Assembly: GCA_031372565.1 (NCBI GenBank)
Contig: JANMLN010000098.1
Location: forward strand, 1-55,786
Source of the DNA: Gemmatimonadota bacterium
GTDB taxonomy: Bacteria > Gemmatimonadota > Gemmatimonadetes > Gemmatimonadales > Gemmatimonadaceae
Direction of reading: 5' to 3'
Length of the DNA: 55,786 nucleotides
The number at the start of each line of letters is the position of its first letter. Position 1 is the first letter of the stretch. Of this stretch, positions 1 to 55,786 are shown piece by piece. Under the pieces are notes generated by a model. It saw only the letters and a list, made by a program, of their open reading frames with translations. It had not been told where the DNA came from and searched no databases. Position numbers and translations under genes: made by a program.

Positions 1-32
1 CCCGTCTTCACTTGAGCCTACCGGAGGCTGCC

Positions 33-524
33 ATGTTCAAGCTCGTGCTCGTGACCAGCCTCCTGCTCCAGCAGCAGGTGAGTTGGTCGCTTCAGGACCA
101 GTACGGCAAGCTGCACACGCCGCAGGAGCTGCAGGGGCGCGTGGTGCTGCTGGTTGGCGGCGACCGTGCCGGCGCCGAGGCGAGTGGCAAGTGGGTCCGC
201 GCGACCATGGCCGCGCTGGGAAAGTCGGTGGATACATCGCGCGTCACGGTCATTCGCGTTGCCGACCTGCGACAGGTGCCGGTGATGCCGCAGCCGTTCG
301 CGCAGGCCAAGTTGCCGTCGCTCGACAATGCCCCCGTGTTGCTCGACTTCCAGGGGGTGCTCGCGCGCCGCTATCGGTTCGAGGCGGGGAGCTCGAATCA
401 GCTGGTGATCGGGCCGGACGGCCGCGTGCTGGCGCAGACGCGCGGGAACGGGGTGAACGCGGTGCAGGCGAGCATTCTCGCCGCGCGGATCCGCGAGGCG
501 ATCGAGCGGGCACCGAAGCGGTAG
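33..524 (+). CDS. Exported thioredoxin-like-fold hypothetical protein
   Basis: GGAGG then ATG at 33; hydrophobic N-terminus; 'LQDQYGKLH..GRVVLL..VLLDFQG..VIGPDGRV' resembles redoxin-like folds but has no CxxC. Confidence 0.5.
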   Translation: MFKLVLVTSLLLQQQVSWSLQDQYGKLHTPQELQGRVVLLVGGDRAGAEASGKWVRATMAALGKSVDTSRVTVIRVADLRQVPVMPQPFAQAKLPSLDNAPVLLDFQGVLARRYRFEAGSSNQLVIGPDGRVLAQTRGNGVNAVQASILAARIREAIERAPKR

Positions 525-530
525 CGTGCG

Positions 531-704
531 GTCGGCTTGAGGGCAGCGAAGGAGCTGGTTCTACCGCAGCAACCCCACAAGCAGGTCCTTCGACTCCGGG
601 CCGCTCTGCGGCCCTTCGCTCAGGACGACACGCAGGTCCTTCGACTCCGGGCCGCTCTGCGGCCCTCCGCTCAGGACGACACGCGGCCCTCCGCTCAGGA
701 CGAC
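531..704. repeat. Palindromic repeat cluster 1: degenerate forward copy 531-560, two long-variant reverse copies 579-630 and 632-681, partial copy 683-704
   Basis: GCAGGTCCTTCG-ACTCC-GGGCCGC-TCT-GCGGCCC-..CGCTCAGGACGAC repeated in tandem. Confidence 0.9.
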
Positions 705-722
705 GGCGGTAGTTTTCCTGCC

Positions 723-1679
723 ATGCCTCCCGACTCGCTGATCATCGCCGGCGCGCAGATCGCCCCGGTCTGGCTCGACCGCTCGGCCACTGTCGCCAAG
801 ATCGCCGCGTGGGTCCACCGTGCCGCCGACGCCGGCGCGCAGCTCGTGGCGTTTGGCGAAGCGCTGGCGCCGGGCTATCCGTTCTGGATTGAACACACCG
901 GTGGCGCGCGGTTCAACGACGGCGTGCAGAAGGCGCTCCACGCGCACTATCTCGATCAGGCCGTGCAGATCGAGGCGGGTCATCTGGCACCCGTGTGTGA
1001 TGCGGCCCAGGCGCGCGGCATCACCGTCATCGTGGGGATCATCGAGCGGCCGTCCGATCGTGGCGGGCACAGCGTGTTCGCGAGCTTGGTGTACATCGAC
1101 GACACGGGGACGGTGCGCAACGTGCATCGCAAGTTGATGCCCACTTATGAGGAGCGGCTCAGCTGGGCGAGTGGCGACGGCCATGGGCTGCGCACCTTCC
1201 CGCTTGGCGCGTTCACGGTGGGGGCGCTCAACTGCTGGGAGAACTGGATGCCGTTGGCGCGCGCGGCGCTGTACGGCATGGGCGAGGATCTGCATGTCGC
1301 GCTGTGGCCGGGCAGCGTGAAGAACACGGAGCACATCACGCGCACCATGGCACGCGAAGGGCGGAGCTACGCCATGAGCGTGGGGGGAGTGCTCACGCAC
1401 GCCGACATTCCGGCGACGACTCCACACCGCGCGCTGATGGTCGGTGCGCTCCCCGAGGTGATCGCCGAGGGGGGGACGTGCATTGCGGGGCCCGACGGCG
1501 AGTGGATCGTGGAGCCGGTGCGCGGCGGGGAGCAGCTGGTGCTCGCGACGATCGAGCATCGGCGCGTGCGCGAGGAGCGGCAGAACTTCGACGCGGCCGG
1601 GCATTATGCGCGGCCGGATGTGCTGCAGTTGCAGGTCAACCGTGAGCGACAGACGACGGTACGCGTCAGTGGTGGCTGA
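723..1679 (+). CDS. Carbon-nitrogen hydrolase (nitrilase family)
   Basis: E-K-C triad motifs 'GEAL', 'HRKLMPT', 'NCWENWMP', C-terminal 'FDAAGHYARPD'; the ORF extension to 537 is translated repeat. Confidence 0.9.
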   Translation: MPPDSLIIAGAQIAPVWLDRSATVAKIAAWVHRAADAGAQLVAFGEALAPGYPFWIEHTGGARFNDGVQKALHAHYLDQAVQIEAGHLAPVCDAAQARGITVIVGIIERPSDRGGHSVFASLVYIDDTGTVRNVHRKLMPTYEERLSWASGDGHGLRTFPLGAFTVGALNCWENWMPLARAALYGMGEDLHVALWPGSVKNTEHITRTMAREGRSYAMSVGGVLTHADIPATTPHRALMVGALPEVIAEGGTCIAGPDGEWIVEPVRGGEQLVLATIEHRRVREERQNFDAAGHYARPDVLQLQVNRERQTTVRVSGG

Positions 1680-1717
1680 GGGCGCGGGCGCTCAGCAGCT
1701 CGCGCCAACCACCACGC

Positions 1718-3193
1718 CTATCGTCCGCTCAGTCCCATGGCCTGCAGCACGAGCTGGTTCAACTCCCGCTTCATCGACGCGCGCACCGTTGCGTGCCGCG
1801 GGCTCCCGGCCAGGTTGTGCAGCTCGAGCGAGTCCTGGCGCAGGTCGTACAGCTCATCCTGCGTCGGGTACTTCATCCAGTGGATGTACTTGTACTGGCC
1901 CGTGCGGACCGCGCGATAGTCCATGTCCAGCAGGTGGGGGAACGGCTGTTCGTTGGTGTAGAACTCGACGAGCACCGATTGCCGCCAACCGGTGGGCGTC
2001 CCGCGAAAGAGCGGCACGAGCGACCGTCCCTGGATCGACGCGCTGATCGGCACCCCCGCGACGTCCAGCAAGGTTGGCGCGAGGTCCACCGTGAGCGCCA
2101 TGCCGGTCGGTCGCGCACCGGCCGGAATGCGCGATGGCCAGCGCATGAGCAGCGGGTTCCGGATGGACTCCTCGTAGGGCAACCGGCGCTCGGTCGTCAA
2201 ACCGTGTTCGCCGAAGAAGAAGCCATTGTCGCTGCTCAACACGATCATCGTCTGGTCGAGAATGTGGAGCGAGTCCAGCGTGGCGATGATGCGCCCCAGG
2301 CTCTGGTCGACGCCACGAATCATCTCGGCGCGCCGCCGGATCGTGGCATCGCCACTCCACGCCGTGTTCGCGTGCTGGTGTTCGTCGCCGTTCGGGGCGG
2401 GCGCCGCCTTGGGCAGCCGCGCCAGCGCCTGGCGGATGACCGGCTTGCCCGCCAGATCAGCGGCCAGGTCGACGGCACCACCGCGCGGCGGATAGCGCCG
2501 ATTCGCGTAGCGGCCTTCATCACGTGCGGCGGGGACGTAGCCGCGATCGCTCTCCGGGTCGAGTGAGCCGTCGTTGCGCTGCACCACGTCCGGGTGCACG
2601 GCCTTGTGCGCGAGATACACGAGAAACGGCTTGTCATGCTCGCGCGTGATGAAGGACACGGCGCGATCGGTCAGCAGGTCGGTCGTGTAGCCGGGCACCT
2701 TGTGCATGGCGCCGTTCTCGAAGAGCTCCGGATCGGTGGCGTGGCCCTGCCCGGGCATGGCCACCCAGTAGTCCCACCCCGGACGCGGCGTGGCATCGTT
2801 GCCCAAGAGCCACTTGCCGAGGAAGGCCGTGCGGTAGCCGGCCGCCTGCAGCGGGATGTTGAAGGTCTGGAGGTGATGACTCGCGAGGTCGCGCGACACG
2901 TTGTCGATGATTCCGTGCCGGCTCGGATACTGTCCGGTGAGCAGACTCGCGCGATTGGGCGAGCAGAGCGGCACCGCGTGGTACGCGTTCACGAACAGCG
3001 CGCCCTCGGCGGCGAGCCGATCGATGTTGGGGGTCTCGAGGTAGGGGTGCCCGCCGGCATGGAATTCGTCGAAGCGGAGGTCGTCGACGAGCACGACGAC
3101 GATGTTCGGGCGGCTCGGAGCCGGGCGAGGCGGGGGCGCCCCGGCAGAGGAGACGAGCGCGAGCAGGGCGAGCGCAACTGTGGCGGTCTTCAT
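1718..3193 (-). CDS. Exported Cys-type sulfatase
   Basis: Signal peptide; 'PNIVVVLVDD', 'CSPNRASLLTG', 'SSDNG'; GGAG upstream of ATG 3193. Confidence 0.9.
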   Translation of the reverse strand: MKTATVALALLALVSSAGAPPPRPAPSRPNIVVVLVDDLRFDEFHAGGHPYLETPNIDRLAAEGALFVNAYHAVPLCSPNRASLLTGQYPSRHGIIDNVSRDLASHHLQTFNIPLQAAGYRTAFLGKWLLGNDATPRPGWDYWVAMPGQGHATDPELFENGAMHKVPGYTTDLLTDRAVSFITREHDKPFLVYLAHKAVHPDVVQRNDGSLDPESDRGYVPAARDEGRYANRRYPPRGGAVDLAADLAGKPVIRQALARLPKAAPAPNGDEHQHANTAWSGDATIRRRAEMIRGVDQSLGRIIATLDSLHILDQTMIVLSSDNGFFFGEHGLTTERRLPYEESIRNPLLMRWPSRIPAGARPTGMALTVDLAPTLLDVAGVPISASIQGRSLVPLFRGTPTGWRQSVLVEFYTNEQPFPHLLDMDYRAVRTGQYKYIHWMKYPTQDELYDLRQDSLELHNLAGSPRHATVRASMKRELNQLVLQAMGLSGR

Positions 3194-3213
3194 GTCGTCT
3201 CCCGTGAGCAACC

Positions 3214-3361
3214 CGTCGTCTGAGCGAAGCGTCGTGTGAGCGAAGCGAAGGACCTGCTTGTCGTCCTGAGCGAAGCGAAGGACCTGCTTTGGGTTCAGCA
3301 GGAACAGCACAAGCAGGTCCTTCGACTCCGGGCCGCTGCGCGGCCCTTCGCTCAGGACGAC
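3214..3361. repeat. Palindromic repeat cluster 2: partial/forward copies 3214-3289, 21-bp spacer, long-variant reverse copy 3311-3361
   Basis: GTCGTCCTGAGCGAAGCGAAGGACCTGCTT copies and an inverted long variant. Confidence 0.92.
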
Positions 3362-4830
3362 TACGGGCGGCGGGTCGGCTTGATCTCCTCGATCCGGAGG
3401 ATCGTATCCCCCTCCAGCACACCATCCACGACCTCGATCCCCTCAACCACTTCACCAAACACCGTATAGTCCTTCGTCAACCGCGCGTTGTCACGCAGGT
3501 TCACGAACCACTGCGCATCTCCCGTGTCATGGCCGCGCGTGCTCATCCCCACCGTGCCACGCGGATGCGGAATGGTGCCGAGCTCATCACGCAGGAACTG
3601 GTCGAGCCCGATGTACTCCGTGGCCCCCGGACTCCCGCCCTGGATGACGAAGTCGGGTTCGACGCGATGCCAGGTGAGTCCATCGTAGTAGTGCGTGTTG
3701 GACAGTTCGAGAATCCGCGCCGCCATGATCGGCGCGACATCGCCGCGCAGACGCACGACAAACGAGCCGCCGCCCGACCGGGGCGACATCGTGACGCGGA
3801 GCCGGATGTCGGCTCCCCTCGCGAGCTCCACCGCGCGCGGCGCCACGTACGGCTTGAACACCGGCGGGCGATCGTCAGCGATCGGGCGGCCAGCCGCCAC
3901 GAGCAGCGCTTCGCGCACGTCGTGCGCGGAGGCGTTGTTGCGTGCCACCCACCGTTCGAAGGCTGCGTTACATGCGGTGGCGACCTCGGCGCGCGGTGAG
4001 CCCTTGAGCGCGGAGGCCGCGGCGCGTACGGCCTGCGCTCCCTTGGCGGTGAGCGTTGCGAGGTAGAGGTCGTCGTCGGCGTGCGCGACCAGCTTGGACA
4101 GCGCCTCGATCGCGAGTTCCTTGACGTTGTCGTCCGCGTTACGCGCCAGCGCTCGGAGGGTGGCCGTATCAGCGAGAATGCCGGCGGCGCGCGCCGCGTA
4201 GGCGCGGACCTGCCACTGCACGTGCGACGCGAGCGTGCCGACGCGCGTGGCGGCCTCGGCGGGCCGCACACGCGCGAGCGCCACCACCGCGTGGGCGCCG
4301 GCGTGCCATGACACGGCGCCCGCGGCGCGGCGCGAGGCATCGCGCGGGAGCGCATCGATCGCGCTCGTGAGCGACGCCACCATGGCGTCGTCGGCCGCAC
4401 AGGAGGCGTCGGCCAGATCCATCGCGCGCAGGCGCACGGGCCACGCACTATCGGCGAGCGCGAGGCGCAGCGGGGCGCAGTCGCCCGCGGGCTTCTTGAG
4501 CGCGCGGTAGCGGAGTCGCCAGGCGGGGTCAGCGTACGCAGGGGCCGCGCGAAGAGCAGGGAAGGAGTCGCGCGCGGCGAACTTGGGGTCGCGGATGCGG
4601 GCGAGCGCCCGCTTCGCGAGCGCGCTGCTGTGCGGATCCTCGTGTGCGGCCGCGCGACGCAGCACGTCACTCGTCGTGTCGTGCATCACCTCCGCCTTCA
4701 GGATCGCGACATACCCGCTCGTCGGCGTCAGCGGCGAGTAGAGGCGCTGGGCCTGTGCCGCGGGGCACAGCAGGGCGGTGGCGATGCCAAGTGTGGCGAG
4801 TCGATCGAGCGGCAGGCGCGTGGAGGTCAT
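3361..4830 (-). CDS. Exported HEAT-repeat protein with C-terminal cyclophilin-type peptidyl-prolyl isomerase
   Basis: 'YYDGLTWHRVEPDFVIQGG', 'RGTVGM', 'YTVFGEVVEG'; HEAT-like 'WQVRAYAARA'; start uncertain (4830 or 4902). Confidence 0.85.
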   Translation of the reverse strand: MTSTRLPLDRLATLGIATALLCPAAQAQRLYSPLTPTSGYVAILKAEVMHDTTSDVLRRAAAHEDPHSSALAKRALARIRDPKFAARDSFPALRAAPAYADPAWRLRYRALKKPAGDCAPLRLALADSAWPVRLRAMDLADASCAADDAMVASLTSAIDALPRDASRRAAGAVSWHAGAHAVVALARVRPAEAATRVGTLASHVQWQVRAYAARAAGILADTATLRALARNADDNVKELAIEALSKLVAHADDDLYLATLTAKGAQAVRAAASALKGSPRAEVATACNAAFERWVARNNASAHDVREALLVAAGRPIADDRPPVFKPYVAPRAVELARGADIRLRVTMSPRSGGGSFVVRLRGDVAPIMAARILELSNTHYYDGLTWHRVEPDFVIQGGSPGATEYIGLDQFLRDELGTIPHPRGTVGMSTRGHDTGDAQWFVNLRDNARLTKDYTVFGEVVEGIEVVDGVLEGDTILRIEEIKPTRRP

Positions 4831-4912
4831 CCAGTCAAATCGACGGGTGGCACGCGGGAATGTCCAGAGGGCGTTCGTACGGCGCGCGGACGGCCCCGTC
4901 ACCGCGCGCTGC

Positions 4913-7837
4913 CTACTTCACCGGTCCCAGGTACTTGTCGAGCCACGCCAGCGTCTCGCGGAAGAGCTCGGCCCGCGGCACGTCGTGCCCGCCCTCGTAC
5001 ACTTTCCGTTTCTTGTCCGCGGCTGGCGTGCCGAGGTTCTTGAAGAACGGTTCCTGCGAGGTGGTGAGCGGGAAGAAGAAGTCGTACTTGCCGTTGAGCA
5101 TGATCACGGGAAGCTTCACGCGCGGCAGGAAGTTGATCGCGTCGGTCTCGGGGCGGCTCCGCTCCATGGTCAGTCCGGCGATGTACAACACGGCGGCCTT
5201 GAGGCGCGGCTCGATGGCCGGGATGATGGCGCCGTTCGCGCCGCCCCAGCTCGTGCCGAAGTACGCAAACTTGCCCGCGTCCACGTCGTCGCGACTGCTG
5301 AGGTAGTCGAGCGTGCGCCGGTAGTCCATGCCCCACATCACGACGTGGTCACGCCAGAAGATCGAGTTGTCCGGGATGTCCACCGTGAGGCTGTCGCCCC
5401 GCTCGTATGTGCTCTTGTAGATGGGGAGCACGAAGATGCGTCCCGAGCGGACGAGCATCGTGGCGAGGAAATCCTCGCGCGTCTTCTGGCTCGAGCGCGC
5501 GCCGATCACCCCCGATCCCGGAAAGTACACGACGGTCTGGAACGGCCCCTTGCCCACCTTCGGTGCGTACACCCACGCCCCCATGCGCTCCTTTCCGTAG
5601 GCCGCGCTGAACGTCAAGTACTCCACGGTCATGGCATCGACCGTCGTGTCACGCGCCTCGACCTTGGCATCGAGTGGCCGCGGGTCGTAGTCGAACTGCT
5701 GACGGTAGCCCGCGAACTCGGCGTCGGTGGCCGGCTTCACCTTGGTGTAGTCGGTGAAGGCGCGCGTGACCGGCGCCGAGGCCTTGGCCACGTTCGCGTC
5801 GACCGAATCGTAGAGCACGAGGCGGATGCCATTGATCGGGTTGCGATCCATGGGTGGCTGCGCGTATGCATCCACGAAGCCGTACGGCTGGTCACTCCAA
5901 CCGCCGCCCAGGATGAAGCGCTCTCCCTGGCCCGCATCGTTGATGCACCACTCTCGCACATTGCCCGCCAGGTCCGACACGCCGCCCCGACTGATGCCGC
6001 GCGGCGTCCCCACGGGCAGCGGCCCCTTGCCCTCCAGGTTGCTGCGCGGCACCACGAAGCGCGAATACTGGCTCGTGGCCGCACGCGACCAGTGATAGAC
6101 GGTGGGCAGCGCCTTGCCGGCGAAGCGCGCATAGGCACGAGCCTCGTACCAGCTCACGCCGCCCACCGGATAGTCCCCCTGTCCCTGCGGGAAGCCCCCA
6201 CCCTCCCATGCGCTCGGCCCCGGGCGTCCGGTCTTGTCCACGAAGCGGGCCACGGCGGCGTCGAAGGCGAGCGTCTTGCCGCCCTCTACCACCGGATCGG
6301 TCCACCACTTGGCGTCCTTGTACCCGCCCGCGTCCACGAACTTCTGATAGTCCGCGTTGCGCACTTCGTAGCGATCCATCCGGTACTCGGCCAGCGCGAT
6401 CTCGGGCGCGGTTTCGGTTCCCACGAGGAAGGCCGAAAAGGTGCCCGCCGGAATCCGCACCATCTCCGGGTTCGGCGACGACTCGGCGTCGAGGGGAATC
6501 AGCTTCAGGGGCCTCAGCTGGCCCGCCGCCGGACCGTAGAGCAGCGTCAGCGTCCGGTACCCCGCTTTCGCGAAGCGGTAGTATCCCGCCCTGCGCACGA
6601 CGCGCACCGAGTCCACCGGCGACGTGCCGAGATCGTACCAGAGCGTCGTATCGCCAAGTCCCGCGCGGGTCACGTGCACACCGGGTGGATCGGTGACGAT
6701 GGGCAGTGGCAGCGTGAGCCGATCCCACAACCGTGCGAATGCGGTGTCGGTGGGCGCGAGTTCACGTACCCGAAGCGCGATGGCGAACGCCGAGTCGGGC
6801 TGGCCTCCGTCGAGCTGTCGAGCGATGGTGGGGATCGCCTCGTCGCGCACCCAGGCCATGCGGCGTGACGAGGCCGTTGCGGCGTAGGCAACGCCGGCGA
6901 CACCGATCACCCCCGCCGCGATTCCGATCGCACGCCACGAGCTCTTCTTGGCCGGAGCCGCCGGCGCTGCCGTCGCGCCGGTGTACGCCGCCGATGGCGT
7001 CGAGAGCGACTCGATCGCCTGCAGCAACTCGTCGGCTGTCTGGTACCGGTTGGCCGGATCCTTCTCGAGGCACTTCATCACGAGCGCCGCGATCGCGGCC
7101 GGTACCTGCGGCGCCACGGTGGACAGTGGCGGCACCGGCTGCGTGATGTGCGCCGCGAGAATGTTCTGCGGCGACCCCGTGAACGGCGCCTTGCCCGTGA
7201 GCAGCTCGTACGCCACCACGCCCAGTGCATAGATGTCGGCGCGGTGGTCCACGTTCGGGTCGGCCGCGGCCTGCTCCGGCGCCATGTAGGCCGGCGTGCC
7301 GAGCGAAATGCCGACGCTTGTGAGCCCGTGCTGCGACGATGCCTCGCGCATCGCCTTGGCCACGCCAAAGTCCACCACCAGCGCGTGACGCTCGGCGATC
7401 ATCACGTTGTCGGGCTTCAGGTCGCGGTGCACCACGCCGCGGCGGTGCGCATGGGCCACGCCGTCCACGATGTCGCGCAGGAGGCGCATGGAATCGGAGG
7501 GAGGCAGCGCGCCCGAGCGCGTGAGCAGCGAGCGGAGCGAGTCGCCGTCCACGTACGGCATGACGTAGAAGAGCAGGTCGTCGGCTGCGCCCGAGTCGAG
7601 CAGCGGCAGGATGTGCGGCGACTGAAGCTGCGCGGCGATGTTGATCTCGCGCAGGAAACGCTCGGCGCCCACCGCCTGGGCGAGGTCGGGGCGGAGGACC
7701 TTGATGGCCACCTGGCGCGCGTGCTTGAGGTCGCGGGCGAGGTAGACGGTGGCCATGCCGCCGTGGCCTTGTTCCCGGTCCACGGCGTAGCGGCCGGCGA
7801 GGGCCGCGTTGAGGCGAGTGATGGCGTCGTCGGTCAC
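4913..7837 (-). CDS. Ser/Thr kinase fused to FGE-sulfatase (SUMF1-like) domain and alpha/beta hydrolase
   Basis: 'GHGGMATVY', 'VAIK', 'HRDLKPDN', 'DFG', 'YMAPE'; TM segment; 'YPVGGVSWYEA..LPT..DLAGNVREW'; 'GTSWGG' nucleophile elbow; start 7837 or 7873. Confidence 0.88.
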   Translation of the reverse strand: MTDDAITRLNAALAGRYAVDREQGHGGMATVYLARDLKHARQVAIKVLRPDLAQAVGAERFLREINIAAQLQSPHILPLLDSGAADDLLFYVMPYVDGDSLRSLLTRSGALPPSDSMRLLRDIVDGVAHAHRRGVVHRDLKPDNVMIAERHALVVDFGVAKAMREASSQHGLTSVGISLGTPAYMAPEQAAADPNVDHRADIYALGVVAYELLTGKAPFTGSPQNILAAHITQPVPPLSTVAPQVPAAIAALVMKCLEKDPANRYQTADELLQAIESLSTPSAAYTGATAAPAAPAKKSSWRAIGIAAGVIGVAGVAYAATASSRRMAWVRDEAIPTIARQLDGGQPDSAFAIALRVRELAPTDTAFARLWDRLTLPLPIVTDPPGVHVTRAGLGDTTLWYDLGTSPVDSVRVVRRAGYYRFAKAGYRTLTLLYGPAAGQLRPLKLIPLDAESSPNPEMVRIPAGTFSAFLVGTETAPEIALAEYRMDRYEVRNADYQKFVDAGGYKDAKWWTDPVVEGGKTLAFDAAVARFVDKTGRPGPSAWEGGGFPQGQGDYPVGGVSWYEARAYARFAGKALPTVYHWSRAATSQYSRFVVPRSNLEGKGPLPVGTPRGISRGGVSDLAGNVREWCINDAGQGERFILGGGWSDQPYGFVDAYAQPPMDRNPINGIRLVLYDSVDANVAKASAPVTRAFTDYTKVKPATDAEFAGYRQQFDYDPRPLDAKVEARDTTVDAMTVEYLTFSAAYGKERMGAWVYAPKVGKGPFQTVVYFPGSGVIGARSSQKTREDFLATMLVRSGRIFVLPIYKSTYERGDSLTVDIPDNSIFWRDHVVMWGMDYRRTLDYLSSRDDVDAGKFAYFGTSWGGANGAIIPAIEPRLKAAVLYIAGLTMERSRPETDAINFLPRVKLPVIMLNGKYDFFFPLTTSQEPFFKNLGTPAADKKRKVYEGGHDVPRAELFRETLAWLDKYLGPVK

Positions 7838-8020
7838 GGTGGGAAAGTACGACGGCGGGCGGGGGTCGGCCACCGGCGCGCAGGTGGCGGGATCGGTCGT
7901 GATCGTTCACAGGAGCGCACGGCGCAACACTAGGAGCATGGCTGCAATGAACGGATGCCTCGATCAGGGCGAGCGACGCCAGTTTGACGGGGCCCGCCTC
8001 GACGTCGCCTGATTCCCCTC

Positions 8021-8049
8021 TTGTGAATGTCACATATGACATATAGACT
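8021..8049 (+). promoter_or_regulatory. Sigma70-like promoter with internal palindromic operator for TA pair 1
   Basis: TTGTGA(8021-26)-17bp-TAGACT(8044-49); palindrome ATGTCA-CATA-TGACAT at 8027-8042. Confidence 0.6.
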
Positions 8050-8395
8050 TGACGAAGCAAGCGGCCGTAAACCAATCGTCTGGCTCCGCGGTGAAGTGCG
8101 CACGCCACCTTTCTCAGTGGGAGCGCGGCACGAAGTCGGCCGTCTACTCGGATTGCTGCAACGCGGCGTCATGCTGTCCATGCCGGAGTCGAGGCCCATG
8201 CCGATCATCGGTTCTCGAGTGCACGAACTGCGGGTCACGGACGCACACGTTGCCTGGCGCGTGATCTACCGCCTCGACGGCGATGCCGTTGTGGTCGTGG
8301 ACGTCTTCAAGAAATCAACGATGACGACGCCGCGGCGCGTGATCGAGGAGAGCCGGCGCCGGCTGCGTCGATACGATCTCAACTCGGAGGCCTGA
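8027..8395 (+). CDS. RelE/HigB-like (Gp49/DUF891-type) toxin
   Basis: 'KPIVWLRGEVRTPPFS..MPESRPMP..VHELRV..WRVIY..FKKST..TP'; upstream of HTH gene; start uncertain. Confidence 0.85.
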   Translation: MSHMTYRLDEASGRKPIVWLRGEVRTPPFSVGARHEVGRLLGLLQRGVMLSMPESRPMPIIGSRVHELRVTDAHVAWRVIYRLDGDAVVVVDVFKKSTMTTPRRVIEESRRRLRRYDLNSEA

Positions 8396-8724
8396 TGCCG
8401 TCCATGAATGCACGCAAGCGCAAGCGCCTCGAAGCGGCCGGGTGGGTCGTGGGGACGCCTCAGGAATTTCTTGGCCTCTCGAACGAGGAAACAGCACTCA
8501 TTGACATGCACATTGCGCTCAGTCTGGCGTTGCGCGCACTGCGCAAGCGCCGAAAGCTCACGCAGGCGGCTCTAGCCAAACGAATCGGCTCGTCGCAGTC
8601 GCGGGTGGCCAAGATGGAAGTCGGTGATCCAAGCGTCTCTTTCGAGCTGCTCATCCGCGGGCTGCTCGCGCTTGGCGCCACGGCGGGCGATGTGGGACGA
8701 GTCATTGCGCGTCGCGCGGCCTGA
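8395..8724 (+). CDS. XRE-family HTH antitoxin (HigA-like)
   Basis: 'LTQAALAKRIGSSQSRVAKME'; TGATG coupling to the toxin. Confidence 0.88.
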   Translation: MPSMNARKRKRLEAAGWVVGTPQEFLGLSNEETALIDMHIALSLALRALRKRRKLTQAALAKRIGSSQSRVAKMEVGDPSVSFELLIRGLLALGATAGDVGRVIARRAA

Positions 8725-8820
8725 ACGGAGCCCGCGAGACCGAGGAGTTATGCGTCGTCCGAGAACGCACTGTGTCGGCGTGCGCCGCACGATCATCCGC
8801 GTGAAAGGCCGGCATGCGCA

Positions 8821-8994
8821 CGGCGCTCCGATTTCTTCGCGATCGGCACGGTAGACACGAGGAAGGCGTCGGTGAGGTGACCCAGCCTCGCCGCGACCGC
8901 GTCCGTGCCGACGCCCAAGCCCTGGGAGCGCAGATCACGGTGCATACGGTACGCGCTGAAGCTGCCGGCGGGGTTGCGAAGGCACCGGCGGACG
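8821..8994 (-). pseudogene. Internal fragment of an AAA+/DUF4143 ATPase gene (diverged copy of 12432-12605)
   Basis: Encodes 'CLRNPAGSFSAYRMHRDLRSQGLGVGTDAVAARLGHLTDAF', near-identical to the 12020-13345 product. Confidence 0.85.
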
Positions 8995-9076
8995 GACGCG
9001 TGGCCTGACCTCAATTGACGTTTCGCTGACGCCGCGGGCGAGAGTGCACGTCGAGGCCTGGTGTCGCGGGCGGGTA

Positions 9077-9111
9077 TTGCTTACTACTGAGTAGCATACT
9101 ACAATGTATCA
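9077..9111 (+). promoter_or_regulatory. Sigma70 promoter overlapped by two tandem 15-bp imperfect palindromic operators (TA pair 2)
   Basis: TTGCTT(9077-82)-17bp-TACAAT(9100-05); TACTACTGAGTAGCA / TACTACAATGTATCA. Confidence 0.65.
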
Positions 9112-9490
9112 TATAACCGAGGAAGCCATCCGCGGTGAAGCCGCGATCGCATTCGTCGAGTCTGCCGTCTTCACCCGCCGGATCGTTGATCTCGGTCTCG
9201 AGGCCGGCGTGCGGCAGCTGCAAGCGGAACTGTCGAGAAATCCGCTTGCGGGAGCACTCGACCCTGGAACGGGCGGACTTCGCAAGATCCGCATGGCCGA
9301 CCCTGCCCGTCGTGTCGGAAAGCGCGGCAGTGCGCGGGTGCACTACCTCTACCTGGTTCGTCACGCCGTGATCTATCTGCTCTTCGTGTACGACAAGCGC
9401 GAGTCGCTGACGCTGACGCCCGGCCAGAAGACCATCCTGAAGGCCATGGCGCGGCAAATCGCCCGCGAGTGGGATCAGCACGATGTGTAA
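9104..9490 (+). CDS. RelE/HigB-2-like toxin
   Basis: 'FVESAVF..NPLAG..GTGGLRKIR..GKRGSARVHY..IYLLFVYDK'; start uncertain. Confidence 0.85.
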   Translation: MYHITEEAIRGEAAIAFVESAVFTRRIVDLGLEAGVRQLQAELSRNPLAGALDPGTGGLRKIRMADPARRVGKRGSARVHYLYLVRHAVIYLLFVYDKRESLTLTPGQKTILKAMARQIAREWDQHDV

Positions 9491-9523
9491 CCCGTCAGGC
9501 CACCTGCATTCGAGAGAGATCGC

Positions 9524-9889
9524 ATGAGGACGGAGCGGTTCGAGGACCTGATGGGGGCGATGCATGAAGCACTCGATCATGCGCGCGGCAAACGAGAATT
9601 GCGCACGACGGTGCTGCCGGCGCCACCCGTACCCATGCGGCCGACAGACGTGAAGCGGCTCCGACGTGGCGTGAACGCCTCCCAGTCGGTCTTCGCACAC
9701 TACCTCAACGTGAGCACGCAACTCGTGCAGGCGTGGGAGGCAGGACGGCGGCGACCCGAAGGCGCGGCGCTCCGGTTGCTGCGCGTGGGACAGGCGCATC
9801 CGTCGGTCGTGTTCGCGGTGCGAGAGCCGACGGCTTCGCCGGTCAGGCGGCGCCGGTCCGTTTCACCCAAGACCCAATCCAGCAGATGA
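9524..9889 (+). CDS. XRE-family HTH antitoxin (HigA-2/YiaG-like)
   Basis: 'SQSVFAHYLNVSTQLVQAWEAGRRRPEGAALRLL'. Confidence 0.85.
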   Translation: MRTERFEDLMGAMHEALDHARGKRELRTTVLPAPPVPMRPTDVKRLRRGVNASQSVFAHYLNVSTQLVQAWEAGRRRPEGAALRLLRVGQAHPSVVFAVREPTASPVRRRRSVSPKTQSSR

Positions 9890-9928
9890 GTGTGGCGTGC
9901 ACACGACGGCCGCTACTGGGCGAACCGC

Positions 9929-10654
9929 CTACCACACCCTCGGCACCAGCCGCCACCGCACGCGCGCCACGTACCCCTCATACCCGGGCAACTCCCGCCG
10001 CAGCAACCGCTCCTCGAGCGTGAGCCGCACCATCATCAACGCCACCGGGACCACCGCCGCGAGCGCTGCGACGTACGACTCGAGCCAAAGCCCCAGCCCC
10101 ACGAGGATCAGCGGATCGGCGGCGTAGAAGGGATGACGCACGATCGCATATGGCCCCGCGTCCACCACGCCGTGCCCCCGCTCGCGCTGCACGCGCACCT
10201 CGGCCGTCGCGAACGCGTTCGTCCTTAGCGCGAGGTTCTTGAGCGTCCACCCGAGCGTGAACAGCACCAGGCCGATCACGCTCACGGTGGCAGCGGGGCG
10301 AGGCAGCACATGCCACCGGAAGACGTCGAGCCCTGACATCATGGGCAGCCCGAGGAAGCCCGTGCCGAGCACCGCCAGAAGCAGCGCGCGGTCCACCATC
10401 GGCTGATCACCCTGCAGCGGCAGCCCGACACGCGCGAGCAGCACGTCCAGATTGACGCGAGCCACCGCGAACGCGCCAACGCCGCGCACGACCAGCATCA
10501 CCGCCAGCAGCACCCACGCGCGCCACCACGCGAACGTCTGCGCCGACGCGAACAGCAGCAGCGCAACGAGCCCCGCATCCGCCAGCAGTCGAGCCGCGAC
10601 GCGGCGCATCGGCAGCGCCGCGCGCCAAATCGTGGGCGGCAGTAGCTCCGACAT
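9929..10654 (-). CDS. Isoprenylcysteine carboxyl methyltransferase family membrane protein
   Basis: TM helices; 'GPYAIVRHPFY', 'EERLLRRELPGYEGY..VRWRLVP'; start uncertain. Confidence 0.8.
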   Translation of the reverse strand: MSELLPPTIWRAALPMRRVAARLLADAGLVALLLFASAQTFAWWRAWVLLAVMLVVRGVGAFAVARVNLDVLLARVGLPLQGDQPMVDRALLLAVLGTGFLGLPMMSGLDVFRWHVLPRPAATVSVIGLVLFTLGWTLKNLALRTNAFATAEVRVQRERGHGVVDAGPYAIVRHPFYAADPLILVGLGLWLESYVAALAAVVPVALMMVRLTLEERLLRRELPGYEGYVARVRWRLVPRVW

Positions 10655-10806
10655 GCCGCGCTCCAACCGGGCGATCTCCGCGCTCTCCGTGCCGACGATC
10701 CAGCGAATCCGACGCGTGTCCATCGTGGTCATCTCACGTTCGTTGGGGTATCGGGCACACGGCCCGCACGTCGTGCAGATGTACACCTCCATCGCGTCGG
10801 AAGCAA

Positions 10807-11214
10807 TCAACGGTGGGGGACGGGTCCATCCCTGAGCGGGCGCGACGCGACGAAGCCGGTCAGCGACCGCGTGCATCCGATGCGCTCGAAGAACGCCGTG
10901 CTCTGCGGCTGCGCGCCGAAGAACAGCCGACCGCGCGGAGCGCGCTCGAGTGCGAGTTCCATCAGCCGGCGCCCGATGCCGCGGCGCTGGTAGTCCGAAT
11001 CCACGAGAATTTCCGGCACGGTGCTGAAGAAGTGACCGTCGGTGAGCACGCGCACGCTGCCGACGAGGCGCGTCCCGTCCCAAGCACCCACGTTGATCGT
11101 GCGCTCGAGCGCGGCGGCGGTGTCGCCAAGCGAGTAGTCGCGCGGCCAAACACGTTGCGCGAGGGCGAGGAAATCCTCAGAGGTGAAGCCGTCCTTGTAC
11201 GACACGTCCGTCAT
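10807..11214 (-). CDS. GNAT-family N-acetyltransferase
   Basis: 'VDSDYQRRGIGRRLM' motif A; 'FFERIG'. Confidence 0.85.
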   Translation of the reverse strand: MTDVSYKDGFTSEDFLALAQRVWPRDYSLGDTAAALERTINVGAWDGTRLVGSVRVLTDGHFFSTVPEILVDSDYQRRGIGRRLMELALERAPRGRLFFGAQPQSTAFFERIGCTRSLTGFVASRPLRDGPVPHR

Positions 11215-11216
11215 GG

Positions 11217-11909
11217 TCACCTCTGGGTTTCGATCGGCCGCCGCAGGTTCGGCTTGAGCATGGCGTATCCGACCATGGCCACCGCCTCCGCCAGCAGCAC
11301 CATGTACGGCATGCCCCACAGGGTGTCGGACAGGACGTGATGCTTCGTGATCAACGGCTCCAGCACGAGCCCGAACAGGATGAACACGACGATCGGGACG
11401 CCGAGGAAGAAGAGCAGGAAGACGAGCGGCTTGAAGCGATTCGTGATCGTGCGCCACGCGAGGATGAGCGGCGGGAAGGCCAGGCACCAGATGGCGACGT
11501 TCATGAGCCAGAACGCGACCGGCGAACGTCCGAACAGGTGATGCACCACCCAGGGCTCGTCGTTGGCGCCGAGCAGGCTGAACGCGATGCGCATGATCGG
11601 GACCGTGGCCAGCACGAGCGAGACGCCGAAGAGCTTCGCGCCCGGATCCTGCTTCCGCATCTGGACCCAGCCGTACCACATGGGCAGGTAGTTGAAGAGC
11701 ACTGGCCCAGCCAGCGTCGCGATCCAGAAGGTGTCCGGGTGCTGTTCGGCGCAGCCCTTGGCGAGCACGAACGAGTTGAAGGTCTTGTAGCCCCAGTCGC
11801 CGCAGACGAGGAAGCCGGCGACGTGATGGCCGAGCTCGTGTCCGATGCCGAGCAGGGCGCCGAGGCAGAAGAACGCGCCGATGTAGGGCCAGGTGAGGGG
11901 GATCTTCAC
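11217..11909 (-). CDS. Integral membrane protein, possibly M50-like
   Basis: Several TM helices; 'HELGH' HExxH in first helix; 'AGP' motif. Confidence 0.6.
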   Translation of the reverse strand: MKIPLTWPYIGAFFCLGALLGIGHELGHHVAGFLVCGDWGYKTFNSFVLAKGCAEQHPDTFWIATLAGPVLFNYLPMWYGWVQMRKQDPGAKLFGVSLVLATVPIMRIAFSLLGANDEPWVVHHLFGRSPVAFWLMNVAIWCLAFPPLILAWRTITNRFKPLVFLLFFLGVPIVVFILFGLVLEPLITKHHVLSDTLWGMPYMVLLAEAVAMVGYAMLKPNLRRPIETQR

Positions 11910-11918
11910 CGCCGTATC

Positions 11919-12006
11919 CTAAGGCTTCCTCGGCCGTTTCACCCCAACCATCCGCTCAATCACATCCCCTTCGAGAATCCCGTCCACCACCTCGACCCTC
12001 TCGACC
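11919..12006 (-). pseudogene. Orphan 3' end of a cyclophilin gene (paralog of 3361-3448)
   Basis: 'VERVEVVDGILEGDVIERMVGVKRPRKP*' vs 'VEGIEVVDGVLEGDTILRIEEIKPTRRP*', same distance to stop. Confidence 0.7.
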
Positions 12007-12019
12007 GCTGCCACGCCGC

Positions 12020-13345
12020 CTACGCGTCCATCGAAGCGTCCAGCAGCCACTCGTACGCCGGCATCACCCGCGCGCCGGCGGACTTGGCGCGGGCGCGACC
12101 GTCGCGATCTGGCACGAGGAGGCGTTGTTGAGCTCGGGGATGTTCCCGCGCACCCGCGTCGAGCGCGCGCAGCTCCCGCGCCAGCGTCGCCTCGTCGGAG
12201 AGGTCGGCGCACACCTGGATCAGCTCCTGTCGGCCGTCGGGATGCCGTGCGAGAAAGTCCACTTCGAAACCCTCGGCGGTCTTCACGTACATCACCTCGG
12301 CGCCGCGTCGTTCCAGTTCGTTGAACACCACCGTCTCGAGCGCATGACCCGTGTTCGAGCGACCGCTCGTATCGAACGCTCCGATCAATCCCGGATCCAC
12401 GGGATAGAGCTTTCGTGGATTCGAATTGCGCCGGCGCTCCGATTCGGTCGCGATCGGAACCGTGGAGAAGAGAAAGGCATCGGTCAGGTGACCCAGCATC
12501 GCGGCGACCGCATCCGTGCCGACCCCCAACCCCTGTGAGCGCAGGTCACGGTGCATGCGGTGCAGGCTGAAACTGCCGGCCGGGTTGCGCAGGCACTGGC
12601 GCACGATCCAGCGCAGCGCACTCACCTGCGACAGCGCATATCGCTCCACCACATCGCGAAACAGCACCGTGTCCACGTACCCCTGCAACAGCTCGACGCG
12701 CAGGGCCTTGGGCAGTCGCTGCGTCTCGGGGAAACCACCCTCCAGCAGGAACTCTCGAAAACGCCGCTCCACTCGAGAGCGTTCGGCTGGCGTCCAGCGG
12801 CGCGCGGCGCGGGTGGGCTCCTCGTCACGATGTCGCAGGAACTCCCGGAAGCCGAACGGGTGAATGACCACGGCCAGGCCACGCCCGCGGAGAGCGCTGT
12901 GCACCTCACGCGACAGCATGCGCGCCGAAGAGCCCGAGACCACGAGCTCCACAACCTCGGTATCCAGCACGCGTCGCACGAAGCGCTCCCAGCCGGACAC
13001 CAGCTGGATCTCGTCGAGCAGCCAGCTCACGCGCGCGCGCCCCCGGAGCTCCGGGTGCCGGCGAAAGAACTCCTCAAGCAGCAGGTCGAGCTGTGCGAGT
13101 TCGAGATCGGCAAGCCGATCGTCGTCGAAGGAGAGGTAGATCGCGCGCTCGGGTGGCAGCGCGGAGCGTCGCTCGTCCAGCAGCTGCCGCAGGAAGGTTG
13201 TCTTGCCCGCGCGCCTCATCCCGATGACGGCGTGGACCTTGTCAGGCACGGCGCGCAAGCGCGCATCCCGCCGTGTGAGCGCGACCGGCGGCGACGGCGC
13301 GAGAGCGGCGCTGAGCTTCTCGTCGAGGACCGGGTGGAGAGGCAT
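12020..13345 (-). CDS. AAA+ ATPase (AAA_14) with DUF4143 domain
   Basis: 'GMRRAGKT', 'LLDEIQ', 'SGSS', 'GGFPE', 'RKLYPVDPG', 'EVDF..LIQV'. Confidence 0.9.
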   Translation of the reverse strand: MPLHPVLDEKLSAALAPSPPVALTRRDARLRAVPDKVHAVIGMRRAGKTTFLRQLLDERRSALPPERAIYLSFDDDRLADLELAQLDLLLEEFFRRHPELRGRARVSWLLDEIQLVSGWERFVRRVLDTEVVELVVSGSSARMLSREVHSALRGRGLAVVIHPFGFREFLRHRDEEPTRAARRWTPAERSRVERRFREFLLEGGFPETQRLPKALRVELLQGYVDTVLFRDVVERYALSQVSALRWIVRQCLRNPAGSFSLHRMHRDLRSQGLGVGTDAVAAMLGHLTDAFLFSTVPIATESERRRNSNPRKLYPVDPGLIGAFDTSGRSNTGHALETVVFNELERRGAEVMYVKTAEGFEVDFLARHPDGRQELIQVCADLSDEATLARELRALDAGAREHPRAQQRLLVPDRDGRARAKSAGARVMPAYEWLLDASMDA

Positions 13346-13361
13346 GCCAGAACGCTAGCGA

Positions 13362-13423
13362 CAAGGTGGACCTGTCACAAGTATAGGTTTGGCGCAATCT
13401 GGACTTCCGGCAGGTCCACCTTG
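13362..13423. promoter_or_regulatory. 13-bp perfect inverted repeat upstream of the ATPase gene
   Basis: CAAGGTGGACCTG (13362-74) / CAGGTCCACCTTG (13411-23), 36-bp spacer. Confidence 0.55.
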
Positions 13424-13540
13424 ACACCGCGAAAGCGAACGAGGTGCTCCCGAAGGCGGCCAGACGGTCCGGCAGATCGCCAGTTCACCCTCCGGCTATT
13501 CGCGGGTTCAGCTTCCGGCTACTCGCAAGTTCCGAGGCCA

Positions 13541-15331
13541 CTATTTGGCTTCCCCAGCGGACCGCACCACCCCATCCCACGCCACCCCACGCACCGCGCG
13601 CCCCGGCTTGGCCCCCGTGTGCTTCCCATCGCGCCACACCGCCACGCCGTTCACGAACACGTCGCGCACGCCGGCCGCGATCTGGTGCGGCTTCTCGAAC
13701 GTCGCCTTGTCGATGACCGTGGCCGGATCGAAGATCACGATGTCGGCAAAGTTGCCCTCCTTGAGCATGCCGCGATCGCGGAGCCCGAGGATCTGCGCGG
13801 TGGACCAGGTCATCTTGCGCACCGCATCCTCGAGTGTGAGCACCTTGTCGTCGCGGCCGTACTTGCCCAGCACGCGCGCGAAGCTGCCGTACGAGCGCGG
13901 ATGCACGAGCGCCGTCGTCGTATCGGGGTCGAAGCCGCCGGCGTCGCTGCCGATCACCACCCACGGCCGCGCGATCATCGCGGCCACGTTCGCTTCCGAC
14001 ATGCCGAAGGTGACCTTGCCGAGCGCGTTCTTCTCGCCAACTGTGAGCGCGATGATGGCGTCCACCCAGTCGGCTCTAAGCGCCTTGGCGATTTCGTCGA
14101 GTCTCTTGCCCTCGAACTGCTTCCACTCCGGCTTCTTGAACCCTGCGATCTGGAACGCGTGCGGCGGGTTGTCCTGGCACAGGCTCGGCGCACCGACGCT
14201 TAGGTCGGTCATCTCCTTCCGGATGCGGACTTTAAGCGACGCGTTCTGCAGTCGCTCGAGAAGCTTGCCGTCGGCGTGCACCCAGCCCGGAATGCAGCTC
14301 GAGAGGTTGTTGCCCGAGGCGGGGTAGGGGTACATGGACGCCTTCACGTCCTGCCCCGCGAGGCGCGCCGAGTCGATCTTGGCGATGGCGGGCGCGGCGA
14401 GGGCCCAGTTGCGCTGCCCGGCCGCCTTGAAGTGGTAGATGACCACGGGGACGCCGCCGTCCTTGCCGATCTTGATGGCCTCGTCCATCGCGCCCAGCAG
14501 CCCGCCTTCCTCGCCGCGGATGTGCGAGATGTAGGTGCCATGGAGCGGCGCCATCGCCTTGGCGAGCTCGACGAGTTCGCTGGTGCCCGCGTAGCTCCCC
14601 GGCGGATAGATGAGCGCGGTCGAGATGCCGAACGCGCCGTCGGTCATCGCGTGGCGCACCACGGCGCGCATCGCGTCGAGCGCCGCCGCCGGCGCAGTGC
14701 CCTCGGTGCGCCCCATCGCGTACGCGCGCACCGTGGTGGCGCCCAGGTAGCTGCCGACGTTCACCGAGTTGCCGTGCTTCTCCATGGCCGCGAGCCAGAG
14801 CCCGAAGCCGTGATCGCCGCGGAAGGTCTTCACCTGCGCGCGCATGAGCGCATCGTCCGGATCGCCGCCGTTGTACAGCGAATCGAGCCGCTCGTTCGAC
14901 GGCGCCGGCGTGGTGGCCTCGCCGAGGATCTCGGTAGTGACGCCTTGGGACACCTTGCCGATGACGCGTCCGTCGGCGAAGAGGAGCGAGTTCCAGGAGT
15001 GGGATTGGATGTCGATGAAGCCTGGGGCGACGACGAGGCCCTTGGCGTCGACTTTCTCCTTGGTGGTGGCTTCGGCGAGTGCGCCGAGTGGGGCGATGGT
15101 GCCGATGCGGGCTCCGCGGATACCGAGGTCGCCGTAGTAGTAGGGGTTGCCGGTGCCGTCGACGATTCGGGCGTTGGTGATGACGAGGTCGTAGGGGGCG
15201 GCCATGGGGTCGCGGGGGCCGCAGGCGGTGGCAATCGCGACGATCAGCAGCACCACGGCAGACCGGAGCAAGAGCATACCGGCGTGCGCCGGTGCCGGGT
15301 TCATTCCGTCCTCACTGGCGAGTGTGTACAC
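13541..15331 (-). CDS. N-acyl-D-amino-acid deacylase family amidohydrolase (possible lipoprotein)
   Basis: 'VAPGFIDIQSHS', 'HPRSYGSFARVLG', 'ADIVIFDP'; AGGAGG before GTG; 'ATAC' lipobox-like. Confidence 0.9.
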   Translation of the reverse strand: MYTLASEDGMNPAPAHAGMLLLRSAVVLLIVAIATACGPRDPMAAPYDLVITNARIVDGTGNPYYYGDLGIRGARIGTIAPLGALAEATTKEKVDAKGLVVAPGFIDIQSHSWNSLLFADGRVIGKVSQGVTTEILGEATTPAPSNERLDSLYNGGDPDDALMRAQVKTFRGDHGFGLWLAAMEKHGNSVNVGSYLGATTVRAYAMGRTEGTAPAAALDAMRAVVRHAMTDGAFGISTALIYPPGSYAGTSELVELAKAMAPLHGTYISHIRGEEGGLLGAMDEAIKIGKDGGVPVVIYHFKAAGQRNWALAAPAIAKIDSARLAGQDVKASMYPYPASGNNLSSCIPGWVHADGKLLERLQNASLKVRIRKEMTDLSVGAPSLCQDNPPHAFQIAGFKKPEWKQFEGKRLDEIAKALRADWVDAIIALTVGEKNALGKVTFGMSEANVAAMIARPWVVIGSDAGGFDPDTTTALVHPRSYGSFARVLGKYGRDDKVLTLEDAVRKMTWSTAQILGLRDRGMLKEGNFADIVIFDPATVIDKATFEKPHQIAAGVRDVFVNGVAVWRDGKHTGAKPGRAVRGVAWDGVVRSAGEAK

Positions 15332-15571
15332 TCAAACCTCCTGCTGCATTGCAAGGATTCAAACGCACGGCTGATCCGGGCTCGTCCTAGCTACCCCTCT
15401 TCAAGCGCGCCGGCCCCAAGCCGATGGTCCGGCGCGCACCTTCCACCGAAGGGCTCCGAGGTCAACGACAATCGGCACCGAGCCTGCTCTGGTCCTTGCA
15501 GCGACGCGACATAGCCATTCCGCCCGATCTTTCGATCTCGCCAATCCAGGAATACCGATGACATTGAGTCC

Positions 15572-18500
15572 TTACCGGTAGACCTCGTCAAGCCGCCAGA
15601 CCAACTGCAAGGCTTCGGTCCAGCCTGCGTCCGCAAATACATCAAGCAGCGTCAGCAAGTGCTCCAATCCGGCTCCGCTCGCAACGTCCCCACGGAAATC
15701 CGCAAGCACCGTATCGACAAGCCGCACAACATCCTCGACAGCCAGAGCATCAAGATGATACCTGCCTGGAACAGCCGCCACAGTCACTGCGGCGGCAAGG
15801 CCGAGGACACCCACGGGGTCATATGGAAGAACAAGGTTGAGGAAGCCCATGAACCGATGTGCGGTACTTGGCAGGAGGCCGCCTCCATCACTTGGCCTCC
15901 CGAAGGCAACAATTGCATCGAGGATTGGCCGAGTCTTCCGGTAATAGTCTCCGAGCGAAACGCGCGGTGACGCAGCCTCGTCACCCTCCGAATCGTATGA
16001 AGCGCCTCTAGGAGTGGCGTTGAAGTAAACGCGATTCACGAGCAGTTCAACGAGGGCATAGGCCGGTCGCACGCTAGCATCCGCGTCCGCTTCCGAGTTC
16101 GTCGGTCGCGTAACAACCTCGCGAAGCTTGGAAAGAAGTACCTGAATCCACTCGACCGCGCGCTCTTCCGCAAGACGTTGATCTGGCGTGGGAGGCCTCT
16201 CGGGGCGCACCTCGTTGATCGCGCGAAACGCGAATTCAGATACCAAGTCGCCGCGGGTGGAGAAATGATCCACTGCGGATGCGACCTCTTCCCACGCCCA
16301 CTTCTCGTCCAACCGGCAAGAAAAGTACGCCAGCCAATTGGCGGACTCTCTCAGGAGAGTCGCACTCTCGGAGCGCAGAGCCCGCGGCAACAGCCTCCGA
16401 ACCGTATCGTCCCTTCGGGCGTCTCGATAGTCGACATGACTCAGCGTAACGAGGAGCTGCGACACAATGCTCTCGGTCGCCTCGTTGACTGTCCGGTCCT
16501 CAACAATCTCCCAGAACGTTTCGGGTGCAGGGGAGATCAAGAGGCGTGCCCACTGGATCACGATGAACCTGTCGGATGGAACGGGCGACTTGGAGAGTCG
16601 TACGAGCGCATCACTCGCGGCTGGATCGAATGAAGTGGACAACAGGTATGCAAGGCCGCTCACGGCTTCTGTTCGCGGCGTTGGGGACCAGGCTGGTGTC
16701 TCGAAGGAGCGACTCGAAGCCTCTTCGCTGGCCGGGAAGCCCGCCCCGAGCAGCAGCACCTTCGCGCACAAGACGCGAAGTGGACGTGCACTTGTCGGCC
16801 GCGTCTTTGCAAGCGTTGACGCCGCCTCCGCAAGCTTCGTCCAAACGAACTCGTGCAGCAACGTCTCAACTGGCGGCGACATCGTAGCGGCCTCGACATC
16901 CTCCCGGAAGGTGCCAACGAACGCGTCAACGGCCGCAGAGTCGGGGACTGAATTCCGCCAGCGTTCAGCGAAGGCGCTCGCACGCGCAGCAAGGTCTCTC
17001 AGATCGCGATTCACCGGATCGGCGAGCTGCACTCCGGACTCGATGAGCCAGTCGTCGGTTGTATACTCTCGCGAGGAGGACGTGAACCGAACGAGGGGCT
17101 CGTTTGCGCTATACTCGCCCTTCGCCGCAAGCACCATCGCGCGTTCACGTGCCCACGGCGTCGCCAAGAGTCTCGACGGAATACGTGCGAGCAGTCTATC
17201 GCGAGCGCGTTCCGAGACAGTTCGGGACCGGTCGACGTCTGAATCTGCGCTCTCAGCCTCGGCGGATGAAGGGCGGGAGTCCGCCTCCCACCTTTGCGGA
17301 AGGGTGAACAGGGAGTTCTCAAGCGCTGCCCGCTGTGCTGGCTCCCAGTAGTCCGCCGCCGACTCGATAAAGGAACCGAGAGCATAGATCGTGTCGACTC
17401 CGACCTGCACTGGCGCAGCCAACGCGAGCTCATGCAGTGGCCGCGCATAGCGATACGGCGCCTTGGCGCCGATGTCGAGCAACGAGGACCACGTCGAGGC
17501 AGCTAAGCACTCATCAGCGATTGCTGCGATGGCGTCGGTGGGGTCAAGTGTGCAGTCGTCTCCCGAGAGGTATGAAGCAGCATCCGCGCAAATTGCGAGC
17601 ACATCATCCCGGTGCACGCCCTGAAACCAGGACACGCTCAGGTCAGGCAAATAGCGGCGCTGCTTTCCGAGAAAGATAAAGGACTCCTCCATCTCACCTA
17701 ATGTGGCGCCCTCCCGCAAGTAGGGAAGTAACTGCTCCTTTATGGCGTATCGAGAGAGGAGTGCAAACGAGAGACGAACGGCCTCGAGAGGGTGCGCTAG
17801 AAGTACGTCGGGAAAGGCGGATCGAAGAGAATAGTGCAGCATCTCGAAGTCCTGCCGCCGCGTACTCGTTAGCGCCAGAACAATCCCCCCGAAATCCGTC
17901 TTCTCGTTGCTCAACTCACGGTGGCCAAACACGGCACGATAGACATCGACCACTAGTGCAATGTCGAAGCGGGACAATGCTCCAACGTCGTGGCAGAGAG
18001 AGCGAAAGTACTCCAACGGAAACGAGGGATGCGTCAGGAGAGTCAGCAGCCGCCGTAGAAGCGAAGCGGACGCAGTACGGTCGGTGGAGAAGCTGCGAAT
18101 GACCAGAGGCACTCCGTGCACGGCGCCGAAGGCGTCCATCCATCGGGGATTCTCCGAGCGGGCTGTCCAAGCCCAGTCCAACAAGCGTCTCGCGGCAACT
18201 CCGCAGCTGGCAAGCGCGTCCGGCTGCGGATGCCTCTCAAGATCGCGTAAGAGTTGAGTCAATAGCGCTCCGAGCTCCCACCCAAAAGTCGGTGCGGGAG
18301 CAAGTGCAAGCTCAGCCGAGATCTCCGCCCATACGGCCGCAGACTGCGGTGGTGCGAAACGGAGGGCTTGGAGAGTACGCAGGACAGCCTGGGACGCGAC
18401 CTCGGGCGTGCGCTGCAGCCCCTGAAGGAGCGGGGCGAGCTCGACTGCGCCACGACAGTCCCGAGCAATCACAGTTGGCGGAATGATCCGAGCCACCAAG

Positions 18501-19618
18501 CGGATTCCAACGTCTTCACACGAGAGCAGGCGAAGGAAGCACGACCAGAAGCGATCCCTTTCAGCGTGCCAAAGGCGCGCGAAGTAGTAGGTGATGCTTG
18601 GGCGTAGGAAGAGCGGGCGCGAGAGGTCGTCCGTGAGAAACGATATGAGACGCTCGACGTCTTCGTCTAGAGTAAGAACTGAGACAGCGTAGTCAAAGAG
18701 AATGTTGTGTGAGAAACGAATGCGACCTTCGCCCGAACCTGAATGAGCGAGCACCTCGTCGCTTAGCAGAGCTGCCAGTGACTGAGGCTGGCCGGGCGAG
18801 CTGTCATCGGGCGGCGCCACAGTCAGGCGTCGCTCGCGAACCATGCCAGCGGCCAAAGCGCGAAGGAGGCTGAGGCGAGCGAGAGAGTCCGGTGTGCCGG
18901 TGACGTAGCGCTCCCAGTACCGAGCGAGGAGTTGAACCTCAGAGGACAGTGCGGACAGCTCCGCGGATGGGTTCGCACGGAGAATGCGCTCCACCAGCCA
19001 GAGGTGAAAGGGAATTCGAAGGAGGCGGCGAAAGCCGGCACTAGTTGCATCATGGATCGCAGCCAGAGCCGGGAGGGCGGAGAGTGCGTCTGTTACTTCG
19101 TCCGGCGAAAGCTCTGGGATCTGGAAATGGCGTGAGGAAAAGCGCGCATCGACGTACTCCGGCGGAGCAGGAGCGGCGCGGTTGGAGAATGCCCTGTGTA
19201 AGGTCAGCGATTTGCTAGCATCATAGGTGCGGGCGCTAGCCAATACAGTCCATCCCGCCGGTGCAGAACGGATCGCAGCAAGAATCAATTGCAGCACACG
19301 CGCGCGCGTGTCATCGCTACGGGCAGCGTCAAAGCCATCAAAGATCAGCACGCCCACGGGCGCGCTCGCGTACAGCTCCGTGAGGGCGGCAGCGAAAGTC
19401 GTCGGATACCCTAGAACAAGGCGCAGCTCTTCCTCACTCGCGCCTCCAAGCTCCTCAACAGGAATGAAGAGATAACGCACCTCAGTACCGTCGAAGGATG
19501 CCGCAAGTGAGGCGAGAGTGTAACTCTTGCCGACACCGGGGACACCGATCACCAAACCGTGGCCTGATAGTGCGAAGGCGCGAAGCGCCGCAAGGAGCGC
19601 CGATCTCTCAATCCTCAT
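15572..19618 (-). CDS. Large STAND/NACHT-like P-loop NTPase with helical C-terminal region (Avs-like)
   Basis: Walker A 'GVPGVGKS' near the N-terminus, Walker B 'VLIFDGFD', 'IPFHL', 'FSHNILFDY'; ~1350 aa; overlaps SIR2 gene end. Confidence 0.75.
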   Translation of the reverse strand: MRIERSALLAALRAFALSGHGLVIGVPGVGKSYTLASLAASFDGTEVRYLFIPVEELGGASEEELRLVLGYPTTFAAALTELYASAPVGVLIFDGFDAARSDDTRARVLQLILAAIRSAPAGWTVLASARTYDASKSLTLHRAFSNRAAPAPPEYVDARFSSRHFQIPELSPDEVTDALSALPALAAIHDATSAGFRRLLRIPFHLWLVERILRANPSAELSALSSEVQLLARYWERYVTGTPDSLARLSLLRALAAGMVRERRLTVAPPDDSSPGQPQSLAALLSDEVLAHSGSGEGRIRFSHNILFDYAVSVLTLDEDVERLISFLTDDLSRPLFLRPSITYYFARLWHAERDRFWSCFLRLLSCEDVGIRLVARIIPPTVIARDCRGAVELAPLLQGLQRTPEVASQAVLRTLQALRFAPPQSAAVWAEISAELALAPAPTFGWELGALLTQLLRDLERHPQPDALASCGVAARRLLDWAWTARSENPRWMDAFGAVHGVPLVIRSFSTDRTASASLLRRLLTLLTHPSFPLEYFRSLCHDVGALSRFDIALVVDVYRAVFGHRELSNEKTDFGGIVLALTSTRRQDFEMLHYSLRSAFPDVLLAHPLEAVRLSFALLSRYAIKEQLLPYLREGATLGEMEESFIFLGKQRRYLPDLSVSWFQGVHRDDVLAICADAASYLSGDDCTLDPTDAIAAIADECLAASTWSSLLDIGAKAPYRYARPLHELALAAPVQVGVDTIYALGSFIESAADYWEPAQRAALENSLFTLPQRWEADSRPSSAEAESADSDVDRSRTVSERARDRLLARIPSRLLATPWARERAMVLAAKGEYSANEPLVRFTSSSREYTTDDWLIESGVQLADPVNRDLRDLAARASAFAERWRNSVPDSAAVDAFVGTFREDVEAATMSPPVETLLHEFVWTKLAEAASTLAKTRPTSARPLRVLCAKVLLLGAGFPASEEASSRSFETPAWSPTPRTEAVSGLAYLLSTSFDPAASDALVRLSKSPVPSDRFIVIQWARLLISPAPETFWEIVEDRTVNEATESIVSQLLVTLSHVDYRDARRDDTVRRLLPRALRSESATLLRESANWLAYFSCRLDEKWAWEEVASAVDHFSTRGDLVSEFAFRAINEVRPERPPTPDQRLAEERAVEWIQVLLSKLREVVTRPTNSEADADASVRPAYALVELLVNRVYFNATPRGASYDSEGDEAASPRVSLGDYYRKTRPILDAIVAFGRPSDGGGLLPSTAHRFMGFLNLVLPYDPVGVLGLAAAVTVAAVPGRYHLDALAVEDVVRLVDTVLADFRGDVASGAGLEHLLTLLDVFADAGWTEALQLVWRLDEVYR

Positions 19619-20792
19619 GGCGCACTCTCCGCGTGAGGGCAAACTTGTTCGTCTTTGCTACCCAGTCCGAAGTGGACTGCGATGCGCCTGTTGCCGGCGG
19701 CGCCGAGGAATCTGGCGAAGGAGCTGGCGAAGAAGGAGGAGAGGTCTTGCTTTGGACCTCCCTCGAGATGCGGTCCACTAGCCTATACAGTTCGTCATGG
19801 GCTTCAGGCTGCCCGTCTGCGCGATAGAATATCGTCTCGACTCCGTACTCGCTCTTGAGTTGCTTGGCTCTGTCGAGTTGTGCCGACGCGTTCTGTGCGT
19901 AGATCGGCAGCAGAGCGTAATGCGCTGAAGTTCCAAATGTCCAGGTTGCGCTACTGACGTCTCTGAGCACCCGCGCGAGGTACGGATCGTCCATGCTGAA
20001 TCCGACGAAGATCAGGCGCCGAGTCGCCATGAGGCCGGCTGTGAGCATATAGAGCGGCCGCGGCGCGCGCTGACTCCAGTTCGCCCGGGCCCTTAGCTCG
20101 GCGATCGTAAGGGTCCGCCTGAGATGCGGCTCAAGGGCAAGGGCTGTCGCTATATCGGGGGGTACAAGGTCGGTATTGTCGCTGATGTTGGATGGGAAAC
20201 CATAGGCATCTAGGTACGATCGTTCAGTGAGCACGATGCTGCTGGGCTGTGTCACCACGCCATGCAAGTGGATGACATGCTCCAAGGCTGAGTGTGGGCG
20301 GCGTTCAGATAGAGCCCGAATCGATGGAGCGACTTGTGATGTGTCAGGCGGATGCCAGATTGTCACACTCTTCGGGATAGACGCCCCCCCATGAGCATCT
20401 TTGTAGGCAACTTCGGCTACGATGTCATAATTCGTGGTGAGTATCCCTTGAAACGGAAGCCCAACTAACTGACGATGGAACGGGATGAGTCTGTCTCTCA
20501 CGTCCGACTCACGTGACAGATAGAGGCGCTGATGGAGGGCCCGATTAAACTCATCCGGGCCCAAGCTGTCAGAGATCTCCTGAGCGTACGCCAAGAAATC
20601 GGCTGGAGGTATTGGCTCTTCGCGAGCGACAAAGCCAGGGGCCAAGGCGGTCGCCCTTTTGGCGAGCTCGCGAAGCAGGCGGGGCCAAGAATCGAACTGC
20701 GCGGCGATGCTAAAGCCAGCTCCCAGCACCAAGAGCGCTTGCTGGCTCGCGATTAGGTCTACGAGTTCGGCAAGACGTTGGTCGCGTTCCAA
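19608..20792 (-). CDS. SIR2-like (SIR2_2) protein, putative NADase effector
   Basis: 'LVLGAGFS', 'ILTTNYD', 'IHLHG', 'IFVGFSMDDPY'. Confidence 0.85.
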   Translation of the reverse strand: MERDQRLAELVDLIASQQALLVLGAGFSIAAQFDSWPRLLRELAKRATALAPGFVAREEPIPPADFLAYAQEISDSLGPDEFNRALHQRLYLSRESDVRDRLIPFHRQLVGLPFQGILTTNYDIVAEVAYKDAHGGASIPKSVTIWHPPDTSQVAPSIRALSERRPHSALEHVIHLHGVVTQPSSIVLTERSYLDAYGFPSNISDNTDLVPPDIATALALEPHLRRTLTIAELRARANWSQRAPRPLYMLTAGLMATRRLIFVGFSMDDPYLARVLRDVSSATWTFGTSAHYALLPIYAQNASAQLDRAKQLKSEYGVETIFYRADGQPEAHDELYRLVDRISREVQSKTSPPSSPAPSPDSSAPPATGASQSTSDWVAKTNKFALTRRVRHED

Positions 20793-21054
20793 CAGGCGCT
20801 CAGAAGAAAGCGCTTCAACTGGGATCTCGGAGGGCAGAGACTAGTCTCCTCGCAGCGGGCCCTGTGCGCGACGCGCAGGCAGGTCAGTGAAATGCTCCGA
20901 CTCTATCGAGTGCGACGAAAGGCCTTACCGGCAGTACCACGTGGGATGGCGTAAGCCACGCGAGTCAGAAACAAGGTGAGGCCGGCGAGCACGAAAAGCT
21001 GTTGCGGGTCGGACTGGGGTCGGTAAACGAGGGTGTCCACCTGAAACGGAGCTG

Positions 21055-22260
21055 TCACGCGATGCCGAGGCGTGAACCCACCCTCACAAACGCCCCCACC
21101 GCCCGCTCCAAATCCTCCCGCGAGTGCGCCGCACTCACCTGACACCGCACCCGCGCCTGCCCCTGCGGCACCACCGGAAACCCAAACCCGGTCACGAAGA
21201 TCCCCTCTTCAAGCAGCGCATCCGACATCGCAATCGCGTCCTTCGTCTCCCCAATGATGATCGGGACGATCGGCGTCTCCCCAGGCAGCGGCTTGAACCC
21301 CGCCTCGACCAGCGCCGCACGGAACCACGCCGTGTTCTCATGCAGCTTGGTCACCCGCTCCGGGTGCGCCTCGATGAACTCCACGCTCTTGAGGGCGGAC
21401 GCCGCCACCGTCGGCGGTAACGCATTCGAGAACAGCTGCGGCCGCGACCGCTGATTCAGCCAGTCCGTCAGCACCGCCGGCCCCGCCACGAACCCGCCCG
21501 CCGCGCCGCCCAGCGCCTTGCCGAGTGTGGACGTGATCACGTCCACCTCGCCGATCACGCCGAAGTGCTCGGCCGTGCCGCGGCCCGTCTTGCCCAGCAC
21601 GCCGGTCGCGTGCGAGTCGTCCATCACCACGATCGCGTCGTGGTCGCGCGCGATCTGCAGGATCTCCGGCAGCTTCGCGATGCTCCCCTCCATCGAGAAC
21701 ACGCCGTCCGTCCAGATCACCCGCCGGCGCGCTCCCTTGTTGGCCTTGAGCTGCACCACCAGGTCGTCCATGTCGGAGTGCTTGTAGACGCCGGTCGTGC
21801 ACTTGGTGATCGCCTTGGCCAGGCGGATCGAGTCGATGATGGACGCGTGGTTGAGCGCGTCGCTCACCACGAAGTCCCCCTCCTGCACGATGCTCTGCGT
21901 CAGCGCCTCGTTGGCGTTCCAGCACGCCACGTAGCTGAGCGCCGATTCCGTGCCAACGAACCGCGCCAGCGCCGCCTCCAGCTCGCGGTGCACCGTGAAC
22001 GTGCCGCAGATGAAGCGCACGCTCCCCGTGCCGGCGCCGAACTGCCGAAGCCCCGCATGCCCTGCCTCGACCACGGCTGGCTCGTTCGACAACCCCAGAT
22101 AGTTGTTCGACGAGAGCACGAGGATCTCCCCCTTGCCCTCCATCTGCACGTGCGCCCCCTGCGGGCTCGACAGGTAGTTGAAGCGCTTGTAGACCTGATC
22201 GGCCTTGAGCTGGTCGATCTGGGTGGACAGCTCGGTGACGAAGCGGGCGTTGCGGGACAT
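21055..22260 (-). CDS. kbl: Glycine C-acetyltransferase (2-amino-3-ketobutyrate CoA ligase)
   Basis: 'SNNYLGL', 'SVRFICGT', 'NHASIIDSIRL', 'STLGKALGG'; near tdh. Confidence 0.93.
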   Translation of the reverse strand: MSRNARFVTELSTQIDQLKADQVYKRFNYLSSPQGAHVQMEGKGEILVLSSNNYLGLSNEPAVVEAGHAGLRQFGAGTGSVRFICGTFTVHRELEAALARFVGTESALSYVACWNANEALTQSIVQEGDFVVSDALNHASIIDSIRLAKAITKCTTGVYKHSDMDDLVVQLKANKGARRRVIWTDGVFSMEGSIAKLPEILQIARDHDAIVVMDDSHATGVLGKTGRGTAEHFGVIGEVDVITSTLGKALGGAAGGFVAGPAVLTDWLNQRSRPQLFSNALPPTVAASALKSVEFIEAHPERVTKLHENTAWFRAALVEAGFKPLPGETPIVPIIIGETKDAIAMSDALLEEGIFVTGFGFPVVPQGQARVRCQVSAAHSREDLERAVGAFVRVGSRLGIA

Positions 22261-22302
22261 ATGCGGGACTGAACCTGCGAGAGAGAGACGGGTAGGGCGG
22301 TG

Positions 22303-22797
22303 CTACGCGAGCGGCCGGCGGGTCGGAGGGTGACCATCGAAGCCGAGGTACGCGACACCGAACTGATAGTTCTTGCAGCGGTAGTGCGCCTTGTCCGTGT
22401 GGCCGTTGAATCCTTCACGGAGAGCCGGAATCGGCAGTTCCTGAGCATTCTCGAGCACGAAGCGGTAGCCGTTGTACGTCACCTTCTCGACCAGACCGCC
22501 TTCGAGGTAGGCCACCGGGAGATGGAGGTTGCGGAACCCGCGTTCCTTCTCGGGTCCGTTCGCGACTCCGCAGATGTACAAGAAGGGGAACCGGTCCATC
22601 TCGTCAAACGCGAGGTCAACTCCGCTCGGCGCGTTTCGAGAGTTGAAGTTGGGCGCGAGGGCGCCGCCGAAGCACTCCTGGCAGTGCTTCGCCTCCTTGA
22701 AGCTCTTCACATAGTAGGCCCACAGGAGCCCGAAGCCCTGAATGGGGCCGGGCGCGTTGGTCTCGTGCGACACGTGCAGCCGGATCACCGACGGCAT
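22303..22797 (-). CDS. Hypothetical protein with CxxC
   Basis: 164-aa ORF with coding-like composition between operon genes; 'HCQEC'. Confidence 0.6.
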   Translation of the reverse strand: MPSVIRLHVSHETNAPGPIQGFGLLWAYYVKSFKEAKHCQECFGGALAPNFNSRNAPSGVDLAFDEMDRFPFLYICGVANGPEKERGFRNLHLPVAYLEGGLVEKVTYNGYRFVLENAQELPIPALREGFNGHTDKAHYRCKNYQFGVAYLGFDGHPPTRRPLA

Positions 22798-22880
22798 AGT
22801 GGATTGGAGTAGTTCCAGCAGTTGTCAGCAAGAGAGGCGCCAAGTGCTCACGCAAATGCGAGCCCGACGCCTCCCACAGG

Positions 22881-23876
22881 CTAAGCCGGCGGCGTCGCCG
22901 ACCTCTCCCCGTCCTCAGTCAAGATCCACCGCAGCATCGCCGCGTCAACATTCCCGCCGGAAATGATCACCCCGACGCGTCCGGAAACCTTCACAGCTCC
23001 GCTCATCGCCGCCGCCAACGCCAGCGTCCCGGTCGGCTCAATCACCTGCTTCATCGTCAGCATCGCAAACCGCACCGCCTCGACCAGCGCCGAGTCCGGC
23101 ACCGTCACCATGTCATCCACCAACTCGCGAATCATGGGAAACGTGATCTCCCCGCCGCAGATCGTCCGCGCCCCATCCGCGATCGTCGCCGGCACACCCG
23201 GCAGGTGCACCAGCTCACCCGTCTTGAACGACCGCGTCAGATCATCACCCAGCGCCGGCTCCACGCCAATCACTTTGCAGTTGGGGCTCATCGCGCGCGC
23301 GGCCAACGCAGACCCCGACAGCAATCCACCCCCACCGCAGCACACCAGCAGGTAGTCCAGCTCGCCCACCTCCTCGAACAACTCCGCCGCCGCCGTCCCC
23401 TGACCGGCGATCACGTCCGGATGATCGAACGGCGGCACCAGCGTCGCACCGGTCTCGTCCACCAGCTTCCGCGCCACTTCTTCGCGCTTGGACTCGCTCG
23501 GGTGGAACGTCACCACGGTCGCGCCGTAGCCCGCCGTCGCATCGAGCTTGGCCTTGGGAGCGTTGTGCGGCATCACGATCGTCGCCTTGCAGCCGTAGAG
23601 CTGCGCCGAGAGCGCCACAGCCTGGGCGTGGTTGCCACTGCTGAAGGCGACAATCCCCTTGGCGCGCGCCTCCGGGCCCATCGCCGTCAGCGCGTTGTAC
23701 GCCCCGCGGAACTTGAACGCCCCCATCCGCTGCAGGTGCTCCCCCTTCAAGAAGAGCTCGGCCCCCACGCGCTTGTCGAGCGTGCGCGAGGTCAGCACGG
23801 CGGTCTTCTTCGCGATGCCGACGAGACGGCCGCGGGCGGCGGTGACGTCTAGGAAGGTCGGGTGGGGGGCGGTCAT
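22881..23876 (-). CDS. PLP-dependent threonine/serine ammonia-lyase family enzyme
   Basis: 'QRMGAFKFRGA', 'SSGNHAQ', 'GGGGL', 'SGGN'. Confidence 0.9.
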   Translation of the reverse strand: MTAPHPTFLDVTAARGRLVGIAKKTAVLTSRTLDKRVGAELFLKGEHLQRMGAFKFRGAYNALTAMGPEARAKGIVAFSSGNHAQAVALSAQLYGCKATIVMPHNAPKAKLDATAGYGATVVTFHPSESKREEVARKLVDETGATLVPPFDHPDVIAGQGTAAAELFEEVGELDYLLVCCGGGGLLSGSALAARAMSPNCKVIGVEPALGDDLTRSFKTGELVHLPGVPATIADGARTICGGEITFPMIRELVDDMVTVPDSALVEAVRFAMLTMKQVIEPTGTLALAAAMSGAVKVSGRVGVIISGGNVDAAMLRWILTEDGERSATPPA

Positions 23877-23891
23877 GTCGGGGGCTGATTG

Positions 23892-24104
23892 CTAGAGGTC
23901 TTCCGGTCGAAGACCGGATTGCTTGGCGAGGCGCGAAAGCATCCGCGGACCGATCTCTTCATCATCATGAAACGCGAACACGATGTCGGGCCAGCCCTCG
24001 CGGGCTAGTACGCGATGCGATCCGGATTGTCGCTTGAGCCCCCAGCCGATCCTTTGCAGCGCCGCGAACACACGGCGTGCCTTCGCGGCCCCGAACGAGC
24101 TCAC
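23892..24104 (-). CDS. hicA: HicA-family toxin
   Basis: 'GW..RQSGSHRVL..AFHDDEEIGPRML..SGL'. Confidence 0.85.
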   Translation of the reverse strand: MSSFGAAKARRVFAALQRIGWGLKRQSGSHRVLAREGWPDIVFAFHDDEEIGPRMLSRLAKQSGLRPEDL

Positions 24105-24307
24105 GCCGCCTGAAACGCGACGGTCATCAGTTCCGGCACAGCTTCGCCGTGCTCGAGGCGGTCGGCGAGGACGCGAAAGGCCAGCGCCTGCACGCGCGCA
24201 ATTGCGTCACCCTTGGTCACGCCGTAGGCCATCGCGCCCGGCAGCTCTGGCACTTCCGCCAGCCAGCGTCCGTCGGTCTCCTGTTCCACTTCCAGCCGAA
24301 GATTCAT
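24101..24307 (-). CDS. hicB: Short HicB-family antitoxin
   Basis: 'EQETDGRWLAEVPELPGAMAYG.T'; 4-bp overlap with hicA. Confidence 0.85.
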   Translation of the reverse strand: MNLRLEVEQETDGRWLAEVPELPGAMAYGVTKGDAIARVQALAFRVLADRLEHGEAVPELMTVAFQAA

Positions 24308-24389
24308 CGGAACCGCCGCGGTGAGGGAGATTCATTCTACCCCGCCAGCAGAGCTCTGTCCAAGGGCGAGGCCTGCGCGTGCCCCCCCC

Positions 24390-25418
24390 TCACCCGATCT
24401 CGAACACCACCTTCCCCGCCTCCCCGCTCTTGATCGCATGAATCGCCGCATCAAACTCCGCCATCGGCATCCGATGCGTGATCACCGGCGTCGGATCGAA
24501 CTGCTTGCTCCGCAGAAACTGCGTCATCTGGATCCACGTGTCGTACATCCGCCGCCCCACCACGCCGTACACCGTGATCCCCTTGAAGATGATCTCCTTG
24601 GCCAGATCAATCTCCACCGGCTTGGACGGAATCCCGAGCATCTGCACCCGACCGCCATCGCGCACGAGCGCGAACGCCTGATGCACCGCCGACGGCACGC
24701 CGCTCATCTCGAGCACGGTGTCCACGCCGAGCCCTTCGGTGGCACGGCGCACGGCATCGGGCGCCTCCGCAGGCGTCACCGCATCGTGCGCGCCCATCGC
24801 CTTGGCGAGCGCGAGGCGCTTGGGGTTCACATCCACGGCAATCACGCGTGAGGCACCCGCCGCGGCGCAAATGCCCACGGCAAAGATCCCGATCGGCCCG
24901 CAGCCGGTGATCAGCACGGTCGCCCCCGGAATCGACGTCCCGTGCAGTGCCGTGTGGAACGCATTCCCCATCGGGTCATGAATCCCGCCGAGCTCGTACG
25001 ACACGTCATCATCGAGGTGCCACACGTTCGTCGCCGGCATCGCGATGTACTCCGCGAAGCACCCGTCCCGGTCCACGCCGATGATCCGCGTGTTCGGGCA
25101 CACGTGCGAGTTGCCCGTCCGGCACATGTGGCACCGTCCACAGACGATGTGCCCCTCGGCCGTCACCCGCTGGCCGAGGCTCACGTCGGTGACGAGCGAG
25201 CCCACCTGCACCACCTCGCCCGCAAACTCGTGTCCGACGACAAAGGGCGGCTTGCACCGCCCCGCCGCCCACGCGTCCCACTCGTAGATGTGCACGTCGG
25301 TGCCGCAGACCCCCGCGCGCTTGACGCGGATCAGCACCTCGTTGTCCTTGATCGTCGGCTCCGGAACGTCGCGGAGCTCGAACCCCGGGTGAGGACCCGT
25401 CTTGACCAGCGCCTTCAC
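24390..25418 (-). CDS. tdh: L-threonine 3-dehydrogenase
   Basis: 'CGTDVHIYEWD', 'GHE', structural Zn cysteines, 'GRRMYDTW'. Confidence 0.93.
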   Translation of the reverse strand: MKALVKTGPHPGFELRDVPEPTIKDNEVLIRVKRAGVCGTDVHIYEWDAWAAGRCKPPFVVGHEFAGEVVQVGSLVTDVSLGQRVTAEGHIVCGRCHMCRTGNSHVCPNTRIIGVDRDGCFAEYIAMPATNVWHLDDDVSYELGGIHDPMGNAFHTALHGTSIPGATVLITGCGPIGIFAVGICAAAGASRVIAVDVNPKRLALAKAMGAHDAVTPAEAPDAVRRATEGLGVDTVLEMSGVPSAVHQAFALVRDGGRVQMLGIPSKPVEIDLAKEIIFKGITVYGVVGRRMYDTWIQMTQFLRSKQFDPTPVITHRMPMAEFDAAIHAIKSGEAGKVVFEIG

Positions 25419-25565
25419 GCCATGAATCCGGCAAGGGAAGCGGCCGTTCGCATCATCGCGAGGATCCAGGGCCGCGCGCCGTGGTGGTCACCGACGCGCG
25501 GGAAAGTTCGCGTGAGCGCGCGGACGGGGGAAGGGACCCGCATCCGGCGCGCACGATGCGCCGTG

Positions 25566-26357
25566 CTACACCAGACTGGTGATCTGCCCGCCGTCGACCT
25601 GGAGCGCGACGCCGGTGACGAAGCTCGCCCGCTCGCTCGCGAGAAACGCGGCCACGTCGGCCATCTCCTCGGGTCGACCAGAGCGACCGAGCGGAATCTC
25701 CAGCTTGCGCGCCTCCATCAGCTGTTCGATCGGCACCCCGGTCCGCTCGGCGCGCATCTGCGCGAGCTCGCGTGCCCGGTCGGTGTCGAAGTGGCCAGTG
25801 AGCAGCGTGTTGACCAGCACGTTGTCCTTGGCGACCTCGGTGGCGAGCGTCTTGGCGAAGCCGAGCAGGCCGGCGCGCGCCGTGTTCGAGAGCATGAGGC
25901 CGGGCAGCGGCATCTTGGCGGCCATCGACGTGAGGTAGAGCACACGCCCCCATTTCCGCGACTGCATGCCGGGGACGGTGGCGTGCGTGAGGCGAATCGA
26001 CCCCATGAGGTTCTGCTCGATGGCGGCGAGGTACTGCGCGTCGGTGGAGGTCGCGAAGGTGGTGCTCGGCGGTCCTCCGGCATTGGCCACCAGGATGTCG
26101 ATCTCGCCCACGTGGGCGCGCGCATGGGCGACGATCGCCTCGGCGGCGCCGGCGCTGCTCACGTCGGCCACGATGGACAGCACGGTCGCGTTCGTCGCGG
26201 CGCGAAGCTCGGCGGCGGTCGCCTCGAGCGTGCTCGCCGTGCGTGCGGCAATCACGACGGTCGCACCTTCGCGCGCGAGTGCGTGCGCGATGGCCTTGCC
26301 CAATCCCTTCGATGCGCCGGTGACGAGGGCGACGCGCCCCGAGATGCCGAGATCCAT
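25566..26357 (-). CDS. SDR-family oxidoreductase
   Basis: 'MDLGISGRVALVTGASKGLG', 'NAGGP', 'VDGG'. Confidence 0.9.
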   Translation of the reverse strand: MDLGISGRVALVTGASKGLGKAIAHALAREGATVVIAARTASTLEATAAELRAATNATVLSIVADVSSAGAAEAIVAHARAHVGEIDILVANAGGPPSTTFATSTDAQYLAAIEQNLMGSIRLTHATVPGMQSRKWGRVLYLTSMAAKMPLPGLMLSNTARAGLLGFAKTLATEVAKDNVLVNTLLTGHFDTDRARELAQMRAERTGVPIEQLMEARKLEIPLGRSGRPEEMADVAAFLASERASFVTGVALQVDGGQITSLV

Positions 26358-26509
26358 GGTGCAGCTCCGATGATGCGGTGACGTGATGGATGTGGACGCG
26401 CGCGCGTTGATGCTGCGTGATGCACCGTGGTGCACGTTGACGCACCGTTCTGCGCACGATGCGATGCTACGACGTTGAGCACGAGTTTGCACGAATTGAA
26501 AAAAGACTA

Positions 26510-26538
26510 TTGCGTATAAAAATACGTCTTCCTATATT
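26510..26538 (+). promoter_or_regulatory. Putative sigma70 promoter in AT-rich patch
   Basis: TTGCGT-17bp-TATATT preceded by an A-tract. Confidence 0.45.
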
Positions 26539-26963
26539 CGCGCATGGTTACGAACGCAACACGAGTTGCGTGCCCTTCATCAATCACTGCGTGAGACGAT
26601 CGACTCGAGCCTGCAACGTCGTTGCAATGCGCCCCGCGGCACACTCGCCGCGCACGGCCTCGCTCGTCGCCGCGTACGCCACCAACATCGCAACACACAC
26701 CATGAATCGCCCGGCGATGCTGCCGTGCGCTTCACTGTTCGCTTGGCGCGGTGACCACGCCGCGTGACGCGCGCGCACACGAATCGTCAAATCACTGATG
26801 CGGGGTCGCCTGCATCGGGTTGGGTACGAGGCAACACGATCTGATGCAAACGCGCCGAACGTGGCGCGCATAACGGAGCCAGGCCCGACGGGGTCTGACT
26901 GTCCCGCTCACCAATCCACCGGGGGATTGGAAAGCGATTCACTCCAGTTCTGGAGATACGACA

Positions 26964-27035
26964 ATGGCAGCCAAGAAGAAGGCAACCAAGAAGAAGGCGA
27001 CCAAGAAGAAGGCCGCTGCGAAGAAGAAGAAGTAG
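26964..27035 (+). CDS. 23-aa lysine-rich histone-H1-like micropeptide MAAKKKATKKKATKKKAAAKKKK
   Basis: GGAGA RBS at 26952-56, ATG 26964, all Lys codons AAG, TAG 27033-35, hairpin directly after. Confidence 0.8.
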   Translation: MAAKKKATKKKATKKKAAAKKKK

Positions 27036-27044
27036 CTTGCAAAG

Positions 27045-27078
27045 CGAAGGGGCCGGCGATCACTCGCCGGCCCCTTCG
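27045..27078. terminator. 15-bp perfect hairpin between convergent small genes
   Basis: CGAAGGGGCCGGCGA-TCAC-TCGCCGGCCCCTTCG. Confidence 0.75.
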
Positions 27079-27131
27079 TGCATTCGGGATGTCAGTGCGC
27101 GGGATACGGGCCGCGCCACCCCGATCGCGCG

Positions 27132-27371
27132 TTACGCCGCGCGAGGCTCCTCCACCGGATCAACCGGTGCCGGACCCCAGACATACGCCAAGAACCTGGG
27201 CAGCTTCGTGTCGCGCACGTTGCGAGACGAAATCACGATCCCGATCGGTTCATCGGTCAGCTGGATCTGCGGGTCGGTCATCATATAGAAGGGCCTCATC
27301 AGAGACGTGCCCGGCGATGTGCCGAACACCCTCCTACAAGGCATGTCCCGTGCCAGCCAGACGACGAGCAT
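27132..27371 (-). CDS. Small hypothetical protein (true start probably an internal Met)
   Basis: C-terminal 50 aa 'MTDPQIQLTDEPIGIVISS..RFLAYVWGP' has host-like codons and ends before the hairpin. Confidence 0.45.
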   Translation of the reverse strand: MLVVWLARDMPCRRVFGTSPGTSLMRPFYMMTDPQIQLTDEPIGIVISSRNVRDTKLPRFLAYVWGPAPVDPVEEPRAA

Positions 27372-27490
27372 AAAGCGTTGTGCAGCAATTACTTAGCCGA
27401 CCATGCGCGGCAGCGCCACGCGCCTGTTTCGTGTCGCCGTGACACTGAGAGCAACCTCACACGGTGTCGGCCGGACACGAGCAGAAAAGG

Positions 27491-29194
27491 TCACGGCGAT
27501 CGCGTGGTCAGCTCCAGCCGAACGAACTGACGCTTCGGCCCGACCAGGAAACGGGTGAGTTCGGTGGGCGGTTCGCCGTCGATCAGGCGAACCAGTGCGA
27601 CGATCGACCCCGTCGGGATGCCGCACGCCTTCCATCGCCCGAGCTCGTCCGATGCCACGCGTTGACCGGGCCAGTCGCGCGGCCCAGTCACCAACGCTTC
27701 GTCGCCGCTGGGCGCGCGGGTCCATTTCACCTCGAGCGTATCGAACGCGATCAGGTCACCGAACTGGTCGCGCAGAATGCCGGCGACCACGGCCTGTCCG
27801 CGCCGAGCCACGTCGGCCCCGCATGCGGCCGCCACGAGATCAATCTCGCCGAGTGGCACGTCGATGGTGCGGGTGGACGAGGGCGCGGGGATCACCACGC
27901 GACGCTCGATCGGGCGCGCGACCACGTCACGCAGCGCGGCGGGGGTGATGCGCAACAGCTGCTCGCCGCCCGCGAGTCCGACCAACCGGGCGACGCCCGC
28001 GGAGTCGGTGAGTGCGATCATGGCGGCGTCGCCCGCGACTGACACGGTCGCGCGCGCGATCGACACGGTACCGGTGGGATCGGTCAGCGCGATGCCGAGC
28101 AATCCGGGTTCGAGCGCGTACTGCTCGAGTCCGGCGATGCGCGCACCACGCAGTTCGCCGCCCGACAGGTTGGCGTGCGTGACCACGCGCACCGGATCGA
28201 CATGCACCATGCCGAAGTCGCGCGTCGTGCGCCGGATCTCCTGCGCCCCCGCCATCGCGATATGCCACCGATTGATCACGAACTCGCCCGACGGCAGCCG
28301 CGTGAGCTCGATGCGACCCCGTGCGCCAGCCTCGGTGATGTCGCGCGGCAGGTTGGTGTAGTGGAACTCCACCAGCCGGAGCTCGGCCGAGCTTCGATCG
28401 ACCCAGGCGGTCCCTGCAATGTCGACGATCCCCGAGCGCTGCGCGGCCGGTTCGAACTCGACCCCCACCCACTCGGGATGCCTCGCCGACGGTGGCTGCA
28501 AGCGGAAGCAGTGTCCGGAAAGGAACACATCGGACATGAGCACCGTGGCGTCCGGCCCGAAGAAATGCGTCAAGCCACCACGATTGCGCCGATACCCGCC
28601 CAAGGCGAGCGACTCCGGTGCGACGCTCACGAAGGGACGCGGTGTGCGGCCGCGCCCTTCATCGACGTCGTCGGCGAACACGACGCCGCTGTCGGCGAGG
28701 ATCTGCCGCCGATAGGTGATCCATTCGGTGGTCAGCGCGCCGTGGCTGGCTGCAGCCTCGGCCAACTGCAGCGCCGTGCGCGCTTCTTCCCACACCGCGT
28801 ACACCGCCTGTGACGCGTCCGATCGTGCACGGCAGACGCGCTCGGTGCGCACCGCGATGGATGGCAGGGTGATGGCGGTCGAGCGCAACACGATGTGGAG
28901 CGCCGGCGAGACGGCTGCCGTCAGGCGGCCGGCGGCGACGTCATACGGCCGGAAGCCGATCCGCAGCACGCGTGCGGTGTAGCGTCCTTCGTCGGGCAGC
29001 GGGATGGCGAACGTGCCGACCGGGCTGGTGAGCGTGCGCGCCACCACCGTGCCGGTGGAGTCGACCGCGAGGACGAGCGTCGCGCGCGCAGGGGTGATGC
29101 TATCCGCGAAGAGCACGGTGCCGCGCAGCTGCTGGGCGTCCATCGACCGCGTCGCGATGGCGGCGAGCAGGACAGCGGCGAGAGCGCGAAGCAT
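27491..29194 (-). CDS. Exported protein with carboxypeptidase-regulatory-like beta domains
   Basis: Signal peptide; 'LRGTV..G.F.I..GRY..RIGF' repeat-type domains. Confidence 0.75.
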   Translation of the reverse strand: MLRALAAVLLAAIATRSMDAQQLRGTVLFADSITPARATLVLAVDSTGTVVARTLTSPVGTFAIPLPDEGRYTARVLRIGFRPYDVAAGRLTAAVSPALHIVLRSTAITLPSIAVRTERVCRARSDASQAVYAVWEEARTALQLAEAAASHGALTTEWITYRRQILADSGVVFADDVDEGRGRTPRPFVSVAPESLALGGYRRNRGGLTHFFGPDATVLMSDVFLSGHCFRLQPPSARHPEWVGVEFEPAAQRSGIVDIAGTAWVDRSSAELRLVEFHYTNLPRDITEAGARGRIELTRLPSGEFVINRWHIAMAGAQEIRRTTRDFGMVHVDPVRVVTHANLSGGELRGARIAGLEQYALEPGLLGIALTDPTGTVSIARATVSVAGDAAMIALTDSAGVARLVGLAGGEQLLRITPAALRDVVARPIERRVVIPAPSSTRTIDVPLGEIDLVAAACGADVARRGQAVVAGILRDQFGDLIAFDTLEVKWTRAPSGDEALVTGPRDWPGQRVASDELGRWKACGIPTGSIVALVRLIDGEPPTELTRFLVGPKRQFVRLELTTRSP

Positions 29195-29217
29195 GGCGTC
29201 AATCTACGTCGAGCCGT

Positions 29218-29264
29218 CTCATCCTGAGCGCCCTGTCGTCCTGAGCGAAGCGAAGGACCTGCTT
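29218..29264 (+). repeat. Palindromic repeat: partial copy plus full copy 29234-29264, left of DinB gene
   Basis: TGTCGTCCTGAGCGAAGCGAAGGACCTGCTT. Confidence 0.92.
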
Positions 29265-29281
29265 TCGCCCATCCCCTCCCC

Positions 29282-29749
29282 TCACCCCCCCGCCCCTCTC
29301 CGCGCAAACAAGATGTAATCCACCGCCACCGGCTCGTGCCCGTCACGCCGCAGCAACGCGTTCACCTTGCCACGGTGGTAGTGCGCATGCATCGCCACAT
29401 GCTGCAAAATGTCGGCTTCGTCGGTGTCGAAGAGGTCGCCCTTGAGGTTCCCGTACTTGACGATGCGGTCGAGCTCAGCATCGGTCCGTCCCGACAGCAT
29501 GGCATGGAAGGTCGCGTGCAGGCGCTCGCGCTCGGCGGTCGCCTGCGAGGGCTCAAGCGCCGGAAAGACCGCGATCCGCGGCGTTTCGCTCGAGAGCCGG
29601 CACTGCCAGATGTCGTACGCGCCGAGGATGTGCGTGTACTCGCGCCAGGCATTGGCGGGGGTGCCCGCGGTCAGGAGCGCGCGCTCGAGCTCGGCGTCCG
29701 CGAGCGCGGCGTGCGCGTACAGTCGGCGGAGGAGATCGGCGGTGGACAT
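29282..29749 (-). CDS. DinB family protein
   Basis: 'HILGA..W..RL', 'DILQHVAMHAHYHRGKV..LR..G..P..DY'. Confidence 0.88.
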   Translation of the reverse strand: MSTADLLRRLYAHAALADAELERALLTAGTPANAWREYTHILGAYDIWQCRLSSETPRIAVFPALEPSQATAERERLHATFHAMLSGRTDAELDRIVKYGNLKGDLFDTDEADILQHVAMHAHYHRGKVNALLRRDGHEPVAVDYILFARRGAGG

Positions 29750-29765
29750 GAAGGTGGGCCGGAAG

Positions 29766-29795
29766 AAGCAGGTCCTTCGCTGCGCTCAGGACGAC
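29766..29795 (-). repeat. Palindromic repeat, inverted copy right of DinB gene
   Basis: AAGCAGGTCCTTCGCTGCGCTCAGGACGAC. Confidence 0.92.
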
Positions 29796-30562
29796 TACAC
29801 GTGCTTGCGGGCGAGGAACGACGGCGCGCCCATCGAGCGGTCGACCGAGATCTCCCACCCCGAGTAGCAGGCGCGCAGCTCGTCGAGCATCATCCCGTTG
29901 CTTCCGGCGGCGATGGCCTGCACGAGATGCACGCCGCCATCGCGCGTCGCCGCTTGCAGCAGGACGAGCACGCGAGCGCGGTCCGACGCGTCGAGCATGG
30001 CCAGCGCTTCGTGCGTGAACACGACGCCGGTCACCTGCTCGTCCGGATTCCAGTCGGCGAGCCCGCTCACCACGCCGACCACACGCTCAGCCAACCCTGC
30101 GGCGTGGGCTGCCGCCATCACGCGATCAACCACGTCCTCGTCGGCTTCGACCGCCGTCACCCGGCAGCCATGGGCCGCGAGAAAGAGTGCCGAGGCTTCG
30201 TCGCGCACGCCGGCGACGAGCACATTGGCCTGGTCGACCTGCGGCAGTGCGCGCACGAGCGGCGCATCCGGGCTCATCCCCCAGTGCATCGGGTCGCGGA
30301 ACTTGGCGATGGCGCGCAACCGGCGACGCTTCCACGTGTCGTACGTGGGGAGCTCGAGGCGGCGGCGAATGATGCGGTCCACCTCTTCGACCAGGAGCAT
30401 CTCGGTGAGCGCGATCTGGGTCGCGTCTTCGAGGCGCGCGACCGCTTCATCGCCGATGGCGAGGATGGCGTTGCGCGGGACCGAGTCCTTGTAGCGCTCG
30501 ATCTCGTTCTCGACGAAGAGCTCGTACTCGTACCGGAGCGAGCGCTGTGCGTGGAACACCAT
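29795..30562 (-). CDS. Hypothetical protein with degenerate class I SAM-methyltransferase-like domain
   Basis: 'VLVAG..ALFLAAHGCRVTAVE', 'ATRDGGVHLV'; start uncertain. Confidence 0.6.
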   Translation of the reverse strand: MVFHAQRSLRYEYELFVENEIERYKDSVPRNAILAIGDEAVARLEDATQIALTEMLLVEEVDRIIRRRLELPTYDTWKRRRLRAIAKFRDPMHWGMSPDAPLVRALPQVDQANVLVAGVRDEASALFLAAHGCRVTAVEADEDVVDRVMAAAHAAGLAERVVGVVSGLADWNPDEQVTGVVFTHEALAMLDASDRARVLVLLQAATRDGGVHLVQAIAAGSNGMMLDELRACYSGWEISVDRSMGAPSFLARKHV

Positions 30563-30677
30563 TGGGTCACCGGTCGTGTGGAGAACAATGGTGAACATAC
30601 GATAAACTGCGCGATACGCAAGAGACAAAGCTCACAGTGACAGCAACATAGCAGCACGAAACAAACATCCGTATTTG

Positions 30678-30707
30678 TGTGGATTCTCGAATCCACAATG
30701 TGGATAA
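30678..30707. promoter_or_regulatory. Cluster of DnaA-box-like 9-mers
   Basis: TGTGGATTC-TC-GAATCCACA-A-TGTGGATAA; the last is the perfect reverse complement of TTATCCACA. Confidence 0.5.
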
Positions 30708-30822
30708 CTCCGCGCTCCGACCAGCAGCCGGTCGAACGGAAGTCCAGTGTTGCCAGCAGGTTGCTTTACTCGTACCGTGCCCACGCCATCACACAGTTCG
30801 ACCGCCCACGAGGAGAAATCGC

Positions 30823-32424
30823 ATGCGTCGCGCACTGCCCATCATGATCGCTACTGTCGCGGTGCTGATCGGGCCCGCCGCATCCGCACGCGCGCAGGGA
30901 GCGCACCAGCACGATGCCGCTCAGCGCGCCCCGCGCCCCGCGAGGCTCGGCACCGTGCACTTCCCGACCTCGGCCACCGGCCAGGCGCAGGCCGACTTCA
31001 TCGAAGGGGTGCTCTATCTCCACTCGTTCGAGTACGAGGCCGCGCGCGATGCCTTTCGTCGAGCGCAGCAGCGCGCCCCCGGCTTTGCCATGGCGTACTG
31101 GGGCGACGCGCAAACGTGGAACCATCCGGTGTGGAATCAACGCGACGCGGATTCGGCGCGCGCCGCGCTCGCTCGGCTCGCGCCGACGGCCCAAGCGCGC
31201 GCGGCACGCGCCGCCACGGCGCGCGAGCGGGCGTGGCTCAACACGGTCGAGGTGCTCTACGGCGAGGGCCCCAAGCCGCTTCGTGATTCGCTCTACCTGC
31301 GCAGCATGGAAGCGCTGGCGGCCGAGCATCCGGACGACGACGCGAAGGTCTTTCTGGCGCTCGCCTGGCTCGGACTCAACCAGTCGGATCGTCGCGTGAG
31401 CGACTACATGCGCGCGGCAGCCCTCGCGCAGGAGGTGTTTGCGCGCAGCCCCGATCACCCGGGCGCAGCGCACCTCGTTATTCACGCGTTTGACGATCCC
31501 GAGCATGCCGTGCTCGGCCTCAAGGCGGCCCGCGCCTACTCGACGATCGCCCCCGGTGCCGCGCACGCGCAGCACATGACGACGCACATCTTCCTCGCGC
31601 TCGGCATGTGGCCCGAGAACAACACGCAAAACCGGATCGCGCTCGACGCGAGCGGGGGTCGCTCCGGACACTACGCCGAATGGCTCGCGTACGGACTGCA
31701 GCAGCAGGGGCGGTTCCGCGAGGCGCAGCTGCTCGTCGATTCCATGCGCGCGACGGCCGGGAAGCCGGGCTGGCGCTGGGTCGGCTCGCTGCCCATGGTG
31801 CGCGCGTCGTACGTGGTGGATCGCGGCGACTGGTCGATCGCACGCGACCGTGCGCTCATCGAAGGGACGCGCTCGGTGGCCGCCGTCGCGACGGACGGTT
31901 GGCTCTACGCCACCGGGGCCGCGATGCGCCGCGACAGCGCGGGTGTTGCGGCGGGACTCGCGCGGCTGCGCAGCGCGGAAGCGGATGCCCAGGCGCACGC
32001 CGCGGGCGGTTCGCCGGCGGAGCGGCAATTGGTGTCGACACTGCGCGGGATGGCCGAGGGGGTGGAGTTGGCCGCCCGGGGCGACACGACGCGTGCGCTG
32101 GCTGCGCTGGCCAGTGCGCAGGCGACCTTCGACTCGGTGCCGGTGATGTTCGGTCCGCCGGTCACACCGATGCCGGTCGGCGAGTATCGCGCCGAGCTGT
32201 TGCTGGCGCGCGGACGCGCCTCGGACGCCATTGGCGCGATGGCCACGCTGCACGAGGTGTTGCGGGCGAATCCCGGTCGGTCGCGCGCGCTCACGCTGCT
32301 GGTGCGCGCGGCGCTGCTGGCGGGGGACACGGCCGTGGCCGCACGGGCTCGGGCACAGCTGGCACTCAACTGGGCGCAGGCCGACGATGGCGGGGCGGCA
32401 CTGCGCGCGCTCGCAGTGCGCTGA
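30823..32424 (+). CDS. Exported TPR-like repeat protein
   Basis: GAGGAG RBS; signal peptide; 'GV.YLHSFEY..FAMAYWG', 'PDHPGAAHLVIH', 'HAQHM..HIF'. Confidence 0.8.
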   Translation: MRRALPIMIATVAVLIGPAASARAQGAHQHDAAQRAPRPARLGTVHFPTSATGQAQADFIEGVLYLHSFEYEAARDAFRRAQQRAPGFAMAYWGDAQTWNHPVWNQRDADSARAALARLAPTAQARAARAATARERAWLNTVEVLYGEGPKPLRDSLYLRSMEALAAEHPDDDAKVFLALAWLGLNQSDRRVSDYMRAAALAQEVFARSPDHPGAAHLVIHAFDDPEHAVLGLKAARAYSTIAPGAAHAQHMTTHIFLALGMWPENNTQNRIALDASGGRSGHYAEWLAYGLQQQGRFREAQLLVDSMRATAGKPGWRWVGSLPMVRASYVVDRGDWSIARDRALIEGTRSVAAVATDGWLYATGAAMRRDSAGVAAGLARLRSAEADAQAHAAGGSPAERQLVSTLRGMAEGVELAARGDTTRALAALASAQATFDSVPVMFGPPVTPMPVGEYRAELLLARGRASDAIGAMATLHEVLRANPGRSRALTLLVRAALLAGDTAVAARARAQLALNWAQADDGGAALRALAVR

Positions 32425-32539
32425 CGTCGCCGACTAGCATTGGTGCGTGTCGGCGGACGCGCTCACGACGCTGCCAGAGCAAAGAATGAGCGCCACATGA
32501 GCGCCGAACGAGCAACGGACCGTTTCGTGGAGGGCGAGC

Positions 32540-33328
32540 GTGCCCGAGTTGCCTGAAGTGGAGCACGCCGTGCGGAGGCTGCGAGCGTGGATCGTGGGCC
32601 GCACGGTCACGGAGGTCGCGGTGCATCACGCGTCGATCCGGCGCACGCTCGCGCCCGCGGTGCGGCGTGCCCTGGCTGGCCGAACGGTGCGCGAGGTGTC
32701 GCGGCGCGGGAAGCACCAGTTCATTCACCTCGATGATGGCCGCGTGCTCCATGTGCACTTCCGCATGACGGGCGATTGGGCGCATGTCGACGCGGGCGAG
32801 GCCGAGCCGCCGCATGTGCGGATGACGCTGTCGCTCGAGAGCGGTGCGCGCGTGCTGCTCACCGACAGTCGTGCCTTGGCGACGGCAGTGTTGCTGCGCG
32901 ATCTCGCGCCGGTGCTCGCGAAGCTCGGGCCGGAAGCGGATGACCCATCGCTCGACGGCGACACCTTCCATGCGATGCTTGCGGGCAAGTCCACCCCGAT
33001 CAAGGCGGCCCTGCTGGACCAGCGCGTGCTCGCGGGGGTTGGCAACATCTACGCGTGCGAGGCGCTGTGGCACGCGCGCGTCGATCCGCGCACGGCGGCG
33101 GGCCGGTTGTCGCGTGTGCGCGCTGCGCGCGTGCTGGACGGCGTGCGCGTGGCGCTCGGGCGTGGCCTGCGCCGCGAAGGGCGGTACGCGGACGGCGACA
33201 GCCACGAGTTTCTGGTGTATGACCGCGAGGGCGCCGCGTGTCATCATGCGTGTGGCGCGACGATCCGGCGCATCGTGCAGGCGGGGCGGAGCACGTTCTA
33301 CTGCGCGCGGTGCCAGCGGTCGTCGTAA
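32540..33328 (+). CDS. mutM: Formamidopyrimidine-DNA glycosylase
   Basis: 'MPELPEVE', 'RRGK', 'HFRMTG', 'GVGNIYACE', C-terminal Zn finger. Confidence 0.93.
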   Translation: MPELPEVEHAVRRLRAWIVGRTVTEVAVHHASIRRTLAPAVRRALAGRTVREVSRRGKHQFIHLDDGRVLHVHFRMTGDWAHVDAGEAEPPHVRMTLSLESGARVLLTDSRALATAVLLRDLAPVLAKLGPEADDPSLDGDTFHAMLAGKSTPIKAALLDQRVLAGVGNIYACEALWHARVDPRTAAGRLSRVRAARVLDGVRVALGRGLRREGRYADGDSHEFLVYDREGAACHHACGATIRRIVQAGRSTFYCARCQRSS

Positions 33329-33422
33329 GGGAAGCGAAAAACCTGCGTGTCGACCTGAGCCTGTCGTCCTGAGCGAAGCGAAGGACCTGCTTGTCGTCCT
33401 GAGCGAAGCGAAGGACCTGCTT
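33319..33422 (+). repeat. Palindromic repeats left of GIY-YIG gene: degenerate, half copy, then two tandem full copies 33362-33422
   Basis: (TGTCGTCCTGAGCGAAGCGAAGGACCTGCT)x2, period 30. Confidence 0.93.
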
Positions 33423-33499
33423 TTCTCTCCCCGCAACCCTCCGCCCCTCCGCAATCTCCCGGTACCTCCCTCCCCACCCAGCGCGCGCAGACTCCCCCC

Positions 33500-33868
33500 A
33501 TGCCGCGCACCTACTGGGTCTACATCCTCGCAAGTCGGACTCGCCGCCTCTACATCGGCGTCACCGGCAGCATTCATCGCCGACTCGCCCAGCATCGCGA
33601 CCGCCTCGGCGGGAGCGACTTCGCCGGTCGCTACCGCATGGAGCGCCTCGTGCACGCCGAACCGTTTGGGCGGCCGGAGGATGCGATCCGACGGGAGAAG
33701 CAGCTCAAGGGGTGGGTGCGGGTGAAGAAGCTGGCGCTGATCTCGAAGAGCAATCCGACTTGGGAGGAGTTGGTGCCGTTTGAGGGGGGGAGGGGGAGGG
33801 AGGAGCAGAGGGAGAAGCAGGTCCTTCGCTTTGCTCAGGACGACAAGCGGGCTCAGGTTGACAATTAG
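33500..33868 (+). CDS. Stand-alone GIY-YIG nuclease family protein
   Basis: 'YWVYIL..LYIGVT..RRLAQH..AIRREKQLKGW.R.KK..LI...NP.W..L'; C-terminal tail reads through the right-hand repeat. Confidence 0.9.
   Translation: MPRTYWVYILASRTRRLYIGVTGSIHRRLAQHRDRLGGSDFAGRYRMERLVHAEPFGRPEDAIRREKQLKGWVRVKKLALISKSNPTWEELVPFEGGRGREEQREKQVLRFAQDDKRAQVDN
33815..33863 (-). repeat. Inverted palindromic repeat plus half copy right of the GIY-YIG core
   Basis: AAGCAGGTCCTTCGCTTTGCTCAGGACGACA..GCTCAGGTTGACA. Confidence 0.9.
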
Positions 33869-35031
33869 TCCAGCGCTTCGATCATCGCACCCTTGATGTA
33901 CCCGGTCTCGGGAATGCTCAGCACTTCCGGGTGATCACTCGGCTGCCCATAGATCGCGCGCAGCGCCAAGCGCCGCCCTGAATCCGCGGCCGCTTCCTGC
34001 AGCATGTCCAGAAAGAGCGCCTTGCTCACATGAAACGAGCAACTCGCGGTGAACAGGTGCCCGCCCGGCGCGAGAATCCGCATGGCGCGCAGGTTGACCT
34101 CCTTGTAGCCGCGCAGCGCCGCCGGCAGCGACGCCTTGCTCTTGGCAAAGGCAGGCGGGTCGAGCGCGATCGTGTCGAACCGCTCCTTCTTCCGCTCGGC
34201 CTCGCGCAACCACTCGAACGCGTCGGCCTCGACCGGCGTCATGTGCGCGAAGCCGTTGAGCGACGCGTTCTCTCGTGCCCGCGCCAGCGCCGGCGCCGAC
34301 GAATCGAGCGCAATCACCTCGCGCGCGCCGCGCGCCAGGTGCAGCGCGAACGAGCCGTGATACGCGAAGCAGTCCAGTGCGCGTCCGCAGCTCACGTGCC
34401 CGATGGCAGCACGGTTCTCGCGCTGGTCGAGGAAGGCGCCCGTCTTCTGTCCGTCCCACGGTGCGGCGAGGTAGCGCACGCCGTGCTCCTCGATCTCGAT
34501 CGTCTGCGGGACGTCGCCGCGGAGGAGCTCGACGCTCTCGATCAGTCCCTCGCGTCGCCGCAGCGCCACGTCGTTGCGCGCGAGGACCCCGGCAGGCGCA
34601 CAGACCCGCTCGATGGCGTCGACGATATCGCCGCGGCACGCCTCGAGCCCCGCGCTCATGAACTGCAGCACGATCCATTGTGCATAGCGGTCCACCACGA
34701 GCGAGGGCAATCCATCGCCTTCGCCGTGCACGAGCCGGTACGCGGTCGTGTGGCGATCCACGCCGTCGCGACGATCGAGCGCCACGCGCAGCATCCCTTC
34801 CCACCACGCGCCGTCGATGCGCGCGTTCGGGTCACGATCGAGCATCCGCAGCGAGATCTCCGACTGCGGGCTCCAGAGCGCCCACCCCAGCGCACGTCCG
34901 CTCTTCTCCCGTACCGCCACGACGCCCGGCACGGGCGACGGCGCGTCGATCACGTCCGACTTGAAGATCCACGGATGACCGCGCTGCCAGCGTCCCGCCC
35001 CGCGCCCCGAGACCACCGCCACCTCGCTCAT
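33865..35031 (-). CDS. rlmI: RlmI-like class I SAM-dependent rRNA methyltransferase
   Basis: PUA 'GHPWIF', 'GEGDGLP', 'GQKTGAFLDQRENR', 'LDPPAF'. Confidence 0.85.
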   Translation of the reverse strand: MSEVAVVSGRGAGRWQRGHPWIFKSDVIDAPSPVPGVVAVREKSGRALGWALWSPQSEISLRMLDRDPNARIDGAWWEGMLRVALDRRDGVDRHTTAYRLVHGEGDGLPSLVVDRYAQWIVLQFMSAGLEACRGDIVDAIERVCAPAGVLARNDVALRRREGLIESVELLRGDVPQTIEIEEHGVRYLAAPWDGQKTGAFLDQRENRAAIGHVSCGRALDCFAYHGSFALHLARGAREVIALDSSAPALARARENASLNGFAHMTPVEADAFEWLREAERKKERFDTIALDPPAFAKSKASLPAALRGYKEVNLRAMRILAPGGHLFTASCSFHVSKALFLDMLQEAAADSGRRLALRAIYGQPSDHPEVLSIPETGYIKGAMIEALD

Positions 35032-35657
35032 TGCGCTCCCTCCACGATGTCATCCATGGCGTCGCGCAGCGCCCGCGCCGCGCGTTCGGGGTCGCTGGCG
35101 CCCAGCACCGACCGGATGACCGCGACCCCTGCGGCCCCCGATGCAATCACGGCCCGAACGTTCGCGGGCGCAATCCCACCGATCCCCACGGCCGGTCGCT
35201 CGCACAGCGACATGAGCCGCGCAAAGCGCGCAATCCCGATCGCCATGCCGGCGTCGTCCTTGCTGTCGGTCGGATGCACCGGACCGATCCCCACGTAGTC
35301 CGCCGCCTTCGCATCGGCGATTTCGCGTTCCTCGCCGACCGAGGCGCCAATGATGAACCCTGCCGGCGTGATCCGTCGCGCGACCGCGGGGGCGAGGTCG
35401 TCCGCCCCCAGATGCACCCCGGCCGCGCCGGCCGCGAGCGCCACATCGACGCGGTCGTTCACGATCACGGGCACCGGGAGCGCCGCCACCAGCAGGCGCG
35501 CGACTTCCACGACCGCGCGGGGATCGACAGCTTTGAGGCGCAGCTGCACCATCGTCGCCCCGCCCCGCACGGCGGCGGCCGAACGGGACACCAACCCCGC
35601 CGGACCGTCGCGCAGGTCGTCGGTGATGGCAATCAGCCGCAGCGCCTGCACGTCCAT
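35028..35657 (-). CDS. thiE: Thiamine-phosphate synthase
   Basis: 'VQLRLK', 'IVNDRVD', 'GVHLG..D', 'GPVHPT.SK', 'IGGI'. Confidence 0.92.
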   Translation of the reverse strand: MDVQALRLIAITDDLRDGPAGLVSRSAAAVRGGATMVQLRLKAVDPRAVVEVARLLVAALPVPVIVNDRVDVALAAGAAGVHLGADDLAPAVARRITPAGFIIGASVGEEREIADAKAADYVGIGPVHPTDSKDDAGMAIGIARFARLMSLCERPAVGIGGIAPANVRAVIASGAAGVAVIRSVLGASDPERAARALRDAMDDIVEGAQ

Positions 35658-35678
35658 GTCCGTCACGAGGAGACCCCC

Positions 35679-36047
35679 ATGCCGTCTCTCCGCGCGATTC
35701 GCGGCGCGACACAGGTCGACGAGGATACCCCCGCCGCTATCGGCGACGCGACGCGCGAGCTGCTGCTGGCGATCATGGCCGACAATCGCCTCACCGCAGG
35801 GGCGCTCGTGAGCGCCACCTTCACGACCACCGCCGACCTGCGCTCCGCCTTTCCGGCCGCCGCCGCGCGCGCCATGGGCTGGGGCGATGTCCCGATGCTC
35901 TGCGTGCAGGAGATGGACGTGCTGGACGCCCTCCCGCGCTGCATCCGCGTGCTCCTCCACGCCGAAGTGCCCGTGCCGCGCCGAGACGTGCGCCACATGT
36001 ACTTGCGCGGCGCACGCGTGTTGCGCCCCGACCTGGGCAACGACTGA
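35679..36047 (+). CDS. aroH: AroH-type chorismate mutase
   Basis: 'RAIRGAT', 'FT.T.DL..AFPA', 'LPRCIRVL', 'YLRGA..LRPD'; GAGGAG RBS. Confidence 0.92.
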   Translation: MPSLRAIRGATQVDEDTPAAIGDATRELLLAIMADNRLTAGALVSATFTTTADLRSAFPAAAARAMGWGDVPMLCVQEMDVLDALPRCIRVLLHAEVPVPRRDVRHMYLRGARVLRPDLGND

Positions 36048-36063
36048 GACAACGGGCGCGCGC

Positions 36064-37110
36064 TCACGCTGGCGGAGGCGTCGGGGCGCGCGCGAGCGAA
36101 TCGGCTGCCGCAGCGCGCGCGGCCTTGGCCTTGGACGCTGCATCGCGCAGCGCATGCATCGCCTTCACCGACTTCGCGTGTCCGGCAAAGGTCGAGTTGA
36201 ACTCGTGGCGTCCGTCCTGCCCCGCCACGAAATACAGGTAGGGTACGTTGGCCGGATGCACGGCGGCATCGAGGCTCTTGGCTCCAGGCGCCGCGATCGG
36301 TCCCGGCGGGAGCCCCTTCACCTTGTAGGTGTTGTACGGCGACGACACGCGCAGGTCGCGGAAGAGCACCCGCCCCGGCTTGCGACCCAAGGCGTACTGC
36401 ACGGTCGGGTCGGCCTGCAGCGGCATCCCCTTTCGCAGCCGGTTGTGATACACCGCGCTGATGAGCGGGCGTTCTTCGTCCTTCACCGCTTCCTTCTCGA
36501 TGATCGACGCGAGCGTCACGACGTCGTGTCGCGACCAGTGCATCGCCTCTGCCGCGGAGTCGAGCGCGGGGGTCCACGCCTTCTCGAAGGCGCGCACCAT
36601 GTCGGCCACGATCGTGAAGGCGTCGGTGCCGTCGGGATAGGTGTACGTGTCGGGGAACAGGTACCCTTCGACGGTTGGCGTCGGGATGTCGAGGCGACGG
36701 CGCAGGCTCGTGTCGCCCACGGCCTCTTCGAGCGAGTCGGCGCTGACCTTGAGTTCGCGCGCCAGCAGCGGCAACGACTCGAACAGGGGAAGTCCCTCGC
36801 GGATCGTGACCGTGTGCACGAGTCCCTTGCCGCGCACCAGGTCGTCGATGAGTTCGTTCCAGCTCGCGCCGGGCGCGAGCATGTACGTCCCGGCACGAAT
36901 CGCACGGTCGCGCTTGGCGAGGAAGCGCGCGTACAACCGGAACAGCGCGGGAAAGCGCACGACGCCACCGGCAGCCATCGAATCGGTGGCGGCGCGGAAC
37001 GAGGCGCCCGGCGGAATCACGATCCGGCGCGGCGCGCGGTCCATGGCATCGCCGCACGCCGCGAGCACGCCGAGCGATGCGAGCGATGCGAGCACGACGA
37101 GGCGTCGCAC
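36064..37110 (-). CDS. mltG: Endolytic transglycosylase MltG
   Basis: 'EGYLFPDTY', 'LASIIEKE', 'LQADPTVQY', 'SPYNTY..GLPPGPI'. Confidence 0.93.
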   Translation of the reverse strand: MRRLVVLASLASLGVLAACGDAMDRAPRRIVIPPGASFRAATDSMAAGGVVRFPALFRLYARFLAKRDRAIRAGTYMLAPGASWNELIDDLVRGKGLVHTVTIREGLPLFESLPLLARELKVSADSLEEAVGDTSLRRRLDIPTPTVEGYLFPDTYTYPDGTDAFTIVADMVRAFEKAWTPALDSAAEAMHWSRHDVVTLASIIEKEAVKDEERPLISAVYHNRLRKGMPLQADPTVQYALGRKPGRVLFRDLRVSSPYNTYKVKGLPPGPIAAPGAKSLDAAVHPANVPYLYFVAGQDGRHEFNSTFAGHAKSVKAMHALRDAASKAKAARAAAADSLARAPTPPPA

Positions 37111-37114
37111 GGCG

Positions 37115-37546
37115 CTACTCGGGCTGGAGCGCCATCGCGTGCTGCAGCAGCACGGTGGCAGCCAACGCATCGACGTCGCCCTTCCGCCCTTCCGTCGACC
37201 CGCCCATCTCGCGGATCGCACGGAGCGCGGCCGCGGTCGTGAATCGCTCGTCCACGAGTCGCACGTGCAGCCCGCTCCGCTTCGTGACCTCGAGGGCGAC
37301 GACGCGCACTTCGGCGCAGCGTGGCGTTTCGTCGCCGTTGCCGTCGAGCGGGAGCCCGATGATCATCGAGGTGGCCTCGAGTTCGCCGGCGCGCCGCAGC
37401 AGCTCCGCGATCGGCGGGCGCTTGCCCGCACGGCGCGCGATGACCCCCGCGGGCGACGCGATCATGCGCAGTTCATCGGTGATGGCGAGCCCGATGCGCT
37501 TGTCGCCCCAGTCCACGGCGATGAGTCGTCCGGGCGCGGCGGTCAT
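37115..37546 (-). CDS. ruvX: YqgF/RuvX pre-16S rRNA nuclease
   Basis: 'AVDWGDKRIGLA', 'GLP', 'DERFTT', 'DALAA..LLQ'. Confidence 0.92.
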   Translation of the reverse strand: MTAAPGRLIAVDWGDKRIGLAITDELRMIASPAGVIARRAGKRPPIAELLRRAGELEATSMIIGLPLDGNGDETPRCAEVRVVALEVTKRSGLHVRLVDERFTTAAALRAIREMGGSTEGRKGDVDALAATVLLQHAMALQPE

Positions 37547-38808
37547 CCTTCGGCCATCGAGCGGAAGAACTCGCGATTGTTGCGCGTGTGCTCGACGCGC
37601 CGGAGCAGGAACTCGATCGCGTCGTACTCGTCCATGCCGCCGAGGAAATGACGGAGCAGGAAGACGCGGTTCGCTTCTTCCTTGTCGAACAGGAGATCCT
37701 CGCGTCGCGTCCCCGACTTGCCGATCTGGATGGCGGGATAGATGCGCCGTTCGGCGATCTTGCGGTCGAGGACGAGCTCCATGTTGCCGGTGCCCTTGAA
37801 CTCCTCGAAGATCACCTCGTCCATGCGCGATCCGGTCTCGACGAGCGCGGTCGCGATGATGGTGAGCGAGCCGCCGCCTTCGCAGTTGCGCGCCGAGCCG
37901 AAGAAGCGCTTGGGCCGCTCCATGGCGGTGGCCTCGAACCCGCCCGACATGAGACGCCCACTGTCGCGCGTGACGGCATTGTGCGCCCGTGCGAGGCGGG
38001 TGATCGAGTCGAGGAGAATGATGACGTCCTTGCCCGATTCCACGAGCCGTCGCGCCTTCTCGCTCACCATCTCGGCGACCTGGACGTGGCGCGTGGGCGC
38101 TTCGTCGAAGTTCGACGCGACGATCTCGGCGCCGGGCACGGTGGCGCGGAAGTCCGTGACTTCCTCCGGGCGCTCGTCGATGAGGAGGAGAATGAGCGCG
38201 GCGTCGGGATAGTTGGTGCGGATGGCGTTGGCCATCTTCTGCAGGAGGATCGTCTTGCCGGCGCGCGGCGGGGCGACGATCAGGCCGCGCTGGCCGAAGC
38301 CGAGCGGGGTGACCAGGTCCATGACGCGCATGGAGAGGTCGGGGTCCTTGGGCGTTTCCAGCCGGATGCGCCGATTCGGGTAGATCGGGTGCAGGCTGTC
38401 GAAGGTGGTGCGCTCGGCCGCCTGTGCCGGTGGGAGGCCGTTGATCGAGTCGGCGTCGGCAATGGCGACGAACTTGTCCCACGGCTTCGGGGGCCGGATC
38501 GGGCCGCTCACCTGATCGCCGGTTTTCAGCTTGAGGCGTTTGATGATGTGCGGCGGGACGTAGAGATCCTCGGCAGAGCTCAGGTAGCTGCGTTCGGGTG
38601 ATCGCAGCATGCCGAACCCTTCCTTCACGACTTCGAGCGTGCCGCTGCCCTGGACGACCGTGTCTTCGCGGTGCGGGAGCGCACGCATGACGAGCACGAG
38701 CAGTTCGGCCGGCGTGCGGGTGGCCGCGTCGGCAATGGACAACGACTCGGCGAGCGCCACGAGGTCGGCCACGGAGAGGTGCTTGATGTCGGCGAAGTCG
38801 ACGGTCAT
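37543..38808 (-). CDS. rho: Transcription termination factor Rho
   Basis: '[15 protein letters not shown]', '[11 protein letters not shown]', '[10 protein letters not shown]', '[12 protein letters not shown]'. Confidence 0.95.
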
Positions 38809-38959
38809 GCGGGTGCGCCGAGCGGGCTGCGCCGACGAGCGGCCACGGGCCCTGGCATGTGTGCGGGGAGAGGAGGGGCGGTCGCCATGCGTGCAGCGGG
38901 CCCCGGAGGCGTCGAACGAAAGGACGGGCGTCCCGTGAGTGGTGCCAAGTGGGGACGCA

Positions 38960-39033
38960 TGCGCGAGGCGGGATTCGAACCCACGACCTTCGGCTCCGGA
39001 GGCCGACGCTCTATCCAGCTGAGCTACTCGCGC
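38960..39033 (-). tRNA. tRNA-Arg (CCG), CCA not encoded
   Basis: GCGCGAG acceptor stem, TAGCTCAGCTGGATAGAGC D arm, TCGGC-CTCCGGA-GCCGA anticodon arm, GGTTCGAATCC T arm. Confidence 0.96.
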
Positions 39034-39164
39034 GCATTGCGCGGACAAGAGCGGAAGGTAGGGGAGCGGGCGGGAGGGGACAAGGCTGAGGTCCGGCGGA
39101 CGCTCTCCGAACCCTTTGCCAACCGGCACTGTCGCACTGTGGCCCCTTTCCGAAGGTATCGTCC

Positions 39165-40553
39165 ATGACCATGCCACGTCTGCACCAGGTTCGCCTCGCC
39201 GTGTTCGCCCTCACCTGCATGCTCGCGGTGCCCCTTCGGGCGCAGCACTCCGTGGCTCCGCCGTCCGGCGCACCGTCGCCTGTACTCACCTCGGACCAGC
39301 TGCGCGCCGATCTCGCCGCCTTCCGCTCCGAGTTCCTCGGCCGCGACAAGTCGTTCGCGCCCGTGGCACGGACGGAGGCGGAGCGGCGCCTGGCGGCCCT
39401 GGAAGCCGAGACGGAACTGTCGCTCGTGCACGTGGACGTCACGCTCGCGCAGATCGCTGCGCTCGCCGACAACGGGCACACCCACACCGCGGCGGGCGGG
39501 CTTGCCGCGCGCCACAATCGCGTGCCGGTGCGCTTCGCTCCCTTCGGAGGCGAGTTCCGCGTGCTGCGCGCGATGACGCCGCACGCCACGTTGCTCGGCG
39601 CGCGTCTCGTGGCCGTTGAAGGCCATGCGCTCGATGCGCTGCGCGAGGCGGCGCGCAGCATCACGGGCGGCACGGCGGCGTGGCGCGACCGGTTCGCGAA
39701 CGTGGTGTTCGAGAGCCCGGCATTGCTGCACGAACTCCGGCTCGCCGCGTCGCCGCGCGAGGCCACGTACCGGCTGGAGTTGGCCGACGGCCGGCAGATC
39801 GACGTCAGCCTCGTCGGTGAGGCTGGCCGTGCCGACAGTCCCGTCGGGTCGACCGATCGGTGGCTGGCGCCGACGATGCTCGCGGCGGAGGGCGACGCGT
39901 GGCGCACGCTGCTCGTGGCGGGCACCGAGCCCTGGGCGCTGCAGGACCCGGCGCGTCCCTTCCGGTGGCGCATGGCGCCGGAGATTGGCGGCGTCGTTCT
40001 GCAGCTGCGGATGACCACCGATGCTCCCACGGAGAAGCTCAGGGATGCGCTGGCTGCGATGCGCGAGGCGATCGTGGCGGCGCACCCAGTGAACGTGGTG
40101 CTCGACATGCGGCATAACGGCGGCGGCGACCTCAACAAAGCGCGCGATTTCATGAAGGCGCTCCCCGGGCTCGTGACGGGCCGCGTGTTCGTGCTCACGA
40201 GTCCGTGGACCTTCTCGGCGGCCATCTCGAGCGTCGGATACCTCAAGCAGGCGGCGCCTGACAAGGTCGTGATTGTGGGCGAGGACGTAGGCGATCGATT
40301 GATGTTCTGGGCGGAGGGCCGCCCTGTGACGCTGCCCAATTCCGGGGTGCGGATCGGACTGGCCACGCAGCGACACGACTACCAGACGGGGTGCAAGGGA
40401 TTCACGGACTGTCACGGGAATGTGGTGTTCTTCCCGATTGCGGTGCCGAGTCTGGCGCCGCAGATCGCTGCACCGTGGACGTTCCAGGCATATGCGGCTG
40501 GGCGAGATGCCGGGATGGAGGCGGTGATCGGGGCGGTCGCGGTGACGCCGTGA
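39165..40553 (+). CDS. Exported S41-peptidase-like protein
   Basis: Signal peptide; 'NGHT', 'VLDMRHNGGG', 'TFSAA', 'IVGE'. Confidence 0.7.
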   Translation: MTMPRLHQVRLAVFALTCMLAVPLRAQHSVAPPSGAPSPVLTSDQLRADLAAFRSEFLGRDKSFAPVARTEAERRLAALEAETELSLVHVDVTLAQIAALADNGHTHTAAGGLAARHNRVPVRFAPFGGEFRVLRAMTPHATLLGARLVAVEGHALDALREAARSITGGTAAWRDRFANVVFESPALLHELRLAASPREATYRLELADGRQIDVSLVGEAGRADSPVGSTDRWLAPTMLAAEGDAWRTLLVAGTEPWALQDPARPFRWRMAPEIGGVVLQLRMTTDAPTEKLRDALAAMREAIVAAHPVNVVLDMRHNGGGDLNKARDFMKALPGLVTGRVFVLTSPWTFSAAISSVGYLKQAAPDKVVIVGEDVGDRLMFWAEGRPVTLPNSGVRIGLATQRHDYQTGCKGFTDCHGNVVFFPIAVPSLAPQIAAPWTFQAYAAGRDAGMEAVIGAVAVTP

Positions 40554-40559
40554 GTGGCG

Positions 40560-40792
40560 TGTCACGCTGAGCCATCTGTCATCCTGAGCGCAGCGAAGGA
40601 TCTGCTTGTGCAGTTCGGCGCGGGAAAGCAGGTCCTTCGCTGCGCTCAGGATGACAACAAAAGCAGGTCCTTCGCTGCGCTCAGGATGACAACGAAGCAG
40701 GTCCTTCGCTGCGCTCAGGACGACAACGAAGCAGGTCCTTCGCTGCGCTCAGGACGACAACGAAGCAGGTCCTTCGCTGCGCTCAGGACGAC
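40560..40792. repeat. Palindromic repeat cluster: half copy, forward copy 40577-40607, 18-bp spacer, five tandem reverse copies (40626, 40661, 40695, 40729, 40763)
   Basis: AAGCAGGTCCTTCGCTGCGCTCAGGA(C/T)GAC with 4-5 bp linkers. Confidence 0.95.
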
Positions 40793-40799
40793 GGCGAGG

Positions 40800-40828
40800 T
40801 TGACAGCGGTGTCCGGGCGCGTCATGCT
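40800..40828 (+). promoter_or_regulatory. Sigma70 promoter for a leaderless transcript
   Basis: TTGACA-17bp-CATGCT-6bp-ATG(40835). Confidence 0.55.
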
Positions 40829-40834
40829 CCCACG

Positions 40835-42175
40835 ATGCCCCGCCTCACCACGCTTCTCCTGCTGCTCGCGGTCGCGGCCTGCGGCGGCACCGACGCCCCG
40901 AACGCCGGCATGGCGCCCTCGGGCGTGACCAGTGTCGCGCGCATCCAATCGCAGGTGTTCGCCAAGTCGTGCACCTTTTCGTCGTGTCACGTGACCGGCG
41001 GCTCGGGCGCGATTGCCACGGGCATGGTGCTCACCAACGACAGCGCCGTGCTCGCCCTCGTGAACAAGCTGCCGGCCAACGGCAACGCGATCGCGGCCGG
41101 GATGAAGATCATCGTGCCCGGCAAGCCGGACTCGAGCTTTCTCTACGTCAAGCTGCGGCTGGACACCGTGCACCACGGTGGGGCACTCGGCGCGCTCATG
41201 CCGAGTGGTGGCTTCGGGATTCCGCTCGGGCAGATCGAGTACATCCGGCGGTGGATTCTCGCAGGCGCCCCCGCGCAGGGCGATGCGATCGACACGACGC
41301 TCCTGCTCGACCGGGTGCCGAGCACGACAGGACCCGCGTACGCCGCGCTGACGCCGCCGCCGCAAGGCGTGCAGATGGGGATCAGCTCCTTCTCGGTCAA
41401 CCCCGCGTTCGAGCGTGAACTGTTCACGTATCGCACGTTGAGCAACGCAGCACCGCTGTTCGTGAACCGGATCCAGACGTCGATGCGGTTCGGGAGCCAC
41501 CATCTCGTGCTGTATGCGTTCGCGCCCGGAACGCCGTCGTCGATGATCCCGGCGGCGAACACGACGCGTGACTTGCGGACGGCCACCGGGTCGCTCAACC
41601 CGGTCACGACGGCGGCGATGGCGTTCCACGTCTTTCTCGCCGGGTCGCAGGCCACCACGAGCGATTACACCTTTCCGGCTGGAACCGCGTTGGTGCTGCC
41701 CTCGAATGCCGGGATCGACCTCAACTCGCACTACGTGAACCCGACGGCGGGATCGATCAGCGGCGAGGCGACGGTCAACCTGCACACGGTCGACTCGACG
41801 ACGGTGACGCGCCGCGCCTACACGCTGAACCTGAACAACCTCAGCATCCTCGTGCCGCAGGGCCGCGACACGACGATCGTTCGGACGTTCCCGGTGGCGC
41901 AGCGGACCAACGTCTTCATGCTGACGTCACACATGCACGCGCGCGGCACGCGGTTCGTGATCAAGATCGCCGGTGGTGCGCGCAATGGCGAAGTCGTCTA
42001 CACGAACACCGACTGGGCGCACCCCGCCACGATCACCTTTGCGACGCCGATCGTGCTGCAGGCGGGGGAGGGGCTGACGTCCGAGGTGTCGTATCGCGGC
42101 GACCCGTCGCGCACGGTGTATTTCGGGCTCACGAGCCAGGACGAGATGGGGATCATCTTCGGGTACGCCTGGTAG
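40835..42175 (+). CDS. Lipoprotein with cytochrome-c-like CxxxxCH region and PHM-like copper monooxygenase domain
   Basis: Lipobox 'VAAC'; 'CTFSSCH..LMP'; 'SHH', 'NSHY', 'SHMH', 'DEM'. Confidence 0.7.
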   Translation: MPRLTTLLLLLAVAACGGTDAPNAGMAPSGVTSVARIQSQVFAKSCTFSSCHVTGGSGAIATGMVLTNDSAVLALVNKLPANGNAIAAGMKIIVPGKPDSSFLYVKLRLDTVHHGGALGALMPSGGFGIPLGQIEYIRRWILAGAPAQGDAIDTTLLLDRVPSTTGPAYAALTPPPQGVQMGISSFSVNPAFERELFTYRTLSNAAPLFVNRIQTSMRFGSHHLVLYAFAPGTPSSMIPAANTTRDLRTATGSLNPVTTAAMAFHVFLAGSQATTSDYTFPAGTALVLPSNAGIDLNSHYVNPTAGSISGEATVNLHTVDSTTVTRRAYTLNLNNLSILVPQGRDTTIVRTFPVAQRTNVFMLTSHMHARGTRFVIKIAGGARNGEVVYTNTDWAHPATITFATPIVLQAGEGLTSEVSYRGDPSRTVYFGLTSQDEMGIIFGYAW

Positions 42176-42195
42176 GCGGGGTGGGCGCAGAAGAA

Positions 42196-42290
42196 GAAGG
42201 ACCTGCTTGTCGTCGCCTTGAGCGAGAAAAGCAGGTCCTTCACTTCGTTCAGGACGACAGAAGCAGGTCCTTCACTTCGTTCAGGACGAC
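42196..42290. repeat. Palindromic repeat cluster between convergent genes: partial forward copy and two reverse variant copies (42229, 42261)
   Basis: AAGCAGGTCCTTCACTTCGTTCAGGACGAC x2. Confidence 0.9.
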
Positions 42291-42291
42291 G

Positions 42292-43668
42292 TCAGACTGC
42301 GTCGCTCAAACTCGTGAAGTTGAAATCCCGGCAGCGGATCGGCGGCATCACGATGGCCGGGCCCGCATTGCCGCTCTCGCTCGCACTCACGCGCTCGGGC
42401 CGGCCCAATGCCTCGAGGTTGTTGAGCATGAAGATCGGTGACTCGTTGTAGCGCAGGTTCTTGACCGCCTTGGTCACCTTGCCGTTCTCGATCAGGAAGG
42501 TGCCGTCGCGCGTGAGCCCGGTGTACAGGATCGTGCGCGCATCCACCGGGCGGATGTACCAGAAGCGGGTCACGAGCAACCCGCGCGTCACGCCGGCAAT
42601 CAACTGCTCGATCGTCTCCGTGCCGCCCGACATCTTGAGCGTGCCGCCCGCCGCCCCGGTGGGCTCCTTGCCCTTCTGCTTGGCCCAGTACCGGTCGTAG
42701 TTCAGGTTCTTGACGACGCCGTTCTCGATCCACGTCACGGCCCGCGTCGGCTGCCCTTCGCCGTTGAATGGCGCGCCCAGCGTCTCCGGATCGTACGGGT
42801 CCGACACGAGGGTCACGCGCTCATCGACCACCTTCTCGCCGATCTTCGTTCCACCGCCGGGCTTCGTGAAGAACGACCGCCCCTCGTCCGCATTGCGTGC
42901 GCCGACCGCGCCCGCAATCAGCTGGACAAGGTTGCCCACCGCCGTCGGCTCGAGCACCACGGTGTAGCGCCCCGGCTCGATCGCCACGGCGTTCACCGAC
43001 CGCTTGGCCTTCTCGATGGCCCGCGCGCCGAGCGCGGCGGCGTCGATCCGGCTCGCATCGTTCGACGATCCACCGGCCCAGCCCGATCCCTGGCCGTCGG
43101 GGGTGCGCACCGTCGTGGTCAGCGCCACATCGGTGTCGCGGTTGTACGCGAACAGCCCCTTCGAGTTGGCGATCGCGTTCGCGGTCACGCGCGTCTCGAG
43201 GTAGCCCGTGCTCACGAGACTGGCCGCGCGCGCGGCGTCCGTCACCTTGGCCGTCATCGCGGCGCGCGAGCCCGGCTCGAGCCGCGCCGTCGCCTCGGAA
43301 TAGCCGCGCCCTTCCTGATACTGCTGCGGGTCAAGCTCCGGCATCAGCTCCGGATCTTCAGGGCTCAACTTGGCCAGCCGCTCGGAGTTCTCGACGACCG
43401 CCCGGAGGCCGGCGTCATCCAGCCGGTTGGTGCTCGTGCTGCCCACGCGCTTGCCCATGACGCTCCGCACCGTGATGGTCAGGTCGTGCGAGTCGCCCGC
43501 CGTGGACACCTGATTGACGGCGAAGCGCGTGTTGCCGCGTTCGGTCGAGTTGATGATCACGCGCGCTTCGGTCGCGGTGCTCATGGCCAGGATCTTCTTC
43601 GCGAGCGCCTGCGCGTCGTCGCGCGAGATCACGCGCGCATCGTCCAGCATCGAGATGGGGCGGCTCAT
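42292..43668 (-). CDS. TldE/PmbA-like subunit (copy 1)
   Basis: 'GRYTVVLEP', 'IENGV', 'TGLTRDGTFLIENG..NLRYNES'; no HExxxH; coupled to TldD. Confidence 0.88.
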   Translation of the reverse strand: MSRPISMLDDARVISRDDAQALAKKILAMSTATEARVIINSTERGNTRFAVNQVSTAGDSHDLTITVRSVMGKRVGSTSTNRLDDAGLRAVVENSERLAKLSPEDPELMPELDPQQYQEGRGYSEATARLEPGSRAAMTAKVTDAARAASLVSTGYLETRVTANAIANSKGLFAYNRDTDVALTTTVRTPDGQGSGWAGGSSNDASRIDAAALGARAIEKAKRSVNAVAIEPGRYTVVLEPTAVGNLVQLIAGAVGARNADEGRSFFTKPGGGTKIGEKVVDERVTLVSDPYDPETLGAPFNGEGQPTRAVTWIENGVVKNLNYDRYWAKQKGKEPTGAAGGTLKMSGGTETIEQLIAGVTRGLLVTRFWYIRPVDARTILYTGLTRDGTFLIENGKVTKAVKNLRYNESPIFMLNNLEALGRPERVSASESGNAGPAIVMPPIRCRDFNFTSLSDAV

Positions 43669-45290
43669 GCCTGCCTCCCGGTGTTGATCACGTTGATCTG
43701 CTTGTGGCGCGTCGGGACGCAGCCATGGCTGACCGCGTTCGACTGCGCCGGCTGTCCCTTGCCGTCGCCGAAGGCGCCACCCAACTGGTACGACGACTTC
43801 CCGCCCAGCATGTCGAGCGCCCCCCAGAACTCCGGCGTGCGCATCTGGTACGCCACATCCTTGAGCATCCCGACGATCTTGCCTCCCTTGATCTCGTAGT
43901 ACAGCTGCCCGCCGAACTGCGCGTTGTAGCGCTGCTGGTCGATCGAGAACGAGCCGTCGCCGATGATCGCGATCCCCTTGTCGGTGGCCGCGATGATGTC
44001 CTCCCAGCTCGTGTCCTTCTCGCCCGGAAGCAGGTTCACGTTCGGCATCCGCTGGAACTGCACGTCCGCCCACGACTGCGCGTACGAGCAGCCGTGCGAG
44101 CGCGTCGGCCGCTTCGTGGACTTGTAGTAGCTGTCGAGCCAGAGCGCCTGTTCACGCGTCGTCTGGTAGTCCACGAACACGCCGTTCTTGATGATGTCGA
44201 ACGACTCCGGCACCACGCCGTCGTCATCCCAGCCGCAGGCCGCGAGCGAGCCCGGCTGCGAGCGATCACCGCGGATGTTCATGAGCGGCGAGCCGAACTT
44301 GAGCTTGCCCAGCACCTTCTCGGGCGGAAACACGAAGCTCGTGCCCGCATAATTGGCTTCGTACCCCATCGCGCGGTCCAGCTCGGTGGGGTGCGCCACG
44401 CTCTCGTGGATCGTCAGCCACAGGTGCGACGGGTGCAGCACGAGGTCGTAGCGCCCCACCTCCACCGGCTTGGCCGAGATCTTCTCGACGGCCTGCTCCG
44501 CCCACTTGGTGGCGTTCTCGACGAGCTTGGCCTCGAGCACATGCTCGTAGCCACGCCCCATCGGCGCGATGTCGTTGCTCTGCCGAGTCTGGAAATCCTT
44601 GAAGTCCTTCGACACGGCCGTCACCGTCATGCTCGGCTGCGTGCGGATGATCGTCTGCGCAACGAGCGTCCCCTCGGTGTTCGCGTACGTCTTCTCGTCC
44701 TTCAGGAAGAACATCGACGAGTTCACGAACCGCGCCTGCGGCACCTTGAGCGCCGCCTCGTTGGCCGCGAGCAGCAGCGCCACCTTGTCCTCGACCGCGA
44801 CCGTGAACGGATCGATCTTCGCGTCGCTCCGCCAAGTCCCCTTCTGGTTGCCCGGCGCGGGCGCGAGCGTCACCGGCTTGCGGCCGGGCGCCTTGTTCGC
44901 CTTCGCCTGCGCGACGGCCTGTCGCGCCACGCGGGTGACCGCATCGGGCGAGAGTTCACTCGTGGCCGCAAAGCCCCACGACCCGTCCACCAGCACGCGC
45001 ACGCCGATGCCGAACGTCTCGTTGTCCGAGAGGCCGCCGACCCGACGCTCGCGCGTGAAGATCGTCTGCACGCGACCCAGGCTGATGCGTGCGTCGGCGT
45101 ACGAGGCGCCGGACGCCTTGGCCGCGTCCAGCGCCTTGGCCAGGAGCTCGTTGACGGCTGGATCCCCCGGCGAGGGGGGCACGACGAGGCGCGAGGCGCG
45201 CTCGGCGGCGTCCGCGCGCGTGCCCGCCAAGGCGAGCGCCGCTGCGGCGGCAGAGGTGGTGCGGACGAAATCCCGGCGACTGGTCGACAC
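43665..45290 (-). CDS. TldD-family metalloprotease with Tat signal (copy 1)
   Basis: 'SRRDFV' Tat motif; 'HESVAHPTE'; 'QRMPN'. Confidence 0.9.
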   Translation of the reverse strand: MSTSRRDFVRTTSAAAAALALAGTRADAAERASRLVVPPSPGDPAVNELLAKALDAAKASGASYADARISLGRVQTIFTRERRVGGLSDNETFGIGVRVLVDGSWGFAATSELSPDAVTRVARQAVAQAKANKAPGRKPVTLAPAPGNQKGTWRSDAKIDPFTVAVEDKVALLLAANEAALKVPQARFVNSSMFFLKDEKTYANTEGTLVAQTIIRTQPSMTVTAVSKDFKDFQTRQSNDIAPMGRGYEHVLEAKLVENATKWAEQAVEKISAKPVEVGRYDLVLHPSHLWLTIHESVAHPTELDRAMGYEANYAGTSFVFPPEKVLGKLKFGSPLMNIRGDRSQPGSLAACGWDDDGVVPESFDIIKNGVFVDYQTTREQALWLDSYYKSTKRPTRSHGCSYAQSWADVQFQRMPNVNLLPGEKDTSWEDIIAATDKGIAIIGDGSFSIDQQRYNAQFGGQLYYEIKGGKIVGMLKDVAYQMRTPEFWGALDMLGGKSSYQLGGAFGDGKGQPAQSNAVSHGCVPTRHKQINVINTGRQA

Positions 45291-45435
45291 GGTCTTCCCC
45301 GATGCAAGGTGGAGGGTCGGGCCCGCCGTGAGAAACCATTCCCGGCCAGCCTCGTTCTAATTCAGACAGGACATCATACAACGCTTCCGGGCCCGGCGGC
45401 GGTGTGTTGCCGCGTCCACCCCCCACCGTTCTCGG

Positions 45436-46458
45436 GTGCGCGCCCGGCGCCCTCCGCCCGCCGCCCCCGACCGCGATACCCTCATCGCCGCCGCCGCCCG
45501 ACTCCGCACGGAAGTGCAGAAGCGCATCGTGGGGCAGGGGGCCGTGCTCGATGAGCTTCTCATGGCCATCCTCGCCGGAGGCCATGCCCTCCTCGTGGGT
45601 GTCCCGGGTCTCGCCAAGACGCTCATGATCAAGTCGGTCGCCGAGGCGATGCGCCTCGACTTCCGCCGGATCCAGTTCACCCCCGATCTCGTGCCGAGCG
45701 ACATCACGGGCACGGAGATCATGGAGGAGGACTCGGCCACCGGGCACCGCGGCTTCCGGTTCATGCGCGGGCCGATCTTCGCGAACATCGTGCTGGCCGA
45801 CGAGATCAACCGTACGCCGCCGCGCACGCAGGCGGCGCTGCTCGAGGCGATGCAGGAGCATCGCGTCACGGCCGCCGGCGAAACGATGCGCCTGCCCGAG
45901 CCCTTCTTCGTGCTCGCCACGCAGAACCCGATCGAGCAGGAAGGCACCTATCCGCTGCCCGAAGCGCAGTTGGACCGCTTCCTGTTCGACATCCGCATCG
46001 ACTATCCGGACGAAGAGGCCGAAGTCGCGATCCTGCGCGCCACCACGGGCGCGACGCAGGCCCCACTCTCCCCGGTACTCGAGGGCCACGAGGTGCTCGC
46101 GCTGCAGCGGCTGGTGCGCGACCTGCCCGCCGCCGATCCGGCGCTGCGCTATGCCGCCGCGCTCGTGCGCGCCACGCGCCCCGACGATCCACGTGCCCCC
46201 GCGGCCGTGAAGCAGTACGCGCGCTGGGGGGCTGGACCGCGCGCCGGGCAGGCGCTGATCCTCGGCGCCAAGGCGCATGCGCTGCTCGATGGGCGCCACG
46301 CCGTGAGTCCCGACGATATCCGGCGCGTGGCGCTGCCGGTGCTCCGGCATCGCATCCTCCCGAATTTCGCCGCCGAAGCGGAGGGTATCGGCCCGGAACG
46401 GCTCGTGCGCGACGTCCTCGCCGGCGTCGCGCCGCCCGAGGGCGGCGTCCGGATCTGA
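45436..46458 (+). CDS. MoxR-family AAA+ ATPase
   Basis: 'GVPGLAKT', 'RIQFTPDL.PSD', 'DEINR', 'ATQNPIEQEGTYPLPEAQLDRF'. Confidence 0.93.
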   Translation: MRARRPPPAAPDRDTLIAAAARLRTEVQKRIVGQGAVLDELLMAILAGGHALLVGVPGLAKTLMIKSVAEAMRLDFRRIQFTPDLVPSDITGTEIMEEDSATGHRGFRFMRGPIFANIVLADEINRTPPRTQAALLEAMQEHRVTAAGETMRLPEPFFVLATQNPIEQEGTYPLPEAQLDRFLFDIRIDYPDEEAEVAILRATTGATQAPLSPVLEGHEVLALQRLVRDLPAADPALRYAAALVRATRPDDPRAPAAVKQYARWGAGPRAGQALILGAKAHALLDGRHAVSPDDIRRVALPVLRHRILPNFAAEAEGIGPERLVRDVLAGVAPPEGGVRI

Positions 46459-46460
46459 GG

Positions 46461-47333
46461 GTGGCCGCCGCCGGATACGGCGCGCTGCTCGACGCTCTGC
46501 GCGGACTCTCATGGCCCGCACGCCGCGCGAGTCGTGGGGCGACGTCGGGAACGCATGCGTCGCGACTGCGTGGCACGAGCGCCGAGTTCACGGAGTATCG
46601 CGCCTATCGCCAGGGCGATGATCCACGGCGTCTCGACTGGAAGCTGCTGGCCCGCACCGACAAGGCGTTCTTGCGCATCACCAACGAGCGCGCGGTGATG
46701 CCGACGCTGTTCGTGCTCGATGCCTCCGCATCGATGGCCTTTCCGCAGCCGACGCTCGAGAAGTGGCAGCAGGCGTGCCGCCTCACGGTCGGGCTCGCGG
46801 CGGTCGCCCATGGTGCGGCTGATCCGGTGGGGATCATCGTGCCGGGTCCGGTGCGGCGCGCGTTGCCGCTGCGCGCGCGTGGCGGCGTCGTGGGCGAGAT
46901 CGCCCGACTGGTCGATGGGGTGACCCCGGCAGGCGACGCATCCCTCGCGCTCGTCGTGCGCCAAGCCGCGCGCGCGGCGCGCCTGGTGGTCGTCACCGAC
47001 CTGCTGGGAGACGCACCCGGCCTGCTGCGGGCCGTGCGCGAGCAGGTCACGCGCGGCGTGGACTGCGTGCTGCTCCACGTGGTCGCGCGCGCCGAGCTTG
47101 AGCCGCCCACTGCTGCGGTGATGGCCGAGGATCCCGAGCGCGCGGACGTGCGCCGCGCGCTGGTGGGCGCCACGCGTGACGGCTACCGCGCCGCGTTCGA
47201 TGCATGGCGAGGCGAGCAAGCGCGCGACTGGCGTCGGAGCGGCGCGCGCTACGTGGATGTGACGGACGACGAGCCGGCCGACCGGGCCGTGCGGCGCGTG
47301 ATCGGCAATGCGCGCGACGAGGAAGACACGTGA
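46461..47333 (+). CDS. DUF58 (vWA-like) protein
   Basis: 'EFTEYRAYRQGDD.R.LDWK', 'LDASASM'. Confidence 0.9.
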   Translation: MAAAGYGALLDALRGLSWPARRASRGATSGTHASRLRGTSAEFTEYRAYRQGDDPRRLDWKLLARTDKAFLRITNERAVMPTLFVLDASASMAFPQPTLEKWQQACRLTVGLAAVAHGAADPVGIIVPGPVRRALPLRARGGVVGEIARLVDGVTPAGDASLALVVRQAARAARLVVVTDLLGDAPGLLRAVREQVTRGVDCVLLHVVARAELEPPTAAVMAEDPERADVRRALVGATRDGYRAAFDAWRGEQARDWRRSGARYVDVTDDEPADRAVRRVIGNARDEEDT

Positions 47334-48610
47334 GCGTGCTTCTGCCCTGGCTCGCGGCAGCGGGAGTGCTCGGCGCGCTGGCGATGGCGGCGCTCCACCT
47401 GCTCGCGCGCAACGAACCGCCGCGCTGGCTGCTGCCGACGGCGCGCTTCGTCCCGGAGTCGCGCGAGCGCGCACCGTCGCGGGCGCTGCACCTGAGTGAC
47501 AAGCGACTGCTCGCCCTGCGGGTCGTGGCACTGTTGGCCGTGGCGCTCGCGGCGGCCGGACCGTGGTGGCACGGCGCCCGCGCGGTGCGCGCGCAGCTGA
47601 TCGTGGCGGACCTCTCGCGCACCGTGGCCGATCGCGCAGCGGTGGCCGCTGCCGTGCGCGCGGCGTGGCGCACCGGCGATGCGATCGTGTTGCTCGACAG
47701 ATCGGCTCGCGAGGTGACGCTCGCGCAGCTCGATTCGGCGGTTGTCCGGCCGCCTGCCGTACGAGCAGGCCGCTTGAGCGCGGCGCTCCTGGTGGCGCGC
47801 GAAGCGGCTCGACGGCTCGCCCGCGACGCGGACACGGTGGCGTTGGTGCTCGTGTCGCCGCTGACGAGTGACGTGATGGACGACGCCACGCTCGCCATTC
47901 GTGCGCGTTGGCCCGGCGCGGCGCGCGTGGAGCGCGTTGGCATGGTGTCGGGGGCGGTGCTCGATGCCGACACCACGCGCGTGACGCTTCGTGCCGAGTC
48001 GTCCGATCCGATCCGTGCGAGCCTCGCGCTCGATGGGCGGCTCGGAGGTCGGTCGGATGGCGGCACCACCGCTCGGAGCAGCATTCGGCTCGTGCGCGCG
48101 GCAACGCTCACGTCCGGCGACTCTGCGGTGGCGCGCGCTGGTGGGACGGTGGTGCACTGGCCGGAGCAGCTTGCCGCGCGCGACACCGTCGGCGCTGTGC
48201 GTTCGGCGCGCGCAGTGTTCGTTGCCACGCTCCCGCGTCCGGTGAGCCCCGAGGGCGCGTTGGTCGTCGCGCACTGGGTGGACGGTCGCGCCGCTGCCGT
48301 CGAGGCGCCGCTCGGCCAAGGCTGCGTCCGGCGCGTGGCGCTGTCGCTCGCACCGGCGGGTGATGCCGCGCTGCGTGCGAGCTTTCGCGCGATCGTGCGT
48401 GATCTGCTGGCGCCGTGTGGCGGTGTGCGCGACGTGCGCGCGGTCGATGACGCGACGCTGCGCGCGCTGGCTGGCACGGGACCCGCTGCCGCGAGCGCGG
48501 CACTGGTCACGCCAACTGCCGACCTTCCGTTCGTCCGCTGGTTGCTTGCACTCGCAGCCATTGCGCTGGCGGTTGAGTGGTGGCTGCGCACGCGTCAGGA
48601 GCGCACATGA
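47330..48610 (+). CDS. BatA-domain membrane protein
   Basis: N-terminal 'HLLAR..P....PTARF..LLALR..A.AGP'; C-terminal 'EWWLR'. Confidence 0.75.
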   Translation: MSVLLPWLAAAGVLGALAMAALHLLARNEPPRWLLPTARFVPESRERAPSRALHLSDKRLLALRVVALLAVALAAAGPWWHGARAVRAQLIVADLSRTVADRAAVAAAVRAAWRTGDAIVLLDRSAREVTLAQLDSAVVRPPAVRAGRLSAALLVAREAARRLARDADTVALVLVSPLTSDVMDDATLAIRARWPGAARVERVGMVSGAVLDADTTRVTLRAESSDPIRASLALDGRLGGRSDGGTTARSSIRLVRAATLTSGDSAVARAGGTVVHWPEQLAARDTVGAVRSARAVFVATLPRPVSPEGALVVAHWVDGRAAAVEAPLGQGCVRRVALSLAPAGDAALRASFRAIVRDLLAPCGGVRDVRAVDDATLRALAGTGPAAASAALVTPTADLPFVRWLLALAAIALAVEWWLRTRQERT

Positions 48611-50661
48611 GCGCGCTTGAGCGGCTCGGCCGCGTGCAGCGTGAACTGATGATGGCCGTCGTCGCGGGTAGCGTCGTGTGGGCGGCGTGCGCGGCGGTCG
48701 GTTGGTTCGCCGTGCTGGCCGTTGTCGACCGGTTTGCCACGCTGCCACTCGCATGGCGCACCGCCGCGCCAGCGATCGGCGCGCTGTTGGGCTTGGCCGC
48801 CGCGGCGTGGCGCGTGCGGCGCGCAGGCGCGTTCACCGATGCGCGCGCGGTTGCGCTCTGGGTCGAAGGGGTCGCGCCGAGTCTCCGCTACGCGCTGGTG
48901 ACGCGGGTCGATCCGGCGGGCGCGGCGAGTGCCGACGCGCTCGAGCGTGTGATCGCCGCAGTGGCATTCGAGCCACCGGTGCGCCGTGCGGCATGGCAGC
49001 CGTTGGCGCGTCCCGCGCTGGCGCTCGCGATCGGGCTGGTCGTGCTGCTCGTGCTGCCGTCGGGTGCGGTCGCGCGCCTCGCACGTCCCGTACCGGGCGA
49101 TGTCGTCGCCGCGTCGCGCGCCCCCGGCGATGCGCTCGCGCATGTGGCCATCACGATTGTCCCTCCCGCGTACAGCGGCGTGGCGACGAGCAGGCTCGAG
49201 GATGCGGCACGCGTGAGTGCGCTCGTGGGCAGCGCGGTGCGCGTCGAAGGCGCGGCGGCGGGCCTGCCGGTCACCGTGCGCGCCGATTCGCTGCGCGTCG
49301 TGCTGCGCGACAGCGGCGCGCGCTGGAGCGCTGACCTTGGCATGCCGGCGTCGCCGACGGTGCTGCGCTTCGTGCAGGGCACGCGCGAGCGGCTCCTCCT
49401 CCTCGAGCCGCGCGCTGACTCGGCACCCATCGTGTCGCTGACGGTTCCGGCGCGTGACTCGGTGCTCAAGAGCGCCACCGGGGTGCTGCGCCTGGCGGCA
49501 TCGGCGAGCGACGACATCGGGCTCGTCGGCGGCGCTTTCGAAGTCGTGATCAGCTCGGGCGAGGGGGAGAACTTCCGCTTCCGCACGATCACGGTGGGCC
49601 GCACAGCGCTCGGCAACGTGCGCGCGGCAACATTGGGCGGCGGGCTGCGCCTCGACACGCTCAAGCTCGAGCCGGGCGACTTGCTGCATGTGCGCGCCAT
49701 CGCGCGCGACCGGAACACGGTGAGCGGCCCGGGGCTTGGTGCGTCTGAGACGCGCGCCATCCGGATTGCCCGTGCCGGGGAGTACGACTCCGTGTCGGTG
49801 GACGGCGCCCCGCCGCCAGAGGTGGGCAAGGGGGTGATCAGTCAGCGGATGCTGATCCTGCTCACGGAGAAGCTGCTCAAGCAGCGCGCTGCGATCGCGA
49901 AGGATGCGTTCGTGCGCGAGGCACGACTGATCGCGCGCGACCAGAACACGCTGCGCAAGCAGGTCGGCGACGTCATCTTCTCGCGGCTCGATGATGGCGG
50001 CGGCGGTGGCGAGCACGCGCATGATGACGGGGATGATCACGGTGCGCTGACCCCCGAGCAACTGCTCGCGGCGGCCAACGAGGCCACGCAGGCGGCCGGT
50101 GCCGAGCCGCTGGATTTTGCCGGCGGGGAGTCGCCGGTGGTGAACATCAATCGGCCACTGCTCGAGGCGTACAACGCCATGTGGGACGCCGGTCGCGAGT
50201 TGGGGATCGGCGATGCGAAGGCGGCGCTGCCGCACATGTACGTCGCGCTCGCTGCCATCCAGAAGGCGCGACTGGCGGAGCGCGTGTACCTGCGCGGTCG
50301 GCCGAAGGAGGTCGTGATCGATATCGGCCGTGTGCGACTCGCGGGCAAGTCGGACATCATCGGGCCCGCTGCACGGCTCCCGCGCGGCACGCTCGATGCG
50401 ACAACGCTGGCGCGTCTGGCGCGCTTCGACGCCGCCCTCGGATTGCTGGCGACTGCGCGCGCCGCGGCCACCGATTCGCTGTTGTTGCTTCGCGCCGAGC
50501 TGCTGGGTGTCGCGCCCGAGCTCGCCGCGCCGCTCGGGGAGGCGGTCGACCGGTTACGCGCTGGCACCGACGCGACCGAGGCACTCGTGGTGGCTCGGCG
50601 CACGCTCGCGAACGTATCCTCGCACGCGACGCCGCTCGGCGCGTGGGGGCGTGCGCCATGA
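48607..50661 (+). CDS. Membrane protein, DUF4175-like
   Basis: N-terminal TMs; 'PPAYSG', 'ASDDIGL', 'ARDRN..GPG'. Confidence 0.65.
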   Translation: MSALERLGRVQRELMMAVVAGSVVWAACAAVGWFAVLAVVDRFATLPLAWRTAAPAIGALLGLAAAAWRVRRAGAFTDARAVALWVEGVAPSLRYALVTRVDPAGAASADALERVIAAVAFEPPVRRAAWQPLARPALALAIGLVVLLVLPSGAVARLARPVPGDVVAASRAPGDALAHVAITIVPPAYSGVATSRLEDAARVSALVGSAVRVEGAAAGLPVTVRADSLRVVLRDSGARWSADLGMPASPTVLRFVQGTRERLLLLEPRADSAPIVSLTVPARDSVLKSATGVLRLAASASDDIGLVGGAFEVVISSGEGENFRFRTITVGRTALGNVRAATLGGGLRLDTLKLEPGDLLHVRAIARDRNTVSGPGLGASETRAIRIARAGEYDSVSVDGAPPPEVGKGVISQRMLILLTEKLLKQRAAIAKDAFVREARLIARDQNTLRKQVGDVIFSRLDDGGGGGEHAHDDGDDHGALTPEQLLAAANEATQAAGAEPLDFAGGESPVVNINRPLLEAYNAMWDAGRELGIGDAKAALPHMYVALAAIQKARLAERVYLRGRPKEVVIDIGRVRLAGKSDIIGPAARLPRGTLDATTLARLARFDAALGLLATARAAATDSLLLLRAELLGVAPELAAPLGEAVDRLRAGTDATEALVVARRTLANVSSHATPLGAWGRAP

Positions 50662-51272
50662 GCGCCTTCACCTTCTGTACGGTGCAGTACGAATCGGGTG
50701 ACTGGGATTCGGCGCCGCTCGTGCCGGCCAACGTGATCGACAGCGTGGCCCGGTACACCTCGATCGAGGTGAACCCCACGGGTGCGATTGTGCCGCTCGC
50801 GAGTGCCGATCTGCTCCGGTATCCGCTGGCGTATCTCACCGGACATCTGCCCGTGCGCCTCTCCCCGGCGGAGCGCGCGATGCTGCGCACTTACGTCACG
50901 CGTGGCGGGCTGCTGTTCGTCGACGACCACAATCACGACATCGACGGTGTCTTCCACAAGTCGGCGACGGAGGAACTCGCGCGCGCGCTCGGAGCGCCCC
51001 TCAAGGCGCTGCCCAACACCCACGCGCTCTACACGAGCTTCTTCAAGTTTCCGGACGGACCGCCGACGACCGGACATGAGCTCAACGGGTGGGGCGACAA
51101 CCTGGTGCACGCCAACCTGTTTGCGCATCTGATCGGCGACCGGATCGGCGTGCTGTACAGCAGCAAGGACTACAGCTCCGAGTGGGGCTATCATCCGGAC
51201 AACAAGCGCTTCCAGTCGGTCGACAACACGCGCTTTGCGGTGAACATCGTGGTGTATGCCCTCACGCGTTGA
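50658..51272 (+). CDS. DUF4159 domain protein
   Basis: 'YESGDWD', 'YPLAYLTGH', 'GGLLFVDD', 'NIVVYALT'. Confidence 0.85.
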   Translation: MSAFTFCTVQYESGDWDSAPLVPANVIDSVARYTSIEVNPTGAIVPLASADLLRYPLAYLTGHLPVRLSPAERAMLRTYVTRGGLLFVDDHNHDIDGVFHKSATEELARALGAPLKALPNTHALYTSFFKFPDGPPTTGHELNGWGDNLVHANLFAHLIGDRIGVLYSSKDYSSEWGYHPDNKRFQSVDNTRFAVNIVVYALTR

Positions 51273-52563
51273 TCGTCGCGTCGTGGAGCGCGCGCTGCGC
51301 GCGGTGGGACTCGCGAGTCTCGCCGTGATGGCGGTGCAGGCGTGGCGCGCGGGAGGCGCATCCGCGCCCGTGCGCGTGGTGAACGCCAGCGCGCTGGACG
51401 GAGCGCTGGCCACGCTGCCCGCGACTGGCGATACGCTCGTGGTGCGCACCGACACCGCGCTTGATGGCGTCACGACTGCGTGGCTGGCCGCGCGCCGGGA
51501 CGCGGGGTCACCGGTGCGATGGACGGCACCACGCGCGATGACGCCGCTGGCGATGGCGATCGAGCCCTCGCTCGACCCGGGCGGCGGCGTGCGCGCGCTG
51601 GTCGCGGCGCCGGCAGCGAGTGCCGTACGCCTTGCCGATAGCGTGGGTGCCGTCGACTCGGGTCGCGTGGCCGTGAGCGGCGTCGGTTTTGCCATCGCGA
51701 CGCCGGTTGGTGCCGCGGTCGCGCGCGTTGATGGCCAGTCGGTGCGTGCGCGTGCGGCGGCGGCGAGTGCGCCCAAGACGGTCATCGTCCTCGCCCGTGC
51801 GGGCTGGGAAGGCAAGTTCGTGGTGGCGGCGCTCGAAGAGCGGGGATGGGCGGTCGACGCGCGCCTCGTGGTGCGGCCCGACACCGCCGTCGTGCAGGGT
51901 GCTCCGGCGCGCTTTGATACGGCGCGCGTGGCCGCTGTGGTGGCGCTCGATGCGAGCGCAGCGCCGGTGGCGGACGCGATCGGCACCTTCGTTCGGAGCG
52001 GCGGTGGGTTGGTCCTCGGCCCTGAGGCCGCCGAGCAAGCGGGGTTCGCGGAGCTGCGGGCCGGGACCCCCGGTGCGCGGCGTGCCCCCGTGGCGATTGC
52101 GGTAAGCGCGGGCAGTCCTCGCCGCGCGCTGCCGCTGCTGCCCATCGACGCGCTCGCGCCGGGCGCTGTGGCGCTCGAGCAGCAGGACGCGGCCGTCACC
52201 GTGGCGGCACGGCGCGTCGGGGCCGGTCGCGTGGTGCAGCAGGGGTTCGAGGACACCTGGCGCTGGCGCATGACCGGCCCGGACGGCGCCCGCGAGGCGC
52301 ACCGGCGGTGGTGGGCATCGCTGGTCGCGTCGGCCAGCCCCGAGCCACTCTCCCGAGCAACGCTTTCGGGTGCTGCGGCTGTCCAAACGGGAGACGCGCC
52401 ACTCGCGCGCATGGTCGCCGAACTCGGCGCCCCCACTCCAGATCGGTCGTCCGTACAGCGCGCTGATGCGCACCCCGGAGCGATTGACTGGTGGTGGGGC
52501 GTGCTTGCGCTGGTGGCCCTGCTGGGCGAGTGGGCGTCTCGACGGTTGCGCGGGGCCCCGTAG
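51256..52563 (+). CDS. Membrane-anchored hypothetical protein (glutamine-amidotransferase-like region)
   Basis: 'WEGKFV', 'FVRSGGGLVL', 'GAGRV..DTWRWRM', C-terminal 'EWASRRLRG'. Confidence 0.65.
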   Translation: MPSRVDRRVVERALRAVGLASLAVMAVQAWRAGGASAPVRVVNASALDGALATLPATGDTLVVRTDTALDGVTTAWLAARRDAGSPVRWTAPRAMTPLAMAIEPSLDPGGGVRALVAAPAASAVRLADSVGAVDSGRVAVSGVGFAIATPVGAAVARVDGQSVRARAAAASAPKTVIVLARAGWEGKFVVAALEERGWAVDARLVVRPDTAVVQGAPARFDTARVAAVVALDASAAPVADAIGTFVRSGGGLVLGPEAAEQAGFAELRAGTPGARRAPVAIAVSAGSPRRALPLLPIDALAPGAVALEQQDAAVTVAARRVGAGRVVQQGFEDTWRWRMTGPDGAREAHRRWWASLVASASPEPLSRATLSGAAAVQTGDAPLARMVAELGAPTPDRSSVQRADAHPGAIDWWWGVLALVALLGEWASRRLRGAP

Positions 52564-52658
52564 CCTGGCTCGACCGCGTGGGGGTGGTGAATCTCCGCAC
52601 CGGACGCCACCGTATAGTCGCCGCAGGCCCTTCCACCCTTCAGGAGGTCGCGCTACGC

Positions 52659-54293
52659 ATGACGGACCGTCGGGATTTTCTCAAACACGGCGCTGCTCTG
52701 GCAGCGCTGGCCGCTACATCACCGCGGGAGGCTCGCGGGCTGACGCAGATGATCGCGTCGGGTGGCGCTCCCCTGCCGGATGAGGCGGTTCCGGACAGCG
52801 CCGCGACCAAGGCGTTGATGGCCGACGCGCTGGCTGCCGCGAAGTCGGGCGGAGCGGCCTACGCGGACGTGCGCATCAGCCGCCAGCGGCAGAACTTCGT
52901 CTTCACGCGCGAACAGCAGATCCAGAACGTGGTCGACACCGACACGATGGGCTGCGGCGTGCGCGTGCTTGTGGACGGCACGTGGGGCTTTGCGGCCACG
53001 CGCATCCTGACACGTGATGGCGTGGCGGCCGCGGCACGCCAGGCGGTTGCCATCGCCAAGGCCAACCGTCCCGCGCGTGGCAATCCGGTGGACTGGTTGC
53101 CGTCCCCGTCGCTGGGCGAGAAGTCGTGGAAGGGCGCATTCACCATCGACCCGTGGTCGGTGTCGGTCGAGGAGAAGGCCGACCTGCTGCTGAAGGCCAA
53201 CGCCGAAGCGCTCAAGGTGGACGGCGTGAAGTACATCTTCAGCGGCCTGTTCTTCGTGAAGGATGACCGCAACTACGCCAACACCGACGGCTCGGTGCTG
53301 CTGCAGGAGAACGTGCGCTCGTGGCCGCTCATGCAGATCACCGCCATCAGCAAGGACTTCACCGACTTCCAGAATCGCGGCAATGTCGCGGCGCCGATGG
53401 CGCGCGGCTGGGAATACGTGAAGTCGTGTGATCTGCTCGGCAACGCGAAGAAGTGGGGCGAGGAAGCAGCCCAGAAGCTCACGGCCAAGCCGGTGGAGGT
53501 GGGGCGCTACGACCTCGTGCTCGACCCGGGCAACATGTGGCTCACGATCCACGAGTCGATCGGCCACCCGACCGAACTGGATCGCGCGCTTGGCTACGAA
53601 GCCAACTACGCGGGCACGAGCTTCATCGCGCCGCCCGACAAGATGCTCGGCAAGCTCAAGTACGGCCCGTCGTTCATGAACATCCAGGGCGACCGCTCGC
53701 AGGAAGGCGGCCTCTCGAGCATCGGGTACGACGACGATGGCATCGCGCCGGAGTCGTTCCTGATCGTGAAGAACGGCATGTTCAACGACTACCAGACCAC
53801 GCGTGAGCAGGCGAAGTGGCTCGAGTGGTGGTACAAGAAGAACGGCCGGCCGACGCGCAGCCACGGTTGCTCGTATGCGCAGGGGTGGGACAACGTCCAG
53901 TTCCAGCGCATGCCGAATGTCTCGCTGCTGCCCGGCGACAAGGACATCGGCTGGAACGACCTGATTGCCGCGACGGACAACGGCATCGCGATTGTCGGTG
54001 ACGGTTCGTTCTCGATCGACCAGCAGCGCTACAACGCACAGTTCGGCGGGCAACTGTTCTACGAGATCAAGGGCGGCAAGATCACCGGGATGCTCAAGGA
54101 CGTGGCCTACCAGATGCGCACCCCGGACTTCTGGAACAGCATGCAGATGATCGGCGGCAAGAAGAGCTACACGCTCGGCGGCTCGTTCTTCGACGGCAAG
54201 GGACAGCCGGGCCAGGTGAACGCGGTGAGCCACGGTTCGCCGCCGGCCAAGTTCAAGCAGGTCAACATCATCAACACCGGGAGGAAGGCATGA
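52659..54293 (+). CDS. TldD-family metalloprotease with Tat signal (copy 2)
   Basis: AGGAGG RBS; 'DRRDFLK' Tat motif; 'HESIGHPTE'. Confidence 0.9.
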   Translation: MTDRRDFLKHGAALAALAATSPREARGLTQMIASGGAPLPDEAVPDSAATKALMADALAAAKSGGAAYADVRISRQRQNFVFTREQQIQNVVDTDTMGCGVRVLVDGTWGFAATRILTRDGVAAAARQAVAIAKANRPARGNPVDWLPSPSLGEKSWKGAFTIDPWSVSVEEKADLLLKANAEALKVDGVKYIFSGLFFVKDDRNYANTDGSVLLQENVRSWPLMQITAISKDFTDFQNRGNVAAPMARGWEYVKSCDLLGNAKKWGEEAAQKLTAKPVEVGRYDLVLDPGNMWLTIHESIGHPTELDRALGYEANYAGTSFIAPPDKMLGKLKYGPSFMNIQGDRSQEGGLSSIGYDDDGIAPESFLIVKNGMFNDYQTTREQAKWLEWWYKKNGRPTRSHGCSYAQGWDNVQFQRMPNVSLLPGDKDIGWNDLIAATDNGIAIVGDGSFSIDQQRYNAQFGGQLFYEIKGGKITGMLKDVAYQMRTPDFWNSMQMIGGKKSYTLGGSFFDGKGQPGQVNAVSHGSPPAKFKQVNIINTGRKA

Positions 54294-55669
54294 GCACCCC
54301 ACGCAGCCTCCTGAGCCCCGCCGTCGACGGGCAGCCGATGTCGGAGCAGGAACACCTCGACATCATCGACAAGGCCGTCAAGCGCTCCAAGGCCGACGAG
54401 ATCGAGATCAACCTGAGCTCGACGCTCACCGGCAACACGCGCTTTGCCGCAAACCAGCTCTCCACGAGCGGGATGGTCAACGACGTCACGCTTGCGGTGT
54501 ACTCGGCGTACGGCCCCAAGCATGCGGTCGTGACCACCAACGACCTGTCCGATGCGAGCATCGAGCGTGCCGTGCGCGAGTCGGAGCGGTTGGCCAAGCT
54601 TGCGCCGGACGATCCGGAGATCATGCCACGCCTCGGCCAGACCAAGTGGCAGCCCGTGCAGTCGTACTTCGAATCGACGGCACAGCTCACGCCGGGCGAC
54701 CGCGCGAAGGCGGCCATGACGGCGCTCGCACCCGCGCGCGCCGGCAAGGAGTTGCAGGCGGCCGGGTTCATCATCACGTATGCGCAGTCGCTCTCGATCG
54801 GGAACAGTGCCGGGCTGCGCGCCTTCCACCGCAGCACCTCTGCCAACTACCAGTTGACCGTGCGCACCAACGACGGTACGGGGTCAGGGTGGGCGGCGGC
54901 GGACGATCACGACTGGACGAAGGTGGATTTCGCACGGATTTCCGACCGCGCGATCGAGAAGGCCAAGGCCTCGCGCAACCCGGTGGCCATCGAGCCGGGC
55001 AAGTACACCGTGATCCTCGAGCCGCAGGCGGTGGGTGATCTCGTGCAGCTCGTGGCCAACTACGCCGATGCGCGCTCGACGGACGAAGGGCGCAGCCCGT
55101 TCACCAAGGCGGGCGGCGGCACCAAGGTCGGCGAGAAGATCATGGACGAGCGGCTGTCGATCGTGTCGATGGCCAATGATCCGCTCTTGCGCGCACAGCC
55201 GTTCGACGGCGACGGGCTGCCGCTCACGGATCACGCGTGGGTCGAGAACGGCGTCCTCAAGGAGCTGCAGTACGGCCGCTTCTGGGCCAAGAAGCAGGGC
55301 AAGACCCCCACGGGCGGCGCGAGCTGTCTCAAGATGGTGGGCAAGGGTGAGCAGTCGCTCGACGACCTGATCAAGGGAACCACGCGCGGCATTCTCGTGA
55401 CGCGCCTCTGGTACCTGCGCGAGGTGGACCCGCGCACGATGCTGTACACGGGCCTCACGCGCGATGGGACGTTCCTGGTCGAGGGCGGCAAGATCACGAA
55501 GTCGCTCCGGAACTTCCGGTTTAACGAGTCGCCGCTGTTCATGCTCAACAATCTCGAGGGGATTACCGCCCCCGAGCGGTTGGCGGGCACCGAGCAGGGC
55601 GGCGATGTCGCGATGCCGGCGGTGAAGGTGCGGGACTTCAACTTCACGAGTTTGTCGGAAGCGGTGTAG
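54290..55669 (+). CDS. TldE/PmbA-like subunit (copy 2)
   Basis: Paralog of 42292-43668; ends 'DFNFTSLSEAV'. Confidence 0.88.
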   Translation: MSTPRSLLSPAVDGQPMSEQEHLDIIDKAVKRSKADEIEINLSSTLTGNTRFAANQLSTSGMVNDVTLAVYSAYGPKHAVVTTNDLSDASIERAVRESERLAKLAPDDPEIMPRLGQTKWQPVQSYFESTAQLTPGDRAKAAMTALAPARAGKELQAAGFIITYAQSLSIGNSAGLRAFHRSTSANYQLTVRTNDGTGSGWAAADDHDWTKVDFARISDRAIEKAKASRNPVAIEPGKYTVILEPQAVGDLVQLVANYADARSTDEGRSPFTKAGGGTKVGEKIMDERLSIVSMANDPLLRAQPFDGDGLPLTDHAWVENGVLKELQYGRFWAKKQGKTPTGGASCLKMVGKGEQSLDDLIKGTTRGILVTRLWYLREVDPRTMLYTGLTRDGTFLVEGGKITKSLRNFRFNESPLFMLNNLEGITAPERLAGTEQGGDVAMPAVKVRDFNFTSLSEAV

Positions 55670-55786
55670 TGTCGGGCGGGGGGGAGGGGACGGCCAGCGG
55701 TTTTGCGGGTGTGGGCGGGGCAAAAAGGGGCATAGGGGGGGGGGGGGGCGCCAAAACAACCCCCCCACCCACAACACCCCCCCCCC

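Follow-up and report, generated by a model that had tools for sequence, protein, structure and literature searches.

The 55,786-nt stretch of Gemmatimonadota DNA analysed here (the window) contains a small gene for a GIY-YIG nuclease enclosed by inverted copies of a short hairpin that recurs elsewhere in the same DNA, an arrangement that raises the question of whether nuclease and repeat belong together and, if so, whether the nuclease moves the repeat. A sequence-only reading of the window had answered both in the affirmative, placing the GIY-YIG protein in the role of a transposase. REP and REPIN repeats accompanied by a RAYT are said to form a 'REPtron' (a notion reportedly going back to Nunvar 2010 and to Bertels and Rainey 2011), and the locus was likened to such a system. 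The window belongs to an assembly (G000) of 4.44 Mb in 201 contigs, with 68% G+C and an estimated completeness of 95.85%.

A stand-alone GIY-YIG gene between inverted hairpins

Pfam searches bear out the gene order read from the sequence, a stand-alone GIY-YIG gene between mutM and rlmI, the latter being an rlmI-like gene with PUA and SAM methyltransferase domains. The bracket of repeats is also as described, with two perfect '+' units before the gene and one '-' unit, carrying a single mismatch, after it, and the outer half-units do mirror each other. The parts of the locus are as follows.

32540–33328: mutM, with three Fpg/MutM Pfam domains
33319–33348, + strand: degenerate hairpin unit overlapping the final codons and stop of mutM, 83% similar to the following unit across 42 nt
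33348–33361, + strand: half-unit (5' part only), 14 nt, mirror of 33850–33863 with 93% complementarity
33363–33392, + strand: perfect 30-nt hairpin unit (GTC tag, 5-bp stem, GA/GA, GC, 3-nt loop, CTGCTT tail), 0 mismatches, given as a hairpin by DNA folding
33393–33422, + strand: second perfect unit, 0 mismatches, directly abutting the first
33423–33499, + strand: C/T-rich spacer and ssn leader, partly complementary to the purine-rich 33787–33814 (65-nt arms, 82% complementary)
33500–33868, + strand: ssn-family gene, a 122-codon GIY-YIG ORF (PF01541, E 2.7e-10)
33815–33844, - strand: inverted hairpin unit within the 3' tail of the ssn ORF, 1 mismatch
33850–33863, - strand: half-unit, 14 nt, mirror of 33348–33361 with 93% complementarity
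33865–35031, - strand: rlmI-like gene, PUA and SAM methyltransferase

The GIY-YIG domain occupies residues 5–75 of the ORF, while its last 30 or so codons are a read-through of the purine-rich spacer and the '-' hairpin, ending in a 4-nt tail-to-tail overlap with the rlmI-like ORF. C/T-rich stretches like that of the 33423–33499 spacer lie 3' of hairpin copies genome-wide. A PF01541 search of the assembly finds this one stand-alone GIY-YIG gene and two further matches, both within long open frames (one of 659 aa, about the size of UvrC, and one of 425 aa). An NCBIfam search with the window protein returned no family.

Assignment to the Ssn family

The family to which this gene points was described by Chenal et al. 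(2025, Nat Commun 16:2388; PMC11893778), who define Ssn as single-domain GIY-YIG nucleases (cd10448). According to that paper, the meningococcal enzyme SsnA, like three of its homologues, binds the 'GTC'-tagged hairpin that flanks its gene (NTS/SRM) in single-stranded form and cleaves the single strand immediately upstream; these enzymes are inactive on duplex DNA, RNA and the reverse strand (PMC11893778). Mutation of conserved tyrosines and of the predicted cofactor site abolishes cutting, the residues mutated in the meningococcal protein being Y6, Y17 and E64 as given by primer names in Supplementary Data 8. The genes are typically flanked by dispersed NTS/SRM hairpins: an SRM is present at 71% of homologue loci (homologues of SsnA being taken at E < 1e-10) and on both sides at 42%, and an ssnA homologue occurs in 81% of the genomes that contain over 200 SRMs (PMC11893778).

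The window protein was compared with the N. gonorrhoeae SsnA orthologue (94 aa), retrieved by way of the published ssnA_F primer. Pairwise BLASTP gives 48% identity over 86 residues (E 2e-20), with Y8, Y18 and E66 of the window protein aligned to SsnA Y6, Y17 and E64. The UPF0213 structure 1ZG2 is matched far less well (E 7.8e-6). Similarity to SsnA extends to residue 91, so that a conserved single-domain body of residues 1–91, close to the ~95 residues of an Ssn protein, for which about 90–100 aa are expected, is followed by the read-through tail of ~30 residues. The features that characterise the family are thus found together, namely a single GIY-YIG domain homologous to SsnA, the catalytic tyrosines and cofactor-binding glutamate, and oriented, GTC-tagged, dispersed hairpins on both sides of the gene. 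A tree of 77 proteins (89 columns, poorly resolved) nests the Neisseria protein among the homologues of the window protein. Because of the 48% identity and the aligned Y8, Y18 and E66, the locus is read as an Ssn-family gene with its hairpins, and the gene very probably encodes a single-domain GIY-YIG site-specific single-stranded DNA endonuclease lying between inverted copies of its own 'GTC'-tagged hairpin (SRM). Homology thereby supports the proposal that the hairpin, both beside the gene and elsewhere, has this protein as its cognate enzyme.

If it behaves as its homologues do, the protein would bind the folded hairpin on the GTC-tagged strand when this is single-stranded (during replication or repair, or in incoming DNA) and would then cut a few nucleotides 5' of the GTC tag, with no action expected on duplex DNA, RNA or the opposite strand. 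Its activity and its specificity for its own hairpin we infer from this homology, the biochemistry reported in PMC11893778 covering SsnA and three homologues.

The pairing of gene and repeat, treated as new when the window was first read, does not stand as such: the association, the hairpin–gene–hairpin layout and the comparison with IS200/IS605 and REP/BIME are already in the paper, whose Discussion remarks that NTS-ssnA-NTS resembles an insertion sequence and puts mobility as a hypothesis (PMC11893778). Literature searches found no paper joining GIY-YIG with repetitive extragenic palindromic sequences, and nothing relevant for GIY-YIG with miniature inverted repeats in bacteria; the hairpin core was absent as text from the full texts searched, figures and bioRxiv supplements lying outside that search.

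Structure and distribution of the hairpin

The 30-nt unit consists, in order, of GTC, a 5-bp stem, GA, GC, a 3-nt loop, GC, GA, the return stem and CTGCTT. Its base can be written GTC-RTCCT-GA...GA-AGGAY-C; the G/A mismatches stand in tandem and the 3-nt loop is G-N-A, and sheared G-A pairs in tandem, together with such a triloop, would be expected to add stability. Full flanks are available for 439 of the 451 copies; in these, conservation reaches 96–100% at 22 of the 30 positions and at least 88% everywhere except the middle loop base. That base varies freely (A 215, C 190, G 21, T 13), whereas the GTC tag is 99% conserved, preceded by T in 253 copies, C in 138, and A and G in 24 each. The first stem pair co-varies, G-C (388) and A-T (36) standing against A-C (11) and G-T (4). 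A computed DNA fold reproduces this hairpin at -3.5 kcal/mol, an energy no better than that of shuffled sequences for the three single units folded (z -0.55, -0.70 and +0.12), which gives no thermodynamic support and leaves covariation as the support for the structure. Across genomes the stems found are ATCCT, ATTCT, ATGCT, ACCCT and GTCCT, their exact complement being a search criterion and no independent result.

Within the window, 14 copies occur at up to 3 mismatches, compared with 0 in 100 shuffles, at five places (six if 29235 and 29766 are counted apart). The repeat had been reported about 20 times at six loci; it is indeed dispersed, and the count was slightly generous. Away from the ssn locus the copies are these.

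3260–3289, + strand: dispersed copy
29235–29264, + strand: dispersed copy, left bracket of a DinB-family gene
29766–29795, - strand: dispersed copy, right bracket of the DinB-family gene
40578–40792: array of one '+' copy followed by five '-' copies, with a 34–35-nt period
42229–42290, - strand: two tandem copies

The whole assembly holds 126 exact matches to a 21-nt hairpin core and 451 at up to 3 mismatches, and the true copy number is higher, since sixty clusters lie at contig ends. These copies form 259 clusters, in which 192 adjacent pairs (copies within 300 nt) are co-oriented in 136 cases, convergent in 56 and divergent in none; 39 clusters are pure '+-' doublets with unconserved spacers of 12–24 nt. 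Two orientation biases were considered and set aside for the 148 clusters of uniform orientation that lie on contigs of 20 kb or more, namely a replication-strand bias (orientation against local GC skew, 34/40 against 41/33, p 0.32) and a gene-strand bias (p 0.51).

The hairpin can be placed among three known kinds of repeat. As in the Ssn system of SsnA, a small single-domain GIY-YIG protein with its Tyr/Tyr/Glu set is encoded between inverted GTC-tagged hairpins, of which hundreds of copies are dispersed, mostly in intergenic DNA, and gene and repeat co-occur across genomes. Unlike the NTS, which has a perfect ATTCCCGCG stem, the window hairpin is of another subclass, set apart by its tandem G/A mismatches and G-N-A loop. 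The published SRM search pattern, HGTCWYN(0-2)YYVSBRHN(0-5)WNVSBRGN(0-2)RNCYNB (PMC11893778), matches 0 of the 451 copies and 27 places in the whole genome, so that the window hairpins are not SRMs by the operational definition of that paper, the pattern being a search tool and not a property of the enzyme family. The host differs as well, being an environmental member of the Gemmatimonadota; in Supplementary Data 4 of PMC11893778, two Gemmatimonas rows among those listed are marked as lacking ssnA (3 occurrences of 'Gemmatimon').

With the CGTC-tagged REPs, short palindromes with (C)GTC at one end that are dispersed, often dimeric and reportedly without a dedicated transposase (Di Nocera, De Gregorio and Rocco 2013, BMC Genomics 14:522, PMC3733652), the hairpin shares a short stem-loop, GTC at one end and many dispersed copies. 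The tag here is mostly TGTC, unlike theirs, since the base before GTC is T in 253 and C in 138 of 439 copies. No GIY-YIG partner is named for those repeats in their source, where 'GIY' occurs 0 times (PMC3733652). The REPtron resembles the present locus in its single-copy nuclease gene flanked by the dominant hairpin repeat of the genome, its inverted doublets and its largely vertical descent within a family; it differs in that its enzyme is an HUH tyrosine transposase and not a GIY-YIG protein, its tag is GTAG and not GTC, and the doublet spacers are variable in the window's genome.

Association of hairpin and ssn across genomes

A sceptical reading holds that the hairpins are general intergenic elements, for instance terminator-like or acting at the RNA level, that gather at gene ends and bracket ssn by chance. 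Gaps between convergent genes do hold more than their share of clusters (42 of the 119 that could be classified, compared with 366 of 2337 background gaps, on rough gene calls), and many other genes are bracketed, the genome having 26 gaps of 300–1000 nt between successive clusters, 8 of them convergent. Because bracketing within this genome is thus not unique to ssn, the evidence against chance is drawn from other genomes.

There, the motif TGAGCGNAGCGAAGG (up to 2 mismatches) lies within ~400 nt of an ssn homologue at roughly 45 of 73 loci (counted by eye), in hosts that include Bacteroidota, Bacillota, Patescibacteria, Pseudomonadota, Chloroflexota, Acidobacteriota and Gemmatimonadota, and the hairpin base, topped by an apical part that varies, is found beside ssn homologues of many phyla whose genomes have 33–71% G+C. 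Over one set of 82 loci, the 64 kb closest to ssn (up to 400 nt away) contain 149 GTC-tagged hairpins of the window class and the other 601 kb contain 81, a density ~17-fold higher near the gene. Strict hairpins stand on both sides at 40 loci, in the layout '+ gene -' at 21, '-+' at 7, '--' at 7 and '++' at 5.

At the level of whole genomes, a phylum sample of 301 showed an ssn match (E 1e-8 or better) in 19 of the 22 genomes with at least 10 hairpins and in 37 of the 279 with fewer (36 of 277 without the unpublished genomes G086 and G204), counts that are inflated by kinship among the sampled genomes, which overstates their independence. Hairpins of this class are few in those 37 ssn-positive genomes, and three of the 22 hairpin-rich genomes (G033, G124 and G193) gave no ssn match with the query used. 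Among 41 relatives, too, the hairpin-rich genomes mostly carry ssn. Hairpin type changes 19 times over the poorly resolved protein tree, against a shuffled mean of 26.4 and with as low a value in 1 of 200 shuffles (five rows with stops dropped, 26 rows without a strict hairpin), a weak clustering that is only suggestive of covariation between protein clade and hairpin type. The recurrence of the hairpin class beside ssn at so wide a range of base compositions, its local density and the association statistics published in PMC11893778, which agree with them, make chance bracketing very improbable indeed.

Copy number and gene position within the genus

Six genomes of the genus were compared for hairpin copies, the share of perfect units and the state of ssn.

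G000 (the window's genome): 421 copies in this comparison, 278 perfect; ssn intact
G005: 105 copies, 34 perfect; ssn intact
G003: 118 copies, 32 perfect; ssn remnant of ~87 nt exactly between a '+' and a '-' hairpin
G001: 99 copies, 30 perfect; ssn not found (79% complete)
G002: 3 copies; ssn not found (85% complete)
G004: 2 copies; ssn not found (85% complete)

A decay of the repeats in the absence of the nuclease was considered and rejected, the share of perfect units failing to separate congeners with and without ssn. The gene itself occupies another place in G005, where a 55% identical ssn stands between an LbH-type gene and an amidase gene, among hairpins of which the nearest on each side is '-', so that the layout is not '+ gene -'. 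The mutM–rlmI spacer of the same genome, 120 nt long, holds no gene and one decayed '-' copy. G001 has a different ORF between mutM and rlmI, and in G003 and G004 these two genes are not adjacent on the available contigs. The position of ssn is accordingly labile, given its other locus in G005, the gene-free spacer there and the other layouts in G001, G003 and G004.

A side observation concerns the DinB-family gene of the window (29282–29749), which is bracketed by '+' and '-' hairpins in both G000 and G003, hairpin-free in G004, and absent in G001, where a decayed '+/-' doublet takes its place. Target sites of hairpin insertion are not definable from such comparisons, since the intergenic regions of G000, G003 and G004, at 75–85% DNA identity, are too diverged.

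Mobility of hairpins and gene

Whether the Ssn nuclease copies or moves its hairpins, as RAYTs are thought to do for REPs and REPINs, is a matter additional to and compatible with the Ssn assignment. The window had been said to contain no HUH/RAYT or DDE transposase, and a non-exhaustive Pfam scan of 40 window ORFs finds no transposase family; nor does a RAYT exist elsewhere to take the credit, as far as a PF01797 (Y1_Tnp/RAYT) search of the 95.85% complete assembly can tell, which gave 0 matches where a control search found matches in 6 of 14 reference genomes. Also in keeping with copying by the nuclease are a large and homogeneous population of 278 perfect 30-nt units in G000, a copy number that tracks ssn in the genus (421 and 105 with the gene intact, 118 with a remnant, 3 and 2 where none was found), the convergent, REPIN-like orientation of the doublets and of neighbouring pairs described above, and the concentration of ssn in hairpin-rich genomes of the phylum sample. 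The idea was itself raised, as a hypothesis, in the Discussion of PMC11893778. Against it, the tests run revealed no transposition event, the doublet spacers are unconserved whereas classical REPINs move as a unit, and the share of perfect units does not track the gene, G005 with its intact ssn (34/105) resembling G001 (30/99) and G003 (32/118), which have no intact ssn. GIY-YIG nucleases are not known to have a strand-joining chemistry, which also counts against this reading. The function characterised in Neisseria, moreover, is the restriction of incoming single-stranded DNA (PMC11893778). Copying of the hairpins by the nuclease is, on balance, doubtful, though worth entertaining.

A second possibility is that hairpin–ssn–hairpin is a selfish, IS-like mobile element inserted at mutM–rlmI, with the doublets elsewhere as its internally deleted, MITE-like derivatives. 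It would account for the different loci of ssn in congeners and the gene-free mutM–rlmI spacer of G005, for the G003 arrangement of '+' hairpin, last ~87 nt of ssn and '-' hairpin, which would be an internally deleted copy, and for '+ gene -' being the commonest layout (21/40). In the protein tree, Neisseria SsnA joins (100/91) an Ssn whose genome is of the window's own family and has an NTS-like hairpin, which fits joint transfer of gene and hairpin. A mobile element is less easily reconciled with the single ssn copy per genome here, with the grouping of the G000, G005 and G023 proteins (94/85, in the poorly resolved 77-protein tree), as vertical descent predicts, or with the decayed '-' hairpin beside rlmI in G005, because of which the mutM–rlmI site may have carried hairpins before it had the gene. 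For the 20 ssn copies fetched from four genomes with 4–6 copies each, moreover, DNA identity between copies of one genome does not exceed 75%, and that over the gene only; no near-identical pairs occur among them, and recent transposition of the cassette was rejected for these genomes. The cassette reading is improbable, though not negligible.

Public Logan contigs are interrupted at the hairpins. Most of ssn is covered, with no differences, by a single contig in X1 and by another in X2, and none of these contigs bridges mutM to rlmI, with or without ssn. In a 'skips 417' joint 11 letters are foreign, and another doublet at a different place is its likeliest source.

A broader conjecture, which we likewise consider unlikely, is that Ssn and its hairpins form a self-maintaining nuclease–repeat system in which single-strand cuts made beside hairpins would drive both the gain of hairpins and the deletion or replacement of what lies between convergent ones. 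The pointers in this direction are the lack of divergent neighbours among the 192 pairs, the G003 remnant trimmed exactly between hairpins, and the alternation of gene and doublet seen with the DinB family.

Conclusions

The pairing of a GIY-YIG nuclease with a dispersed hairpin was published in 2025 (PMC11893778), and the present locus is a new example of it, with a hairpin subclass that the published pattern misses. Since the central idea is already in print, the locus opens no new field. Published counts of SRM-bearing genomes are nevertheless likely to be underestimates, because the SRM pattern is blind to a subclass of ssn-flanking hairpins that occurs in many phyla and in ~450 copies here. 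The single-stranded DNA-cutting toolbox proposed in PMC11893778 might also gain a new specificity from the window hairpin. The rule of convergent orientation, the variable spacers of the doublets and the pattern of gene loss between hairpins all bear on whether and how these repeats move. If true, the nuclease–repeat system would be a GIY-YIG route to REPIN-like repeat dynamics and gene-cassette turnover, distinct from HUH transposition.

Hairpin units outside and around ssn

Units of the dispersed, GTC-tagged 30-nt hairpin occur both as an array and inside the end of a coding sequence.

Window 40578-40792: hairpin array of one '+' and five '-' units with a 34-35-nt period
Window 33319-33328: decayed hairpin unit, source of the last two codons and stop of mutM

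The two genes on either side of the array have no Pfam match. The MutM C-terminus reads ...CQRSS in the window vs ...CQT in the congener G001. Elsewhere in the window, no high-GC3 ORF was called over ~5.7 kb (15331-21058), a stretch within which RNA genes could lie.

At four loci from other genomes (L067, L072, L082 and L084, from a Hyphomicrobiales MAG and Niabella), two different hairpin types alternate around ssn in opposite orientation, as in Niabella with stem ATGCT in '+' and stem ACCCT in '-', an arrangement reminiscent of the Y/Z alternation of E. coli BIMEs.

Possible turnover of DNA between hairpins

Two genomes of one genus, G258 and G063, carry ssn cassettes at a single site (L116 and L119, respectively) whose flanks are 87-95% identical, although the cassettes themselves are not alignable. 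They measure about 590 vs 910 nt, differ in their internal short tandem repeats, and contain hairpins tagged CTC rather than GTC. Comparison of these sequences suggests that the cassette was either replaced or diverged very fast.

A second gene is also enclosed by hairpins in the window.

Window 29235-29795: DinB-family gene (PF05163, 155 aa, minus strand) between a '+' and a '-' hairpin

Among the congeners, this gene is present with hairpins in G003 and without them in G004; in G001 it is absent and a decayed '+/-' doublet occupies the site, which looks like loss of DNA from between two convergent hairpins. In G003, hairpins also enclose part of ssn itself.

L010:1486-1615 (contig C214 of G003): '+' hairpin, directly adjoining last ~87 nt of ssn, then '-' hairpin

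This is an ssn cassette with an internal deletion, possibly an intermediate on the way to a hairpin doublet.
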